From assembly GCA_049860595.1 (NCBI GenBank), contig CP187551.1: a stretch of 64,000 nucleotides of DNA; one strand, given 5' to 3'. How positions within the stretch are numbered: the first letter of the stretch is position 1; every line of letters starts with the position of its first letter. A program made the position numbers and the translations under genes. This stretch comes from Methanocaldococcus sp. 16A. Its GTDB lineage: Archaea > AGJL01 > Methanococci > Methanococcales > Methanocaldococcaceae. Positions 1-64,000 of the stretch are shown here, in pieces. Below the pieces are notes generated by a model, which was given only the letters and a program-made list of their open reading frames with translations, searched no databases and had not been told where the DNA came from.

Positions 1-2
1 AA

Positions 3-971
3 AAAATAATCAAAATAAGCATTGGAGAGGCTGTTGAGAAAGGAATTATAAGACATCAAACAATTGCCTACTTTATAGCTTTAACAAAGAGATTTTTAGA
101 GGATATTGGAATTGATAAAGATAAAATTAGATTCAGACAGCACTTGCCAAATGAGATGGCTCACTATGCAATTGACTGTTGGGATGCTGAGATATACACA
201 GAAAGATTTGGATGGATTGAGTGTGTTGGAATTGCAGATAGAACAGATTATGACTTAAGAAGCCACTCAGCACATAGTGGTGTGGAACTTTCTGTATTTG
301 TTGAGCTTGATGAGGAAAAAGAAATAGAAACTTACGAAATAAATCTAAATTATAAAGTTGTTGGAAAGATATTTAAGAAAGATACAAAGACAATTGAGGC
401 ATATATAAACAATTTAAGTGAAAAAGAGAAAGAAGAATTTGTTAAAAATATTGAAAAGGATGGTAAAGTAATTATAACAGTTGATGGAAAAGAATTTGAG
501 ATTTTAAGAGATTATGTTGAAATTAAAAAGGTTAAAAAAGTTATTAAAGGAGAGAAAGTTATTCCACATGTTATAGAGCCTTCTTATGGAATTGATAGAA
601 TTACCTACTGTTTATTAGAACACTCTTATAGAGAGGAAGAGGATAGAGTTTATTTAAACCTAAAGCCGTCAATTGCTCCTATAAAAGCTTATGTCTTACC
701 ATTAGTTAATAAGGACGATATGCCAAAAATAGCTAAAGAAATAGAGCAAATGCTGAGAGAAAATGGCATTATAGCTGAGTATGATAACAGTGGAGCTATT
801 GGAAGAAGGTATATGAGAGCTGACGAAATAGGAGTTCCATTCTGTATAACAGTAGATGGACAAACATTAGAGGATAAAACTGTAACTGTTAGGGATAGAA
901 ATACAAGAGAGCAAGTTAGAATTAAAATAGATGAACTTGTTGATTATTTAAAAGAGAGATTAAAGGAATAG
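3..971 (+). CDS. glyS: Glycyl-tRNA synthetase, 5'-partial (frame open from window start)
   Basis: RFRQHLPNEMAHYAIDCWDAE, VIEPSYGIDR and GAIGRRYMRADEIG motifs of archaeal/eukaryotic-type GlyRS; frame 3 is open from base 3. Confidence 0.96.
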   Translation, partial: KIIKISIGEAVEKGIIRHQTIAYFIALTKRFLEDIGIDKDKIRFRQHLPNEMAHYAIDCWDAEIYTERFGWIECVGIADRTDYDLRSHSAHSGVELSVFVELDEEKEIETYEINLNYKVVGKIFKKDTKTIEAYINNLSEKEKEEFVKNIEKDGKVIITVDGKEFEILRDYVEIKKVKKVIKGEKVIPHVIEPSYGIDRITYCLLEHSYREEEDRVYLNLKPSIAPIKAYVLPLVNKDDMPKIAKEIEQMLRENGIIAEYDNSGAIGRRYMRADEIGVPFCITVDGQTLEDKTVTVRDRNTREQVRIKIDELVDYLKERLKE

Positions 972-975
972 ATGA

Positions 976-1263
976 TTATTTATCCTCAAATAAATTTTTT
1001 ATAATCTCATTATCAATATAAAATTTGAATTCTTTCGCTTTATAAATTCTCTTTGCTCTACTTCCTTCTAAAACTAAATCACTCTCAACTAAACCTGCTT
1101 CTTCTAATTTTCTTAAATGGGCATAGACAACAGGTCTTGATAGTTCCAACTCCTTAGCTAATTCATAGATATTTTTTGGTTGTTTATTTAATATATACAG
1201 TATTTTAACCCTTATTGGATTAGACAATGCTTCTCCCATTTTTACTACATCTATCAACTTCAT
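976..1263 (-). CDS. ArsR-family winged-helix transcriptional regulator
   Basis: ALSNPIRVKIL...ELAKELELSRPVVYAHLRKLEEAGLV pattern. Confidence 0.88.
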   Translation of the reverse strand: MKLIDVVKMGEALSNPIRVKILYILNKQPKNIYELAKELELSRPVVYAHLRKLEEAGLVESDLVLEGSRAKRIYKAKEFKFYIDNEIIKNLFEDK

Positions 1264-1267
1264 AAAA

Positions 1268-1525
1268 TCACTCTATTTCCTCCCATTTCTTCTTTAATTC
1301 CCTAACAATTTCTTTTATCTCTTCAACATCCTTCTCTATTTTTATAAGCTTTTCATTGTCTATTGAACTTGATTGCTTTTTTAATGGAGAAATTAGTATA
1401 TACATTATAACTGCAACAATTACTACAAAAATAATCATCCAGAGAATACTATAAAATGGACTTATAGTTACTCCCTCACTACCTACGTAATGTACTCCCA
1501 AACCCATAGGCATAAATCCCACCAT
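1268..1525 (-). CDS. Small single-pass membrane protein with C-terminal coiled coil
   Basis: Hydrophobic stretch ILWMIIFVVIVAVIMYILI followed by a charged helix; lies 4 bp from the ArsR gene. Confidence 0.7.
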   Translation of the reverse strand: MVGFMPMGLGVHYVGSEGVTISPFYSILWMIIFVVIVAVIMYILISPLKKQSSSIDNEKLIKIEKDVEEIKEIVRELKKKWEEIE

Positions 1526-1599
1526 ATAAACTTTTAAAATTATTATATTTCAGCAAAATTTTTATTGAATTCTTTGTTTTGAGAAATATTTAATTTATT

Positions 1600-2850
1600 T
1601 TAATTAACTATCTCACCATTAAACACTATAGAAGGAGATATTAACTTGCCTCTCTGCTCAACATCATTTAATGGTATAGCCTCTTTAAACATCTCAAATA
1701 TATTTCCTCCAAACATTCCTTTTTTGATTGGGGTTATATCTCCATTCTTATATAAATATGAGTTTTGTATTTCTACAGCAAAATCTCCAGTTATTGGGTT
1801 TGATGTATGAGAGCCAATTACTCCATTAATATAGACATATTCGTCAAAGTCATCTAAGCTATTTTTTGTTTCTTTAATAATAAAGTTTGTTGGTGAAACA
1901 TAAGGTAGGGAGCTATAACTTCTTGAACAATTTCCTGTTGAGTTTTTTCCTTCTTTATTAGCTCTCTTTATATCATACAAATAATTTTTTAGAACTCCAT
2001 CTTCAACTAAAACTGTTCTTTGTGTAGCTGTACCTTCACCATCACACTTTGAAGAGTAGAGAGCATAATCTAAAGTTCCATCATCAACTATTGTTATATT
2101 TTCACTAAAAATCTGTTCTCCAATTTTTCCTTTTAAAATGCTTCTATCTCTTTGTACGTTTTCAGCACTGAATGCTGGCATTAATGTATAAGCTAACAAA
2201 TCATACAATGCCCTTGGGGATAAAACTATATTTCCTTTGTATGAAATAGCTTTTCCATTTACTGACTTTTTAGCTAAATCTAACGCTTTATAGCTAATTT
2301 CTTCAACATCAAAAATATTATGCTTTGTTCTGCATTCATAAGATGTTTCTCCATTATACATTATAGATATTGATGCAGAGAAATACGTGTCTTGTTCTTC
2401 AACATCTACACCATTTGAATTTATTAATCTTGCATATCCAATTTCTTTAGAAATTCCTCCGCTTAAAACAATTGCATTATTATCTAAGGCGATATCTCTC
2501 ATAGTTATTAAGCTTTCTAACAATTTTTCTTCATCTAAATCCAAAATTTCTTTATAAAACATCCCCTTTGGCTCTTTATATTTTTGCGGTTCAGCAAATT
2601 TAGTATATTTATCCTCAACCAAATTTTTCATGGCTTTATAGACAATATTCTCATCAAATTTGTTTGAATAAGCGAAACCAACCTTTCCATCCTTTATAAC
2701 TCTAACTCCAATACCATAGGAAATTCCTGTTTGAAAACTATCTACACTTTTTCCATCTAAATCAACACTTACATCATAAGATTTAACAAAAAGAACTTCA
2801 GTTTCAAATCCTTCTCTCTCTCCAATTTTTATTAATTTCTCTAAATCCAT
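1600..2850 (-). CDS. TldD/PmbA family protein (PmbA-like)
   Basis: GIGVRVIKDGKVGFA, DGEGTAT, STGN and NPITGDF motifs. Confidence 0.9.
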   Translation of the reverse strand: MDLEKLIKIGEREGFETEVLFVKSYDVSVDLDGKSVDSFQTGISYGIGVRVIKDGKVGFAYSNKFDENIVYKAMKNLVEDKYTKFAEPQKYKEPKGMFYKEILDLDEEKLLESLITMRDIALDNNAIVLSGGISKEIGYARLINSNGVDVEEQDTYFSASISIMYNGETSYECRTKHNIFDVEEISYKALDLAKKSVNGKAISYKGNIVLSPRALYDLLAYTLMPAFSAENVQRDRSILKGKIGEQIFSENITIVDDGTLDYALYSSKCDGEGTATQRTVLVEDGVLKNYLYDIKRANKEGKNSTGNCSRSYSSLPYVSPTNFIIKETKNSLDDFDEYVYINGVIGSHTSNPITGDFAVEIQNSYLYKNGDITPIKKGMFGGNIFEMFKEAIPLNDVEQRGKLISPSIVFNGEIVN

Positions 2851-2943
2851 GCCCTCACCTAAATAAGAATTTTTTAGAGCAATAAATCAAAAAAGTAATT
2901 AAAAGCTAAAAATAATTAATAAAATAAATTAAATAAAAAAAGA

Positions 2944-4215
2944 TTAGAATGGACACCTGAAGTTTCTTCCAGCATATTTGCTTAATCCCAATTCTTGCTC
3001 AATTCTAATTAGTTGGTTGTATTTAGCTGTTCTTTCCCCTCTTGCTGGAGCTCCTGTCTTTATCTGTCCAGAGTTCAAAGCTACTGCTAAATCAGCTATT
3101 GTTGTATCTTCAGTTTCCCCACTTCTGTGAGAAACTATAACTCCATAACCATTTCTAAATGCTAAATTAGCAGCATCAACAGCTTCACTTAATGTTCCAA
3201 TTTGATTAACTTTTAACAATAAAGCATTTGCAGCTCTTTTTTCTATACCTTTTTTCAATCTCTCAGTATTTGTAACGAACAAATCATCTCCAACTATCTG
3301 TATATCTAACTCTTTAGTTATCAACGCAAAGCCCTCAAAGTCCTCTTCATGGAATGGATCTTCAATTGAAACTATTGGATATTCTTCAACTAAAGCTTTA
3401 TAATAATCTAAAAGCTCCTCTCTTGTTAATTTTTTGCCTTCAACATTATAGTAGCCGTCTTTATAAAACTCTGAAGCAGCAGCATCTAAGGCAAAGACAA
3501 TCTCATCCTCATATCCCGCCTTTTTAACACTTTCAGTTAATAAATCTAATGCCTCTCTTGATGTTTTTAATGGAGGAGCAAAACCCCCCTCATCTCCAAC
3601 ATTTATAGCATTTTTACCATACTTATCTTCAATAACCTTCTTTAATACATGATAGACCTCTGAACCCATCCTTACAGCTTCAGAAATTGATGTAGCTCCA
3701 ACAGGCATTATCATAAACTCTTGTAACTCTAAATCATTTCCAGCATGTTTCCCTCCATTTATGACGTTCATCATTGGAACAGGCATAACAAAAGAGTTAA
3801 AGCCCCCTAAATATTTATACAATGGCATTTTTGCTGTTGCTGCTGCTGCCTTTGCTACAGCTAAGGAAACTGCCAATATTGCATTAGCCCCTAACTTTGA
3901 TTTGTTTGGTGTTCCGTCCAATTGAATCATTATATTATCTATTTCTCTTTGCATTCTTGCATCATATCCTAAAAGTTCTGGCCTAATTATTGAATTAACA
4001 TTTTCAACAGCCATTAAAACTCCTTTTCCACCAAATCTCTTTTCTTTATCTCTCAACTCTAATGCCTCATGTGTCCCAGTTGATGCACCACTTGGAACAA
4101 TAGCAGAACCATATCCATTTCCTTTTGTTATAACTTCCACTTCAACTGTTGGGTTTCCTCTTGAATCAATAACTTCTCTTGCAACAATTTCTTTAATTTC
4201 AAATCTCTCATCCAT
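2944..4215 (-). CDS. eno: Enolase
   Basis: [36 protein letters not shown]; start ATG 4215 or TTG 4227. Confidence 0.98.
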
Positions 4216-4247
4216 GTTGTATAACAAATTATCACCCTCCAAATTTA

Positions 4248-4344
4248 TATAGGACTTTCGTAGCTTTATATATTAATTTGGAATTTAGACACATTATAGG
4301 TGTCCATTGTTCAATAAAAAATTTGTTCCTGCGAAAGTCCTATA
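4248..4344. repeat. Palindromic MITE-like repeat, family A (MJRE-like)
   Basis: Perfect 13-bp terminal inverted repeat TATAGGACTTTCG/CGAAAGTCCTATA and central hairpin GACAC..GTGTC; multiple copies in window. Confidence 0.88.
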
Positions 4345-4379
4345 GTTTTGTACAACATAAATTTAAATTCTATATGTGA

Positions 4380-4566
4380 TGCTCAAACTTATATATATGG
4401 GGTCTTCCCGATGTAGTCTAATATATGAAAATTAAGACATTTAAAATAGCGACCATTATAATCAACTTTATAGACTACATCGGGATTGGGCTTCATTAGT
4501 CTCAACTCCCCTCTGGGTTCATTGGGGAGTAAATCATCGACCTCAGCCCCAGCCACGGGGACCCCA
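4380..4566 (-). ncRNA. Predicted omega-RNA (scaffold 4399-4566 plus ~20-nt flank-derived guide) of TnpB copy 1
   Basis: Closing stem UGGGGUC/GACCCCA, perfect 15-bp stem UCCCGAUGUAGUCUA/UAGACUACAUCGGGA, K-turn domain; covaries with copy 2. Confidence 0.72.
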
Positions 4567-5732
4567 ACTCCGTCTAAGAGTTTTTTAACTAATTTAACTC
4601 CTCTTTTAAAGATATTAAAAGAGCCAACTAATTGTCTATTAAAAGCTCCACATTTTTCGCATTTAACAACCTGTCCCTCTTGGGACTCCATTTTACTCCC
4701 GCATACGGGACAGGTTTTTGATGTGTAGTGTGGATTAACATAAAAAACAATACTCTTATATTCTAACTTTCTCGCAATACTTCTCCAACTCGTTCTATCT
4801 AAATCTCTGTTAAACTCCGAATTCTTATCATACATATTAAATTTGTTTAAATCTTCAAAGATAAAAATAGCATTAGGAAATAGTCTGGATAATTGAATAG
4901 TTAGTTTATTGATAAAATCATTAACTCGATTTTTTCTTCTATTGTAATATTTTCTTAACAATCTACCGATTCTTTTAGGAGCTTTTTTATAGATTGATTT
5001 TAATTTATCGATAATAGTATCATAAACCTCTTTAATCCAATGCAACTCGGATATATCAATCCTTATCCAACCCTCTGTTGGGTGATATAAATCTAATGAC
5101 TTTAAGTTACTATCAACTCCAACTACAACCTTTTTATTCGATAAATCAATAGGTTTTTTAAAAGTTATTAATGCCTCGTTATCCTTTAAAATAATCTCTC
5201 CTATGTCAAAATCTCTAACTTTATCAAAGAACCATTTATTTTTAATATCTAAAATTAAGTATTCTTTTCTCGGTTTTATAGTAATTCTTATTTCTCCTTT
5301 ATCTTTATTATATTTTATTAATGTTGTTTTAACTCTAACGAATGGTCTTTTAAATGTTGGTTTAATTCTTTTTCTTTTTCCTTTTAAATAATTAGATTTC
5401 CAACTTTCTATTGTAGAGTATGCTACTTTAATAGCTCCATCGACATAATGCTTTGCAAAATTCCATCCATTTAGTAATTCATTTCTTAACTCTCTCTTAA
5501 AATCCTTATCCTTAGGAATTTCTGGAATTAATCGTGTGGTAGTGTAGTGTTTATATTTGTTCCTCAGTTTATACCGATGTTTAACTATTTTTTCTTTCCA
5601 GTTTATGTTATTCCAAATAATATCTACTGCTTTTTGAGCAATGTTTATAAATTCGTATGGTAAGTTTTTTAAATCATAACTGTATTTAACTTTATATGTC
5701 AATACAATTTCACTGGGAAGTTTGTTATTCAT
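4389..5732 (-). CDS. tnpB: TnpB-family RNA-guided endonuclease homolog (atypical RuvC-III)
   Basis: VGVDSN (RuvC-I), FEDL (RuvC-II), TSKTCPVCG...CEKCG zinc finger; RQLVG where RD-x-NA is expected. Confidence 0.92.
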   Translation of the reverse strand: MNNKLPSEIVLTYKVKYSYDLKNLPYEFINIAQKAVDIIWNNINWKEKIVKHRYKLRNKYKHYTTTRLIPEIPKDKDFKRELRNELLNGWNFAKHYVDGAIKVAYSTIESWKSNYLKGKRKRIKPTFKRPFVRVKTTLIKYNKDKGEIRITIKPRKEYLILDIKNKWFFDKVRDFDIGEIILKDNEALITFKKPIDLSNKKVVVGVDSNLKSLDLYHPTEGWIRIDISELHWIKEVYDTIIDKLKSIYKKAPKRIGRLLRKYYNRRKNRVNDFINKLTIQLSRLFPNAIFIFEDLNKFNMYDKNSEFNRDLDRTSWRSIARKLEYKSIVFYVNPHYTSKTCPVCGSKMESQEGQVVKCEKCGAFNRQLVGSFNIFKRGVKLVKKLLDGVGVPVAGAEVDDLLPNEPRGELRLMKPNPDVVYKVDYNGRYFKCLNFHILDYIGKTPYI

Positions 5733-5813
5733 TATGTATCCCTTAAAATTTCTTTTTTAATGTAATCATCAATTTCTATCTTTGTTTATCTATTATTTAA
5801 CAATTTCGAGAGG
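4401..5813 (-). mobile_element. Non-autonomous IS607-like element 1 (tnpB only)
   Basis: GG dinucleotide at both junctions (4399-4400, 5812-5813); left end aligns with left end of element 2; structured right end. Confidence 0.78.
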
Positions 5814-5832
5814 CGTTTATAATGGTGATAGC

Positions 5833-6840
5833 ATGATTACTGAAGCATTAAAAAAGGTTATTGAATTTAAAGATTTAAATGAAAAGGAAGCAGAAGTAGT
5901 TATGAAAGAAATTATGAGTGGAAATGCAAAGCCTACACAGATAGCTGCTATATTAACTGCTTTAAGAATGAAAGGAGAGAGTATTGAAGAAATTACCTCC
6001 TTTGCAAAAATTATGAGAGAATTTTCATTAAAAATATATCCAGATGTTCCTAAGTTGTTAGATACTTGTGGAACTGGGGGGGATAATTTAAACACATTTA
6101 ATATAAGCACTGCCACTGCTTTTGTAGTCTCTGCTTATGTTCCAGTGGCAAAACATGGAAATAAGGCAGTCAGCAGTAAAAGTGGTAGTGCAGATGTTTT
6201 AGAGGCATTAGGAGTTAATTTAAATGTTCCTATAGAGAGAGTTAAGGAGTCAATAGAAAAGATAGGTATTGGATTTTTGTTTGCTCCTAATTTCCATCCA
6301 GCAATGAAGTATGCAACACCAGTAAGGAGAGAGTTGGGGATTAGAACTGTCTTTAATATCTTAGGACCTTTAACAAATCCTGCTAATGCAAATTATCAAT
6401 TAATGGGAGTTTATGATGAAAAATTGACAGAAAAATTGGCTTATGTTTTAAAGAATCTTGGTTTAAACGGGGCTTTAGTAGTACATGGTAGTGGAATGGA
6501 TGAAATAACAACCATTGGAAAAACAAAGATATCTGAGCTGAAAAATGGAGAAGTAAAGAGCTATTACATTGAACCAGAAGATTTTGGTATTAAGAAAGCC
6601 AAATTAGAAGATATTAAAGGAGGAAATGCTGAAGAAAATGCCAAAATAATTAGGGCAATATTTGAAGGAGAAGAAGTTGGGGCAAAGAGGGATATTGTAG
6701 TTTTAAATGCTGCCTATGCTTTATATATTGCTGAAGAGGCTAAAAATGTTGAGGAAGGCATAAAATTAGCTGAAAAATCAATTGATAGTGGAAAGGCTTT
6801 AAAGAAATTAGAGGAATTAATTGAATTCTATAAAGAGTGA
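5833..6840 (+). CDS. trpD: Anthranilate phosphoribosyltransferase
   Basis: [22 protein letters not shown]; ATG 5833 follows GGTGA SD. Confidence 0.97.
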
Positions 6841-6845
6841 TAATT

Positions 6846-7094
6846 ATGGAAAAATTAATTATTAAATCTATGAAAAAAGTATTTTTAGATGAATTAAAAG
6901 AGCTTGAAAATGAATTAAATGAAATATTAAAAAAATATAATGTTAAAACTATAAATGAGCTTAAAAATAAAATTTCTACTGGTGAAATTAAAGAAACAGA
7001 AATTAGAAATGATTTAGAGAAAATTGAGGTTTTAGAAGAGAATATAAATAAAATTATGAAATGTTTAAGAGATATAAATGTAAAATCTTTGTAA
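6846..7094 (+). CDS. Hypothetical coiled-coil protein
   Basis: Coupled to trpD stop, SD-like GAGTGA, typical codon usage. Confidence 0.65.
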   Translation: MEKLIIKSMKKVFLDELKELENELNEILKKYNVKTINELKNKISTGEIKETEIRNDLEKIEVLEENINKIMKCLRDINVKSL

Positions 7095-7107
7095 CTTGGT
7101 GATTTTA

Positions 7108-8358
7108 ATGGTTATTTTAGCTATTGGTGGTTACGACCCAACTGGAGGAGCAGGAATAACTGCAGATGCAAAAACGGCTCACACATTAGGAGTTTACTGT
7201 CTAACAATAACAACATCAATAATTCCCCAAAATAACAAAATGGTTTATGAGAAATTTGATTTACCTGCAGAGAATATAAAAAAGCAGTTTAAGGCAATTT
7301 TTGATGAATTTGATATAGAATATGTTAAGACTGGAGTTTTAACACAGCCAGCCATTGATATTTTGCTAAAATATATTGATAAATACGATTTAAAAGTTAT
7401 ATGCGACCCAGTTCTTGCATCTACAACAAAGTTTTCATTTGTTGATGAAGAATTAATGAAAAAATATGTTAAGCTTTTCAATAAAAGCTTTTTAATTACG
7501 CCAAATAGAGAAGAATATAAAAAAATAGTAGATTTTGTAAAAAATAACAATCTAAAAATTAAAGATGATTTATATATCTTAATTACTGGCATTGATGATA
7601 TTTTAAAAATAGGCTCTGAAACTGTAAATATATTTAAAGGATTTAAGGTTGAGAGGGAAGTTCATGGAACAGGATGTGTTTATTCAACAGCTATAACTGC
7701 ATTTTTATCTAAAGGCTATGATTTAGAATCTGCCATCAAAGAGGCAAAAAGATTTGTTTTATCTTCAGTCATATATGCCAAAAAAACAAAGTTTGGTTAT
7801 AACTCTAACCCAACTTATGTTAATAAAGAAAAAGTGATAAAAAACCTTAGCTATGCCATATATTTATTAAAAAAGATGGACTTTACATTAATTCCAGAAG
7901 TGGGGTGTAATATAGCTGAATCATTACCATTTCCGAGAGATTTTAAAGATGTTGCCGCATTAACAGGAAGAATAATAAAAAATAAGCTTGGAGGGTTTTA
8001 TATCGTTGGAGATATAGAGTTTGGAGCGTCTGAACATATAGCAAAGATAATATTATCAGCAAATAAGTTTAATCCAGAAATAAGAGCTTGTATGAACATA
8101 AAATATGATGATGAATTAATAAAAATGTTAAAAGATAAATTTACAATGTCTTCATTTGATAGGAAAGAAGAGCCACCAAATGTCTCAACTATGGAATGGG
8201 GAACAAAAATAGCTTGTAAAAAATTTGGTGGAGTTCCAGATATTATTTATGATAGAGGAGGCGAAGGAAAAGAGCCGATGATTAGAGTTTTAGGTAGAGA
8301 TGCAATAGAGGTTATTAAAAAAGTTGAAGTTATTCAAAGAATATATAACAAAAAATAA
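7108..8358 (+). CDS. thiDN: Bifunctional HMP/HMP-P kinase / thiamine-phosphate synthase (ThiDN)
   Basis: GYDPTGGAGITAD and HGTGC (ThiD); LIPEVGCNI and FGASEHIA (ThiN). Confidence 0.92.
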   Translation: MVILAIGGYDPTGGAGITADAKTAHTLGVYCLTITTSIIPQNNKMVYEKFDLPAENIKKQFKAIFDEFDIEYVKTGVLTQPAIDILLKYIDKYDLKVICDPVLASTTKFSFVDEELMKKYVKLFNKSFLITPNREEYKKIVDFVKNNNLKIKDDLYILITGIDDILKIGSETVNIFKGFKVEREVHGTGCVYSTAITAFLSKGYDLESAIKEAKRFVLSSVIYAKKTKFGYNSNPTYVNKEKVIKNLSYAIYLLKKMDFTLIPEVGCNIAESLPFPRDFKDVAALTGRIIKNKLGGFYIVGDIEFGASEHIAKIILSANKFNPEIRACMNIKYDDELIKMLKDKFTMSSFDRKEEPPNVSTMEWGTKIACKKFGGVPDIIYDRGGEGKEPMIRVLGRDAIEVIKKVEVIQRIYNKK

Positions 8359-8366
8359 AAAAAATA

Positions 8367-8443
8367 TGGTGGACTGGGCGGGATTTGAACCCGCGGCCTC
8401 CGCACAGCCAATGCGGCGCTCTCCCAGTCTGAGCTACCAGCCC
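8367..8443 (-). tRNA. tRNA-Ala(GGC) with encoded CCA
   Basis: Cloverleaf GGGCTGG...CCAGTCCACCA, G3:U70 alanine determinant, TTCAAAT T-loop, anticodon loop TTGGCTG. Confidence 0.95.
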
Positions 8444-8578
8444 ACAAAATAGCAGAGTTTTTATATTACATTATCATATATAAACTTTTCTATCATATAT
8501 TTAAATCAATAAATTGAAAAGAAATTATTATAAAAACCTTAAAACTAATTTTTAATAAAAATAAAAAAGAGGGAAAAC

Positions 8579-10279
8579 ATGGATGTCAAAAGCAATATTA
8601 TCAATGCATTAAAAAAAGTAATTAGTGAAAAGATAGGTAAGGAAATTGACATAAAGCTGGACAAAACACCAAATTTGGAGTTGGGAGATTACTCTGTAAA
8701 TATTTGCTTTAAATTAGCTAAAGAGTTAAGGAAGAACCCAAAAATTATTGCTGAAGAGATTGTAGATAAGTTAAAAGCTATGAACATTGAGGGAGTTAAA
8801 GAGATAAAGGCAGTTAATGGATATATAAACTTCTATATTGACTACAATAAATTTGCTAAAAACTTAGTAGAAGATATTGATGAAAAAGGAAAAGATTATG
8901 GAAGAGGAGACAAAAAAGGAATAAAAATTATCTTAGAACATACTTCAGCAAACCCCAACGGACCTTTACATATTGGACATTTGAGAAATGCCATTATTGG
9001 AGATAGTTTAAAAAGAATATTGGAGTTTTATGGATATAATGTTGAAACCCACTACTATGTAAATGATATGGGCAGACAGATGGCATTGGTTGTTTATGGA
9101 ATCGATTTATTTGGTTTAGATAAAGAGAAAAAGAAAGACCATGCAATTGCTGAAACTTATGTAAAAATTAACAAATATTTGGAGGAACATCCTGAAAAAG
9201 AAGAAGAGATTCTTAAATTAATGAGAGAATATGAAGATGCCTTAGAAAAGAATGAAGAAAATGATGTGATTAAAAAATTTGAATTTGCCGTTAATTATGC
9301 ATTAGATGGGATAAAAGAGACACTAAAGAATTTAAATATTAAACATGACACCTTTGTTTGGGAAAGCTCTTATGTAAAAAATGGAATGGTTAAAGAAGTT
9401 ATAGAAAAATTAATGAAGACAGGAAAAGTAATTAAAGAAGAAACCTATATGCTCGATTTATCTGATTTTGGCATTGAAAAGAAGATGGTTTTAGCAAGAG
9501 CTAATGGAACAAGCTTATATTCAACAAGAGATATTGCTTATCATTTAGATAAATTATCAAAGTGTGATATTGGAATAGATGTTTTAGGTGCAGACCATAA
9601 ACTAACAGCCGAAATGGTTAAATCAGCTTTAAAATTACTTGGAAGTAAAGAACCAGAAGTTATCTTCTATGAATTCATCTCACTCCCAGAAGGTTCAATG
9701 AGTACAAGAAAAGGAAGATTTATTAGTGCTGATGAGTTATTAGAAGAGGCTATAAAAAGAGCTAAGGAAGAGTGTAATAAGAGAGGAGTAGAGGAAGATA
9801 TAGCCTATAATATTGGATTAGGAGCAGTTAGATACAACATAGCAAGAATTTCACCAGAAAAGCCAATGATATTTAAATGGGAAGAAGCTTTAGATTTTGA
9901 AAAAGTAGGATGTCCATTTATACAATATGCCCATGCAAGATGCTGTAGTATCTTAAAAGAGGCAGAAAATAAAGGAATCAAAGCTGAGGCAGTATTTAAC
10001 TATGAATTAACTGATGAAGAGAAAGAGTTAATTAAGATGTTAGATGAATTCAAAGATATAATTAAAGAGAGTGCTGAAAATAGAAAAGTGCATGTATTAG
10101 CTAACTACTTATTAGAACTTGCTAAGGCATTTAATAGATTCTATGCAAATTGCCCAATTTTATTGTCAAAAGTTGATGATAACATTAAAAAATCAAGATT
10201 GGCATTAGTCAAAAGCACTAAAACTGTATTAGAGACAGGTTTAGGATTGTTGGGAATAAATTGTCCAGGAAAAATGTAA
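8579..10279 (+). CDS. argS: Arginyl-tRNA synthetase
   Basis: EHTSANPNGPLHIGHLRN, MSTRKG, IQYAHAR. Confidence 0.98.
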   Translation: MDVKSNIINALKKVISEKIGKEIDIKLDKTPNLELGDYSVNICFKLAKELRKNPKIIAEEIVDKLKAMNIEGVKEIKAVNGYINFYIDYNKFAKNLVEDIDEKGKDYGRGDKKGIKIILEHTSANPNGPLHIGHLRNAIIGDSLKRILEFYGYNVETHYYVNDMGRQMALVVYGIDLFGLDKEKKKDHAIAETYVKINKYLEEHPEKEEEILKLMREYEDALEKNEENDVIKKFEFAVNYALDGIKETLKNLNIKHDTFVWESSYVKNGMVKEVIEKLMKTGKVIKEETYMLDLSDFGIEKKMVLARANGTSLYSTRDIAYHLDKLSKCDIGIDVLGADHKLTAEMVKSALKLLGSKEPEVIFYEFISLPEGSMSTRKGRFISADELLEEAIKRAKEECNKRGVEEDIAYNIGLGAVRYNIARISPEKPMIFKWEEALDFEKVGCPFIQYAHARCCSILKEAENKGIKAEAVFNYELTDEEKELIKMLDEFKDIIKESAENRKVHVLANYLLELAKAFNRFYANCPILLSKVDDNIKKSRLALVKSTKTVLETGLGLLGINCPGKM

Positions 10280-10351
10280 ATTATTATCAAATTTTTTAAA
10301 TTTTTATAGTATTTTGTTAATATAAATTGGACAATTGGAGGATTGATTAAA

Positions 10352-10945
10352 ATGACTACTAAAAAAGTGCTTGTTATTGATAATATTGATTCCTTTGTTT
10401 GGAATTTAGTCCAATATGTAGGGACTTTAGGCTATAAAGTTAAGTTAGTGGATAATAAAATCACATTAGAAGAAATAAAGAAAATAAATCCCGATAGGAT
10501 AATTATAAGCCCAGGTCCAAAAACTCCAAAAGAAGCAGGAAATTGTATAAAGATTATTCAAGAGGTGGATATTCCAATCTTAGGAGTTTGTTTGGGACAT
10601 CAATGTATTGTTGAGGCATTTGGTGGAGAAGTTGGAAGAGCAAAGAGAGTTATGCATGGAAAGGCAAGTTTAATAGAGCATGACGGTGAGGGAATTTTTA
10701 AAGACATTCCCAACCCATTCTATGGAGGAAGATATCATTCGTTAATAGCTTATGAAGTGTCAAAAGAGTTAAAAATAACTGCTAAGAGCTTAGATGATGG
10801 CTATATTATGGGAGTTAGACACAAAAAGTTGCCAATTGAAGGAGTTCAATTCCATCCAGAAAGTATATTAACAGAATCAAATAAGCTAAAATTTCCAGAT
10901 TTAGGACTAAAACTTATTAAAAACTTTGTTGAAAATGAATATTAA
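10352..10945 (+). CDS. trpG: Anthranilate synthase component II (glutamine amidotransferase)
   Basis: IDNIDSF, SPGP, GVCLGHQ, QFHPES. Confidence 0.95.
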   Translation: MTTKKVLVIDNIDSFVWNLVQYVGTLGYKVKLVDNKITLEEIKKINPDRIIISPGPKTPKEAGNCIKIIQEVDIPILGVCLGHQCIVEAFGGEVGRAKRVMHGKASLIEHDGEGIFKDIPNPFYGGRYHSLIAYEVSKELKITAKSLDDGYIMGVRHKKLPIEGVQFHPESILTESNKLKFPDLGLKLIKNFVENEY

Positions 10946-10992
10946 TTTTAATCTTAACATATAAACAAAAGAAAGCATTTTACGTGGAAAAT

Positions 10993-11478
10993 ATGGACGT
11001 CTATGAAATACTATATCAATCCTGCTTGGAATATAAAGTATTGTTGGATGGTGAAGAAATTCCGCTATGGAAATTAAAAAAGGATGATTTAGAGAAAGCC
11101 AACTTAGATTTACCGTGGAATTCTATTAGAGATTTAGCCATCTATTTGTATGAACTAAAAAAGAAACAACAAAATTCTAAAGAGCTTATTAAATGTGATA
11201 TAGTAGAGATTTTAGTGGGAATAGCTTTATTAAAGCCAGAAGAAGGAAACAGCTACATGGGACTCGTTACAGAAGATATGTGTCTAACTTATTTAAGCGA
11301 GCTTATAACTGCAAGAATTAATTGCATAGCAAGATACTATTACATGATGAAAAAACCACAAAATACAAATATATTTGATGAAATTATCTTAAAATTTCCA
11401 CAAAAAAAAGATATTAGGGCATCTAACATAAACGATTTAAGGGAGTTAATTTCAAAAATTAGAGATTATTTTAAATAA
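10993..11478 (+). CDS. Conserved hypothetical protein
   Basis: Long ORF with normal codon usage; no motif recognised. Confidence 0.7.
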   Translation: MDVYEILYQSCLEYKVLLDGEEIPLWKLKKDDLEKANLDLPWNSIRDLAIYLYELKKKQQNSKELIKCDIVEILVGIALLKPEEGNSYMGLVTEDMCLTYLSELITARINCIARYYYMMKKPQNTNIFDEIILKFPQKKDIRASNINDLRELISKIRDYFK

Positions 11479-11530
11479 GACTTTTGCAGTTTATATTATT
11501 AGATAATTATATTAAGCTGTGAAAGTTCTA
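11476..11530. repeat. Degenerate short family A palindromic repeat
   Basis: AAGACTTTTGCAG...CTGTGAAAGTTCTA resembles family A termini. Confidence 0.6.
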
Positions 11531-11541
11531 ATTCAGAAGAT

Positions 11542-11640
11542 TTAAATGCCCATTAAAAATACAGGAATTACTGATAACATCATAAGCAAAGCTACAAATA
11601 TTGCCAATAATTGCCTTTTACTAATTTTTGAGTTTTTCAT
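11542..11640 (-). CDS. Unannotated 32-aa small membrane protein MKNSKISKRQLLAIFVALLMMLSVIPVFLMGI
   Basis: ATG 1 bp after the cyaB stop, GGGGG SD-like run, basic N-terminus plus one TM helix. Confidence 0.65.
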   Translation of the reverse strand: MKNSKISKRQLLAIFVALLMMLSVIPVFLMGI

Positions 11641-11641
11641 A

Positions 11642-12166
11642 CTACCCCCTTAGCTCTAAGTATGATTTTCTAATGATATTGTCACTACTAATATTTAAAC
11701 TTTTCAGTATGTCCATTAGCTCATTCAAAATGCTATCTTTTTCATTAATATCAGATATTGACTTTTCTAATTCTAAGAATAGACCTAAGCCCTCAACATC
11801 ATCAATACTTGCCTCTATATCTCCCTTTTTGTAAATCTCTCTAATCTTTCTAATTGGTGGAACTTCTTTAAATCCAAGTTTTTTAAATATCTGTCTCATC
11901 TTTTCTTTATCTTCAATCTTTACTTCAATCTCTTCCCTAGTTTTTGATATTTTATCTATTTTTGGGCCTTTATAAGTGACAAAGAAATTACCATCTTCAT
12001 CTCTAATTCTTAAAGCTTCATCAGTTTCTTTAAAATCTCTATCAATTCCGTTGAAATATATGTCCTCTTGAAATTTTTTCTTAATAAATTTAAAGCCAAG
12101 ATTTTTTAACTGCTCTATCACTTTATCTTTATCGTCAATCTTTACCTTAATCTCAACCTCTATCAT
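11642..12166 (-). CDS. cyaB: CYTH-domain protein / class IV adenylate cyclase
   Basis: IEVEIK, QEDIYF, LRIR, TYKGPK, GLGLFLELE. Confidence 0.9.
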   Translation of the reverse strand: MIEVEIKVKIDDKDKVIEQLKNLGFKFIKKKFQEDIYFNGIDRDFKETDEALRIRDEDGNFFVTYKGPKIDKISKTREEIEVKIEDKEKMRQIFKKLGFKEVPPIRKIREIYKKGDIEASIDDVEGLGLFLELEKSISDINEKDSILNELMDILKSLNISSDNIIRKSYLELRG

Positions 12167-12172
12167 AACTAC

Positions 12173-12610
12173 TCACCAAATAATAGAGATTTTTTTAACA
12201 ACATCCTCTAAGGCATTTTTTATTTCATCCTTATCTACATTTTCCACTATTAAATAAATAACTACATTTTCTCCATCTCTCTCAAGGACTGTTGATGTTA
12301 TATTTCCACCAATCTTAGATATTCTTGAAGTTATATCAGCCAATAATCCAATTCTATCCTTAGCTAGAATCTGTAATTTTAATGCTCCTAATGTGATTTC
12401 TCCCTTTTCTAATAGATATAATCCTTCTTTTGTTAATTTAACTCCACCATTCCTACCTTTTTTTGTCTCTACTAATCCTAAATCTCTTAAAACCCTAATT
12501 TTAACATCTAAGTTTTTTGGATGGATATTTAGTTTTTTGGCTAGTTCTCTAATTGTTATTGGTTCTTTTAGATGTTCCATAATTTTTTTAGTTAAACCTT
12601 CAACTTTCAT
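12173..12610 (-). CDS. wHTH-ACT domain transcriptional regulator
   Basis: N-terminal HTH (ELAKKLNIH...GRNGG) plus ACT motif DRIGLLADIT. Confidence 0.85.
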   Translation of the reverse strand: MKVEGLTKKIMEHLKEPITIRELAKKLNIHPKNLDVKIRVLRDLGLVETKKGRNGGVKLTKEGLYLLEKGEITLGALKLQILAKDRIGLLADITSRISKIGGNITSTVLERDGENVVIYLIVENVDKDEIKNALEDVVKKISIIW

Positions 12611-12725
12611 ACTCCCACAGTAATTTATTTAAATTTACAAATTAGTTTTTGTATAAAAATAAAAAGAATAACTAAATTAAAAATAACCTAAAATAAAAAT
12701 AAAAGACATTAATATAATCTCAATA

Positions 12726-12833
12726 TTATGATCTAGCTCTCTTTCTCTCTCTCTTTAACCTTCTTAATCTTTTCTTATACCATTTCCATCTCATTCTTCC
12801 TTTCTTTTTCCATCTTCTTGAACTCCTCTTTAT
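12726..12833 (-). CDS. rpl41e: Ribosomal protein eL41/eS32 (35-aa form with ATA start; internal ATG at 12794 gives 22 aa)
   Basis: (I/M)[34 protein letters not shown]; SD GGGTGA 4 nt before ATA. Confidence 0.9.
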
Positions 12834-12917
12834 AGTATCACCCTCTTGTAATGTTCTCTTTAATGTTTTTCATCTAATAATATAAGAACCCTTACTTAAA
12901 CTTTTTGGTTTTAACCT

Positions 12918-13166
12918 TTATTTTAACCAGCTACCTTTTTCTACAACAACATAGCCTTCTTTATTTACCTTAGGGGCAATTTTTAGAAATTTCTCTCTGA
13001 ATTCTGGATTACTTTCAATTGCTTCATCATCTCTAAGAACATTCCTGCTGTCAATAATATAGTAGCTCTCTTCCATCTCTAAGTCAAACTTCTCTAAGAC
13101 CTCGCTAAATTTGTTGATAATTTCTTCAGCCTCTTTTTTTATTTTTTCAATGGTTTTTTCATCCAT
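12918..13166 (-). CDS. gatC: Asp-tRNA(Asn) amidotransferase subunit C
   Basis: NVLRDD...FLKIAPK..GYVVVEK, GatC-like; size fits. Confidence 0.8.
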   Translation of the reverse strand: MDEKTIEKIKKEAEEIINKFSEVLEKFDLEMEESYYIIDSRNVLRDDEAIESNPEFREKFLKIAPKVNKEGYVVVEKGSWLK

Positions 13167-13178
13167 TAAACTCACCGT

Positions 13179-14048
13179 TTAGATTAAACCGAGTTCTTTC
13201 AAAACATTTTCTAATATTTTTTTATGCTCTTCACTCATCTCACATAGAGGTAATCTCAACTCACCAGCAGGTCTACCCATCATATTTAAAGCTGTTTTTA
13301 CAGGGATTGGATTAGTTTCAATAAACATTGCCTTCATCAATGGGAATAACTTATAGTGAATTTCTCTCGCTTTTTCAAAATCTCCATTTAATGCAGAATT
13401 AACCATTTCAACAAAATCCTTTGGAACTATATTAGCTACAACACTAATAACTCCTTTTCCTCCCAAGGCGATTATTGGTAGAGTTAGCTCGTCATTTCCT
13501 GAAAGAACAGTTATCTTAGCATCATGTATTAACTCAGAAACTTGAGATAAATTAGGATTTGCTTCTTTAACTGCTGAAATATTACTGTATTCTTCTGCTA
13601 AAAGCTTTACAGTCTTTGGTTCTAAATTAACAGATGTTCTTGAAGGGACATTGTATAAGATAATTGGAATATTTATTGATTCAGCAATCTTTCCAAAATG
13701 TCTTCTTAAACCTTCCTGTGTAGGTTTGTTGTAATAGGGAGTTATTGACAAAACTGCGTCTGCTCCAACATCCTCAGCAAAAATAGATAGCTCTACAGCT
13801 TCCTCTGTGCAGTTTGAACCTGCCCCTGCAATAACTTGAACTCTTCCATCAACAATCTCTACAGCCTTTTCAATAACTTTTTTATGCTCTTCATGTGATA
13901 AAGTAGGACTTTCTCCAGTAGTTCCAACAGCTACAATTCCACTAACACCATTTTCAATTAAAAAGTTTATATTCTCCTCTAATCCTTCATAATCTATTTC
14001 ATTATTTTTAAAAGGAGTAATGATGGCGGGATAGACCCCCTTAAACAT
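13179..14048 (-). CDS. dapA: 4-hydroxy-tetrahydrodipicolinate synthase
   Basis: GTTGES, PYYNKP, YNVPSRT, NPIPVK. Confidence 0.97.
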   Translation of the reverse strand: MFKGVYPAIITPFKNNEIDYEGLEENINFLIENGVSGIVAVGTTGESPTLSHEEHKKVIEKAVEIVDGRVQVIAGAGSNCTEEAVELSIFAEDVGADAVLSITPYYNKPTQEGLRRHFGKIAESINIPIILYNVPSRTSVNLEPKTVKLLAEEYSNISAVKEANPNLSQVSELIHDAKITVLSGNDELTLPIIALGGKGVISVVANIVPKDFVEMVNSALNGDFEKAREIHYKLFPLMKAMFIETNPIPVKTALNMMGRPAGELRLPLCEMSEEHKKILENVLKELGLI

Positions 14049-14058
14049 AGCTTCACCT

Positions 14059-14247
14059 TTATTGGAGCTGTCTCATTTTGTGAGTAATATATCCAGCAAT
14101 TCTATTTCTCAATCTTTTTGTTGAGATTTGAGCTACTTGTTCTAAAACTCTTTTGTTTGTTTCAAAGTCTGTTGTAAATAAATCTCTGTATTTCTTAATT
14201 AATTCCATAGCAGTTCTCTTGATTAATGCTTGTCTAATCCTTCCCAT
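14059..14247 (-). CDS. rps17e: 30S ribosomal protein S17e
   Basis: MGRIRQ...DFETNK...LRNRIAGYIT. Confidence 0.96.
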   Translation of the reverse strand: MGRIRQALIKRTAMELIKKYRDLFTTDFETNKRVLEQVAQISTKRLRNRIAGYITHKMRQLQ

Positions 14248-14280
14248 CATCTCACCTGCCAAAATTTTTATTTTTTTAAT

Positions 14281-14577
14281 TTATTTGTTTTTATTTTGTG
14301 TTTCTTCAAGATATTTTCTTTGAAGGGTTTTGTTATGCTCTATTAATATTTGAAATATTTTAATACCAATATTTTCATCAACGTTATGTTCTTTACAAAG
14401 TTTTCTTATCCTATCGTATATATATTTTTCTCTATCTGGGTCGTTAATAGGAATGCCAAGCTGGTTTTTAATCTCAGCCACATCCTTAGCTAAGCTATTT
14501 CTTTCAGCAATTAACTTTAATATCTTATTATCAATCTCATCAATTTTCTTCCTAATTTCAGCAAGCTTCTCTATCAT
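14281..14577 (-). CDS. aroQ: Chorismate mutase (AroQ)
   Basis: LAEIRKKIDEID...ER...K...DPDRE. Confidence 0.92.
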   Translation of the reverse strand: MIEKLAEIRKKIDEIDNKILKLIAERNSLAKDVAEIKNQLGIPINDPDREKYIYDRIRKLCKEHNVDENIGIKIFQILIEHNKTLQRKYLEETQNKNK

Positions 14578-14635
14578 TGTAATCACAGAATGCTTATTAT
14601 AACTGAACTAAAATATATATAAAGTTTGTTATTTA

Positions 14636-14714
14636 TATGGGACTTTCTCAGTTTATATTATTCAATACTGCAGTAGGATGTCAATAGAATATTTATTCCT
14701 GCGAAAGTCCTATA
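14636..14714. repeat. Family A palindromic repeat
   Basis: TATGGGACTTTCTCAG...CTGCGAAAGTCCTATA. Confidence 0.8.
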
Positions 14715-14798
14715 TATTTGTATCAACAGAAAGTGTCAAAACAAATGATAGGCAATACCTAAAAATATAAAAGAAATATAAAAATGTTTTTATATCTT

Positions 14799-14849
14799 TA
14801 TAGGACAAATACTATTTTTACTTTTATTAGTATATGTGAAAGTCCTATA
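14799..14849. repeat. Internally deleted family A repeat
   Basis: TATAGGAC...GTGAAAGTCCTATA. Confidence 0.6.
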
Positions 14850-14870
14850 GTATTTAGAACTGGTGATATT

Positions 14871-15614
14871 ATGTTCAGAGGAGTTATGGAGAGTGCAAAA
14901 GAGTTTAAAAAAGTTGTTGATACAGTATCAACACTTTTAGATGAAATTTGCTTTGAGGTTGATGAAGAGGGAATAAAAGCTGCTGCAATGGACCCTAGTC
15001 ATGTTGCTTTAGTTAGCTTAGAAATTCCAAAATTGGCGTTTGAAGAATATGAAGCAGACACTCATGAGATTGGAATTGATTTAGAAGCTTTCAAAAAAGT
15101 TATGAATAGGGCAAAATCAAAAGATAAATTAATATTAGAGTTAGATGAAGAAAAGAATAAATTAAATGTTATCTTTGAAAATACTGGAAAGAGGAAGTTT
15201 AGCTTAGCTTTGTTAGATTTATCTGCTTCATCAGTTAAAGTTCCTGATATTGAGTATCCAAACGTAATAATGATTAAGGGAGATGCTTTCAAAGAAGCTT
15301 TAAAAGATGCTGATTTATTTAGTGATTATGTAATTTTAAAGGCTGATGAAGATAAGTTTGTAGTTCATGCTAAAGGAGATTTAAACGAAAATGAAGCAAT
15401 ATTTGAAAAAGACAGTTCTGCAATTATTAGCTTAGAAGTTACAGAAGAAGCAAAAAGTGCATTTAACTTAGATTATCTAATGGACATGGTTAAGGGAGTT
15501 AGTTCAGGAGATATTATCAAAATCTACTTAGGTAATGACATGCCTGTAAAGATAGAGTATTCATTAGCTGGAGTTAATTTAACTTTCCTCTTAGCTCCAA
15601 GGATTGAAGGCTAA
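14871..15614 (+). CDS. pcn: DNA polymerase sliding clamp (PCNA)
   Basis: [17 protein letters not shown]; ATG 14871 after GGTGA. Confidence 0.97.
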
Positions 15615-15623
15615 CGTGGGATT

Positions 15624-16145
15624 ATGCACGAACTATATGAAACATTAAAAAATTATTTTTTTGAAGAGATAAAGGCTGATAAATTATTAAAATTGCCCGA
15701 TAATTTTTATGATGAAGATAGAGAATATATAAAAAATATTAAAGATGAAATTGAGCTTGAGAGAGCTAAATATTATTTTAAAGAACTTAGAAAGTTAAGG
15801 ATATATAAAGCTCTGTATTTAGACAATGAGAGAGAAAACTTACTTCCAGAAGAGCTAAATATTATATACGCTATTGAAAATGTTGTCGTAGAATTGAAAA
15901 TTGAGGAAAATGTTGAATCTAATGAAGCAGATGAGATTGAGATACCAAAACCTATATATACAATAAATGATATTGATGTTGTAAAGGTTGATAAAAACTT
16001 TCCACCATTCACAGACGGCACTTTTATATATAACCTAAACAAAAATGATGTCCTCACCTTAGATAAAAAAATATCAGATATTTTAAAAAAACACAGAATT
16101 GTTTCAAGAATAGGTGAAAGTTATGAAAATGCCGAAAAAAGTTAG
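15624..16145 (+). CDS. GINS complex subunit (Gins51-like)
   Basis: [17 protein letters not shown]-terminal B-domain; located between PCNA and L44e as usual in archaea. Confidence 0.75.
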
Positions 16146-16407
16146 AAGATACTGTCCATACTGTAAAAAACACACAATACACACTGTAGAGAAGGCAAAA
16201 AAAGGAAAACCTAGTGAATTAACTTGGGGTCAAAGGCAGTTCAGAAGAGTAACAGCTGGTTATGGAGGTTTCCCAAGACCTTTACCAGACAGGTCAAAAC
16301 CTGTTAAAAAGATAGACTTAAGATTTAAATGCACCGTCTGTGGAAAAATGCACACAAAAGCAAATGGATGCTTTAGGTCAGGTAGATTTGAATTCGTTGA
16401 GAAATAA
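16123..16407 (+). CDS. rpl44e: 50S ribosomal protein L44e
   Basis: [23 protein letters not shown]. Confidence 0.96.
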
Positions 16408-16464
16408 ACTTTAAAAACTTTAAACTCTTTTTAAACACTTTAAATAAAATTGTAGAGAGGGGAG

Positions 16465-16653
16465 ATGATGGAGTTAATCCCACAACCAAGAACAAAATTC
16501 TTAAGAGTCCAGTGTCCAGAATGTAACAACGAGCAAGTAGTCTTTGGAAGCCCAGCTACTGTTGTTAAATGTTTAACATGTGGGAAAGTTTTGGTTGAGC
16601 CAAGAGGTGGAAAAGGAAAAGTTAAAGCTAAAATTTTAGAAATCTTAGGTTAA
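16465..16653 (+). CDS. rps27e: 30S ribosomal protein S27e
   Basis: CPECNNEQ...[13 protein letters not shown]. Confidence 0.96.
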
Positions 16654-16852
16654 AAATATTATCTGATTTTTTTAATTAATTATTTGAAAACCTTATTTAT
16701 TATTTTAAACAATTTTTATCTAATTTCTAAGAAAGAAAATAGATAAATTTATTTTTATTTTAATCTATATATTTAAATATATAAATTAAATTTTATAAAA
16801 AACATTTAATAGTAAAAATACAGAAATTAAAATTAGATAAAAAGGTGGTAAT

Positions 16853-18139
16853 ATGAAAATTATTTTTAGAGGGGCAGCATTGGAAGTTGGAAGAAGCTGT
16901 ATAGAAATAAAAACTGATAAAAGTAAAATATTATTGGATTGTGGAGTTAAGCTTGGAAAAGAAATTGAATATCCAATATTGGATGAATCAATAAAGGATG
17001 TTGATAAAGTTTTTATTTCACATGCCCACTTAGACCACTCAGGAGCTTTACCAATATTATTTCATAGAAGAATAGATGTTCCGGTGATTACAACTGAGCT
17101 ATCAAAAAAATTAATTAAGGTTTTACTAAAAGATATGGTAAAAATTGCTGAAACAGAAAATAGAGAGATTCCTTACAACAACCATGATGTAAAAGAGGCA
17201 ATGCGACATACAATTCCATTAAATTACAAAGATAAAAAATACTACAAAGATTTTTCCTATGAGCTCTTTAGTGCTGGGCATATTCCAGGGAGTGCATCAA
17301 TTTTATTAGAATATAATAATAACAAAACTATCTTATATACTGGAGATGTAAAGCTGAGGGATACAAGATTAACAAAAGGAGCTGATTTAAGCTATATAAA
17401 AGATGATATTGATGTTTTAATAATTGAATCAACCTATGGAAACAGCATACATCCAGATAGAAAAGCTGTAGAGCAAAGTTTTATAGAAAAGATAAAAGAG
17501 GTTTTATTTAGGGGAGGGGTTGCTTTAATACCAGTATTTGCTGTAGATAGAGCTCAAGAAATATTATTAATATTAAATGATTATGGCATAGATGCCCCAA
17601 TCTACTTAGATGGAATGGCTGTTGAAGTTACAAAGTTAATGTTAATGTATAAAAATATGTTAAATGAATCTCATCAATTAGAAAAAGCTCTAAAAAATGT
17701 CAAAATGATTGAAAAATCAGAAGATAGAATTAAAGCAGTTGAGAATTTATCAAAAAATGGAGGAATTGTTGTAACAACTGCAGGAATGTTAGATGGAGGG
17801 CCTATACTATATTATTTAAAATTATTCATGCACAATCCAAAAAACGCTTTATTATTAACTGGATATCAAGTTAGAGATTCTAATGGAAGGCATTTGATTG
17901 AAACTGGAAAATTATTTATTGGAAAAGATGAAGTTAAGCCTAACTTAGAGGTTTGCATGTATAACTTCTCATGCCATGCTGGAATGGATGAGTTACATGA
18001 GATAATCAAAAAAGTTAATCCTGAGTTATTAATTATACAGCATGGAGAGGTTGTGCAATCAACAACATTAAGGAATTGGGCTTTAGAACATGGTTTTGAT
18101 GCAATAATTCCAAAGTTAGAAGAAAAAATAAGAATTTGA
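16853..18139 (+). CDS. MBL/beta-CASP ribonuclease (aCPSF-like)
   Basis: EVGRSC, SHAHLDHSG, AGHIPGS, ESTYG, FSCHA. Confidence 0.92.
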   Translation: MKIIFRGAALEVGRSCIEIKTDKSKILLDCGVKLGKEIEYPILDESIKDVDKVFISHAHLDHSGALPILFHRRIDVPVITTELSKKLIKVLLKDMVKIAETENREIPYNNHDVKEAMRHTIPLNYKDKKYYKDFSYELFSAGHIPGSASILLEYNNNKTILYTGDVKLRDTRLTKGADLSYIKDDIDVLIIESTYGNSIHPDRKAVEQSFIEKIKEVLFRGGVALIPVFAVDRAQEILLILNDYGIDAPIYLDGMAVEVTKLMLMYKNMLNESHQLEKALKNVKMIEKSEDRIKAVENLSKNGGIVVTTAGMLDGGPILYYLKLFMHNPKNALLLTGYQVRDSNGRHLIETGKLFIGKDEVKPNLEVCMYNFSCHAGMDELHEIIKKVNPELLIIQHGEVVQSTTLRNWALEHGFDAIIPKLEEKIRI

Positions 18140-18148
18140 GGAAGAAAT

Positions 18149-18934
18149 ATGTTAGGATTAAAGATTGAAGATGCCATAAAATACAATGAGAATTTAAAAA
18201 AATATGTGTATAAAAAAGGAGATAAACTTAGAATTGACTTTAAAGATAAAGAGGCATTAATGGAATATAACAAAACAGTTTTAAAAGTTTTGTTTGATTT
18301 AGACATTGAGTTTCATAAAAATGGGCTAATCCCTACACCAATAAACAGATATCTTTTTATAAAATCAACTTTTGAAACATTAAAAAAAATAGGTATAGAA
18401 AAACCCAAGGTTTTAGAGATTGGTACTGGGCATTCTGCCATAATTTCTCTATTAATAAAAAAATTTTATGATGCCGAGGTTTATGCTACTGAGGTTGATG
18501 AAGAATTTATAAATTTTGCTAAAAGAAACATAGAGAAAAATAAATTGGATATAAAGATTATAAATTCTAAAGGGAAAGTTATTGAAGGCATTAAAGAAAT
18601 CGAAGGAATAAAATTTGATTTAATTATCTCTTATCCTCCTTTCTATTCAAAAAATTCTGTTGCAAGTGGGAGAAAGTTTGGAGGGGCTTTAGCTAAAAAT
18701 GTAGAGCTTATAGGAGGAGGGAAATTTGGGGAAGAATTTTCATTTAAAATAATTGAAGAAGGGATTAATTTTTTAAATAAAAAAGGAGTTATTGCCTTAA
18801 TGATGCCAAAAAAACCAGAAGATAGGAGAAAGTTAATCATTGAAAAAATGAGAGATGTTGATTTAAATGTTGAGGTTGACGAAATTAAAACTGGAAATAG
18901 AATTAGGTATATAATTAAAGGATTAAGATGTTAA
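18149..18934 (+). CDS. RlmF-related SAM-dependent methyltransferase
   Basis: LEIGTG, YPPFY, GLIPTP. Confidence 0.85.
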   Translation: MLGLKIEDAIKYNENLKKYVYKKGDKLRIDFKDKEALMEYNKTVLKVLFDLDIEFHKNGLIPTPINRYLFIKSTFETLKKIGIEKPKVLEIGTGHSAIISLLIKKFYDAEVYATEVDEEFINFAKRNIEKNKLDIKIINSKGKVIEGIKEIEGIKFDLIISYPPFYSKNSVASGRKFGGALAKNVELIGGGKFGEEFSFKIIEEGINFLNKKGVIALMMPKKPEDRRKLIIEKMRDVDLNVEVDEIKTGNRIRYIIKGLRC

Positions 18935-18943
18935 GGTGGAATA

Positions 18944-19723
18944 ATGCTAACTATTTTAAAATTAGGGGGAAGTATATTATCAGACAAAAATATGCCTTTT
19001 TCAGTAAAATGGGATAATTTAGAGAGGATAGCAATGGAAATAAAAAACGCCTTAGATTATTATAAAAATCAAAATGAAGAGATGAAATTAATACTCGTTC
19101 ATGGTGGTGGAGCTTTTGGACATCCTGTTGCTAAAAAATACTTAAAAGTTGAAAATGGTAAAAAAGTATTTATAAATATGAAAAAAGGATTTTGGGAAAT
19201 TCAAAAAGCAATGAGAAGATTTAATAACATAGTTATAGACACTTTACAAAGCTATGATATTCCTGCAGTTTCTATACAACCTTCTTCATTTATTGTTTTT
19301 GGAGATAAGTTAATTTTTGACATCTCCGCTATAAAAGAGATGCTTAAGAGAGATTTAGTTCCAGTAATTCATGGAGATATAGTAGTTGATGATAATAACG
19401 GATACAAAATAATTTCTGGAGATGATATAGTACCATACTTAGCTAATGAATTAAAAGCTGATTTAATACTTTATGCTACAGATGTTGATGGTGTTTTAAT
19501 TAACAACAAACCTATAAAAAGGATAGATGAAAAGAATATCGACGAAATATTAAGTTATTTAAGTGGCTCTAACAGTATAGACGTTACTGGTGGAATGAGA
19601 TATAAGATAGAGATGATTAGAAAAAATAAGTGTAGAGGTTTTGTATTTAACGGAAATAAAATAGAAAATATTTATAAAGCTTTATTAGGAAACGTAGAAG
19701 GAACAGAAATTGACTTTTTATAA
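18944..19723 (+). CDS. ipk: Isopentenyl phosphate kinase
   Basis: LKLGGS, HGGGAFGHP, SGD, DVTGGM. Confidence 0.93.
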   Translation: MLTILKLGGSILSDKNMPFSVKWDNLERIAMEIKNALDYYKNQNEEMKLILVHGGGAFGHPVAKKYLKVENGKKVFINMKKGFWEIQKAMRRFNNIVIDTLQSYDIPAVSIQPSSFIVFGDKLIFDISAIKEMLKRDLVPVIHGDIVVDDNNGYKIISGDDIVPYLANELKADLILYATDVDGVLINNKPIKRIDEKNIDEILSYLSGSNSIDVTGGMRYKIEMIRKNKCRGFVFNGNKIENIYKALLGNVEGTEIDFL

Positions 19724-19727
19724 TAAT

Positions 19728-22094
19728 TTATTGCTTTAACCACCTATCTAAGGTTACCTCTTCTCTATACCACTCTACTTTTTGTGGTTTAAATGAAATC
19801 TTTCCGTATTCTCCACCACCACCAGGATAAATATATATCTTCCCATTTCTAAACAGATTAATTGTTTCTGCCACTTTTGGATGAATCTTGGCTAATTCCT
19901 GAATATCTGCATTTATCAAAACCTCAATCTCATTTCCATATTTTTTAATAAACTCTTCCCATAAGCTTTGAACAGCCTTTGTAAATATTCCTTTGCCGAT
20001 GGTTAAGCTAATCATCTCAGCTAATGGAATTAGCTTATAATATGGAGGTCTAAATTCTGGATGCTTTATCTTTCCATCACTCAACTCTTCAACTCTACTT
20101 AAAACTCCTTTCTTTATACTTCCCTTACATTTTGGACATTTCCAATTGTATTTTTTAGCATCTCCTAATTTAAACCTTGTATGACATTTAGAGCATGCAG
20201 TTAAATGATACTTCCCTAATTTTGGGTCTAATCCATAATTGGCAATTATTTTATTATGCTTTATTGCTTTTTTTATTTGTTCAAAGTTGTCTTCAACTCC
20301 ACCTATGTAATCAACCTCTATTTGATTAAATTCTCTTCCCAATCTATGAGGATGATATGAATGGGCATCTGAATTTGACAAAAATGGTAAATCTCTGAGC
20401 TCTGGAATCATATCTGCCATGTCAGTATCTGCTGACAAACCAAGCTCTACAAAATCAGGTTTTTTTTCATAGCAGTTATATATTGAATCAAATGATTTAT
20501 AAAGAGATGTCCATGGCGTAAAGCAGTTATGCAAAGTTCCTGAAACAGTTACATAGCTTGAATCGTCCTCAACCTCTAAGTTATATACATATCCATTATA
20601 ATACTCTCTTTCTATTCTTATAATTGGAGTATATAGATAATTTCCTTTAATCCACCCATATCTAACATCCTTTTTTGGAAGTTTTATATCTTCATTTCTT
20701 AATACATTTATGATTTTTTCATCTTTATCTAATGGAGATATTCTCCCTTGCCATCTTGTATGATAATTAATAATGCTTCTATCTCCAATTTTTGGATTTT
20801 TTGGAACAAGCTTACTAAATGTTATTATAAAACCTAATCTTAGAGAAATTAATCTTAACTGATTCATCAAAATTTCTGAAGTAGTTACTCCTTTATCCCC
20901 TCTCCACCATCCAATAAATATCTGAATTTGCTTATTCTTAGGAAGATACAAAAACTCATTTGGAAGAGCTTTATTCCAAGCTCTTTTTTCATCTCCACAG
21001 TAGAATGTGTCTCCAAAGAATTCTCTTAAAACTCTTGAGTAATATTTTAATTCTATTCCTCCACTTCTTTCATCATTTCTTATTTTTGGTTTTAAGTTGA
21101 ATATTTTCTTCATTAGATATTCTATGTCATTGATGATTTCTTTTTCATTTTCCCCCAATGCAAATCCAATCCCATCCCTAAAGCAATAACCTTCAGATAA
21201 GAAATATCCAACTAACCTACAAAACTCTTCGGAAACTTCAATTTTTTCTGGAATCCTATTTCTCCAAGATTTTTGCTTAATATTATTAAGAAATTTACCT
21301 AATGATAAAAATTTAATATCTCTCACTTCCTTAGGTATTGGATAAACAATTACATCTCCTACTTTTAAGTCTTTAGCCATAATCCATTCTCTTTTATATT
21401 TCTCATATCTTTTTTTACATGAGGAATTTGTATATTGAGTTAAGCAGTTAAATTTACATATTCCATGGGAGCCATCACATCTCTTTTCTGTTTTAATGAC
21501 ATAGACAGGATGCTCAGGAGTTACGATTATTTCTTCTGGGAAGTATCTAACTCTAATCTTTATTATGTCTCCAATATATCTTCTTTTATAAACTTTTTCA
21601 ACTTTTTTAAACCTATTTTCATGAGTTAATACTTTATCTCCTACTTTTATATCGACTATTCTTTTAAAACCATTTTCTAATATTAGCAGTGTATCTGGAG
21701 GGACACAGTGAGCAGGTCCAATCAATCCATCAACCTCTCTAACAATATCTAAGATTTCATTACCTTTTAAATTTACTCTTGGTCGCCCCTCTTTATCAAT
21801 ATCCTTAGAATATTTTTTTAAAACTTCTCTCAACTCTTCAACCTTACTTATTGACGGTAATAAAATAAGATGATGAACTCTATGCTTATCTTCAATTTCT
21901 GTTGTTAAAACCAACTCTCTATCTTTATATTGCTTTATCTCTTCCAAATAATCTGGATGTGTGCAGTCACCTGTTCCAATGATGTTTAATCCTTTAAGCT
22001 TTCCATATTTTAAAATATTCTCTACACTCATGTCTTTAGATGTTCCACCAGAGAATCTTGAATGAATGTGCAAATCAACATTAGCTATCATCAT
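19728..22094 (-). CDS. PHP-domain/endonuclease Q-like protein containing an intein
   Basis: DLHIHSRFS, GPAH|CFTPW split by intein, SNSDAHS, LGREFN, GGGGEYG. Confidence 0.88.
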   Translation of the reverse strand: MMIANVDLHIHSRFSGGTSKDMSVENILKYGKLKGLNIIGTGDCTHPDYLEEIKQYKDRELVLTTEIEDKHRVHHLILLPSISKVEELREVLKKYSKDIDKEGRPRVNLKGNEILDIVREVDGLIGPAHCVPPDTLLILENGFKRIVDIKVGDKVLTHENRFKKVEKVYKRRYIGDIIKIRVRYFPEEIIVTPEHPVYVIKTEKRCDGSHGICKFNCLTQYTNSSCKKRYEKYKREWIMAKDLKVGDVIVYPIPKEVRDIKFLSLGKFLNNIKQKSWRNRIPEKIEVSEEFCRLVGYFLSEGYCFRDGIGFALGENEKEIINDIEYLMKKIFNLKPKIRNDERSGGIELKYYSRVLREFFGDTFYCGDEKRAWNKALPNEFLYLPKNKQIQIFIGWWRGDKGVTTSEILMNQLRLISLRLGFIITFSKLVPKNPKIGDRSIINYHTRWQGRISPLDKDEKIINVLRNEDIKLPKKDVRYGWIKGNYLYTPIIRIEREYYNGYVYNLEVEDDSSYVTVSGTLHNCFTPWTSLYKSFDSIYNCYEKKPDFVELGLSADTDMADMIPELRDLPFLSNSDAHSYHPHRLGREFNQIEVDYIGGVEDNFEQIKKAIKHNKIIANYGLDPKLGKYHLTACSKCHTRFKLGDAKKYNWKCPKCKGSIKKGVLSRVEELSDGKIKHPEFRPPYYKLIPLAEMISLTIGKGIFTKAVQSLWEEFIKKYGNEIEVLINADIQELAKIHPKVAETINLFRNGKIYIYPGGGGEYGKISFKPQKVEWYREEVTLDRWLKQ
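20526..21707 (-). mobile_element. Intein (394 aa) with LAGLIDADG homing endonuclease
   Basis: Starts CVPPDT, block B TPEHP, LVGYFLSEG and FIGWWRGD motifs, VYNLEVE..SYV...LHN followed by +1 Cys. Confidence 0.94.
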
Positions 22095-22218
22095 CCCACC
22101 AAAAATTTATAAAAATCTAATGGACCAATTATAAAACCATATCAATTTAATAGGACTTTAATAAATATAACAATGAACTTTAATGCGTTTTATTTAAACA
22201 CTAAATTGGGGAGAAAAC

Positions 22219-23550
22219 ATGATTATAGATTATGAAATATTAAAAAAATATCCTCTCTGTAATAGATGTTTCGGAAGGTTGTATGCTAAGTTATTGCATA
22301 CAACAAACACTGAAAGAGGTAAGGCGTTAAAGCTATATAAAGCTTTAGAACTTGAAGCAAAGATAAAAAAAGCTAAAGAAAAAGGAATAAATTATGAAGA
22401 AGAATTAGAGTTATTAAAAGCTTTGGCAAAAAGTGGAGTCGATGAAATAAGATTGGAGGATATAAAAGATATAGAAAAAGAAAACTGCCCGTGGTGTAAA
22501 GGCATTTTTAACAAACAAAAAATGGAAAAACTATTAAATAAAGCAATTGAGATTTTAAAAGAGTATGAGTTTGACACATTTTTAATTGGAACTCATATCC
22601 CAAAAGAGATTAAAGAGCTTGAAAAAGAGATTGAAACAGAATTTATGGAAAGTATAAAGCAGGAATTTGGAAGAGAATTTGGAAAGATGTTGGCAGTTAG
22701 ATTAGATAAAGCCCCAAATAAAGAATATCCAGATATTGTTGTGCATATAAATCCATACACTGAAGAGATTTATTTACAAATAAACCCATTATTTATTAAA
22801 GGAAGATATAGAAAATTAGTTAGAGGCATTCCACAAACAAGATGGCCATGTAGAAAATGTAGAGGAAGAGGATGTGAGCTCTGTAACTACACAGGTAAAA
22901 AATATCCAATATCTGTTGAAGAAATCATTGCTAAACCGTTCTTAGAGGTTACAAAAGGTGTAGACGCAAAATTCCATGGGGCGGGAAGAGAAGATATAGA
23001 TGTCAGAATGCTTGGAGATGGAAGACCATTTGTTTTGGAGATTAAAGAGCCAAAGATAAGAAAAATTGATTTAAATAAAATTGCTGAAGAAGTTAATAAA
23101 GATGGTAGAGTAGAGGTTTTAAACTTAGAGTTTGGTGTTAGGAAGGATAAAGTTATATTTAAAAACACCCCTCATAGAAAAACATATAGAGCTTTAGTTG
23201 AATGCTCAGAAAAAATTAGTGAAGAAGAATTAAAAAAACTTGAAAAAGAACTTGAAAATAGAACTATATATCAAAAAACTCCTAAAAGAGTATTACATAG
23301 AAGAGCTGATTTAGAGAGAATCCGTAAGGTATATAAAGTTAAAACCAATAAAGTAGATGACAATCATTTTGAGATGATTATATATTGTGATGGTGGATTA
23401 TATATAAAAGAGCTAATCAGTGGAGATGATGGGAGAACAAACCCATCAGTTTCTTCTATATTAAATAAAAACTGTATATGTAAAGAATTGGATGTTTTAA
23501 AGATACATGACAATGATTCTGAAGGTGAGAATTATGGTTCAAATGAGTGA
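22219..23550 (+). CDS. pus10: tRNA pseudouridine 54/55 synthase Pus10
   Basis: [39 protein letters not shown]. Confidence 0.95.
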
Positions 23551-23830
23551 AGGATTTAGAAGAAAAACTAGAAAGAAATTATCAAAACACCCAAGAGAAA
23601 GAGGACTTTACCCAATAACAAGAGCTTTGAAAGAATATAAAGAAGGAGAGTATGTGCATATAGTTATAGACCCATCAGTCCATAAGGGAATGCCACACCC
23701 AAGATTCCATGGAAGAACAGGAATTGTTGTTGGTAAGCAGGGAAGAGCATTTATCGTTAAAGTAAGAGATGGAGGAAAATACAAACAAATCATTGCTTAC
23801 CCACAACACTTAAGACCAGCTACAGCTTAA
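23534..23830 (+). CDS. rpl21e: 50S ribosomal protein L21e
   Basis: [12 protein letters not shown]. Confidence 0.97.
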
Positions 23831-23950
23831 ATTTTCAAAATTTTTAAATTTCTCTAAATTTTTTAAAACACTTTAATTATTTTTCTTTAATTCTATAATG
23901 TGAAAGTCCTAATAATGTTATTTTTATTGTATTGAATTAAGAGGGAGAGA

Positions 23951-24274
23951 ATGATAGGAAAAAAAATTCTTAGAGAGAAGCATGTGACAATATCAGAGGC
24001 TGCTGAAATCATGTATCAGAGAGCCCAGATTGGAGAGTTGTCATATGAGCAGGGATGTGCCTTAGATTATTTACAAAAATTTGCCAAGTTAGATAAAGAA
24101 GAGGCAAAAAAATTGGTCGAGGAGTTAATATCTTTAGGTGTAGATGAAAAAACAGCAGTTAAAATAGCTGATATTCTACCCGAAGATTTGGATGATTTGA
24201 GGGCAATATATTACAAAAGAGATTTGCCTGAAAACGCTGAGGAGATTTTAGAAACGGTTAGGAAATACATCTAA
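23951..24274 (+). CDS. rpoF: RNA polymerase subunit F (Rpo4)
   Basis: LSYEQ..ALDY..KF, AVKIADILP. Confidence 0.94.
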   Translation: MIGKKILREKHVTISEAAEIMYQRAQIGELSYEQGCALDYLQKFAKLDKEEAKKLVEELISLGVDEKTAVKIADILPEDLDDLRAIYYKRDLPENAEEILETVRKYI

Positions 24275-24324
24275 TTTTTTATTACTTCTTTAAATTTGTA
24301 GATTTAAATGAAAGGTGAAATTTT

Positions 24325-24978
24325 ATGGTTAGAGGGCAATATAAAAAACAAAATAAAGAAGGAACGAGATTTCCTAAAAAAAATAAGCCTCAAAAATTTG
24401 AAAACTACGCATGGGTTTTAGATTATCTACCTTACGGTTATCCAAACAAACCTGATGAGCCAATAGTTCAAGGACTAGGAGAATACCAATTTGTATTAAT
24501 GGAGATGGTTCCAAAACCAAATGTTGATATTCAATTGGGTGAGAGAGTTTATATTGGAAAAGGGAAGAGGGATAAGATTGACCACGTTAGAAGAATGATT
24601 AAATATGATAATTTAACTCCAACAGCTAAGTCAGAGCTTCTATATGTTATAATGGAAGCTGTTAAAATGCAAGAAGATAGATTTATAAGGTTCTTCAATG
24701 AATGCCCTCCAATTACTACAAGATTACATACCTTAGAATTGCTACCAGAAATCAAAAAGAAATATATGTGGAAAATTATTGAAGAAAGGGAAACAAAAAA
24801 ATTTGAAAGCTTTAAGGACTTTGAGGAGAGGGTAGGAAAAGACCCCGTAAGGATTATAGCTAAAAGAGTTGAAAAAGAGCTTTCAGATGATAAGAAAGAT
24901 AAATACTACTTATTTGTAAAATGGAAAAAAGGAATTATATTGGATGAAAAAGAGATGGCATACTATGTAAAAGAATAA
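24325..24978 (+). CDS. DUF655 family putative RNA-binding protein
   Basis: VLDYLPYG, RDKI, ITTRLHTLELLP; conserved position after rpoF. Confidence 0.88.
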   Translation: MVRGQYKKQNKEGTRFPKKNKPQKFENYAWVLDYLPYGYPNKPDEPIVQGLGEYQFVLMEMVPKPNVDIQLGERVYIGKGKRDKIDHVRRMIKYDNLTPTAKSELLYVIMEAVKMQEDRFIRFFNECPPITTRLHTLELLPEIKKKYMWKIIEERETKKFESFKDFEERVGKDPVRIIAKRVEKELSDDKKDKYYLFVKWKKGIILDEKEMAYYVKE

Positions 24979-24983
24979 AAGTT

Positions 24984-25697
24984 TTATAAATAAGATTTAG
25001 CAAATTCCCTTAACTCTCTAAGTGTTCCAAAGTTTAATAAACCTATATCAGTTATTGCTATAACATCTGCATCTAAGTAATCCTTTTTTATAACTTTTGA
25101 AGATGCTGAATTGTTAATTAAATCACTTCCTGGTGATAGTGGATTAAAAGCTGGTAAAACAATATACCTTTTGTTTAATAAATAAACTGGAAATTTCATA
25201 ATTGCTCCAACTTCATCCCTAAGTTTTATTGATGGATGCTCATGCCCCAAAATCCAAAGTCTCTCCTTTAATAAATCTTTATCTTCTATTTCTTTATCTC
25301 CATGGAAAATTAAATAATTTCCAATCTCAAAATAATCAAAAATTTCACAGCTAACAGATGAGATAAAAGTGTCATGATTTCCTTTAATTAAAATAATATT
25401 AACATACTCTCTCATAAAATCAATAAACTCATTTAAAAACTTAATTTCTCTTGGATAGGGCTTAAAATTATGCTTCACATCCCCATTAATTATTAAATTG
25501 TTAATTTTATATTTTTCAATTATATTTAAAGCTTTTTTTATAACTATATCTTTCTGCAGTAGTGGAAAGTTAGCTCCTCCTTCGCCAAAAAAGACATCAA
25601 AGCCAATATGCGTGTCAGCTATTATACCATAATCCTTATAAATTAAACATCTATCAACTGTTATATAAAAATCTTTAATTTTAATTTTCTCCTCCAT
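24984..25697 (-). CDS. Calcineurin-like metallophosphoesterase
   Basis: DTHIG, GDVKH, GNHD, GHEHP; start MEEKIK. Confidence 0.9.
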
Positions 25698-25755
25698 AAA
25701 ATCACTTATCAAACTTTTAATTTTGAAAATAAAAGAGAAAAAAGAGAGAAAGGCT

Positions 25756-26217
25756 TTATGCCTGCTCGACCAACAATCTTGCTGTCTCTGGTGTGTATCT
25801 CCAATCTGCTGGTAAAACTCCTTTTGACTTGTAGTATTTAACCAATCTTCTAATCTTTGACTCAATTAACTGTAAACCTCTCTTTGAATGTAAGTCTTTT
25901 GGATGCTGTTCTAAGTGTTTTCTTAAGTTAACAGCTCTTCTCATTAAGTTTAATAAATCTTCTGGAACTTTTGGATATAAGCCGTGTTCTTTCATTATTT
26001 TGCTTATCTTTTTACCGGTTATTAATTTAACATCTGGAATTCCGTATGTATCTCTCAATATCAAACCAATCTGTGCTGACTGATAACCTTTCTTAGCTAA
26101 CTCTACTACTAACTGCTCTACTTGCTCCGGTGTGTATTGGACCCATTCAGGAACTTCCTTCCTGACGGGTCTCTTTGAACCGGAGCGACCTCTTTTTCTT
26201 GCGTGCATTCTTGCCAT
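25756..26217 (-). CDS. rps15: 30S ribosomal protein S15 (uS15)
   Basis: [31 protein letters not shown]. Confidence 0.98.
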
Positions 26218-26221
26218 TCTA

Positions 26222-26255
26222 TCACCCGATGGTCGCCAGTCCAAAGAGACCTGGC
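26222..26255 (-). promoter_or_regulatory. GC-rich structured 5' leader of rps15 (candidate autoregulatory r-leader)
   Basis: GCCAGGUC-UCUUUG-GACUGGC hairpin directly before SD GGGUGA, in an otherwise AT-rich intergenic region. Confidence 0.5.
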
Positions 26256-26408
26256 TTTTGGTTTTTATTATTTTTTTATTATTTTTCAAATTTTTTAGAA
26301 TAAATAAAGTTTAAGGGAAATCTTTTTATTGTATATATACTAAATAAAAATATATCCGCTTTTAATGAACATTCACAAAAGACCTATTTATAATTTTTGG
26401 TGAGTATC

Positions 26409-27140
26409 ATGTTATTAAAAGTAGAGGACTTGCATGTTTATAGAGGGAATAGAGAAATTTTAAAAGGAGTAAATTTAGATATAAAGGAAAATGAGATTCA
26501 TGCAATTATAGGCCCTAACGGAGCAGGGAAATCAACTTTAGCTTATACAATAATGGGAGTTTCTGGATATAAGCCAACTAAAGGAAGAATTATATTTAAA
26601 GGTGTTGATATAACCGATAAAAACATTACTGAAAGAGCGAGAATGGGAATAACATTAGCTTGGCAAGAACCAGCAAGATTTGAAGGAATTAAAGTTAGAA
26701 CTTATTTAATGCTCGGAATGAATGAAAAATATAAAAAAGATAAAGAAAAAGCAGAAGAAAAAATTAGAGAAGCTTTGAAATTAGTTAATTTAGACCCGGA
26801 TAGATATTTAGATAGATATGTAGATGAAACTTTGAGTGGGGGAGAAAGGAAGAGGATAGAGTTGGCCTCAATAATATGTATAGAGCCAGATTTAGCAATA
26901 TTGGATGAACCAGATAGTGGGATAGACATTGTATCATTTGATGAAATTAAGAGAGTTTTCGATTATTTAAAAGAAAAAGGTTGCTCTTTATTAGTTGTTA
27001 CACATAGAGAAGAGTTAGCTGAACATGCTGACAGAGCTTCATTAATTTGTGCTGGAGAAGTTATCAAAACTGGAAATCCAGAAGAAGTTGGAGAATTCTA
27101 CAAAAAAAGATGTGGGAAATGCTATAAACCTTTCCAATAA
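26409..27140 (+). CDS. sufC: SufC-like ABC ATPase of the minimal Fe-S assembly system (SmsC-type)
   Basis: GPNGAGKS, LSGGERKR, DEPDSG, C-terminal CGKC. Confidence 0.9.
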   Translation: MLLKVEDLHVYRGNREILKGVNLDIKENEIHAIIGPNGAGKSTLAYTIMGVSGYKPTKGRIIFKGVDITDKNITERARMGITLAWQEPARFEGIKVRTYLMLGMNEKYKKDKEKAEEKIREALKLVNLDPDRYLDRYVDETLSGGERKRIELASIICIEPDLAILDEPDSGIDIVSFDEIKRVFDYLKEKGCSLLVVTHREELAEHADRASLICAGEVIKTGNPEEVGEFYKKRCGKCYKPFQ

Positions 27141-27167
27141 AATTTTAAAATATAATGAGGGATTTCT

Positions 27168-28118
27168 ATGAGCATCAAAGAGGAATTAATGGAAATTATT
27201 GAGGCAATAAAATATACTTCTGAAAAGCCTGAAGAAATTGTTCATGGTAAAGGACCGAGAATGATTGTTAAAGAAAGTAAAATTATTGATGTGAAAGATG
27301 CTGAGGGAATAATATTAGAAGGAAAAGAAGAAGACGGGAAAATAAAAGCAAAAATCATTGTTAAAAAGGGCTATAAATTTAAACAACCAATACATATGTG
27401 CTTTGGAATTACAGAAGAAAATATCTCTCAAATTATAGATGTTGAGATTATTTTAGAGGAGGATAGCGCCATCTCTCTAATGTCTCATTGCTCATTCCCA
27501 AAAGGTAAGGGAATTAAGCATATAATGAATGGTGTTGTAAAAATAGGAAAGAATGCAAGATTCTCTTACAATGAATTCCACTACCATGGTATGGAAGGGG
27601 ATATATTAGTTAAACCAACAGTAAAAGTAGAGATTGAAGAGGGAGGAGTTTATATTTCAAACTTCACATTAACAAAAGGAAGGATAGGAACTTTAGATGT
27701 AGACCAAGAGATTATTGCTAAAAAAGATGCAATAGTAGATATAATGGTAAGAACCTATGCAATAAAAGATGATATTGTTAAGATTAATGAAGTTGTTAAG
27801 TTGGATGGAGAAAATGCTAAGTGTATTATGAAAAGTAGAGGAGCGGCAATGGACAATTCCAAAATAACTTTAAACTTAAAAATTGAAGGTAATGCCCCTT
27901 ATAGTAAAGGGCATATTGACTGTGCTGAGATTATTAAAGGAAATGCAGAAGTTGAATCAATTCCAATAGTTGTAGTAAGGAATGAGAGAGCAAGGATAAC
28001 TCATGAAGCTGCTATTGGAAGTGTTGATAAAAAGCAATTGGAAACATTGATGGCTAAAGGATTAGATGAGGATGAAGCAACGGAGATAATTGTTAAAGGT
28101 ATGATAGGAGATTTATAA
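27168..28118 (+). CDS. sufB: SufB/D-like Fe-S scaffold (SmsB-type)
   Basis: GHIDC, THEAAIG, LMAKGL; paired with sufC. Confidence 0.9.
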   Translation: MSIKEELMEIIEAIKYTSEKPEEIVHGKGPRMIVKESKIIDVKDAEGIILEGKEEDGKIKAKIIVKKGYKFKQPIHMCFGITEENISQIIDVEIILEEDSAISLMSHCSFPKGKGIKHIMNGVVKIGKNARFSYNEFHYHGMEGDILVKPTVKVEIEEGGVYISNFTLTKGRIGTLDVDQEIIAKKDAIVDIMVRTYAIKDDIVKINEVVKLDGENAKCIMKSRGAAMDNSKITLNLKIEGNAPYSKGHIDCAEIIKGNAEVESIPIVVVRNERARITHEAAIGSVDKKQLETLMAKGLDEDEATEIIVKGMIGDL

Positions 28119-28125
28119 AAAAATA

Positions 28126-28193
28126 TTGGCGATGATGACAATTTCGCTATCTGATTTTTCAATTAATGATGACTACTCCCGCAGCTGAGCCAA
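28126..28193 (+). ncRNA. C/D box methylation-guide sRNA
   Basis: TTGGC/GCCAA terminal stem; C ATGATGA, 12-nt guide, D' CTGA, C' ATGATGA, 12-nt guide, D CTGA. Confidence 0.88.
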
Positions 28194-28199
28194 GCTTTT

Positions 28200-29822
28200 T
28201 TAAAGATTTTTTAAATATTCATCAATATCGTAATCTAACTTTTCAAACCACATTTTCTTTCCTTTTATAACTATGTTTCCCCTCCACTCTTCTTTTGTTT
28301 CTGGAAAATCTTCTCTATAATGAGCTCCTCTACTTTCCTCTCTATATAAAGCAGATTTTGTAACTAATTTTGCAACAACAACCATATTTTTTAATTCAAA
28401 GTATTTCTGCAAATCAATAATTCCACTAACTTTGACATCATCAATATTTTTTTCAATTTCATCAATTTTATTTAATGCAGTTTTTAATCCATCTTCATTT
28501 CTAATAATAGATACATAATCCCACATAATCTTTTTTAAATCATCAATTAAATTATATACATTTAAATTTCCATCTAAGCTTTTTATTTCATCTAATATTT
28601 TTGTAACATCTTCTTCGGCATCAATATTTTCAAATTCATTATTTTCAACAAATTCTTTAGCTGATTTTCCAGCAATGGCTCCAAAAACCTGAGTATCAGC
28701 TAAGGCATTTCCTCCCAATCTATTAGCTCCATGAACTCCTCCTGTAACCTCTCCACAGGCAAATAGACCAATTATGTTAGTTTCACATTTCTCATTAATC
28801 TTTAAACCACCCATAAAATGGTGAGCAGTTGGAGAAACTATCATTGGCTCTTTTCTAATATCAATTCCAACCCTTAAAAACTGCTTTAACATAGTCTCTA
28901 ACTTCTTTTCAATAACTTCATTTGGCAAGTGAGAGACATCTAAATAAACTCCTCCATTAACTCCTCTCCCCTCTTGAATCTCTCTATAAATTGCTCTTGC
29001 AACAACATCTCTTGTTGATAATTCCATTCTTTCCTTATCATACTTTGCCATAAATCTTTCTTTATTTTTGTTATATAAAATCCCTCCTTCTCCTCTAACC
29101 GCCTCTGTAACTAAAATTCCTGTTCCAACCATTCCTGTTGGATGGAATTGTACCATCTCCATATCTATAAGTTCAGCTCCTTCATTATAAGCAATTGCAA
29201 ATCCATCTCCTGTCTTTTGTATTGGATTGGACGTTATAGGATAGAGTTGCCCAGCTCCTCCGGTAGCTAATATTGTAGCTTTGGCAAATATTGGAAATAT
29301 CTCTCCAGTTTTTAAATCTAAAAATATAGCTCCATAGCATCTATTGTCATTAACAATTAATTTTATTGCCATAACCTCTTCTAAAATTTTAATCCTTTCA
29401 AATTTTGATATATATTCCATCAATCCCCTCATTATCTCATGTCCTGTTCTATCACCACAGTAGCATGTTCTATTAAAACTCTGCCCACCAAATGGTCTTT
29501 GAGCTATAAATCCATCTTCATTTCTATCAAACAAAGCTCCAAACTTTTCTAAGTTTAAAAGTTCCTTAGGAGCGTTTTTAACTAAAATCTCTACCAACTT
29601 TGGATTATTTATAAATCCTCCACCTTTTACTGTATCATAAAAATGCTTTTTAAAACTATCTTTTGGGTTAAAAACTGCATTATATCCTCCTTCAGCCATA
29701 ACTGTGCATCCACTTTTTCCAAATAATCCCTTAACAGCTATTATGACATTTTTATCCCTACATTCTATTGCTGCCCTTGCAGCAGCTCCTCCTCCACCTA
29801 TAATTAGAATATCAGTTTTCAT
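28200..29822 (-). CDS. tfrA: Thiol:fumarate reductase flavoprotein subunit
   Basis: GGGGA FAD motif, MAEGG, QFHPTG, HHFMGG, HGANRLGGN, ESRGAH. Confidence 0.9.
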   Translation of the reverse strand: MKTDILIIGGGGAAARAAIECRDKNVIIAVKGLFGKSGCTVMAEGGYNAVFNPKDSFKKHFYDTVKGGGFINNPKLVEILVKNAPKELLNLEKFGALFDRNEDGFIAQRPFGGQSFNRTCYCGDRTGHEIMRGLMEYISKFERIKILEEVMAIKLIVNDNRCYGAIFLDLKTGEIFPIFAKATILATGGAGQLYPITSNPIQKTGDGFAIAYNEGAELIDMEMVQFHPTGMVGTGILVTEAVRGEGGILYNKNKERFMAKYDKERMELSTRDVVARAIYREIQEGRGVNGGVYLDVSHLPNEVIEKKLETMLKQFLRVGIDIRKEPMIVSPTAHHFMGGLKINEKCETNIIGLFACGEVTGGVHGANRLGGNALADTQVFGAIAGKSAKEFVENNEFENIDAEEDVTKILDEIKSLDGNLNVYNLIDDLKKIMWDYVSIIRNEDGLKTALNKIDEIEKNIDDVKVSGIIDLQKYFELKNMVVVAKLVTKSALYREESRGAHYREDFPETKEEWRGNIVIKGKKMWFEKLDYDIDEYLKNL

Positions 29823-29960
29823 TTTTATCACCAAAAAATAGGATATTCTCATTAGATATTTAAAAGTTATAAATCAAAATAGTTTTGTGAAAAATAATAA
29901 CACACACATGAAAATTAGACAGTTTAGAATAAAAAAAGAAGAGTAAATAGTGCAGTGTTT

Positions 29961-30809
29961 TTAGTATGGAACAGGAAGTCCTAACTCTTTCCTATGTTCG
30001 ATTTCTTTCATATTCTTATCCTTTTTAGTCTTAGCTAATTTCTCAACTAATCCTAATCCTGGTTTAACTTCATCTATTGGTTTAATTTCTAAATAACCAT
30101 CTTCAACCATTTTGTTGAATATCTCTTCTGCTCTTTCAGTTCTTATAAACACTGTGCTCCATCCATCTGGGCTTCCAACTGAACCTGTTGAAATATCTGC
30201 CAATTCTGCTGTATAATCTGTACAGACGTGGCAAGCGATTTGTTCATAAGGATGAGTTTCTTTTAATTTAATTGCTTTTGTTTCACCCCATTTTGTATAA
30301 ACCCAAAACTTACCCTTTCCAATATCCATTTTAACGACATCTTCCATCTTAACTCCACAGTGTTCTTCAACAATTAACTTTAATCCATTGTATGGGAAGT
30401 TCTCCATACAGAAGATTCCAATGATTAAAGCAATTTTATCTGGAACATGCCTAAATCCAACTGGAAACTTCATTAACTTTCTTACAGCCCTAACTTGGCA
30501 TGGAGTCCCTACAACTCCAATTTTTTCACATCCATATTCTCTAACAGCACTCTTTAATACTGATATATTAGGACAGACGGTATATTTTGTTCCTGCTGCT
30601 TCTAAAACCTCTTCTGGTGTTGTAGCTACCTTAGGAACTGCCTTAAATTCTCCAGCATTGTCTGCAACTATAACTCCATCCAACAAATTATTCTCTAAAC
30701 CATAAATAAAAGCTGTTGAAACAATCCCCCCATCCTGTGCTTTCTTTAAAACTTCTTTTAATGTACTTCTTGCTGAAACTACTTTCTTATAAGTTCCAAA
30801 AGGATTCAT
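29961..30809 (-). CDS. fruB: F420-reducing hydrogenase beta subunit
   Basis: [36 protein letters not shown]. Confidence 0.94.
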
Positions 30810-30839
30810 CCTATTCCACCTCAAAAAATTATAATTATT

Positions 30840-31523
30840 TTATTCAATCTTCTCAATTAACTCTGGGAATCTAATTCTTGGACACTGAACTGAGCAAGCT
30901 CCACATTTAATACAAAGCTCTTTTAAGATGTTTGGTCTTCCATCTAACATCTCTATAGCTCTTGTTGGACATGCTGAAGCACATGTCCCACAACCCATAC
31001 ATAGGGATTTATTAACCACTTTGTACAATAAATCACATCCACATGCTTCACTTCCTTTTTCTGCTAATTCAGCAAATGGTTGTAAATATTCCATATCTCC
31101 ATTTAATGCAGCTGTTATTACTGAAACTATCGCCTCTGGTGAAGGAGGACAACCTGGAATTGCTAAATCTACTTTAATAACTTCAGTTAATGGAGAGAAT
31201 GAGCTATGAACTGGCTTTGATAATTGGTTTCCTCTACAGTATCTTGTAACTCCACCAGTTGCTGCACAAGCTCCTAAAGCTACAACAATCTTTGCTTTTT
31301 CTCTAACTTCCTTAGCAACTTCCAATGAGTGGTGGTCATCTAAACATACTGAACCTTCAACTAAAGCAATGTCACATTCAGGAATTTCTCTTGCATCTGC
31401 TAAAGTTTGACAATAAACTAACTCAATTGAATTCAAAACATCTAAAAGCTTTTCATAGGTATCTGCTAAAGAAACCAAACAGCCACAACAACTACACAAT
31501 TGGATATGAGCAACTTTAACCAC
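30840..31523 (-). CDS. fruG: F420-reducing hydrogenase gamma (small, Fe-S) subunit
   Basis: CCGC, GACA, PGCPP, two CxxCxxCxxxCP ferredoxin motifs. Confidence 0.94.
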
Positions 31524-31524
31524 T

Positions 31525-32076
31525 TTAATCACCTCTTAACTCTCTAAGAATTATATCCACTGCCTTATCTACTGCTTTTTCAACTTCTTCACTCAATCCA
31601 ATATATACATCAGGTTCAGAGATGTATTTAGCTTGACAACCAACAACTTTAACCTCTATATTGTATTTTTCGGCAACTTCTCTCAATAGAGAAGCTAAAG
31701 GCCATGCATGAGAATCTAATCTATTATATTTTGGATTTGGAAGTTCATCTTTTTCAATTATTTTTATTTCTCCAGGTTTTAGTCCCCAATCAATTACATC
31801 AACGACAATTATCTTTTTTGTTTTTGAGCTTTCATCTATCAATGTTAAAACCTGCTGAGGGGCTCCAGCTCCAGCATCAACTAAAGCTATTTTCTCTTTT
31901 TCTTTTTCAGTTAAGATTTTATTCAATTTTTCAATGACATGAACGCTAAAGCCATCATCAGCAAATAATATATTCCCACAAGCCAATACCATAATTTCTT
32001 TTTTTAGATAGGATGGTGTTAAATCAAACAATTCATCATCATAATCTTTTATTTCAGCTTTCATAGTTTCATTCAT
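31525..32076 (-). CDS. fruD: Hydrogenase maturation protease
   Basis: [19 protein letters not shown]; start may be 32064. Confidence 0.92.
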
Positions 32077-32121
32077 TTTTATTTTTTTAAGATTTTAATT
32101 TTAAACTCTTTAAGAGAAGAT

Positions 32122-32155
32122 GCCTCTCGGGTCCCTTTCGGGTTCCCCTCGAGGC
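32122..32155 (-). promoter_or_regulatory. Archaeal SECIS element in the fruA 3' UTR
   Basis: GCCUCGAGGG-GAA-CCC-GAAA-GGG-A-CCCGAGAGGC: GAA/A internal loop with three GC pairs, immediately after the true stop. Confidence 0.95.
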
Positions 32156-33385
32156 TTATAACTTTCTTACTTCAATGATATCTTTTGTCTCTTCATCTTT
32201 AACTATTATATGGGTAGCACATGAAGCTCATATGTCATAAGCTCTCATTATAACTTCAGCATACTGCTGAGGATAGCCCTCAATTGCTTTCTCAACAATT
32301 GGGAAGTTCCATGTTGATGCCGCTATAATTCTATAGCTCTTAATTCTTCCATCCTTTCCAACTTCAGCCATGTGTGTGTTTGTAGCTCTTGGAGCTTCAT
32401 GAACTCCAATACCAAATCCATCCTTATATTCAACTTCAGCTCTTGTCTTTCCATTTATATCCAATTCATCTAAAATCTCTAAAGCTCTATAAACAGCTCC
32501 AAGGTTTTCTTGAGCTCTTGCAATATTGATGTCTAAAGCACTACCTCCTGCTCTAAAGTTACCAAATTTAACCATTCTTGCTCTCGGTCCTCCTTCAGCA
32601 GGAACTCCTGCATATAAAGGAATTTGAACTGTTGTTGTCTGTCTTGCCTCTTCATCCTCATAGTATCTTTGAGCAGGTATTTCAGTTACATCATCCCAGT
32701 TTATAGCATATCTGTCTCCATAAGTGGTATGTGTAGCTATATATGGATATTCATGAGCCCCTAAGTCAGGTATTCCTACTTCCTCTAAGTATCTTTCAAT
32801 TAATTCAGTGTATTTCTCATATAATTCATAAGCGTCTTTCTCATACTGCCTTAAAGCATAATATAGCTTTGATTTAGCTCTCTCTGTTATGTTTGTTCTC
32901 ATTCCACCAATTACAATGTTTGGTGGGTGAATTCCCTCTCCTCCCACAATATCCACAACTAATTGTCCTACTTTTCTCATTCTCTGAATTAATTTTATTA
33001 ATTCAATCTTTTTCTCTGCTTCATCTGGCTTTAAGAAATCATCAATTGTTAATAAATGATGCAATGGGTGAGAGTGTAATCTATTTCCAATTCCTACCAA
33101 TTCCCTCAACAATAATCCATCATCTGGAATTTCACACTCAATTGCATTTTCTATAGCTTCACAAGAAGCAATTCCGTGGGTAGTTTGACAGATTCCACAG
33201 ATTCTCATGACAGCAATTGGAGCAAACTCTGCTGGCTTGCCCTTTAACATTGTTTCAAATCCTCTAACTGGGGTTGTGTTTAAGTAGTATGCTTTATTTA
33301 CAATCCCTTCTTCATCAACCTCTAAAATCAATTTAGCATGTCCCTCATGTCTTGTTGTAGGAGCAATTTCTATTCTATTAGTCAC
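32156..33385 (-). CDS. fruA: F420-reducing [NiFeSe] hydrogenase large subunit, selenoprotein (UGA at 32228-32230 = Sec)
   Basis: RICGIC; C-terminal RAYDI-U-ASCATH...RKL-TAA; GTG start after GGAGGTG. Confidence 0.96.
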
Positions 33386-33889
33386 AAAATTCACCTCCAA
33401 AGTAATAACGCATTAAAATGACTTATTTACTAAATCAACTATCATTAAGTTGTTTTATATAAGCCTATATAAGCTAATATCTCTTTAAAAATATCAATAT
33501 AGGTATTTAATTTTTTAAATATGTTAAGAATGAGTTTTTTTTATTATTATTAGAACAAAATATCTTGGTTAGGTATTAACATCTAAGATTGTTATGATGC
33601 GTATTTTCAAAGCTAATTTTTAACCACTATTTTCCACATACATTTTTCACCTTTAAATGTGTGATTATATCATTCACACTTTAATGTTGTTAAACTGATG
33701 ATATATTAAGCTTACTAATATGTGCATAAATTACGCACACTTTAGATTCTTCATAATTATTTTTCCAAATATATTTAAATAAGTACAATCATATATTTAT
33801 TAATTTTAATTTATTTTAAAAAACACTAATTATGCAGACAGCAAATAAAAAATAATATTTAAATAAATGTAATGTCAAAATATTTATTC

Positions 33890-33948
33890 GGCAGATGATG
33901 ACGTTTATCCCCGTCTGAGTTGTGATGAGTAGCAAGCCGGCTGATGCC
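33890..33948 (+). ncRNA. C/D box methylation-guide sRNA
   Basis: GGCA/TGCC stem; ATGATGA-CGTTTATCCCCGT-CTGA...GTGATGA-GTAGCAAGCCGG-CTGA. Confidence 0.92.
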
Positions 33949-35352
33949 ACTTAAAACTGTTTAATTATCTATAGATAAAGATAGACATTTATAGGCAAAC
34001 TTCAGAAAAAATTTTTAATATACGATGGGTAATATAGCAATCTAAAAACCGAATGAACGATTACCATGTCAAACGAAGCAAAATCAAAAAACAACCAAGA
34101 ATTGTCCTATCAAATTGTTCTATCTTACAAGATTAGTCATTACTATCCACTTAAAACTTTTTTAACCGAATGCAAAGACAAACTAAACGAATGCATAGAC
34201 ATAATTTGGAATAATATTGAATGGACTAAAAAAGAACGACCAAAACTACCAAAATCAAACGAATTTAAGAGGAATTTAAGAAACAAACTGTTAAAAAATT
34301 GGAATTATGCCTCTCATTATATCGATGGGATTATTAAAACCGCTTATTCTATCCTAAATAGTTGGGCTTCGAACTATAAAAAGGGTTATAGAACGAAATC
34401 AAAACCGATAGTTAAAAGACCATTCGTTAGAGTAAAAACAACACTAATAAAATACAATAAAGATAAAGGAGAAATAAGAATAACAATAAAACCAAGAAAA
34501 GAATATTTAATTTTAAACATTAAAGATGAATGGTTTTTCGATAAAGTTAAGGATTTACCCATAGGAGAAATTATTCTAAAAGAAAATGAGGCATTCTTAA
34601 CCTTCAAAGATGCTCTAAACTATTCAGACAAAGATATAATCGTTGGAGTGGATAGCAACTTAAAGTCGTTGGATTTATATCATCCAACAGAGGGCTGGAT
34701 TAGGATTGACATATCTGAATTGCATAGAATTAAAGAGGTTTATGATAGAAAAATCGATTTTCTTAAAAAGTTGATTAAAAAGTGTCCTTTGAGAGCCATG
34801 AGAAAGATAAAAAGATTATTCGAAAGAAGAAGAAATAGAGTTAATGACTTTTTACATAAACTAACTACTCAACTATCCCGATTATTCTCTAATGTAGTTT
34901 TTGTTTTTGAAGATTTGAATAAAAGAAAAATGTATAAGCATAAAACTTTCAATCGAAAGTTGGATAGGGCAAATTGGAGTGAAATAATACAAAAAATTGG
35001 CTATAAGGCGATAACTATTTTAGTTAATCCTGCCTATACCTCAACAACCTGTCCTATATGCGGGAGTAAAATGGAGTCCCAAGAAGGACAGGTTGTTTTT
35101 TGCTCTAATTGTAAGAACTCTTTTAATCGCCAATTAGTTGGTTGTTTTAATATCTTTAAAAGAGGTTTAGGTAAAGTTAAAGATATTATGGGTGGCTTTG
35201 GGGTTACCACGACAGGGGCAGAGGTTTCCATTTGGAAACTGATGACGCCCAATTCCAACGTGGCATATAAAGTTGATTATAATGGAAAATACCTAATTAA
35301 AATTTTCTGAATGTCTATAATTGCCTATAAATGACCACGTTGAGAGAACCCC
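33949..35352 (+). mobile_element. Non-autonomous IS607-like element 2 (tnpB only)
   Basis: CC at both junctions (33947-48, 35351-52); ATAG(A/G)CA-like repeats near both ends in inverted orientation; left end homologous to element 1. Confidence 0.78.
34066..35310 (+). CDS. tnpB: TnpB-family RNA-guided endonuclease homolog (atypical RuvC-III)
   Basis: VGVDSNLKSLD, FEDL, TSTTCPICG...CSNC, RQLVGCFNI. Confidence 0.92.
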   Translation: MSNEAKSKNNQELSYQIVLSYKISHYYPLKTFLTECKDKLNECIDIIWNNIEWTKKERPKLPKSNEFKRNLRNKLLKNWNYASHYIDGIIKTAYSILNSWASNYKKGYRTKSKPIVKRPFVRVKTTLIKYNKDKGEIRITIKPRKEYLILNIKDEWFFDKVKDLPIGEIILKENEAFLTFKDALNYSDKDIIVGVDSNLKSLDLYHPTEGWIRIDISELHRIKEVYDRKIDFLKKLIKKCPLRAMRKIKRLFERRRNRVNDFLHKLTTQLSRLFSNVVFVFEDLNKRKMYKHKTFNRKLDRANWSEIIQKIGYKAITILVNPAYTSTTCPICGSKMESQEGQVVFCSNCKNSFNRQLVGCFNIFKRGLGKVKDIMGGFGVTTTGAEVSIWKLMTPNSNVAYKVDYNGKYLIKIF

Positions 35353-35372
35353 ACTTTTCTTTTTTAGAGAGG
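35199..35372 (+). ncRNA. Predicted omega-RNA of TnpB copy 2 (scaffold ~35199-35352 plus guide)
   Basis: UGGGGUU/AACCCCA closing stem, CAACGUGG/CCACGUUG stem, K-turn hairpin. Confidence 0.7.
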
Positions 35373-35379
35373 GATAATT

Positions 35380-36729
35380 ATGAAAAAGTTTTTTCTATTA
35401 TCAATTTTGATTCTAACAGTATTCTCTGGTTGTATAAACGACAATGAAAATGATTTATATAAAAATGATATATCATCAATAGTTTTGAACATAAATGAGA
35501 ATAAAGATAATTATATTTTAACGATTTATTTTGTTGGCGAAAATTCAAGTTTTATCAAAAAGAAAGGAATTTTAAAAGTTGGTATTTATGATGATAAAAA
35601 TAATCAATTATACTATAAAGAGATATTCATAGATTTGGATGAATTTAAAAATCTATCTTATGGTGATGGAATTTTACTAACAATAGTAAAAAATGAAATT
35701 AATAGAAGTTCATCGGTTATTGGAAGGATATCTATAGATTTCACCTATGATAATGGAAAAACTATATGGATTGATACACCTATATCTTTATCTCATCTAT
35801 CAAATGAAAAAGAAAATATAAATTCGCAAACTTCTACAGATGTTTGTTATATGACATACACATGGGAATATAAAGGAAAAATTCATTATTTAAATTTATA
35901 CATTCCAAAATACCTCTATGATTATTACAAATCCAAAAAAAGAGAGTATATTGAAGATTATTCATATTATATTTTAGACCCCTATGATGATTGGTATTTA
36001 AATAGAATTATCCAAAAAATAGACGAAATTTGCAAGGAAAATAATTACAATGAGAGAGATAGAATAAATTTAGTAATTTCCTTTGTTCAGCAACTACCTT
36101 ATACCTCTGATAAAATTTCAACTGGCTATGATGAGTATCCAAGATATCCAATAGAAACATTAGTGGATTATGGAGGAGATTGTGAAGATACATCAATATT
36201 AACAGCAGCTTTATTAAAACAAATGGGTTATGATGTAGCTTTAATTAGATTTCCAAGGCATATGGGTGTTGGTATATATTTAGATGATGGTTATGGATAT
36301 TATTTTGAATATAATGGGAAAAAATACTTTTATATAGAAACAACAAATACTGGATGGAAAATTGGAGAGCTTCCAGATGAATTAAAAAACGAAAAAGCTG
36401 AAATATATTTAATAACTGAAAAACCTATTTATTTATGGGATTGGAAAGGTTATTTATATAATGGCTATGCTGAGATAACAGTTAATATAAAAAATGCAGG
36501 TAATTTAGAGGGAAGAGTTAAAGTTTATTGTGCATTTGATGCGGGTAATGGATACGTATATAACCCAAAAGAATCTTCCATATTAACAATAAAACCAGGA
36601 GAAGAGAAAGTTGTAAAGTTAAAGCTTAATGTTCCCAATAATAAAAAAACAAGGTTAATAGTTGGGTTATTAGATGCAAACACAGATAAATTGATAGATG
36701 TTAAATACTCTGCTGAATTCAAAACTTAG
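35380..36729 (+). CDS. Lipoprotein with transglutaminase-like cysteine-protease domain and C-terminal Ig/CARDB-like domain
   Basis: Lipobox VFSGC; YPIETL..GGDCEDTS, HMGVG, YIETT. Confidence 0.82.
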   Translation: MKKFFLLSILILTVFSGCINDNENDLYKNDISSIVLNINENKDNYILTIYFVGENSSFIKKKGILKVGIYDDKNNQLYYKEIFIDLDEFKNLSYGDGILLTIVKNEINRSSSVIGRISIDFTYDNGKTIWIDTPISLSHLSNEKENINSQTSTDVCYMTYTWEYKGKIHYLNLYIPKYLYDYYKSKKREYIEDYSYYILDPYDDWYLNRIIQKIDEICKENNYNERDRINLVISFVQQLPYTSDKISTGYDEYPRYPIETLVDYGGDCEDTSILTAALLKQMGYDVALIRFPRHMGVGIYLDDGYGYYFEYNGKKYFYIETTNTGWKIGELPDELKNEKAEIYLITEKPIYLWDWKGYLYNGYAEITVNIKNAGNLEGRVKVYCAFDAGNGYVYNPKESSILTIKPGEEKVVKLKLNVPNNKKTRLIVGLLDANTDKLIDVKYSAEFKT

Positions 36730-36826
36730 TGTTTTTCAAAACATTTTAGAATGAATAAGGAAGTTTGAGAATCACTTATGCTCATAACATGCCTTCTTAA
36801 TTTTTGTTAATTTTGAAAAACACTAA
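36726..36826. repeat. Palindromic MITE-like repeat, family B
   Basis: Perfect 16-bp TIR TTAGTGTTTTTCAAAA/TTTTGAAAAACACTAA. Confidence 0.78.
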
Positions 36827-36841
36827 TAAAGAGGCTAAAAA

Positions 36842-37772
36842 ATGGATGAAGTAAAAGTAATTGAAATAATCAAAAAAATTCTAAAATTTTCTAATGAATA
36901 TATAGTAAAAGGCATTGATGATGACTGTGCAGTTATAAAACTTAATGACAATTTTTATTTAGTTGCTACAACAGATATGATGGTTAAAAAAGCCCATATT
37001 CCTTCTATATTAACTCCTTACGAAATTGGAGGAAGAATTTTAACTGCAAATGTTTCAGATATTGCATCCATGGGAGCTAAGCCATTGGCATTTCTATTAT
37101 CTATATCTTTATCTAAGGAAGAAGCAAATGAGAAGTTTATTAAAGAGCTTTATTCTGGATTAGATGATTTTTCTAAGCTTTATGACTGTCCAGTAGTTGG
37201 TGGAGATACAAATAGAGGAGATGAATTAATATTATCAGGAACAGCCTTTGGAATAACTGACAATCCAATTTATAGGAAGGGAGAAGTTGGAGATGATATT
37301 TGTGTAACTAATGATTTAGGTAGGGTTTATTGTGCCTTAACTCTATATTATATGCTTAAAGATAACAAAATTAGCCATAATGAGTTTGAAAAACTTTGCC
37401 AAAAATATCCAAAGATTATTGAAAAATTAAGAAAACCTATTGCAAGGGTTAATGAAGGGTTATTAATAAATAAACTCATAAATGGTTGCTGCGACATATC
37501 TGACGGTTTAGGAAAAGAAATTACTTATTTCAAAAATTTTGAGATATACAGTGATAAAATTTTTAAGCTTATTCCAGAAGATGTCATTGAATTTTGTGAA
37601 GAATTCAACCTAAATCCAATAAAAGTTGCTCTAAATAGTGGAGAGGAATTTGAGCTTTTATTTACAACATCTAAATTTAATAAAGTGAAAAATTCACTAA
37701 AAGGCTATTCAAAGATTTATAAAATTGGTAAAATTATAGAAGAAGGGCAGTTTATTGATGGAGAGGAATTTT

Positions 37773-37801
<29 letters not shown>
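36842..37801 (+). CDS. thiL: Thiamine-monophosphate kinase
   Basis: GIDDDCA, NVSDIASMGA, VGGDTN, DISDGL, GEEFEL. Confidence 0.95.
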
Positions 37802-39079
<1,278 letters not shown>

Positions 39080-39116
39080 AGAAAGTTGATGCAATGATAA
39101 TTAACTATATATAACT

Positions 39117-39158
39117 TATATTTTAACTTATATTTATTATATTTTAACTTATATTTAT
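39117..39158. repeat. Perfect 21-bp tandem repeat TATATTTTAACTTATATTTAT x2 (plus partial copy at 39112)
   Basis: Read directly from the sequence. Confidence 0.85.
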
Positions 39159-39439
39159 ATATAATTAAATGCTCATTAGTTTTTTGGGTTTTTTGGTTTT
39201 CTTGGAGCAACCATAATTTCACCCCCGTAGGTTCTAATATACAATGAATTCGTGGGGTATATAAAGAAATATTCAAAAAATTCAACGTCCCTTTTTGAAG
39301 TTTATTTTAAAAAGGAGTTTGCATATAAATAATATATAACAAAAGATAAGAACATATAAATAAAGTAATGTATGGAAATTTATAATACTATATTTATTCT
39401 CAATTTGCAGATAATCTCTTTAAAAAGAGTGTGAGTAGA

Positions 39440-39847
39440 ATGCCAAAAAAAGTCCATGATAAATTAAAAATAATGGAAGATATCATAACTCTTGGTAAAA
39501 AAGGAGAAGAACTAACGATATATAACATCACAAAGAAACTCAATCAAAATATTAAAAATCTAAAATGGACTGATATGGAAAAGCATTATATCAAAGAACA
39601 AACTATAAGTGATGCAATAAACGAACTAAAAAAATTGAATTGTTTAGAGATTAAGTCCATTGAAAAAACAAAAACAGGGAAAGAAAAAAAGATTTATAAA
39701 CTAACAGAAAATTCTGAAAAGATTTTTGATATTTACAAAAGAAATTATTCAAAAATACATAAAATTTTAAAAATTATGAAGTCTGATAATATTTCTGATG
39801 AAGAATTAGACACTATTATTTTTATATTAAAAAGATTGTTAAGGTGA
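39440..39847 (+). CDS. PadR-like winged-helix DNA-binding protein
   Basis: [10 protein letters not shown]...[15 protein letters not shown]...[13 protein letters not shown] pattern. Confidence 0.7.
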
Positions 39848-39851
39848 TGTT

Positions 39852-40874
39852 TTGAGTAATGATGTAATTGTTATTGATGGAAGTTATTTAGAAGGAGGAG
39901 GGCAGATTATAAGAACCTCTATTGCATTGTCAGCTTTAACAAAAAAACCAGTAAAAATTATTAATATAAGGAAAAAAAGAAAAAATAAAGGTTTAGCTCC
40001 TCAACATGTTGCTGCAGTTAAGGCAGTTAAAAAACTTTGTAATGCTGAAGTTTATGGGCTAAATGTTGGTTCAGAAGAATTAACTTTTATACCTTCAAAA
40101 TTAGCTCCAAAAGATTTTACAATTGATATTGGAACCGCTGGAAGTATATCTTTAATTATTCAAACTCTTCTTCCTTTATCATTAGGAATTAACAAAAAAT
40201 TTACAGTTAAAATAAGAGGAGGGACTGACGTTAAGAGAGCACCTCCAATTGATTATATAAAAAATGTAACCTTAAAAATTCTTAGAGATTTTGGAGTATT
40301 GACAGAGTTAAAAGTTTTGAAGAGAGGATTTTATCCAGAAGGAGGGGGAGAGGTTATTTTTGAAGTTAAACCATCAAAAGTTAAAAAATTTGATTTAATA
40401 GAGCATTCTAAAAGTAATTTAGTTGAAGGACTTGCTTATGTGCAAAATTTAGATGAAAATATAGCAAGAAGAATGAGAAAAAAGGCTGTGGATTTGTTAA
40501 ACAAAGAAAAACTTCATCCCAATATAAAAATAGAATGTTCAAAAGGTTTTTCTACTGGAGCAGGGATAGTTTTATGGAACGATACTTTAGGAAGTAGTTG
40601 CTTAGGAGAGAAAGGTCTAAGAGCTGAGATTGTTGCTGAAAGAGCTGTTAATGAGTTATTAAAAGAGAGAGAATGTGGAATGGCTTTAGATAAATATATG
40701 GGAGACCAAATAATTCCATTCTTAGCTTTTGGTAAGGGAATAGTTGGAGTTTCTACCATAACAAATCACACAAAAACGAACATTTGGACTGTTAAACACT
40801 TTGTAGATGTAGATTTTGAGATTAAAGAGTATAAAGAAAATAACTGCAATGGCTTTGTTATAGAGGTGGTTTAA
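39852..40874 (+). CDS. rtcA: RNA 3'-terminal phosphate cyclase
   Basis: [33 protein letters not shown]. Confidence 0.96.
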
Positions 40875-41291
40875 ATGTTTGATTATTTTGAAACTACTGC
40901 TGATTTGGGAGTTATTGCAAAAGGAAAGACCTTAAAAGAAGCTTTTAAAGAAGGAGCTAAAGGACTTTATAATATTATGGTAGATATTGATAAAGTTGAT
41001 AAAAAAGAAAAAATAGAGTTTGAAATAACTGGGGAAGACTTAGAAGAGCTGTTATATAATTTTCTAAATGAATTACTTTTTTATACTGATGTTGAAGGCT
41101 TAGTTTTTAATGACTTTGATATAAAAATTGAAAAAAATGATAAATATAGATTAAAATGCACTGCTTATGGAGAAAAGATAAATAAAGAAAAACACAATAT
41201 AAAAGAAGAAGTTAAAGCAGTAACCTACCACAAAATGGAAATTAAACAGGAAGATGATGGATGGAACATTAGATTTATAGTAGATTTATAA
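40875..41291 (+). CDS. Archease
   Basis: [21 protein letters not shown]. Confidence 0.95.
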
Positions 41292-41312
41292 ATTAAAATA
41301 AAAAAATATTAA

Positions 41313-42389
41313 CTATTTAAATTCTCCTAAGATATTTCCTTTCATATCTATAATTATACAACTAAATTTAATTCCTTCCCATCTTTCACTTAACCTTTCG
41401 ACAACTCTTTTAGCAATAGTATTAAAAACTTCTTTTAAAACATCTTTTTCATTTAAAATTTTAATAACTTCCTCTGTTGTATTTGCATATAAAATTTTTT
41501 TTATTGCCTCTTTGTCATCAATAAATAGGGATGAATAAGCAGCTAATATCTCATTTCTACAATCAGCTACCTTTGAATGAGTATTATATATCCCTCCAGC
41601 CAACTTAATTATTTTTCCAGCATGTCCAAAAATTAAAATCTCTTCAACTCCTTTCTCTTTAGCTTTATCAAGCATAAATCCCCAAAAGTTTGAAACTTCA
41701 ATAATCTCATCATCATTAGCATTTAAAAGTAGTTTGGCATATTTAGTTCCAATATTTCCAGGAACAAAAATTAACCTCTTATAACCATTAGCTAAAGCAA
41801 CATCTATTTGTGGTGCTAAAGAATTCATATATGCTTCATTTGACATTGGTCTAACAATTCCAGTTGTTCCCAATATGGATAAACCACCAACTATTCCTAG
41901 TTTTGGATTTAGTGTTTTTTTCGCCAACTCTTTACCTTTTGGTATTGAAATGGTAACTTCTACAACTTCATCATCACTTAACAATTTTAAAAGGTTGTTT
42001 CTAATCATCTCTCTTGGTTTTGGATTTATAGCAGGCTCTCCTTTTTTTATTTGCAAACCATCTTTTGTAACTATTCCAACGCCCTCTCCACCTTTGATAA
42101 TAACATCCTTTTTTCCTTTTTTTAACTCCACTTCAGTAATAATTTCAATTCCGTTTGTTATATCTATATCCTTTCCAGCATCTTTAATAACTACTGCCTT
42201 AGCTTTATTTTCACATTTTTCAATTTTTTCTATTGGAATAATTAATTTATCACCATTTAAATTCTCAATCTCAACATAACTAAGTTTTTTTCCAAATTTT
42301 AAATAGTATAATGCAGAATAGGCCCCAGCAGCAGCACAAGAGCCAGTAGTGTATCCAAATTTTGATTTTCTCCTAAAATCATAAATCAT
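41313..42389 (-). CDS. cbiD: Cobalt-precorrin-5B C1-methyltransferase
   Basis: GYTTGSCAAA, KDAGKD.DIT, GGLSILGTTG. Confidence 0.96.
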   Translation of the reverse strand: MIYDFRRKSKFGYTTGSCAAAGAYSALYYLKFGKKLSYVEIENLNGDKLIIPIEKIEKCENKAKAVVIKDAGKDIDITNGIEIITEVELKKGKKDVIIKGGEGVGIVTKDGLQIKKGEPAINPKPREMIRNNLLKLLSDDEVVEVTISIPKGKELAKKTLNPKLGIVGGLSILGTTGIVRPMSNEAYMNSLAPQIDVALANGYKRLIFVPGNIGTKYAKLLLNANDDEIIEVSNFWGFMLDKAKEKGVEEILIFGHAGKIIKLAGGIYNTHSKVADCRNEILAAYSSLFIDDKEAIKKILYANTTEEVIKILNEKDVLKEVFNTIAKRVVERLSERWEGIKFSCIIIDMKGNILGEFK

Positions 42390-42419
42390 AATCTCCCATT
42401 ATCTTTTTTAGTTATTTAG

Positions 42420-42514
42420 AATAGGACTTTCGCAGGAATAAATTTTTATTGAATATGAACACCTTTAAGGTGTCTAAAGTCCAAATTAGTATATAAAACT
42501 GCGAAAGTCCTATT
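42420..42514. repeat. Family A palindromic repeat (most intact copy)
   Basis: Perfect 16-bp TIR AATAGGACTTTCGCAG/CTGCGAAAGTCCTATT; central ACACCT-TT-AAGGTGT hairpin. Confidence 0.92.
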
Positions 42515-42516
42515 AA

Positions 42517-43650
42517 CTATCTTTTTCTCCTTCTTCTAAACTTTAATTTTTTCGTTATTAATGGGATTCTCTCTACTTCTAAAGCATCAGCAGTTGGATA
42601 AACCTCTGAGATATAGGCTGAGAATGATATAGGAAATCTCTGCCTTTTCATCTCCTCAATAATATCTTCTAATATAAATGGATTTAAGTATATACTTTTA
42701 TCAATAATTTCAAACTCAATCTCATTCTCTTCCAAAATCTCAGCTATTTCTTTTAAATCATCCTCATTGTCAAAAATCATAATGCCTCTCAACAACAATC
42801 CATCTTCTGTTATAACCTCATAAGGTTTAGCAACATTTTTAGCTCTATTTATTAATCTATTTCTCATCTGTATAGCATCTTTTAAAACTGATGGGCAGTA
42901 GTTAATGAATAAACTCCCTTTAAATTCTTTTAAAACTTTTAAAGCAGTTTCTTCACTTCCAGCAATTGCATTGCTTACATCATCTTTCGGCATAAAGCCT
43001 CTTTTTTCCAATTCATAATAGTTCTCTTCAGAGAATTCAAGCTCATTGATATTCATAAATTTGGCTATTCCATCAATTGCTTCAGCCAATTTTAATATAT
43101 CATTTTCCATATTTGGGATTGCTGGAATTTCAACCCCAACATCTTCAATGTACTTATTGCATAAGCTCAATTTTTCACATAAAAGCTTTACATATTCTTC
43201 ATCATAACCTTCATTAAATATCTTTGTTGGATGCAACCTTATTTCATCCAAACCAGCTTCTTTTAAAAGTTTTAAGTTCTCATCATTTACAGTTTCTGGA
43301 GTTGTATATAGATGAGCATGGAATTCATCAAACTCTTTTTTTAATGCCTTTAAGAATTTTATAGTTCTATTTATTTTTAATAAAGGATTTCCTCCTGTTA
43401 TTCCAACACCTTTACTACTACATATCTTAGCTTCTTCTATAGCCTCTTCAACGGTAGTTATTAATCTTTCATTCGCATAAATTACATCTTTATTTTTTCT
43501 CTTTTCAGATAAAGGGCAATAATAGCAATTATTATTACAAATTCCTGTAATAAATAAAACTAATTTTTCCCCTTTAACACATTGCTGACATCCTTTAGGT
43601 AGTTTTTTATAAATTTTTTCCAAATATTTTTCAATATCATCCACATCCAT
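42517..43650 (-). CDS. Radical SAM protein
   Basis: CNNNCYYC (CxxxCxxC), ITGG. Confidence 0.9.
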   Translation of the reverse strand: MDVDDIEKYLEKIYKKLPKGCQQCVKGEKLVLFITGICNNNCYYCPLSEKRKNKDVIYANERLITTVEEAIEEAKICSSKGVGITGGNPLLKINRTIKFLKALKKEFDEFHAHLYTTPETVNDENLKLLKEAGLDEIRLHPTKIFNEGYDEEYVKLLCEKLSLCNKYIEDVGVEIPAIPNMENDILKLAEAIDGIAKFMNINELEFSEENYYELEKRGFMPKDDVSNAIAGSEETALKVLKEFKGSLFINYCPSVLKDAIQMRNRLINRAKNVAKPYEVITEDGLLLRGIMIFDNEDDLKEIAEILEENEIEFEIIDKSIYLNPFILEDIIEEMKRQRFPISFSAYISEVYPTADALEVERIPLITKKLKFRRRRKR

Positions 43651-43711
43651 GTTTTCACCAACATCCTTATTTAAGTAAAGTAATATATACCTAAAGAAAC
43701 TAATATACTTA

Positions 43712-43771
43712 TGGCGGATGATGAACGGAGTAGCTGCTGAGCTGTGATGAGTGATGGGCGAACTGACGCCA
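43712..43771 (+). ncRNA. C/D box methylation-guide sRNA
   Basis: TGGCG/CGCCA stem; ATGATGA-ACGGAGTAGCTG-CTGA...GTGATGA-GTGATGGGCGAA-CTGA; T-rich terminator follows. Confidence 0.92.
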
Positions 43772-43902
43772 CTATTTACTATTTTATTTTAAACATGTTA
43801 ATCAATATATTTAAATTTATTTTAATTTTTATGATAAAGATTTTTATATTTTTTTTCTTATTTTAATTTCTATGAATCTTAAAAATTACTTAAGGTGGAA
43901 TA

Positions 43903-45156
43903 ATGGATATTGGGGATATTATAAAAGTAGAAACAGATAAAGGGATTTTTGAAGGTGTCTTACTGCCCTCAACAGATGAAAACATTATAACTATAAAGAT
44001 GAAAAACGGTTATAACGTTGGTATATTAAAAGAAAATGTAAAAAATATAGAGATTATTGCTAAAGGGGAAAAACCAAAGTATGAACTGCCTCCTCTAAAT
44101 ATTAAAAAGAATGAAAAATTAAAAACTATCTCTATTTTATCTACTGGAGGGACTGTCGCTTCAAAGGTTGATTATAAAACAGGGGCTGTTCATCCTTCTT
44201 TTACAGCAGATGATTTAATTAGGGCTGTGCCAGAGCTTTTAGATATTGCCAATATTAAAGGAAGAGCTGTAATGAACATATTAAGCGAAAATATGAAGCC
44301 AGAGTATTGGAAAAAGATGGCTGAAGAGATAAAAAAAGAGATAGAAGATGGGGCTGATGGGATTGTTATAGCTCATGGAACAGATACTATGAGTTATACT
44401 GCAGCAGCATTATCATTTATGGTTAAAGCAGATGTTCCAATAATTTTGGTTGGAGCTCAGAGGAGTAGTGATAGACCTTCATCAGATGCTGCTTTAAACT
44501 TAATAAGTGCTGTTTTAGCTGCAACAGAAAATATTAAAGGAGTTTATGTTGTTATGCATGGGGAGAGTGGAGATACATTCTGCTATTTACATAAAGGAGT
44601 TAAGGTTAGGAAATGCCATTCTTCAAGAAGAGATGCATTTAAATCTATAAATTCAATACCAGTAGCTAAGATAAATCCATTTACAAAAGAAGTTATTTAT
44701 TTGCAAGAAGTGGAAAAATCAGATAGTAGCAAAAAGATAGAGATAAACACCAACTTAGAAGAAAAAGTGGCTTTAATAAAAATCTATCCAGGCATGGATG
44801 GAGAGATTATTAGATTCTATGTTGATAAAGGTTATAAAGGAATTGTTTTAGAAGGGACTGGTTTAGGACATGCTCCAGAGTATATATTTGAAGATATAAA
44901 GTATGCGATAGATAGAGGAGTTGTTGTTATTATGACAACACAAACAATAAATGGAAGAGTAAATATGAACGTCTATTCAAATGGAAGAGAATTACAAAAA
45001 TTGGGAGTTATAGGTTGTGAAGATATGACTCCAGAAGTTGCTTTGGTTAAATTAATGTATCTCTTAGGAAATTATAAGCCAGAAGAAGTTAAAAGATTAA
45101 TTAATAAGAATTTAGTTGGAGAAATTGAATATAGAAGCAGGTTTGATGCATATTAA
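43903..45156 (+). CDS. gatD: Glu-tRNA(Gln) amidotransferase subunit D
   Basis: [25 protein letters not shown]. Confidence 0.97.
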
Positions 45157-45184
45157 TTATAAGTAAAACATATTTGGTGATAAA

Positions 45185-47080
45185 ATGGAGATTGATTATG
45201 AAAAAATTGGTTTAAAGGTTGGATTAGAGATTCATCAACAGTTAAATACAAAGAGAAAGTTATTCTGCCACTGTCCTACAATTTTGAGAGATGATGAACC
45301 AGATGGAGAGATTGTTAGAGTTTTAAGGCCTTCGTTAAGTGAGATGGGAGAAGTTGATAGAGCTGCTTTAATAGAAGCAAGGAAAGGGAAGAAATTCATT
45401 TATCAATATTACAATGACACAACTTGTTTAGTTGAGTTAGATGAAGAGCCCCCACATTTACCAAGTGAAGAGGCTTTAAAGATAGCGTTAGAAGTGGCTT
45501 TATTGATGAATATGAATATAGTTGATGTTGCATACACAATGAGAAAGATTGTTATTGATGGTTCTAACACATCTGGTTTCCAAAGGACTATATTCTTAGC
45601 AAGAGATGGATATATAGAAACATCTGAAGGAAAAGTAGGGATAACAAGTTTATGTTTAGAGGAAGATGCGGCAAGAAAGATAGAAGATAGGGGTGATGCA
45701 GTTGTCTATAACTTAGATAGGTTAGGAATTCCATTGGTAGAAATTTCAACAGCTCCTGATATAAAAAGCCCTAAAATGGCTAAAGAAGCGGCAAGAAGAA
45801 TTGGGGAGATATTGAGAGCTACTGGAAAGGTTAAGAGAGGTTTAGGAACTATAAGGCAAGATATCAATATATCAATTAAAGATGGAGCAAGAATAGAGGT
45901 TAAAGGGGTTCAAGACTTAGATTTAATTGAAAAGGTTGTAGAGAATGAAGTTATAAGACAACTAAACTTATTAAAGATTAGAGATGAATTAAGAGAAAGA
46001 AATGCAGAAGTTGTTGAGAAGATATTTGATGTTACAGAAATATTTAAAGATTGTAAATCAAAAATTATACAAAACGCTTTAAAGAAAAAGAATGGAAAGG
46101 TTAAGGCAATTTTATTAAAAGGATTTGCTGGTTTAGTTGGGAAAGAAATTCAACCAGGAAGAAGATTGGGTACTGAATTTTCAGACAGAGCTAAGGTCAT
46201 AGCTGGTGTTGGAGGGATATTCCATACTGATGAATTACCAAAATATGGCATTACTGAAGAAGACGTTAAAAAACTTAGAGAATTTTTAAATGCAAAGGAA
46301 GAAGATGCCATAGTTATAGTTGCAGATGAAGAAAGTAAAGTAGATAAAGCATTAGAGGCAGTAATAGAAAGGGCTAAAGAGGCATTAATTGGAGTTCCTG
46401 AAGAGACGAGAAGAGCTTTAGAGGATGGAAACACTGCATATTTAAGACCTCTACCTGGAGCTGCAAGGATGTATCCAGAAACAGATATACCACCAATAAC
46501 TATAAAGAAAGAGTTTATAGAAGAGATTAAAGCCAATCTACCTGAGCTTCCAGAAGAGAAGTTTGAGAGATTTAGGAGAGAATATAAATTAAATGATGAA
46601 TTAGCTAAAAAGATGGTTTTAAGCTATTATGTTGATTTATTTGAGGAGTTATGTAAGAAATTTAAAAATATTAAACCTTCATTAATTGCTACAACATTAG
46701 AAAATACATTAAAAGAGATTAAAAGAGAAGGATATAATATTGATAAATTAGAAGATAGACACTTTGAAGAAACATTTAAAGCTTTATCTGAAGGAAAAAT
46801 AGCTAAGGAAGGGATTATTGAAGTTTTAAAAGGATTTTGTGAATATCCAGATAAAAGTATAGATGAGATATTAGAGATTAAAGGATTGAAAGGATTATCA
46901 AAAGAAGAAGTAGAACAAATAATTGTAGAAATAATTAAAGAACACTTAGATGTGGTTAAAGAAAAAGGAGAAAAAGCTTATGGATTTTTAATGGGTAGAT
47001 GCATGGCTAAGTTGAGAGGAAAAGCTGATGGAAAGTTGGTTAATGATATATTGAGGAAAAAGTTAAAGGAATGTTTGTAA
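45185..47080 (+). CDS. gatE: Glu-tRNA(Gln) amidotransferase subunit E
   Basis: GLEIHQQL, DGSNTSGFQRT, RPLPGAARMYPETD. Confidence 0.97.
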   Translation: MEIDYEKIGLKVGLEIHQQLNTKRKLFCHCPTILRDDEPDGEIVRVLRPSLSEMGEVDRAALIEARKGKKFIYQYYNDTTCLVELDEEPPHLPSEEALKIALEVALLMNMNIVDVAYTMRKIVIDGSNTSGFQRTIFLARDGYIETSEGKVGITSLCLEEDAARKIEDRGDAVVYNLDRLGIPLVEISTAPDIKSPKMAKEAARRIGEILRATGKVKRGLGTIRQDINISIKDGARIEVKGVQDLDLIEKVVENEVIRQLNLLKIRDELRERNAEVVEKIFDVTEIFKDCKSKIIQNALKKKNGKVKAILLKGFAGLVGKEIQPGRRLGTEFSDRAKVIAGVGGIFHTDELPKYGITEEDVKKLREFLNAKEEDAIVIVADEESKVDKALEAVIERAKEALIGVPEETRRALEDGNTAYLRPLPGAARMYPETDIPPITIKKEFIEEIKANLPELPEEKFERFRREYKLNDELAKKMVLSYYVDLFEELCKKFKNIKPSLIATTLENTLKEIKREGYNIDKLEDRHFEETFKALSEGKIAKEGIIEVLKGFCEYPDKSIDEILEIKGLKGLSKEEVEQIIVEIIKEHLDVVKEKGEKAYGFLMGRCMAKLRGKADGKLVNDILRKKLKECL

Positions 47081-47101
47081 TTAATTTATATTTTTTATCT
47101 T

Positions 47102-47836
47102 TTAGTTAGTAGAAAGTAGTATGACTTCATTAGAACTTTGATTTATTGCAAGTATATACATAGCATTACCTCTTTCTACATATATTGTTACATTTGTTCC
47201 ATTAAATGATAAATAATATTGTCCCCTAGCTTGACTATATCCCTGACCACTTTCATGAGCATTATATATGGAATATTCAATTGGATAGCTTTTATCGTTT
47301 GCTATAACAGTTAACTTTTTAAAACCTTTATCTAAGGTATATTCCATATTGTTGATATATAATGTTATGTAAGGGCCTTTTTTCCATCTAAGGATAATTT
47401 TTGTGGCATATCCTGAAATACCTTCCCCAATATTGTTATCCCCCTGATTATTTATATAATATACAGTCCCATTAGTACTGTAAATTTCTAGTTTATTATT
47501 ATTGGATGAACTTGTTGGACAAATATTAATGTTTTCTGCTGATACAGAATAAGCAGTTATTATTGTTATATTTTCACTTTCATTTATATTTTCATTTATA
47601 TTATCTTCTTCTGTATTAGTATTTTCAGATTCATTAATTAAAATATTAGATTTAAATTGTGCCTCTTCAACAAATAATCCAAGTATCTCTTTTTTAATAT
47701 TTGAAGATTCATTTCCAAGAAATTTTGGGCTTTTTTCAGCCAATTGTAAAGTAACAAAAGTTCCTGCAATTAATACTCCTAAAATTAACAAAATAAACTC
47801 CAAAGATAGTTGTCCTCTTCTTTTAAAAATTGGCAT
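47102..47836 (-). CDS. Class III signal peptide (pilin-like) protein
   Basis: KRRG^QLSLEF plus hydrophobic helix; many NxS/T sequons. Confidence 0.85.
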   Translation of the reverse strand: MPIFKRRGQLSLEFILLILGVLIAGTFVTLQLAEKSPKFLGNESSNIKKEILGLFVEEAQFKSNILINESENTNTEEDNINENINESENITIITAYSVSAENINICPTSSSNNNKLEIYSTNGTVYYINNQGDNNIGEGISGYATKIILRWKKGPYITLYINNMEYTLDKGFKKLTVIANDKSYPIEYSIYNAHESGQGYSQARGQYYLSFNGTNVTIYVERGNAMYILAINQSSNEVILLSTN

Positions 47837-48008
47837 ATAAACCACCTAAGATAAATTTCCATGATTTTTATTATTTTTTATATTTTTCCAAATTTATATA
47901 TTTTGTCGTTTGAAATTCGCATGATTAATGTTCTATCTTATTTCCAAAAGTTATCATCATATTTTCTATAAATTTGTATATTTTAGTATACCATTATATA
48001 TTACATTA

Positions 48009-48117
48009 TATAGTGTTTGTACAAAAGGATTTATAATGAAAAAGCATTGATGAATGTCTTCTAAAATGAAGACATTTAATTTTTCTTATAAAGTTTATTT
48101 TTTTGCATAAAACCATA
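48009..48117. repeat. Degenerate palindromic repeat related to family B
   Basis: Imperfect TIR TATAGTGTTTGTACAAAA/TTTTTGCATAAAACCATA; central hairpin AATGTCTTC..GAAGACATT. Confidence 0.55.
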
Positions 48118-48191
48118 GTTACTTTAACGATATTCTTATATATTCGTTATACCAAAATTTGTATATAAATTAAGCTTTGTAGGGGATAAAT

Positions 48192-48632
48192 ATGATTAAA
48201 TTAAAAAAAAGAGGACAAATATCAATTGATTTTATACTTGCTATATTATTTTTAATGTTAATCTCACTATTTATATTTCATAATATATCTGCATTTAATG
48301 AAGGCTCTACAGAAGCATTAATAGCGGATAGAATGTATAGCATAGCAGATACATTTGAAAATTATGCAATTCTTTCTTATACAAAAAATGAAAGAATTAT
48401 TCTTTATTTAAAACCAATTGGTGTTAAAAGCTATACTATTTATTTTGGAAATAAAAAAATAGTTGTTAATACAACGAGGATTATTACTTTTATTCCTGAT
48501 AGAAATGGAGTAATAGTAAAAGGAGTAGAAGGAGATGTAGAGAATTCAGGATTAAACCTAACTAATGCCATAAAAGTAACTTATGATAATAATAAATACA
48601 TTCTTAAAAATATTTCAATGCAAATTCGGTGA
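48192..48632 (+). CDS. Class III signal peptide (pilin-like) protein
   Basis: KKRG^QISIDF plus hydrophobic helix. Confidence 0.83.
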   Translation: MIKLKKRGQISIDFILAILFLMLISLFIFHNISAFNEGSTEALIADRMYSIADTFENYAILSYTKNERIILYLKPIGVKSYTIYFGNKKIVVNTTRIITFIPDRNGVIVKGVEGDVENSGLNLTNAIKVTYDNNKYILKNISMQIR

Positions 48633-48709
48633 AATAAATAATGTATTATTTAAATTTAATAACATATTAATTTAATAATATTTTATTACAATAACTGAGG
48701 TGTGTTTAT

Positions 48710-51700
48710 ATGAACATAAAATTGATAATTCATATTATTTTTTTAATATTAATATTTAAATTTTTATTTACAGCATGTGGATATATAATAGAAATACATC
48801 CTGGAAGTATGAACATATCAAATAGTTCAGGATATATTAGTGTAAATGATACCCTAACTTTTGAAGCCTTAGCATCTAATATCAGTATAACTCAAGCTAT
48901 ATTAAATGATGGAGTCGTTAAGTGGGACTTTGGAGATTTAAGTGAAACAGATTATAGCTCTAATAAAATAGTTACTCATAAATATAGCTTTCCATTTCCA
49001 TATCCAGTAGCATGGTGCGGATATTTAAATAATACAGGATATTCGAAGGCACTTACATACAATTGGCTTATTGTAGGAAATATTTATAATACAATATATA
49101 TTTTTAATGGTAGTCCTTCACATTCAAACACTAATTGGAATGTTTATTATAACACAACTAATAATACTGTAATAATAAATTATTATTTCCTTACCAAAAT
49201 AAATAAAACATTTTATGGTTTAAGTGTAGATACTCAACAAGTTGATGTAAATGTTAGCAAAGATGATATTGTACCAGGAGATAGTATTGTATTCAATTTT
49301 TCAACAGATAAAAAAATAATATTTTGTGTATGGTGCTTTGGGGATGGTACATTCTCTTTTGAAAAATCTCCAACCCATATATATAATGAACCAGGATTTT
49401 ACTATCCAAGGGTATTAGTTGTTGATGAAGACGGTAAAGTTATGGTTGGTTACTTAGAAGAAGGTATTAAAGTAAATAAACCTATGGGAGGTTATTTTGA
49501 GCCTATAAGAGATATGAATTATGTTTATAACTCATCAGGAGCTAAAAATGTTGAAGATATTTATGCTATGGCTTATAAAGTAAATGACACAATATATTTT
49601 CAACCTAAGGATGATGTAGGTTATTATATAAAATATGATTACGGTGATGGAACCGAAACAGATTACCAATATTATTTAGGTGTAACATATTTTAAACATA
49701 TATATAAATATCCATTTATTTATCCTATTTGTTGGATGTCTGTTAATTACTGGGGATATTATAAAACAGCTTTTTCAGCAACATTAGATTATCTAGTGGT
49801 TGGAGATGTTGGAAATACTAAATATGAATTTATTCCTAAACTAACATCTTCTGATGGTACTCCAAAAGTAGAGTATGACGCTAAAAATCATATTGTAAAA
49901 TTCTATATATATTCAGACAATATTAACAAAACAGTCACTTTAAAATTAAAACAAAAAGTGCATTATGATGTGGTAGTAAAAGCTGAAGAAACAAATAATG
50001 GAATAAAATATAGTTTTGAATATCCTTATGGAAAGCCTGTATTTGTATTGTGGTGTTTTGGAGACAACACATATTCAATGAGTAATTCTCCAGTTCATAA
50101 ATATTTAAACAATGTTGATTACCAAGCTCATGTAATAATTGTTGATGAAAATGGTATAGTTTCTGTAGGTTTTGCACCAGTAGTGCGAAATAATAAAATA
50201 TATAAGACTATGTTATCAGTAAATCCAACTTTCATTAATGTTGGTAATATATCAAATGTCATATATCAAGACCCTAATTTAATATATGATTACTTAGATT
50301 TATATATTGAAAATTATAAATATGAAAAATTGATATATATAAACCTAGAATATGATTATGGAGATTCTACATGGTATTATTATATTTACAACTACAACAT
50401 TAATAATAATGGAGACGTAAAATATGTAGGGGGAATTTGGTATCCAAACATAGATGTGTTAACTTTACAATTTAAATTCAATAAAGAGGGATTATATTAT
50501 GTCGAGGGATATGACGGGTATTATACATCAACAAAGAAAGTTGTTATTAAAACTCATTTTCTCCCAAGATTAATAAAAGTTATTGAAAATAATAATCCAG
50601 TGGCAGTTTTGTATGTCTATCCAAATCCTGCCAGTTATAATACATCTGTAATATTCAACCCATTAAACAGCTATGACCCTGATACCTATAGAGAGCTTAG
50701 CGATGGTTCTGGATACATAATATCGCCAGACGAACCTTATGCAAGAATATATGGATTTAATTTAACTGTATATAACTCTTCAGGAGATGTTGTATGGAAT
50801 TATTCTTCAAATGAACTACAAATAGTATCTCACAAATTTGATGTGGGTAATTACACAGCGGTACTGGCAGTTTGGGATGGATTTGGCGCAAAAAATTCCA
50901 CTAAAGTTAAGTTTGAAGTAATAAATAGACCTCCTGTTGCAGATTTCTTATATCCTAAATATGCAAAAGTTAATGAAACTATAACATTCAATGCTTTGCC
51001 ATCATATGATGCTGATGGAAAAATTGTAAAATATGTCTGGAATTTTGGAGATGGCTATAAAATAGAAACTACATCTCCTATAGTATTCCATGTATATAAT
51101 AAGACTGGAATTTATACTGTGACATTAACTGTTTATGATAATTTGAACGCAGCAAGTACAATATCAAAAACAATAACTGTATACTATCTTAAAGCAGATT
51201 TTGAATGCTCTTATGTTGCAAAACCCAATACATCAATACAATTTATAGATAAATCAGTATCAAATCCAGGAAATATTGTAAAATGGTTCTGGGACTTTGG
51301 GGATGGAAGTACATCTACTGAAGAAAATCCTATTCACCAATATTCAAAAGAAGGAAGTTACATAGTTACACTAACTGTTTGGAATGATTTAGGAATAAGT
51401 GATAAAGTTTCAAAAGTAATAATTATAAGTTACTCAACATATCCACCAATTGCAAGATTCAATTTTACAATAAACGGATTAAATGTAACCTTTGACGCTT
51501 CAAACTCTTACGATATAGATGGAAAAATTGTAAAATACATCTGGGACTTTGGAGATGGAAATAGTATAATAACTACTAATTCAAGAATTTCACACAAATA
51601 TACCAGAAGTGGAATATACACAGTTAAATTGACAGTTGTAGATAATGATGGAAACAAAGGTTCAACGGTAAGATTAGTTTCTGTTAGTGCTACAGAAAAA

Positions 51701-51787
51701 AATGTTCCAATTCCTATATCAGTTGAAATCCTCACTTTGATTACAACATTATTGATAATAAACTACATGATGAGGAGATTCACATGA
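48710..51787 (+). CDS. Multi-PKD-domain cell-surface glycoprotein with PIP-CTERM-type sorting signal
   Basis: Signal peptide, repeated W(D/C/N)FGD motifs, C-terminal VPIP + TM + RR. Confidence 0.9.
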   Translation: MNIKLIIHIIFLILIFKFLFTACGYIIEIHPGSMNISNSSGYISVNDTLTFEALASNISITQAILNDGVVKWDFGDLSETDYSSNKIVTHKYSFPFPYPVAWCGYLNNTGYSKALTYNWLIVGNIYNTIYIFNGSPSHSNTNWNVYYNTTNNTVIINYYFLTKINKTFYGLSVDTQQVDVNVSKDDIVPGDSIVFNFSTDKKIIFCVWCFGDGTFSFEKSPTHIYNEPGFYYPRVLVVDEDGKVMVGYLEEGIKVNKPMGGYFEPIRDMNYVYNSSGAKNVEDIYAMAYKVNDTIYFQPKDDVGYYIKYDYGDGTETDYQYYLGVTYFKHIYKYPFIYPICWMSVNYWGYYKTAFSATLDYLVVGDVGNTKYEFIPKLTSSDGTPKVEYDAKNHIVKFYIYSDNINKTVTLKLKQKVHYDVVVKAEETNNGIKYSFEYPYGKPVFVLWCFGDNTYSMSNSPVHKYLNNVDYQAHVIIVDENGIVSVGFAPVVRNNKIYKTMLSVNPTFINVGNISNVIYQDPNLIYDYLDLYIENYKYEKLIYINLEYDYGDSTWYYYIYNYNINNNGDVKYVGGIWYPNIDVLTLQFKFNKEGLYYVEGYDGYYTSTKKVVIKTHFLPRLIKVIENNNPVAVLYVYPNPASYNTSVIFNPLNSYDPDTYRELSDGSGYIISPDEPYARIYGFNLTVYNSSGDVVWNYSSNELQIVSHKFDVGNYTAVLAVWDGFGAKNSTKVKFEVINRPPVADFLYPKYAKVNETITFNALPSYDADGKIVKYVWNFGDGYKIETTSPIVFHVYNKTGIYTVTLTVYDNLNAASTISKTITVYYLKADFECSYVAKPNTSIQFIDKSVSNPGNIVKWFWDFGDGSTSTEENPIHQYSKEGSYIVTLTVWNDLGISDKVSKVIIISYSTYPPIARFNFTINGLNVTFDASNSYDIDGKIVKYIWDFGDGNSIITTNSRISHKYTRSGIYTVKLTVVDNDGNKGSTVRLVSVSATEKNVPIPISVEILTLITTLLIINYMMRRFT

Positions 51788-52005
51788 AAAAAATGCTCTC
51801 AAATAGGGGTCAAATAACTTTAGAATTTGCTTTATTGTTAGCTGGAATAGTCGCTACAGCCACAATTGTTGGATTTTATTATTTGAAAACTGTAAAGTCC
51901 ACCTCAACTACTGCTAAAAGTTCAAATATAGAAACTACCACAACTGTTGATAATAAAGTTCTTGAACAGGTAGATAAAGTAAAAGAGGTTACAGCAAATG
52001 GATAA
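51784..52005 (+). CDS. Small type IV pilin-like protein (class III signal)
   Basis: NRG^QITLEF plus hydrophobic helix, 73 aa. Confidence 0.88.
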   Translation: MKKMLSNRGQITLEFALLLAGIVATATIVGFYYLKTVKSTSTTAKSSNIETTTTVDNKVLEQVDKVKEVTANG

Positions 52006-52468
52006 TAAAAGATACTTATTAAATTTCTTTATTTTATTAATTTTGATATATCTTTTTTTGAAAAATTTTGAAATAGAAATTGCTAAAATACTAACCATTA
52101 TTATTGGAAATTTACTAAAAATTCCTTATTTTGAAAATAAACTTATTTATAATGAAGAAATATTTTCAATAAATCCTGCATGTACATGTTCTTTTGAAAT
52201 TGCTCTATTTTTGGCTTATGTACTTGCTACACCAAAAGTCCCTCTTAAATATAAATTAACATATTCGATTATTGGTATATTAATTATAAACATTACAAAC
52301 ATATTGAGGATAATTTTTATTTTAAAAAACTCATACTTGACAAATTACATGCTTATTCACAATGTAATAAGCTTTATAATCTTTCCAGTAGCGTTAATTT
52401 TAAATCTCATATGGGTTAAGATATTATTAAAAATAGGCGTAATTAAAATAGGACTTTCGCAGGAATAA
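51998..52468 (+). CDS. Archaeosortase D-like protein
   Basis: ACTC (Cys), NILRI (Arg), IHN (His); next to PIP-CTERM substrate. Confidence 0.8.
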   Translation: MDNKRYLLNFFILLILIYLFLKNFEIEIAKILTIIIGNLLKIPYFENKLIYNEEIFSINPACTCSFEIALFLAYVLATPKVPLKYKLTYSIIGILIINITNILRIIFILKNSYLTNYMLIHNVISFIIFPVALILNLIWVKILLKIGVIKIGLSQE

Positions 52469-52542
52469 ATATACTCATTGGACATAAACACTTAAAGGTG
52501 TCAAAGTTCCTTATTTAATATATAAACTGTAAAAGTCCTATT
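52447..52542. repeat. Family A palindromic repeat overlapping the archaeosortase 3' end
   Basis: AATAGGACTTTCGCAG...CTGTAAAAGTCCTATT. Confidence 0.9.
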
Positions 52543-52563
52543 AAATGATAAGAAGGGGATTTT

Positions 52564-53418
52564 ATGATAAAAAAAATTAAATCAAATAAAGGTTATATAT
52601 TTACTTATGAGGCAATAATTGTTGCTTTTATTTTTGTAAGTATATTTTATGTTGTCTATTCAACATATAGCTATAACTTAGGGACTGCAATAGAAGAAAA
52701 AAGAGATACAGAACAATTTCACAAAGCTTTATTATTAAAAGATTTATTTCTAAAAAAATATGAGTTTCCTGGAAATTATAGTGAAGATTATATTCAAAAT
52801 TTTACCTCTGAATTAAACTTACAAGAAAAAACATTCGACCCAATTAATGATTTCAGTAATGATTCTGAAAAATTTTATTTTATAATTCATCCTAATGATT
52901 ACGATGATATGTTAGATAATGCAGACATTTCACTAAATAACATAACATTAACATTTAATAACGGAGAAACTTTTAAAATATATTCTAATGTTATTAATAA
53001 TTATGAACAACCTGATTTAAGTGGTAATACAATAATCACTTTTAAAGAAAATGTATATATTCCAAAAATTACTGGAATATCAAAAAATACAAATGAAATA
53101 GAACTATATGGATGTAATGGAGACCACATTTATTTTAAAGTGAATGAGAATATAACTCATATTTCAGCAAGATTAATTAATACTACAAATAATGAGAATG
53201 TAACAATCAGTATAAATGGTGTTATATATCAAGTTACATTAAGTAATTCAGAAAAATCAATAAATTGCACTCAAAATATTAAAATAAATGATATAAATAC
53301 TATAAGAATATTAAATAGCCCTTCACCAGTAGAATTCAACATATCTACTCAAAATGATGCTAACTTTTACTATCTAACTTTATCTCCAAGGAATGTTACT
53401 ATTATGGTGAAACCATGA
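52564..53418 (+). CDS. Pilus-associated protein with class III-like signal
   Basis: NKG^YIFTYEA plus TM helix. Confidence 0.75.
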   Translation: MIKKIKSNKGYIFTYEAIIVAFIFVSIFYVVYSTYSYNLGTAIEEKRDTEQFHKALLLKDLFLKKYEFPGNYSEDYIQNFTSELNLQEKTFDPINDFSNDSEKFYFIIHPNDYDDMLDNADISLNNITLTFNNGETFKIYSNVINNYEQPDLSGNTIITFKENVYIPKITGISKNTNEIELYGCNGDHIYFKVNENITHISARLINTTNNENVTISINGVIYQVTLSNSEKSINCTQNIKINDINTIRILNSPSPVEFNISTQNDANFYYLTLSPRNVTIMVKP

Positions 53419-53939
53419 TTAACACCTTAGATTTAGCTATAGGTACTACCATTCTACTTATTGGTATGGCTTATTGGACTACTTCAGTTATTGAACATAA
53501 TAACAATTATGTAGATGCTGTTAAATCAGAATATTTATTTGATAAGGGAATTAGTACTATGGAAAAATTATCACAAGATGGCACATTACAGGATGCTGTC
53601 CTATTGTATTATTTTAATAAATCCGATGAGGCTAAAAAGCTTTTAGAGGAAAATATACCATTAGATAACTATATGATTTATATTGATGATAATTTATTAA
53701 TTAATTATTCTAATTCTCCAACAAAAAATTATGTAGTTGTTATAGCAGTTTTAACATTAAATAGGAGTGAGGGATGGTATGTGATATATGGAAATAGCAG
53801 TGAAATCCATATATCTGATAGAAGATTTATGAATTATGAAGAAGCATATAATAATTTTAGTAGTTATGACATAGATATGCCAGTTTATTTATCAAAAAGT
53901 ATAACATCTTCAAAAGTTAAATTATATGTAATGGAATAA
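53415..53939 (+). CDS. Pilus-locus associated membrane-anchored protein
   Basis: N-terminal hydrophobic helix (MINTLDLAIG...); ATGA overlap with previous gene. Confidence 0.7.
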   Translation: MINTLDLAIGTTILLIGMAYWTTSVIEHNNNYVDAVKSEYLFDKGISTMEKLSQDGTLQDAVLLYYFNKSDEAKKLLEENIPLDNYMIYIDDNLLINYSNSPTKNYVVVIAVLTLNRSEGWYVIYGNSSEIHISDRRFMNYEEAYNNFSSYDIDMPVYLSKSITSSKVKLYVME

Positions 53940-53955
53940 TTTTAGTGTGATTTTT

Positions 53956-54540
53956 ATGTATCTTTCACAAAATGCTATAATATTGGTTTTATTAATGTTT
54001 ATAACTTCGGCAATATATTATGCTACACTACAATCTGAAACCAAAGCAGTTGAAGATGAGATTAAAATAAAAAAATTAAGTTTATATGAGAAAAATTTGT
54101 TAAATACTTTAGAAAGAAATATTGATAAAATTGTTAATGATGCATTTATAAATGCAAGCTATAAAATAATGAGTGAAAAAAAGTTCTTTAATAACTCAGA
54201 AGAAGCAAAAAATTATATTAATTCCTATATAATAAATGAGACTAATAGGACATTGTTATGTGTAAATGACCTTTCTTTAAATATTACATATCAAATTAAA
54301 GATGTAACAATAACTAACACAACTAATCCTCTTATTATGCACATTGATATGAACATTGACTTAACATATAAAAAAACATTAAATAATGTGGTATTACAAG
54401 CTAATAAAACAATAACTATTAACAAAAATATTAAATTATCAAGAATTCCGGACCCTTATGTATACGTTAATTATGGAATATCTCAATACTACAATGGAAC
54501 ATATCCAATATTTAATTTATTTGCTAATGAAACTAATTAA
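53956..54540 (+). CDS. Pilus-locus associated membrane-anchored protein
   Basis: MYLSQNAII N-terminal anchor, LSRIPDPY motif. Confidence 0.7.
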   Translation: MYLSQNAIILVLLMFITSAIYYATLQSETKAVEDEIKIKKLSLYEKNLLNTLERNIDKIVNDAFINASYKIMSEKKFFNNSEEAKNYINSYIINETNRTLLCVNDLSLNITYQIKDVTITNTTNPLIMHIDMNIDLTYKKTLNNVVLQANKTITINKNIKLSRIPDPYVYVNYGISQYYNGTYPIFNLFANETN

Positions 54541-54548
54541 TATAATAT

Positions 54549-55475
54549 TTATACAAAACTTTTTGCAGCAATAACCATATTTTTTAATTTATTAAAAGCA
54601 ACATCTATCGGCAATAACCTCATTCCACAATCAGGGTCTATTAAAATATTTTCAGATAAATTTTTATTTAATTTTTCATTATTTTTTAATATCTCTAATC
54701 CTTCCTCTATCAAGCTTTTTATCTCATCAACACTTTCAACCTTTTTAATTTTTGTATTTACACAACCAAAGCCTACTTTCTTTTCTATACTTTCTAAAAT
54801 ATCCAAATTTTTTTTATTTGAAGCGAATTCATGGTCTAAAATATCCACGTTAAATTTATTTAGTTCGTCAATAATATTATATACATCCCCACATACATGC
54901 ATGACAAACTTAATATCTAAACCATTAACTATAATATCTATAGCCTTTCTTGCTACATCAAAATCATATAAACCAGTTGATAGTATTGGTTCATCAATCT
55001 GTATTATTGGAACATGCTTTTTTAGTGCCTCAACCTCCTTCCTAAGAGCTTTAGCAATATCATAAATTAAATTTTCATCTTTGTTATCTGAGTAATAACT
55101 TTCAACCCTAACAGACGAAGCTATTGTACAAGGTCCTGTTATAATACCTTTAACTTCAACATTTGGGTTGAGTTTTTTAGCTATATTCTTAGCATATAAA
55201 ATATCTTTTAGTGTTATTGGTTTTATAAACTCTATTTTGCCAAGAACTCTCTTTCCATCAAAACCATACATATTGTTTGTAAAAATCTCAACCATGTCTC
55301 CCCTAACTTGCCCATCGCTTATAATTTCAATCCCTGCTTTAACTTGGTCTTCAACTGCTCTTTCAATAGCATATTTATATTCGTCATATAAACCAAGTGC
55401 TTTTTTTACCTTATCTAAAAATGTTTCTTCCTTTTTAACTACTGGATAACTACCAACAACTGTTGTTATCATCAT
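54549..55475 (-). CDS. metE: Core (MetE C-terminal type) methionine synthase
   Basis: TTVVGSYP, DGQVR, QIDEP, HVCG, PDCG. Confidence 0.92.
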   Translation of the reverse strand: MMITTVVGSYPVVKKEETFLDKVKKALGLYDEYKYAIERAVEDQVKAGIEIISDGQVRGDMVEIFTNNMYGFDGKRVLGKIEFIKPITLKDILYAKNIAKKLNPNVEVKGIITGPCTIASSVRVESYYSDNKDENLIYDIAKALRKEVEALKKHVPIIQIDEPILSTGLYDFDVARKAIDIIVNGLDIKFVMHVCGDVYNIIDELNKFNVDILDHEFASNKKNLDILESIEKKVGFGCVNTKIKKVESVDEIKSLIEEGLEILKNNEKLNKNLSENILIDPDCGMRLLPIDVAFNKLKNMVIAAKSFV

Positions 55476-55578
55476 TACCACCATACAAAAAAAATCTTAA
55501 ACAACAACAATATAAATTATTATATTAGTATTTTGATATTATATTACTAATAAAAATTTCAGTTTTTGGTGAGATATT

Positions 55579-56364
55579 ATGGGAACATACAATCTTAGTC
55601 CAGATTTAGACCCAAGAAAAGACCATATACTTTATAAAGATAATGAACACATGGTAGTATATTTAGGAACATTTTCAGGAGGTAGCACTACTGGTAACCA
55701 TAGTGATGTTGATGTTAATAGCTACTTAATAATAAATAAGGGTAAAGGGTTCTTGTTAGACCCAGGAGGATATAGAATATTTCCAAAAGTTCTTTCAAAT
55801 ATTTCTAAATATATAAATCCAAAAAATGTTGAATATATTTATATGTGCCACCAAGACCCTGATGTGGCAGGAAGTATTCCTCTTTGGAGAACAATAACCA
55901 ATGCTAAACTTGTAATTAGTTGGCTTTGGGTTAGGTTTTTACCACACTTTGGATTTGAAGAGGTGGAGAGTGTAGCGTATCCTCTCCCTGATGAAGGAGA
56001 AACTCTAAAATTTGGTTCAACAACTTTAGAATTTATACCTGCACACTTCCTTCATAGTCCAGGGCATTTTACAATATATGATAGAAGGAGTAAATTCTTA
56101 TTTACTGGAGATATTGGAATAGCAATGTTAGACGAGCCTATATTAGTAGTTGAAAATATGGAAAAACATATTCAAGCTATGAAACCACTTCATGAAAGAT
56201 TAATGGCAAGCAATATAGCAATAAAAAATTGGCTTAAAAAAGTTCGTGGTTTAGATATTGAAGCTATTGTGCCCCAACATGGCGGTATTATTCCAAAAAA
56301 ACATGTTAATAGATTTTTTAACTTCTTAGATACTTTGAAATGTGGTGTTGATTTAATGAGGTGA
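55579..56364 (+). CDS. ODP-like (oxygen-binding di-iron, MBL-fold) protein
   Basis: [28 protein letters not shown]; no flavodoxin domain; next to an MCP. Confidence 0.82.
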
Positions 56365-56369
56365 GTTTT

Positions 56370-57122
56370 ATGAGTATGGATGATGTAATAAAAGCTTCTG
56401 AAGTTCTTTCAAATGCCGTAAGATTGGAGGCGGGCAATAAAGAAACCTCAAAAATAATAAATGAATTGGCTGAAGAAATTAGTGGAAAATTCTTAGAAAA
56501 TAACAATGCCATTATTGAAAACCTTAACAAACTCTCACATATTGTAAATGAACTTGAAAAATTTAGAAATGATTTTTTACCATTTTTTCAAAAGCTTGAA
56601 AATTTTGCAAATGAATTTAGCAAGCTCGTTAAAAATCTTGAATATATATCTGAAATAAGTAATTCAATAAGCAATGTAGCAAAACAAACTAATTTAGTAG
56701 CATTAAACGCATCAATTGAAGCTGAAAGGGCTAAAGAATACGGGAGAGGATTTGCAGTTGTTGCTGATGAAATAAGAAGAATGGCTACTCAAACGATGAA
56801 TCTCACAAAAGAAATTAAAAGATTTAATTCTGAAGTAATGAATGAATTAGAATCTTTAAAAGAGGTCTTGGATGTTATAGACAAAATAAAAGAAGGTACA
56901 GAAATTTTGGGTAAAGATATTAATGAAATTATTGAAATAAGTAAGACATTAGATAAAATTTCAAAAGAACAGGACATTGTAGTTCATGATATAAAAGGTC
57001 TAAGTGGGATATCAATAGCATTAGAAGCCTTCAGTGAACTACAAGAAAAATTTAATAAAGATTTAAGTGACCTTTTAATTCAACTATCTGCTAAAGTTTC
57101 TAAAGAAGAAGAAAAAAAATAA
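56370..57122 (+). CDS. Soluble methyl-accepting chemotaxis protein (signalling domain, no TM)
   Basis: [37 protein letters not shown] hairpin-tip motif. Confidence 0.92.
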
Positions 57123-57279
57123 ATTAATATTTATTAAAGTTTCTTAATTAATATATTCTTTATTGTAAATTGTTAATATCTTTTTATTTTTTTCAGATAT
57201 CACTTTAATATGTCTTTTTTAATACAATGTTTAATAAAGTCTCTAATAGAAAATTTCTATAAACTTACAATTATTCAAT

Positions 57280-57320
57280 TATAGGACTTTTGTAGTATAT
57301 ATTATTAAATTTGAAAGTTT
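57280..57320. repeat. Partial family A repeat
   Basis: TATAGGACTTTTGTAGTATATATT. Confidence 0.5.
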
Positions 57321-57358
57321 AACATATTTAATATTTAACTAATATAGGATGTGGGACT

Positions 57359-57856
57359 ATGAAGATTAAGGTGTTAGATGCTTCAGCTATTATTCATGGA
57401 TACAACCCAATTATAGAAGAGGGATTACACTATATAACCCCAGAAGTTTTGGAAGAGATAGAATCAAAAAAAATTATTGTTGAACAGGCACTAAATTTTG
57501 GAAAATTGAAAATTATGAGTCCTAATAAGGAATGTATAAAAAAGGTTGAAGAAGTTGTTAAAAAAACTGGAGATAATTTATCTCAGCAAGATATTGGCAT
57601 CTTAGCTTTAGCTTTAAATTTAAATGCTATTTTATACACTGATGACTACGGTATTCAAAATGTGGCTAAAAAATTAAATATTGAAGTTAAAGGAGTTTCT
57701 TTTGAACCAACAGATAAAGATTTTGTTTGGAGGAAGGTTTGTGAAGGTTGTAAAAAACTTTACCCAGTAGATTATAAAGAAGATGTCTGCGAGATTTGTG
57801 GAAGCCTATTAAAAAGGAAGATGGTTAAATCAAGATTAAGGAAAAAGAAGAAATAA
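57359..57856 (+). CDS. nob1: Endoribonuclease Nob1 (PIN domain + zinc ribbon)
   Basis: VLDASA, LSQQD, TDDYGIQN, CEGC...CEICGS. Confidence 0.93.
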   Translation: MKIKVLDASAIIHGYNPIIEEGLHYITPEVLEEIESKKIIVEQALNFGKLKIMSPNKECIKKVEEVVKKTGDNLSQQDIGILALALNLNAILYTDDYGIQNVAKKLNIEVKGVSFEPTDKDFVWRKVCEGCKKLYPVDYKEDVCEICGSLLKRKMVKSRLRKKKK

Positions 57857-57878
57857 CAAAAATAAGCTTAGTGATTAT

Positions 57879-58256
57879 ATGAAAAAGTTAATAGCAAAAA
57901 CAAAGGATGAATTGATTGAAAAAATTAAAGAATGTGAAAATGAGGATGAGATTTATATAAACTTAGAGTTAGATAGAGATGTAGCCATTGCTTTATTGGA
58001 AAATTGTGAGCCAAAGAAGATATATTTGCCAAAATCAAAATATAAGAGGTCTTCAAAGAAAATTATAAAGGCTTTAGAAGGTGTAGATGTTGAAGTTATC
58101 CCTGTAGAAGCAAAAACAGGAAGACCTACAAACGTAGATAAGATTATTAAAAAATATCTCGACAAAAAACCTAAAGAAATTGCTGAAATTACTGGGATTA
58201 ATTTAAAAACTGTTGAATATCATTATTATAAATTAAAAAAGGAAAAGAAACAGTGA
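57879..58256 (+). CDS. Conserved hypothetical protein with C-terminal HTH
   Basis: GRP motif then KEIAEITGINLKTVEYH. Confidence 0.75.
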   Translation: MKKLIAKTKDELIEKIKECENEDEIYINLELDRDVAIALLENCEPKKIYLPKSKYKRSSKKIIKALEGVDVEVIPVEAKTGRPTNVDKIIKKYLDKKPKEIAEITGINLKTVEYHYYKLKKEKKQ

Positions 58257-58260
58257 TATT

Positions 58261-58944
58261 ATGATTTCTGTCATCTTAATTAATCCAAAATACAGTGGAA
58301 ATGTTGGTAGTATAGCAAGAGTTATGATGAATTTTGGATTTGATGAACTTAGAATAGTTGGAGATAAAAGCATAATAAATAATGAAGCCTATATGATGGC
58401 AGTCCATGCAAAGGAAATTTTAGATAATGCCAAATTTTACAAAACCTTTGATGAAGCAATAAAAGATTTAGATTTTGTTATAGCCACTTCAGGGGCAAGA
58501 GGAGGAGATAGAAATTTAAAGAGAGTTCCAATTACTCCAAAAGATTTGGCAAATAAAATCTTAGAGGTTAAAGGAAATATAGGAATTGTTTTTGGTAGGG
58601 AAGATGATGGATTGAGAAATGAAGAGATAGACAAATGTGATTTGTTAGTTTCTATACCAACATCTGAGAAATATCCAATTATGAACTTATCTCATGCTGT
58701 TGCAGTTATCTTATATGAAATTTATGTAAAAAAAGTTGAAAATAGATTTTTAGATATAAGGATGAGGGAAGCTTCAAAAGAAGACAAAGAGCTTTTAATT
58801 AAAAAGTTTAATGAATTTATAGATAAAAATGAAAAAATCCCTGAGCATAAAAAAGAACTCTGCAAAGTCATTTTTAAAAGATTGGTGAATAGAGCTTTTA
58901 TAAGTGGAAAAGAGGCATGGACATTAATGAGTGCATTTAAATAA
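58261..58944 (+). CDS. trmJ: SPOUT-family tRNA 2'-O-methyltransferase (TrmJ-like)
   Basis: GNVGSIARVMMNFG, FGREDDGL, YPIMNLSHAV. Confidence 0.9.
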   Translation: MISVILINPKYSGNVGSIARVMMNFGFDELRIVGDKSIINNEAYMMAVHAKEILDNAKFYKTFDEAIKDLDFVIATSGARGGDRNLKRVPITPKDLANKILEVKGNIGIVFGREDDGLRNEEIDKCDLLVSIPTSEKYPIMNLSHAVAVILYEIYVKKVENRFLDIRMREASKEDKELLIKKFNEFIDKNEKIPEHKKELCKVIFKRLVNRAFISGKEAWTLMSAFK

Positions 58945-59142
58945 TTATTTATTTTTTTACTTAATTTACTTTATTTTTTTAAATGAATTTAATAAATTAA
59001 AGTTAAGTTTATATATTTTTCGGTTTTTAATAAATAGTAAAAGATATATATATAAGATTATTTTTAGATTAATTAATAACAATATATCTATTTTAGAGAA
59101 TTATACTTTAAGATTGTAAAGTAAGTAAATGGTGATAAAATT

Positions 59143-62100
59143 ATGATGAAGGTAGGAAAATATATATTGTTTTTAATTTATTTAACTTTGCTATGTGCTG
59201 GAAGCGTATGGGGGGAGGATATATATAATTTATCATCAGAGACATTTAAATTCAAGTATGTTTTCCCGTTAGTGTATAATCCACCAATATGGGGTACGGA
59301 CTATTATGGTAGTGGGCTTAAAATTATCTCATTAGAACAAGATACTCAAATACTAATTGATGCTAATTTTAACGGTCCAGATAGCTCAGACCCTGTATAT
59401 AATATATCTCCAGGAGGTAGGCTCTATATTGGAGATTTTCCAGACATTTCTAATTATCAAAAAATTAAATGGGATAAAAATCCTATAATAATCTATTCAA
59501 ATAAACCTATTATAATTAGTTTCCAATATGATACTCAGGATTGGGGAGATTACGATGATGCTTACATAACTTATGCTGCTCCACAGCCAGGTACAAAATT
59601 AATAGGTGTTAATGTTAAATCTCTCTATATAACACCAACTGAGAAAGGAACAAACGTATATATTAATGGCAAAAACATGGGGTATATTGAATATGGTCAA
59701 GTTTTGAATGTTAACTTTTCAACACCTCAGACAGTTGTTTTAACTGCTGATTCTCCAATAGTGGCGGTTTCAGTAAATATAGACCCAAGTGTAAGGAGTA
59801 GAACCTATGCCTTTCCACTAATGCCCCCAATGAGTGGAAAGTTTTTGATTCCTAATTCTATTAAAAACTATGCGAAAGATATGAACGCTCTTAGTGTAGA
59901 TGAATACTATGTCGTTTTAGATTCTAATGGAAACATTGTAATGAACCAAACTCTTCCTTCTAATCCACAAGTAATAACTTTAAACAACTCGGAAGTCTTT
60001 GTTTTTAGAACATTTTACTATCAAGATCCATGGGGAGGTAATGCTCCAAGATATGCAATGTGTGCACAGGCAGTTAAACCTGCAGAATATTCTACATTAT
60101 ATGGTGAAATTAGTCCTGTTAATGAACATACCGTAGATACACAACTAAGATTCTATGCTGCTGGCAATGTAACTGTTTATAAAGACTATGGAGCGGATGG
60201 TAGTATAGATTCTGTTGAAACACTACCTGCTGGATCAATATACAAGTTCTCATGTCGAGAGGATCAACCAGATAAGAGAATTGCAATATATGTTTATGGA
60301 AACATTAGTGGATATTGTATATTTGGTATAGGCTGGAGCCATCAAATTGAAGGGGCTGTAGAGAGAGGAAGTTCTCCACAGTTGGTAGTCTCTCAAATCA
60401 CCAACACACCTAAAAAATCTGTAGCAATACTAACAATAGACAAAAACAATCTAAATGAGGATGAATTGAACCTAAAGCAAACTCTTGAAAAATACTATGA
60501 TGTAGATATTCTTGATCCATCAGACTATCAGAAATTTTCAGATTATAAAGTTCTGTACATGAGAGAAGGTTCTGAACCTATAGAATATAACAATGCTACA
60601 GTAATTCAGAGTTTAAAAGATGCTGTCAGGAGCGGTTCTACTTTAATTACTGAAGCTTATGGACATTATTTGATTCAGTATATGGGATTAGGTAGTGTAA
60701 TTATATCTACATACTGGCCTGTTGTACATGATGAATGGTACTATGTTATGCCATGTACTACACATCCTATATTCAATGGAATTCCAACATGGGACAATCC
60801 TGTGCCTCCAGATAAGGAGGAGCAACTTATATTCCGAATAAAACCTGGTACTATACCTATCGTACATGTAAAGATTGATGGAGCTCAGGAAATTAAAGCT
60901 TATATTTTATGGACTACGTATGGATGGCCATATCAAAGTCGAACAGGTCTTGTAAATAAAACACTCTGTGAGATGTTTCCTGGAGCTTGTAGTTCTGAGA
61001 GGTCTGTGATAATTAGAACTATTGCACTTGATAAAAACTACGATGATGGGAAAATATTTGCAGTTGTAGGTTTGGGTAGTAGATCAATAAAATACCTCGA
61101 TAAAATTGGTTATGTTGGAGAGCTTTTAAGGAAAAATGCAGTGATGTATGGTTTGGGTAATACCACTACAACAAATATAACTAATGAAAATGAAACAAGA
61201 AATAGTACAATATCTCAACAACTAATACAGATTCCAAAAAGTGCATATATAGAAGCGTTACATGAAGAAGTAGAAGACCATGTATCATTTGGATGGTTGA
61301 GAGTTGCTCTATTTAATAGTACAGAAATGGGTATAATACCAATTGGAAATACGAAATTAAACATATATTTTGTACTTAATACGCCTTATAAACAAGGAAC
61401 TGTGAAGGTTTATGGGTCCATTATAACCACAGATACTAAATACAACTTTACATATTCTGCAAATGTTTCATCAATATATGACGCTACGAGTGGTATGTAT
61501 GGAATAACAATTCATGGGCTTGATAATATTAAAATCCCTGAAAATCCAAATTTATATGGATTAGGCGTACTTAATTTATCGATTCCTGATCTTGGACTAA
61601 AAATAGTAGCGCCTGTTTATATTACTCCATTTGAATTAATTCCTATTGATAAGTACGGAATTTACGTGAATGAAACATGTAATTATATTAATAATACAGA
61701 GCCTTTATTTATCAGAATAAAATACATTGGTTCTAAGAAGGGATGGCCTGCTATAATATCTATGCCACTCTATGAGCAATATCTTGTTTATAGGTCTTAT
61801 AACAATAGTCCTATATTTGCTAAAGAATTAACATGGAGATTAGCTAAGCTGGAGTTATATGGATTAACTGAGCTTACTAAAAAATATCCTAATGCAAATG
61901 TAATAATAGTAGAAAATGATAATTGTTACAAAAGTACATATTCATACTTTATAAATAATTATATAGGCACTACCGGGTATTACAATTATTGGAAAGATGA
62001 AATATCTAATTTAGTTAATAATTTAATTAGGAGAAATGTAACAATAATAGTTGGTACTGTTCCTCATCCAACATGTTCTTATGAGAGTTATGTAACTACA

Positions 62101-64000
62101 CGTACATATCCAGTGGCCTATATGTCCTACTCAATGGCAGCAAATGGTTTAAGTATATATAATGGAAGTTGGAGGGCCATAACTATTTCACCAAGTGACA
62201 GCTATATAAATTCAAAACTCAAATTTTTAGAACGCAAATTGACATATATACATAGAGAAGAAGAAGAGATATCATATCCAAAGGATATCCATGCGCCATA
62301 TTTGGGGGCATATTGGGATGAGAATCAGAAGAAAGAGATAGTATCATTACTTACAGAAACTTCTGAAGATTTAGAAAACTATATCAATAGATACCGCATG
62401 ATAAACATATCAAAAAATATCATATATGACAATATATTCTCCGATAAATTCTATATATATCATATATATAATAAATACCCCTATTTGTCATCTGATAGCT
62501 TAGCAGACAATAACACTGACACTTTACAAATTAGGATATATAAACCAGGACAGCCAGTATTAAAAATATCTCCTACAGCATTTGAAATAAAGACTAATTT
62601 TAATGAAAATATACTTTCTCCAGTACTAAATGTTAATGAGAGTAAAAATCTTGTATTTAATAACTCAAATGCTATTTTCTACCTTACACCTATAGGTTCA
62701 AAAATGGTAGGAAAAACATTATTTGGTTTGATTTCACAAGATATTAAACAGTCACCAGGTGATGCAATAGTAATACTTAGTGAAGTTACAAAAAAAGTGA
62801 CAATATTAAATAACCCTGTAGATGTTATATATTATGAGAAAATGTATACTCCTACTTTGTATGATGACATGATATGTATAGGTACACCTGTATATAACTT
62901 TGTAGCCCCAATAGTTAAAGAGGCTATGATAGGTAAGGCAATTGTAGAAGCTCCTATGTCACATGGAATAACCTTAGTTACAATTCCTGCAATTGTGTTA
63001 AGTATGCCTGATGAAATTGATTTTGAACAGGAAATGTACTATACATCATGCTGGGTTAGCGATATAAACGATCTCATGATTATAAGTGACTTACAGGAGC
63101 TAAACTACCCTTACTACTATAAAACAATAATGAATAGGAAAGAGAAAAATATTCTAAATGTTGTACGAGAAGTTCTAGAATTTACAGAACCTTATGTAGA
63201 TATAGTAGAATCTAGTACTGATTATATCATATCCTATGATATGAGGCGTAAGCCATTTTGGTATATTACACACAAAACTCCAATAAAGGCTAAACACATA
63301 AGAGGTGTTTTAACACCTATTAATGTGGGTGCAAAAATAATATTAGCAATATCTGATATTCTACACTCATATCACAATACAATAGAACTTGGAGATTTTA
63401 ACAGGGCTCAATTAACCTACTTTGGATATCCAGATTCAAATTACGATGATCCAGTTAATATAACGCCTATAAATGTTACACCATTACCAAAACAAGTGAA
63501 TATTTCAATATCCCTTGAGCCAAATGTAACAAAAATAGACAATTACACAATAATAATCGCAAAAGATCTAAAAATAAATGTTACTCCAAATATTTCCTAT
63601 GAAAATGCATCCTACATAGATGTCTATTCATCACCTTATGCATTGCCACAGATATACTTTAAGATATATGCTCTAGTGAATCAATCTTTGACATATCTCA
63701 CTATAAACATCTCAAACAATGAAACAATAAAAAATGTAACATTACCTATCGTTGGAGGATATACTGTCCTTAAATCTGATCTATATCCAGTAACTCCTAT
63801 ATATGTAAGGCAATTCATGACACAAGAAAACTACAGTATAATTGAAATTTATGTATCGCCAGCAATATACAACACCAGTTCAAAAGATGTAATATTCCTT
63901 AAGAATATTAAATTATCATTAAAAACAGGAAGTTACAAGCCTCATAAACTTCATGTTATCTCATATCCTAACTTCATTGGACTAAGTAACTATCCAGCAA
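59143..64000 (+). CDS. Very large secreted/cell-surface protein (>1619 aa, 3'-partial), absent from ORF track
   Basis: SD GGTGA, signal peptide MMKVGKYILFLIYLTLLCAGSVWG; manual translation found no stop in frame 1 up to the window end. Confidence 0.9.
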   Translation, partial: MMKVGKYILFLIYLTLLCAGSVWGEDIYNLSSETFKFKYVFPLVYNPPIWGTDYYGSGLKIISLEQDTQILIDANFNGPDSSDPVYNISPGGRLYIGDFPDISNYQKIKWDKNPIIIYSNKPIIISFQYDTQDWGDYDDAYITYAAPQPGTKLIGVNVKSLYITPTEKGTNVYINGKNMGYIEYGQVLNVNFSTPQTVVLTADSPIVAVSVNIDPSVRSRTYAFPLMPPMSGKFLIPNSIKNYAKDMNALSVDEYYVVLDSNGNIVMNQTLPSNPQVITLNNSEVFVFRTFYYQDPWGGNAPRYAMCAQAVKPAEYSTLYGEISPVNEHTVDTQLRFYAAGNVTVYKDYGADGSIDSVETLPAGSIYKFSCREDQPDKRIAIYVYGNISGYCIFGIGWSHQIEGAVERGSSPQLVVSQITNTPKKSVAILTIDKNNLNEDELNLKQTLEKYYDVDILDPSDYQKFSDYKVLYMREGSEPIEYNNATVIQSLKDAVRSGSTLITEAYGHYLIQYMGLGSVIISTYWPVVHDEWYYVMPCTTHPIFNGIPTWDNPVPPDKEEQLIFRIKPGTIPIVHVKIDGAQEIKAYILWTTYGWPYQSRTGLVNKTLCEMFPGACSSERSVIIRTIALDKNYDDGKIFAVVGLGSRSIKYLDKIGYVGELLRKNAVMYGLGNTTTTNITNENETRNSTISQQLIQIPKSAYIEALHEEVEDHVSFGWLRVALFNSTEMGIIPIGNTKLNIYFVLNTPYKQGTVKVYGSIITTDTKYNFTYSANVSSIYDATSGMYGITIHGLDNIKIPENPNLYGLGVLNLSIPDLGLKIVAPVYITPFELIPIDKYGIYVNETCNYINNTEPLFIRIKYIGSKKGWPAIISMPLYEQYLVYRSYNNSPIFAKELTWRLAKLELYGLTELTKKYPNANVIIVENDNCYKSTYSYFINNYIGTTGYYNYWKDEISNLVNNLIRRNVTIIVGTVPHPTCSYESYVTTRTYPVAYMSYSMAANGLSIYNGSWRAITISPSDSYINSKLKFLERKLTYIHREEEEISYPKDIHAPYLGAYWDENQKKEIVSLLTETSEDLENYINRYRMINISKNIIYDNIFSDKFYIYHIYNKYPYLSSDSLADNNTDTLQIRIYKPGQPVLKISPTAFEIKTNFNENILSPVLNVNESKNLVFNNSNAIFYLTPIGSKMVGKTLFGLISQDIKQSPGDAIVILSEVTKKVTILNNPVDVIYYEKMYTPTLYDDMICIGTPVYNFVAPIVKEAMIGKAIVEAPMSHGITLVTIPAIVLSMPDEIDFEQEMYYTSCWVSDINDLMIISDLQELNYPYYYKTIMNRKEKNILNVVREVLEFTEPYVDIVESSTDYIISYDMRRKPFWYITHKTPIKAKHIRGVLTPINVGAKIILAISDILHSYHNTIELGDFNRAQLTYFGYPDSNYDDPVNITPINVTPLPKQVNISISLEPNVTKIDNYTIIIAKDLKINVTPNISYENASYIDVYSSPYALPQIYFKIYALVNQSLTYLTINISNNETIKNVTLPIVGGYTVLKSDLYPVTPIYVRQFMTQENYSIIEIYVSPAIYNTSSKDVIFLKNIKLSLKTGSYKPHKLHVISYPNFIGLSNYPA

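Follow-up and report, generated by a model that had tools for sequence, protein, structure and literature searches.

The 3′ ends of two tnpB genes in Methanocaldococcus sp. 16A raise two questions: whether they encode guide-RNA scaffolds built around kink-turns (K-turns), and whether the host protein L7Ae could be a partner of those RNAs. Both genes lie in the window, the 64,000-nucleotide stretch of contig CP187551.1 that was analyzed here. Copy 1 is an open reading frame (ORF) of 447 aa (positions 4389..5732, minus strand; Pfam OrfB_IS605, 2.1e-07; Cas12f1-like_TNB, 6.9e-12), and copy 2 encodes 414 aa (34066..35310, plus strand). The OrfB_IS605 and Cas12f1-like_TNB matches exceed the curated cut-offs in both ORFs, and both are therefore TnpB genes. 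The ORFs are intact and their products 63% identical. The host genome (1.62 Mb in 3 contigs) contains, besides the two window tnpB genes, two short derivatives (L004 and L005) and a distant TnpB (L003); across the 40 genomes of the order to which the window belongs, 40 tnpB matches were found in 15 genomes at E ≤ 1e-30.

In most relatives of copy 1, referred to below as type 1, the end of a serine-recombinase gene lies directly upstream of tnpB, and in one of them (L012) the upstream gene matches MerR-HTH and Resolvase in Pfam. This gene arrangement suggests that the tnpB family is IS607-type, with the window copies, both of which lack an upstream serine recombinase, as solo members. The RuvC-III motif reads [D/N]R[Q/H] in 73 of 74 tails of the family, compared with DRD in ISDra2 TnpB, the third residue of which is catalytic. 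Alterations of the RuvC-III motif have been described in six large branches, some nearly exclusive to archaea, and many of these were argued to retain activity (Altae-Tran 2023).

The omega-RNA-type scaffold predicted for copy 1 occupies positions 4399..4566 on the minus strand, from the 5′ half of a closing stem to the transposon right end, as delimited by folding, covariation, the end of similarity among copies, and a score of 93.9 bits with R1, a covariance model of the K-turn-containing module (K-module). The last ~60 codons of the copy 1 ORF fall within this scaffold, and the ORF extends 10 nt beyond the right end. The closing stem pairs UGGGGUC, its 5′ half (4560..4566), with GACCCC (4399–4404), adjoining a predicted guide in the flank just 3′ of the scaffold (4379..4398, minus strand, length inferred); 88.6% of the cells of this stem (helix 1) are paired. 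A long stem (4406..4485, with 4471–4485 opposite 4406–4420, minus strand) has an AU-rich interior containing AAAGUUGAUUAUAAUGG; its helices 5 and 6 are paired in 98.8% and 70.7% of cells, and seven pairs change on both sides. In copy 2, the corresponding scaffold (35199..35352, plus strand), identified by folding, covariation, and an R1 score of 39.8 bits, has a closing stem UGGGGUU/AACCCC (35199–35205 with 35347–35352), a long stem (35256–35266 with 35331–35342), and a predicted guide at 35353..35372, likewise of inferred length, all on the plus strand.

The first-pass annotation had described these folds from the two copies, and its coordinates and letters are exact for both scaffolds. Minimum-free-energy folding recovers the described helices in each (for copy 1, −63 kcal/mol with a z-score of −3.7, a stability that none of 200 shuffles attained; for copy 2, −47.7 kcal/mol with a z-score of −2.4, attained by 2 of 200). 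In 20 full-length Methanococcales copies, 90.2% of the cells of a 38-pair structure are paired, compared with 33–55% when the 3′ partners are slid, and 16 of the 38 pairs change on both sides, compared with 1–3. Homologous 3′ ends align with those of the window, and the likeness ends directly after ...GA(A/C)CCCC, beyond which the flanks differ from copy to copy. In omega-RNA loci, the scaffold lies within the element and the guide in the flanking DNA.

Given that layout, a scaffold within the element followed by a copy-specific flank after ...GA(A/C)CCCC therefore corresponds to a right-end guide-RNA arrangement. Together with the overlap of the tnpB 3′ ends, this bears out the earlier assignment to TnpB omega-RNAs and supports the view that both loci are right-end omega-RNA-type scaffolds of one archaeal TnpB family. 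At the gathering threshold, neither locus has a counterpart in Rfam, and relaxing the limit to E up to 10 returns only unrelated, chance-level matches (E ≥ 0.1); L003, L004, L005, L123, and L132 have no Rfam match at E up to 0.01. HgcC RNA (RF00062) and other Rfam families were ruled out as identities by the lack of a covariance-model match at the gathering threshold.

Between the closing and long stems, both copies have an internal loop of the form GGGC-N-GA-... / ...-NAU-GA-N-GCCC. In copy 1, this loop opens a K-domain (4488..4549, minus strand), characterized by invariant cores and covarying helices, that comprises two putative K-turns and a K-loop: Kt1 (non-bulged strand 4539–4549, bulged strand 4488–4501), Kt2 (bulged strand 4533–4542, non-bulged strand 4499–4504), and a 7-bp helix with its K-loop cap (4505–4530), all on the minus strand. 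Kt1 and Kt2 stand back to back on a common 4-bp C helix, and the K-loop caps the helix above Kt2. In copy 2, Kt1 (35216..35250, plus strand) has the consensus G.A and A.G pairs, and a plain 7-bp hairpin serves as its C helix in place of the type 1 Kt2 and K-loop. The sequence has the features by which kink-turns are recognized, namely a 3-nt bulge, tandem G.A/A.G pairs, a Watson-Crick C helix, and an NC helix. A single sequence nonetheless proves little, as such a pattern is too permissive to carry weight: a loose K-turn description (4-bp C helix, 3-nt bulge, GA on both strands, and 3-bp NC helix within 90 nt) has 191 matches in the window and 102 ± 8 in 30 dinucleotide shuffles. The loose pattern is common by chance, and the case for K-turns must therefore rest on comparison.

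Homologs were gathered by protein patterns from the N-terminal part of TnpB, independently of the RNA. They comprised seven genome-contig loci, including an Archaeoglobaceae MAG and an uncultured archaeon at 42–43% identity, and the best 80 of 131 confirmed metagenome loci, at 34–78% identity. Tails were located by a C-terminal anchor in 76 of these 87 loci (L034–L120), the other 11 being dropped as cut contigs. With the loci of the order, this gave 83 stretches, 62 of them unique. The alignment of the module (A4) contains 54 of the 62 unique stretches, at 34–100% protein identity; six type 2 sequences, which lack the inner module, and two mis-anchored ones were left out.

Across A4, the K-turn cores stand out against a mean column identity of 64%, and nine of the 16 invariant columns are K-turn core positions. 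In Kt2, L3-1b-2b is UGA in 54/54 sequences, 1n is A in 53/54, and 2n is G in 48 and A in 5, so that the G.A pair is present in 53/54 and the second pair is A.G in 48/54 and A.A in 5/54; 3b.3n is U.U in 45/54, and −1b.−1n is C-G in 32, U-A in 10, and U-G in 4 of 50 distinct rows. The K-loop likewise has UGA at L3-1b-2b in 54/54. Kt1 is more variable. Its L3 U, 1b G, and 1n A are each present in 54/54, preserving the G.A pair throughout, while 2b is A in 42, U in 7, and C in 5, and 2n is G in 31, A in 22, and C in 1. The resulting second pair is A.G in only 23/54 (A.A in 18, U.G in 7, C.A in 4, and others in 2), and five sequences have A.A at 2b.2n in Kt1 and Kt2 alike. The conservation of G.A pairs, which the annotation proposed as a test, is thus seen at the first pair of both motifs and is partial at the A.G pair of Kt1; the K-turn that it placed in both copies is Kt1, which is non-consensus (2b = U or C) in 12/54 homologs. 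At 3b.3n, Kt1 has a Watson-Crick pair in 28/54 and A.G in 12/54. Its −1n is G and its −1b is C or U, and C-G predominates among the pairs adjoining the bulges, which agrees with known K-turns.

The helices that join these cores covary. The earlier suggestion of a covariance model could be realized as R1, and in A4 the module helices are paired in 88.6% of cells, compared with 31–54% for slid partners. Two-sided changes occur in 11 of the 15 pairs, amounting to 141 cells compared with 10–25 for slid partners. All four pairs of the C helix common to Kt1 and Kt2 covary (94.5% of cells paired), and the NC helix is paired in 88.4%. Without any structure supplied, RNAalifold recovered the NC helix, the C helix, and the outer upper helix; in 9 of its 12 pairs, both partners change.

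The terminal loop differs among clades. By rule, 45 of 53 loops could be parsed (8 were not resolved), and 24 of the 45 end in GA. The window's clade and an Archaeoglobus-like clade have NAUGAACYC(A)AGA, which is K-loop-like with a GA end; one distant clade has GAUGAUAGAAA, and another has a 7–8-nt loop, GAUGAAA(A), which is more GNRA-like and which we would not call a K-loop. By eye, no standard K-turn register was seen in the long-stem expansion (…UCUGAUGG) or the Zn-finger hairpin of the window copies. Nor was a K-turn evident by eye in L003, which belongs to another TnpB family of the same genome; the K-turn module is therefore family-specific. On this comparative evidence, the K-turn module of the archaeal omega-RNA family is real and deeply conserved.

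The difference between the two copies was polarized with a tree of the TnpB protein core, from which the RNA-encoding tail had been removed. Type 1 and type 2 (the type of copy 2) group together (SH-aLRT 100) to the exclusion of the remaining clades, and the type 2 sequences in turn form a clade (99) either inside type 1 or next to it. As type 1 and both outside clades have Kt2 and the K-loop, these motifs were lost in the lineage of copy 2. The annotation had read these motifs as additions in copy 1; the protein-core tree reverses that direction, and as far as the tree goes, the triple module of Kt1, Kt2, and K-loop is ancestral and copy 2's lineage has lost two of the three motifs. Consensus Kt1 is found in 8/8 type 2 rows of alignment A1, and type 1 variants with C.A at Kt1 2b.2n retain Kt2 and the K-loop. 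Type 2 elements without Kt2 and the K-loop persist as intact ORFs in several genomes, and both motifs are therefore dispensable in at least one lineage.

The K-module lies inside the ORF, at codons 395–415 of copy 1, and its conservation could in principle be that of a peptide. The codon position of the U of each UGA differs between clades, with six frame combinations among 36 unique sequences in which the module is in the ORF (three further sequences have earlier stops, and six tails were unparsed: three type 2, two mis-anchored, and L092). In an alignment of 43 TnpB proteins, no column reaches ≥90% after G395, and the mean top-residue frequency of residues 396–416 is 0.41, compared with 0.56–0.63 in the core.

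Copies without a tnpB ORF retain the module as well. Within the window's order, 21 of 40 genomes contain R1 matches, 92 in total compared with the 40 tnpB matches; in the class to which the Archaeoglobaceae MAG belongs, 19 of 96 genomes contain them, a single genome having as many as 19. Twenty extra places that were retrieved are ~330-nt elements without a tnpB ORF, laid out as left end, hairpin, K-domain, short stem, and then ...GACAGACCCC. In these twenty together with L004 and L005 (n = 22, non-coding or decayed), Kt2 has 1b G, 2n G, and 1n A in 22/22 and L3 U and 2b A in 21/22; the K-loop UGA is present in 22/22; and Kt1 has 1n A in 22/22, L3 U and 1b G in 21/22, and 2b A in 20/22. Their helices are paired in 86.2% of cells, compared with 23–59% when slid, with 10 of 15 pairs changing on both sides, in an alignment that was fitted to R1 and is biased towards the structure. 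Selection on the K-turn motifs at the RNA level is supported because the cores are invariant, the helices covary, conservation is independent of frame, and the non-coding miniature copies keep the motifs.

Based on known K-turn RNAs, it is plausible that host L7Ae binds the K-motifs of the scaffold. The genome has two genes of the L7Ae family (PF01248). L7Ae-family proteins hold the L3 base of K-turns in a pocket, and L3 is an invariant U in all three motifs of A4. Kt2 resembles a box C/D K-turn (GAUGAU ... UGA, with U.U at 3b.3n), and archaeal box C/D K-turns with U.U at this position are unfolded in Mg2+ and folded with L7Ae (Ashraf 2017). K-turns with a Watson-Crick 3b.3n pair, as in many Kt1 sequences, cannot fold in ions alone (McPhee 2014). 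A more direct precedent comes from Pyrococcus abyssi, in which sRkB and sRkC are members of a repeat family, another member of which is the 3′ end of the OrfB gene PAB1452; these RNAs bind at least two L7Ae in EMSA, show RNase T1 footprints at KT1 and KT2, and lose the L7Ae shift in GA mutants (Phok 2011). L7Ae-bound small RNAs tied to transposase ORFs were found in Sulfolobus solfataricus (Zago 2005, as cited by Phok 2011), and two adjacent K-turns in RNase P RNA each hold one L7Ae (Lai 2017). We infer L7Ae binding from the box C/D signature of Kt2, the Watson-Crick 3b.3n pair of Kt1, the invariant L3 U, and the L7Ae genes, and from the sRkB/sRkC precedent and the adjacent K-turns of RNase P.

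A model consistent with these data is that host L7Ae would bind all three motifs, would induce or fix the kinked conformation of the scaffold and stabilize it at high temperature, and would possibly shield it from trimming; the working particle would then consist of TnpB, omega-RNA, and L7Ae. Taken as a whole, an omega-RNA scaffold with a K-domain that is bound by L7Ae and whose fold L7Ae drives or locks is probably, by a modest measure, the best explanation. Counting against the involvement of L7Ae are the degenerate Kt1 in part of the family, the type 2 elements without Kt2 and K-loop, the 7–8-nt terminal loop of a distant clade, the 4-bp C helix common to Kt1 and Kt2, which may be too short to seat two L7Ae, and the absence of an evident K-turn in L003.

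Alternatively, the K-turns could be pure RNA architecture for helix packing, or contact sites for TnpB, with L7Ae having no specific part in the RNP. The invariant U at L3, the base that enters the protein pocket, argues against such a purely architectural role. Riboswitch and rRNA K-turns do act without L7Ae-type partners, and the A.G at 3b.3n found in 12/54 Kt1 sequences belongs to a class that folds in ions alone (McPhee 2014); type 2 elements, having lost Kt2 and the K-loop, also indicate that the scaffold tolerates the absence of both. Set against this, the U.U of Kt2 (45/54) and the Watson-Crick pair of Kt1 (28/54) are of classes reported as unfolded without protein, related OrfB-derived RNAs bind L7Ae in vitro (Phok 2011), and L7Ae is abundant, with many K-turn RNAs bound in vivo (Daume 2017). 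Architecture without L7Ae is regarded as unlikely.

A role for L7Ae outside the effector, either as a regulator that represses tnpB translation or as a processing mark that defines and protects guide-RNA ends, as in box C/D sRNAs, appears more unlikely still. The motifs do lie inside the tnpB ORF and the K-domain near the 5′ edge of the scaffold, and Sulfolobus acidocaldarius L7Ae represses translation via K-turns in leaders and coding sequences (Daume 2017). Translation control, however, leaves the retention of the motifs in non-coding miniature copies unexplained, and a position near the 3′ end of a 447-codon ORF is a poor site for blocking initiation; moreover, neither role rules out a structural part in the RNP. 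That the region has no RNA function at all, and reflects a conserved C-terminal peptide, a DNA-level transposition signal, or chance, is very improbable and already disfavored: the region is coding and the loose K-turn pattern is common, but the UGA cores are kept across frame changes while the encoded peptide is poorly conserved, the compensatory changes and many G.U pairs fit an RNA on the tnpB sense strand, the motifs are retained in non-coding copies, and they lie 90–170 nt inside the right end.

Were L7Ae a component of the particle, the OMEGA/TnpB system described here would depend on a host RNA-binding protein, with consequences for how ancestral RNA-guided nucleases assemble and for why archaeal TnpBs may fail when only two components are combined. 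It would also inform the design of thermostable compact editors, by adding L7Ae or by using the K-domain as a handle, and the L7Ae-bound "transposase-linked" small RNAs of 2005–2011 could be re-read as guide RNAs. A stronger version, which we regard as doubtful, is that a TnpB effector widespread in archaea, spanning Methanococcales, Archaeoglobi, and hot-spring lineages, requires L7Ae as its third subunit; in this effector the triple module would fold the guide RNA at high temperature and miniature copies lacking tnpB would supply L7Ae-packaged guides in trans. An RNA-guided nuclease would in that case have borrowed the RNP-nucleating protein of box C/D, H/ACA, and RNase P particles. Even without L7Ae, the loci represent an uncatalogued omega-RNA family with a covariance model and abundant miniature derivatives.

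The literature offers several points of comparison. In full-text literature searches, no paper appears to propose L7Ae as part of a TnpB RNP, and no report of a K-turn/K-loop module in a natural archaeal omega-RNA was seen. Among 107 L7Ae-enriched RNAs, 32 mRNA fragments and 6 unknown sRNAs were reported by Daume 2017, the main text of which does not mention transposase, IS605, or OrfB; tnpB 3′ fragments may be among these RNAs. The RAGATH-18-derived reRNA of IS607 TnpB (Ren 2024) differs in being bacterial and ~73 nt long, from hosts without an L7Ae partner, and no RAGATH family matches either locus in Rfam at E up to 10. Archaeal box C/D sRNAs share with Kt2 the sequence GAUGAU ... [U/C]UGA, the U.U at 3b.3n, and the C-G at −1b.−1n. 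They differ in that here the stretches between motifs pair with each other instead of serving as 10–12-nt guides, and in that the order is K-turn, helix, K-loop and not C-D′-C′-D. A box C/D sRNA identity was ruled out on the grounds that the spacers form a 7-bp helix and that no Rfam C/D family matches at the loci; the Rfam C/D matches in the window to sR1, sR2, and sR39 lie at other positions.

The omega-RNAs (reRNAs) of IS200/IS605 and IS607 elements, as in the OMEGA systems and ISDra2 TnpB (8exa, 8h1j), are similar in overlapping the tnpB 3′ end, in ending at the right-end terminus with a guide from the flank, and in having a structured scaffold with a guide-adjacent stem. In contrast to these, the window family has no Rfam match and carries two K-turns and a K-loop, and its proteins have Gln or His at the position of the RuvC-III Asp of ISDra2 TnpB. 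The P. abyssi RNAs sRkB, sRkC, and sRk52 (Phok 2011) share several features: they stem from repeats that are related to an orphan OrfB (TnpB) gene at its 3′ end, sRkB and sRkC have two K-turns (KT1 and KT2), and the loci that express them have no full-length tnpB, just as the miniature copies of the window family lack tnpB. They differ in having been published before omega-RNAs, read as 5′-UTR or regulatory RNAs, and called P. abyssi-specific. L7Ae binding by OrfB-3′-derived RNAs was thus already published in 2005–2011, before omega-RNAs were defined. Finally, the double K-turn of euryarchaeal RNase P RNA (Lai 2017) is also a pair of closely spaced K-turns in a structural RNA of Methanococcales or Thermococcales. 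There, KT2 and KT3 are joined by a helix that serves the former as NC helix and the latter as C helix, and each K-turn holds one L7Ae; in the omega-RNA scaffold, Kt1 and Kt2 are instead set on one 4-bp C helix, one bulged on each strand, and the helix above Kt2 ends in a third motif.

Besides the two tnpB genes whose 3′ scaffolds carry the K-domain (the K-turns Kt1 and Kt2 and a K-loop), the genome from which the window is taken encodes a distant TnpB of a second family (locus L003, 1180–1660, minus strand), which has the canonical aspartate in RuvC-III and a 3′ scaffold unlike that of copies 1 and 2. By eye, no K-turn was evident in the L003 scaffold, so the K-domain is specific to one TnpB family, rather than a general archaeal feature. 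In the most distant clade of homologs (L077–L120), an additional hairpin, CCCACAGC-AAU-GA-CCC ... GGG-GA-GCUGUGGG, lies approximately 60–100 nt upstream of the closing stem and, as seen only by eye in the tail sequences, reads like a candidate further K-turn.

Two expansion modules of the scaffold are lineage-specific. The first, in 8 of the 20 full-length Methanococcales copies aligned, enlarges the long stem on its 5′ strand by an insert of two to five hairpins, including GCGAAGC-type mini-hairpins (L012, 2659–2883; also L013, L015, L016, L018, L026, and L029). The second is a linker insert of approximately 48 nt that follows the closing stem (L019, L025, L027, L028, L030, and L035); it carries a stop codon that shortens TnpB to approximately residue 391. 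The K-domain also occurs in miniature elements of approximately 330 nt that lack tnpB and run from a left end bearing a TATA-like box through a hairpin and the K-domain to a right end (L123–L142; for example, L123, 1–590). Such elements are plentiful in some genomes of the order, with 22, 12, and 10 matches to the K-domain covariance model in G039, G036, and G012, respectively. Miniature or short copies in the window's own genome are found at L005 (1458–1637) and L004 (1469–1638), the latter with decayed Kt1 and Kt2.

A hairpin of 10–13 bp spans the Zn-finger coding region (copy 1, 4668–4716, minus strand; copy 2, 35041–35097, plus strand), with compensatory changes between the copies, and is retained with a different stem sequence in the non-coding miniature elements. 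This hairpin may belong to an extended precursor of the guide RNA or may mark a site of processing.

Three box C/D sRNAs were identified in the window with Rfam, all on the plus strand: sR39 (28128–28190), sR1 (33890–33946), and sR2 (43714–43768). The left end of copy 2, from approximately 33946, opens with GCCACTTAAAAC..., which matches the opening GCCGTTTGAAAC... of the miniature copies, and adjoins or overlaps the final bases of sR1, placing the element directly at the 3′ end of a gene for an L7Ae-bound sRNA. The interval that separates the right end of copy 1 from the enolase gene contains a 12-bp inverted repeat, ATAGGACTTTCG ... CGAAAGTCCTAT (4249–4343); a word resembling it was found near L004.

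Copy 1 TnpB (4389–5732, minus strand) has Q367 at the RuvC-III position that is aspartate in ISDra2 TnpB, and copy 2 likewise departs from aspartate. Across the family (copies 1 and 2 and L034–L120), 73 of 74 members read [D/N]R[Q/H], with glutamine or histidine at this position. Nuclease activity should not be assumed. The motif fits the branches described as "RuvC-III rearranged" (Altae-Tran 2023).

Follow-up and report, generated by a model that had tools for sequence, protein, structure and literature searches.

A RuvC-III glutamine and an additional aspartate after RuvC-I in an archaeal clade of IS607-type TnpB proteins

Two IS607-type elements and a candidate omegaRNA

The window, i.e. 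the whole analysed stretch of 64,000 nucleotides of Methanocaldococcus sp. 16A (contig CP187551.1), contains two intact tnpB genes, each situated in an IS607-type element that has no tnpA beside tnpB (Table 1). The encoded proteins are 59% identical over 430 columns, and both score above the cut-offs of the Pfam domains OrfB_IS605 and Cas12f1-like_TNB. The NCBIfam model guided_TnpB (NF040570; cut-off 100 bits) recovers tnpB-B with 116.4 bits; tnpB-A scores 93 bits and thus illustrates that members of the clade described below can be missed in annotation by this model. The clade copy on plasmid pFS01 is named simply 'zinc ribbon domain-containing protein' in RefSeq. The AlphaFold2 (AF2) model of tnpB-A (pLDDT 82.6) has as its top Foldseek matches AsCas12f (E 4e-14), Fanzor2 (9e-12) and ISDra2 TnpB (2.4e-9; 8h1j). 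In a phmmer comparison with PDB chains the best sequence match is the mimivirus Fanzor2 (9b0l, E 9.5e-8), and the match to ISDra2 TnpB is local (E 5.3e-5, residues 246-374). Sequence family (Pfam/NCBIfam) and fold (AF2 and Foldseek) therefore both identify TnpB.

Table 1. Location of the tnpB genes, element ends, active-site motifs and candidate RNA in the window
Feature	Position	Strand	Description
tnpB-A (P0001)	4389..5732	minus	intact ORF, 447 aa; TnpB/Cas12f fold: WED/REC, RuvC domain, zinc finger
tnpB-B (P0002)	34066..35310	plus	intact ORF, 414 aa
IS-A, IS607-type element, tnpA lost	4398..5822	minus	right end ...GACCCCA at 4398; left-end core GCC... from 5814
DNA just beyond IS-A right end	4380..4397	minus	ancestral intergenic sequence; presumed guide template
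IS-B, tnpA-less IS607-type element	33946..35353	plus	left-end core GCC... from 33946; right end ...GAACCCCA to 35353
Candidate omegaRNA scaffold	4399..4575	minus	overlaps tnpB-A 3' end; G+C-rich helices 4467-4575; terminal hairpin ~4405-4486
GVDSNLKSLD, tnpB-A	from 5120	minus	
RuvC-I Asp D207, tnpB-A	5112..5114	minus	aligns with ISDra2 D191 and Fanzor2 D324; 108/108 homologues
Extra Asp D214 (+7), tnpB-A	5091..5093	minus	predicted strand beta-2; proposed relocated third carboxylate
RuvC-II Glu E293, tnpB-A	4854..4856	minus	aligns with ISDra2 E278; 108/108 homologues
C4 zinc finger C341/C344/C358/C361 (CxxC...CxxC), tnpB-A	4650..4712	minus	each Cys in 108/108 homologues
N365-R366-Q367, tnpB-A	4632..4640	minus	in place of canonical D-R-D; Q367 at the catalytic Asp position
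NRQLVG, tnpB-A	from 4640	minus	
GVDSNLKSLD, tnpB-B	from 34645	plus	
RuvC-I Asp D196, tnpB-B	34651-34653	plus	
+7 Asp D203, tnpB-B	34672-34674	plus	
RuvC-II Glu E282, tnpB-B	34909-34911	plus	
Zinc finger, tnpB-B	35050-35112	plus	
N354-R355-Q356, tnpB-B	35125-35133	plus	
NRQLVG, tnpB-B	from 35125	plus	

The ends of IS-A were delimited by homology to tnpA-bearing relatives, which covers window positions 4397-5755 and 5763-5814; the latter segment corresponds to the left end that precedes tnpA in locus L008, and homology of the flank to relatives restarts at 5823. The 18 bases just beyond the right end are found, identical, in the IS-free eno-trpD spacer of a relative (G014). This empty site has CC at the junction, and the elements end in (G)CC on the left and ...CCCC(A) on the right. 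On the left-end side of IS-A the window lacks around 150 bp of the ancestral spacer, and only one junction is clean. For IS-B, homology to B-type copies elsewhere extends from ~33939/33951 to 35352/35366, with unrelated flanks. No obvious consensus for a transposon-adjacent motif (TAM) was apparent in 12 left-end flanks, which are A/T-rich.

Nine relatives have both flanks of the eno-trpD spacer on a single contig, and none of them has the element there; the gap measures 74-199 bp in six of them and 877-994 bp in the other three. The fact that even the closest relative (flanks 96% identical at the nucleotide level) lacks copy A implies that its insertion was recent. Serine-recombinase (Resolvase) and Y1 transposase genes are absent from the window's genome, so that copies A and B cannot move alone. 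Elsewhere, a tnpA gene with the Pfam domains MerR-HTH and Resolvase abuts tnpB in 30 of the 46 loci with at least 650 nt of upstream sequence, and on plasmid pFS01 the neighbour of tnpB is labelled 'IS607 family transposase' in RefSeq. Copies of the clade occur in 15 of 40 genomes of the order, with 1-11 copies each, and the flanks differ between genomes, without a conserved gene neighbourhood. Given the relatives with empty sites and the variable number and positions of the copies, the clade is mobile. A Gln-type copy with an identical signature is found in the Acidianus tailed spindle virus.

The 3' region of tnpB-A is conserved at 80-84% at the nucleotide level with loci whose proteins are around 54% identical. 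Within 42 sequences, double changes were observed at 9 of the 16 predicted base pairs, and the protein tail encoded at 4399..4575 is modelled with a pLDDT below 50. This conserved, covarying and predicted structured RNA, which extends over the tnpB 3' end and the element's right end, is a candidate omegaRNA. Searches at the Rfam gathering threshold and with E up to 10 yielded no family for it in the window, nor in 16 related loci; the weak matches that were returned (mir-84, SpR19 and similar) were discarded as chance resemblance to hairpins. In Thermococcus kodakarensis, HgcC RNAs are reported to arise from inside 'transposase' genes (PMC4247193, PMC4615843); no connection between these and the candidate RNA emerged.

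Active-site residues in the window proteins and across the clade

An earlier note on this DNA, made from the sequence alone, had described RuvC-I and RuvC-II as intact in both proteins and RuvC-III as lacking its aspartate. Alignment with phmmer to PDB chains, along which the chain residue numbers were counted, agrees with the first point (D207/E293 in tnpB-A, D196/E282 in tnpB-B) and bears out the second. In tnpB-A, NRQLVGSFNI stands opposite DRDENAALNI of ISDra2 TnpB and DRDENAAKNI of the mimivirus Fanzor2. This places Q367 at D501 of Fanzor2 and at D361 of ISDra2 TnpB, which we take to be catalytic in agreement with the Fanzor2 mapping, and N365 at the first Asp of the DRD motif. The catalytic role of D191 and E278 has been reported for ISDra2 TnpB (PMC8612924) and the triad D324/E467/D501 for Fanzor2 (PMC11832414); the motifs DRDxN and NADxN quoted in PMC10691335 are consistent with the assignment of D361.

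The note had reported the loss of the motif aspartate, and this loss is real; it can now be refined in that both acidic positions of DRD are gone and the window proteins read N-R-Q. In tnpB-A no Asp or Glu occurs from the last zinc-finger Cys up to residue 386, and in tnpB-B none occurs for around 20 residues past that Cys. Neither protein thus has the canonical RuvC D-E-D triad, as the third position is Gln and the RuvC-III helix has no acidic residue nearby; a canonical RuvC-III Asp elsewhere was not found by alignment. In related proteins with D-R-Q, the first Asp could be considered as a substitute carboxylate, but this option was ruled out for the window proteins, which both have Asn at that position.

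Both proteins do contain the additional Asp that the note had pointed out seven residues past RuvC-I, within the shared GVDSNLKSLD. In the AF2 model of tnpB-A it lies on strand beta-2 (residues 212-217). Hydrophobic and small residues alternate along beta-1 (204-207) and beta-2 (212-216), as seen from the homologue columns and the AF2 strands, and judging from this pattern S212, D214 and D207 would share one face of the sheet.

To specify how far these features extend, 108 homologues of at least 370 amino acids were aligned, taken from 120 listed of which the 12 shorter ones were dropped. D207, N209 and E293 are present in all 108, S212, D214 and Q367 in 107 and R366 in 106, while position 365 is occupied by Asp in 79 and by Asn in 29. 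Since it is family-wide, the pattern is not a product of chance. A count in genomes, based on 61 ORFs from 60 archaeal loci with all sites covered, gave a similar picture: 59 ORFs have the Gln, each of these 59 has D214, and 60 of the 61 have the +7 Asp. The remaining two are one ORF with His and D214, and a canonical TnpB of unrelated origin encoded alongside. According to the record titles, every one of the 79 loci retrieved is from archaea. The clade extends over Methanococcales, Thermococcales (with members in Thermococcus kodakarensis), Thermoproteota, Archaeoglobales and Asgard lineages.

Comparison of copy A with 11 relatives gave dN/dS values of 0.10-0.18, and that of copy B with 8 relatives gave 0.10-0.20, which demonstrates that the tnpB genes of the window are under purifying selection. 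With the residues fixed family-wide and the ORFs intact, the proposal of the note that the substitution does not reflect simple decay holds. The aligned sequences indicate that Gln together with the +7 Asp is a fixed signature of a large, archaea-only clade of IS607-type TnpBs. That D207 and E293 are kept across several archaeal phyla is not what would be expected of a dead enzyme.

A profile of the clade was searched against 1.84 billion cluster representatives. Among the 149 matches listed, the window's two proteins excluded, 78 representatives covered all four sites. Of these, 40 combined an acidic +7 residue with a RuvC-III residue other than Asp, 8 had an acidic +7 residue and Asp, 23 a non-acidic +7 residue and Asp, and 7 neither. 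All 29 Gln rows among the 78 had the +7 Asp. The states of the two positions are associated in Fisher's exact test (p = 2e-7, relatedness ignored), and column 214 ties for the top mutual information with the RuvC-III state. It is also the only acidic column that is fixed in the Gln-type rows (31/31) yet variable in the Asp-type rows (8/31 acidic). A test on phylogenetically independent pairs, for which just 6 pairs on supported branches were available, gave a median p of 0.5, which implies that the raw association is inflated by shared ancestry.

The seven representatives with neither the RuvC-III Asp nor an acidic +7 residue have His (six) or Asn (one) at RuvC-III. In eight others the +7 Asp coexists with the canonical RuvC-III Asp, so that replacement cannot be its only role. 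Mapped onto the tree, the Gln label requires 6 changes, at least 5 of which are forced by well-supported branches, and an AU test rejects one single Gln clade among the representatives (p 0.00015). The tree neighbours of the minor Gln lineages have the +7 Asp plus Asp or His at RuvC-III, which fits an order of events in which the +7 Asp would have been gained first and the old Asp lost later.

Possible functions of the altered active site

The note had proposed either a rearranged active site or an RNA-guided binder that does not cleave, and the comparative evidence favours the former: Gln was never seen without the +7 Asp, and D207, E293, the zinc finger and the +7 Asp are invariant or nearly so in a mobile clade. 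We consider the chances about even that the Gln-type clade represents an active RNA-guided nuclease whose third carboxylate has moved to strand beta-2. Both genes code for the TnpB of IS607-family insertion sequences that lost their tnpA. The RuvC-III Gln replaces the usual third carboxylate, situated on the helix that follows the zinc finger, and a third carboxylate would be supplied instead by the invariant Asp on beta-2. The protein would bind an omegaRNA whose sequence derives from the tnpB 3' end plus the element's right end, with the sequence flanking the element serving as guide; copies of the site that are free of the element would be cut, and the element would be restored there by copying (homing or retention). 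A contact of D214 with the metal site, the cleavage of DNA and a role in homing are what we infer from the sequences. Gln is a poor metal ligand, and the activity could thus possibly be reduced or altered, for instance to nicking. Our literature searches yielded neither a cleavage assay nor other cleavage data for any member of the clade, nor a characterization of the clade as a nuclease.

With slightly less confidence than an even chance, we propose that the RuvC layout is one undescribed for TnpB/Cas12, in which beta-1 carries the Asp, beta-4 the Glu and beta-2 the third carboxylate, and in which the C-terminal helix retains the Gln. It would have originated more than once, always in lineages where the beta-2 Asp was already present.

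The absence of the canonical third carboxylate would also be explained if double-strand cleavage had been lost and the protein served the transposon by RNA-guided binding of DNA or as a weak nickase, e.g. by marking or protecting serine-recombinase sites, with D207, E293 and D214 kept for metal-dependent binding of nucleic acids or for omegaRNA processing. IS607 elements move by means of a serine recombinase and their dependence on cleavage by TnpB could differ from that of IS605, and omegaRNA is reported to be generated by TnpB from the mRNA that encodes it (PMC10278001). Nevertheless, published nuclease-dead TnpB derivatives are described as having lost several catalytic residues or the C-terminus and as having become immobile (PMC10691335), whereas the elements considered here are mobile, with no variation in the zinc finger or in two of the three catalytic residues. 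We regard the loss of double-strand cleavage as unlikely.

It is also conceivable, and in our view quite unlikely, that the protein is an active nuclease that relies on D207 and E293, with Q367 and perhaps N209 as neutral ligands or water holders and with D214 in a structural role, e.g. pairing with R366. Some RNase H-fold enzymes remain partly active when their last acidic residue is exchanged for Asn or His. R366 is near-invariant (106/108), N209 is invariant across Gln, His and Asp types, and the eight representatives that carry both the +7 Asp and the canonical Asp are in line with a structural role. What remains unexplained in this way is that Gln always occurs with the +7 Asp (29/29 representatives; 59/59 genome ORFs) and that column 214 belongs to those with the strongest coupling to the RuvC-III state.

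Finally, that the window genes are host-domesticated TldR-like regulators or decaying pseudogenes, with the substitution as a local accident, would agree with the lack of a transposase for the two copies in the genome and the loss of tnpA from copy A, but is highly improbable: decay or accident was rejected given the clade-wide residues, the intact ORFs and the low dN/dS, and TldR-type exaptation finds no support given the recognizable IS607 ends, the RNA module, the empty site in relatives (with the recent insertion of copy A), the varying copy positions and the lack of a conserved gene neighbourhood.

The rearranged site to which we give preference leads to a prediction for a widespread archaeal clade that is cheap to check: D214 should be essential, as backed by the rule that Gln was never found without the +7 Asp, and Q367 should not be a metal ligand. 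If true, the RuvC fold would have a second route to re-wire its metal site, and the clade would provide a pool of hyperthermophilic miniature nucleases that are compact (~410-450 aa) and naturally thermostable, with a different geometry of the metal site and possibly a different cleavage behaviour (nicking, no collateral activity). If the prediction fails, the clade would be the first case of a large, mobile lineage of TnpBs that do not cleave, and what TnpB does in IS607 elements would have to be reconsidered.

Comparison with known systems

TldRs are described as nuclease-dead, RNA-guided transcription factors that were domesticated from transposon TnpBs (PMC10705468, PMC13622181). The window clade resembles them in being TnpB-derived and in having lost at least one catalytic residue. 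Unlike TldRs it is archaeal, mobile and linked to a transposase, and of the three canonical residues just one is gone, the other two (D and E) and the zinc finger being invariant. With ISDra2 TnpB of the IS200/IS605 group (PDB 8EXA, 8H1J) the clade has in common the fold, the equivalents of D191 and E278 and the zinc finger; moreover, the omegaRNA of ISDra2 overlaps the 3' end of the gene, as the candidate RNA does here. ISDra2 TnpB differs in its canonical DRD motif and its Y1 transposase partner.

A closer parallel is offered by the census of Altae-Tran et al. (2023, PNAS; PMC10691335), which reports branches of TnpB whose RuvC-III motif is altered ('RIIIr-#', and 'Ser-#' branches that are rearranged and associated with a serine recombinase); several of them, including Ser-6 and RIIIr-6, occur almost only in archaea. 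Retained activity was inferred there from the branch-wide conservation of the change. Like these branches, the window clade has a branch-wide change at the RuvC-III catalytic position (Gln in 107/108 homologues and 59/61 genome ORFs), and like Ser-6 and RIIIr-6 it is archaeal (79/79 loci), with a serine recombinase at 30/46 loci. The only case described in the main text of the census is an Asp-to-His change (RIIIr-4, without a zinc finger), whereas the window clade has Gln and a zinc finger; neither Gln nor an Asp following RuvC-I that would compensate for it was found in that main text. The passages searched in PMC13565253, PMC13639567 and the preprint 10.1101/2023.08.09.552727 likewise mention neither Gln nor a change in RuvC-III.

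Catalytic rearrangements that have been demonstrated for TnpB/Fanzor thus far concern the RuvC-II glutamate, and those in RuvC-III have only been catalogued. TnpB2/pro-Fanzor, Fanzor and the TnpB of Thermoplasma volcanium are reported to have a relocated RuvC-II glutamate, with activity shown experimentally (PMC10530073, PMC11832414). Among these, Fanzor2 is IS607-associated and, as 9b0l, the top sequence match among solved structures. The principle seen in all these enzymes, namely that a lost carboxylate is replaced by a conserved acidic residue elsewhere, is the one proposed for the window clade. In these enzymes the relocated RuvC-II Glu lies around 45-50 residues closer to the C-terminus and RuvC-III keeps its DRD motif, whereas in the window clade RuvC-II is canonical, RuvC-III is altered and the candidate substitute lies on beta-2.

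Catalytic residues of the two TnpB proteins

The genes tnpB-A (protein P0001) and tnpB-B (P0002), whose products share 59% identity, encode TnpB proteins, as follows from their domains, family scores and predicted fold. Both copies exceed the Pfam cut-offs for OrfB_IS605 and Cas12f1-like_TNB, and on the NCBIfam model guided_TnpB (cut-off 100 bits) copy B scores 116 bits and copy A 93 bits. In Foldseek, an AlphaFold2 model made from a 48-sequence alignment (pLDDT 82.6) matched Cas12f, the Fanzor2 of mimivirus and ISDra2 TnpB with E values of 4e-14 to 2e-9. The homolog on the Methanocaldococcus plasmid pFS01 (locus L124, 1483-2793, 80% identical) is labelled merely 'zinc ribbon domain-containing protein' in RefSeq. 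Given this label and the score of P0001, the clade is partly missed by automatic TnpB annotation.

Residue equivalences (copy A numbering) were taken from phmmer alignments to solved chains, counting along the chain numbers. The earlier note had described RuvC-I and RuvC-II as intact, the RuvC-III aspartate as missing and an extra aspartate as present seven residues after RuvC-I in both proteins, and the alignments bear this out. D207 corresponds to ISDra2 D191 and Fanzor2 D324, and E293 to ISDra2 E278; ISDra2 D191 and E278 have been shown by experiment to be catalytic (PMC8612924), and the catalytic triad of Fanzor2 is D324/E467/D501 (PMC11832414). As Q367 aligns with ISDra2 D361 and Fanzor2 D501, and N365 with the leading Asp of D-R-D, both copies read N-R-Q where D-R-D is canonical. 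The RuvC-III helix contains no further acidic residue in either protein sequence. The element GVDSNLKSLD, common to both copies, provides the Asp at +7 (D214).

The region coding for the zinc finger contains an inverted repeat, and the DNA of this stretch is near-identical between the copies despite the 59% protein identity. Its role may be structural, at the RNA or DNA level, for instance as a processing site or as the 5' portion of an omegaRNA. The same genome encodes a third, distant TnpB (locus L003, 1426-2760 on the minus strand, reading frame of 445 aa). In this protein Gly replaces the RuvC-II Glu, and RuvC-III reads N-A-D-x-N; judging from these motifs its site is rearranged in the other way, by apparent relocation of the glutamate.

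Positions of the tnpB genes, their elements and neighbouring features
Feature	Position	Strand	Remarks
tnpB-A (P0001) ORF	4389-5732	minus	447 aa; contains 4600-5130, the interval of the earlier note
IS-A left-end piece	5763-5814		52 bp
IS-A right end	4398		...GACCCCA, finishing here
RNA module of IS-A	4399-4575	minus	last ~180 nt of tnpB-A to right end
Inverted repeat, copy A	4665-4676/4708-4716		9-12 bp
tnpB-B (P0002) ORF	34066-35310	plus	414 aa
IS-B	~33946-35353	plus	without tnpA
Inverted repeat, copy B	35043-35054/35086-35097		9-12 bp
sR1	33890-33946		C/D-box sRNA; Rfam, 47.9 bits (cut-off 45)
Repeat of ~100 bp	4244-4344		between enolase and IS-A right end
Repeat of ~100 bp, further copies	14681-14732; 42421-42513; 52448-52546

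IS607-type elements and a candidate omegaRNA

Close relatives of copy A carry a ~210-aa gene with MerR-type HTH and Resolvase domains that directly abuts tnpB upstream. Such a gene was found at 30 of the 46 genome loci whose upstream sequence extends to 650 nt or more, and the tnpB neighbour on pFS01 is labelled 'IS607 family transposase' in RefSeq; the clade is therefore of the IS607 type. Copy A is a deletion derivative, since it lacks tnpA and retains a left-end piece, the counterpart of which lies upstream of tnpA in the relative L008. In nine genomes in which a single contig carries both flanks, namely the closest relative (G014, flanks 96% identical) and eight others, the element is absent between eno and trpD, which lie 74-199 bp apart in six genomes and 877-994 bp apart in three. 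The 18 bases beyond the right end of copy A belong to the ancestral spacer; at its junction, the empty site in G014 has CC. The relatives of copy B in other genomes have unrelated flanks. Within the order, 15 of the 40 genomes contain 1-11 copies, some of them broken. The window's genome (99.98% complete) gave no match for Resolvase or Y1 transposase, so that copies A and B cannot move unaided. Their dN/dS relative to 19 relatives is 0.10-0.20.

The final base of sR1 is also where the left end of IS-B begins, and the element thus landed flush against this sRNA gene. The ~100-bp repeat next to IS-A is absent from the spacer of the closest relative; 16 further copies occur in the window's genome among the matches listed and more in relatives. 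It may be a MITE or a regulatory repeat.

The RNA module at the 3' end of tnpB-A is G+C-rich compared to the genome (~30% G+C) and shares 80-84% DNA identity with loci of Thermococcus and Asgard archaea, the proteins of which are just ~54% identical. The protein tail that it encodes is disordered in the AlphaFold model. RNAalifold predicted 16 pairs on 42 sequences, nine with compensatory double changes (both partners of pair 30-86 are altered in 27 sequences, those of pair 36-77 in 20). Ahead of the conserved ...ACCCC end lies a long terminal hairpin. No Rfam family matched the module, which has the features that an omegaRNA scaffold should have and is a candidate omegaRNA.

Miniature elements without tnpB are found elsewhere in the genome, at L004 (~1349-1648; left-end core, ~100 bp further on the omegaRNA-like module, then a ...GACACCA end) and L005 (~1459-1660; the RNA module by itself). 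A relative (G012) has at least nine copies of the RNA core and tnpB only as a broken gene. These may be guide-RNA modules that are served in trans. At loci L019, L029 and L027, the omegaRNA region includes an extra ~47-nt segment (...GAGCGAAGCGA...AACTTAAAAACC...) at the identical point of the module; it is found in copies from several genomes and could be either a variant form of the RNA or a mobile hairpin of small size.

Conservation and coupling of the altered positions

A word-indexed search yielded 135 relatives at E < 1e-5; the 120 listed include proteins of Methanococcales, Thermococcales, Bathyarchaeota, Thermofilum and Asgard archaea. In the alignment of the 108 listed proteins that reach 370 aa (12 shorter ones were left out), D207, N209, E293 and each of the four Cys are invariant (108/108), S212, D214 and Q367 are present in 107 and R366 in 106; position 365 is Asp in 79 and Asn in 29. 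A scan of species-representative genomes recovered 79 loci, all archaeal going by record titles, and 61 ORFs from 60 of these span every site. Gln is present in 59 of the 61, all 59 with the +7 Asp; the remaining two are one His with +7 Asp and one unrelated canonical TnpB beside a clade member. The copy of Acidianus tailed spindle virus has the identical signature. The argument of the earlier note, that the same substitution in two ORFs speaks against simple decay, is thereby strengthened: going by its conservation, the pattern of RuvC-III Gln and +7 Asp is a clade signature and not decay. Two copies in genome G006 (L022 and L033), one an otherwise full 414-aa frame, carry Tyr where the RuvC-I Asp is expected (Y-N-S-D) and are candidates for inactivated copies.

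A profile of the clade, run against 1.84 billion cluster representatives, gave 14,020 matches at E < 1e-3, of which the best 150 were used. All but one of these (149) were not the window's own; 78 span RuvC-I, +7, RuvC-II and RuvC-III, and the other 71 are fragments. The state pairs (+7, RuvC-III) of the 78 were D,Q (29), T,D (19), D,H (10), D,D (7), T,H (3), S,D (2) and V,H (2), with E,D, I,D, A,H, D,N, V,N and V,D seen once each. Within these 78 rows from the best 150 of 14,020, Gln occurs exclusively with the +7 Asp (29/29) and the canonical Asp mostly with Thr (19/31). Acidic or non-acidic +7 is associated with Asp or non-Asp at RuvC-III (Fisher's exact p = 2e-7, on rows related by descent). 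Column 214 is joint highest, in a tie, in mutual information with the RuvC-III state, and it is the sole acidic column fixed in the Gln rows (31/31) yet variable in the Asp rows (8/31 acidic); the acidic columns of D226, D272 and D294 did not tell the types apart.

In a maximum-likelihood tree (quick method, 80 rows, trait columns taken out), the window's pair falls within a clade of 28 rows that has good support and four canonical T,D rows as its sister; 26 of the 28 are D,Q, and the other two are D,H and D,D. Gln appears at three or more further positions, adjoining D,D or D,H rows, and six changes of the Gln label are required. A single Gln clade was rejected (AU test, p 0.00015, for a group named post hoc, after the tree was seen), and an independent-pairs test had too few pairs for significance (median p 0.5). 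In the simplest history, the +7 Asp would have been gained while the canonical Asp was still present, a combination (acidic +7 with canonical Asp) seen in 8 of the 78 representatives from the best 150 of 14,020. The canonical Asp would then have become dispensable and have been replaced repeatedly by Gln or His. This order, +7 Asp first, is the direction that we infer on a tree of which the root is not fixed.

Rows with His at RuvC-III (P0188, P0207, P0208, P0225, P0245, P0166 and others) mostly have a Glu three residues past RuvC-I (D-x-N-E; 14/16, versus 9/31 Asp-type and 9/31 Gln-type rows), which may be a different compensation.

Proposed active site and relation to known systems

The copies may well be active omegaRNA-guided nucleases, a reading that we hold with about evenly divided confidence, in which D214 on beta-2 would supply the third carboxylate in place of the RuvC-III helix Asp and Gln367 would remain as a second-shell residue. 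In its favour, D207, E293 and the zinc finger do not vary within a mobile clade under purifying selection, Gln without +7 Asp is absent among both the representatives and the genome ORFs, and the pairing recurs. A further argument is that small residues alternate with hydrophobic ones along beta-1 and beta-2, as alignment columns and AlphaFold2 strands would thereby place S212, D214 and D207 on one sheet face. A binder or weak nickase serving the transposon seems unlikely. An active nuclease in which D214 has only a structural part would leave the pairing unexplained; we regard it as rather improbable. A tamed regulator or local decay is hardly credible for a signature conserved throughout a mobile clade.

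A 2023 census of TnpB and Cas12 describes six large branches with altered RuvC-III and states that some rearranged branches (Ser-6, RIIIr-6 and others) are almost confined to archaea; in its main text Asp-to-His is the only RuvC-III change described (PMC10691335). For Fanzor and one Thermoplasma TnpB, relocation of the RuvC-II glutamate has been demonstrated by experiment (PMC10530073, PMC11832414). Searches of the literature turned up no description of a RuvC-III Gln combined with a compensating Asp after RuvC-I. Copies A and B are unremarkable members of a large IS607 TnpB clade that is archaeal and mobile, and the Gln-type clade belongs with the catalytically rearranged TnpBs. What stands out is that, clade-wide and recurrently, a lost RuvC-III Asp is paired with an Asp on beta-2; active-site rewiring is a specific hypothesis to account for this and would be cheap to test.
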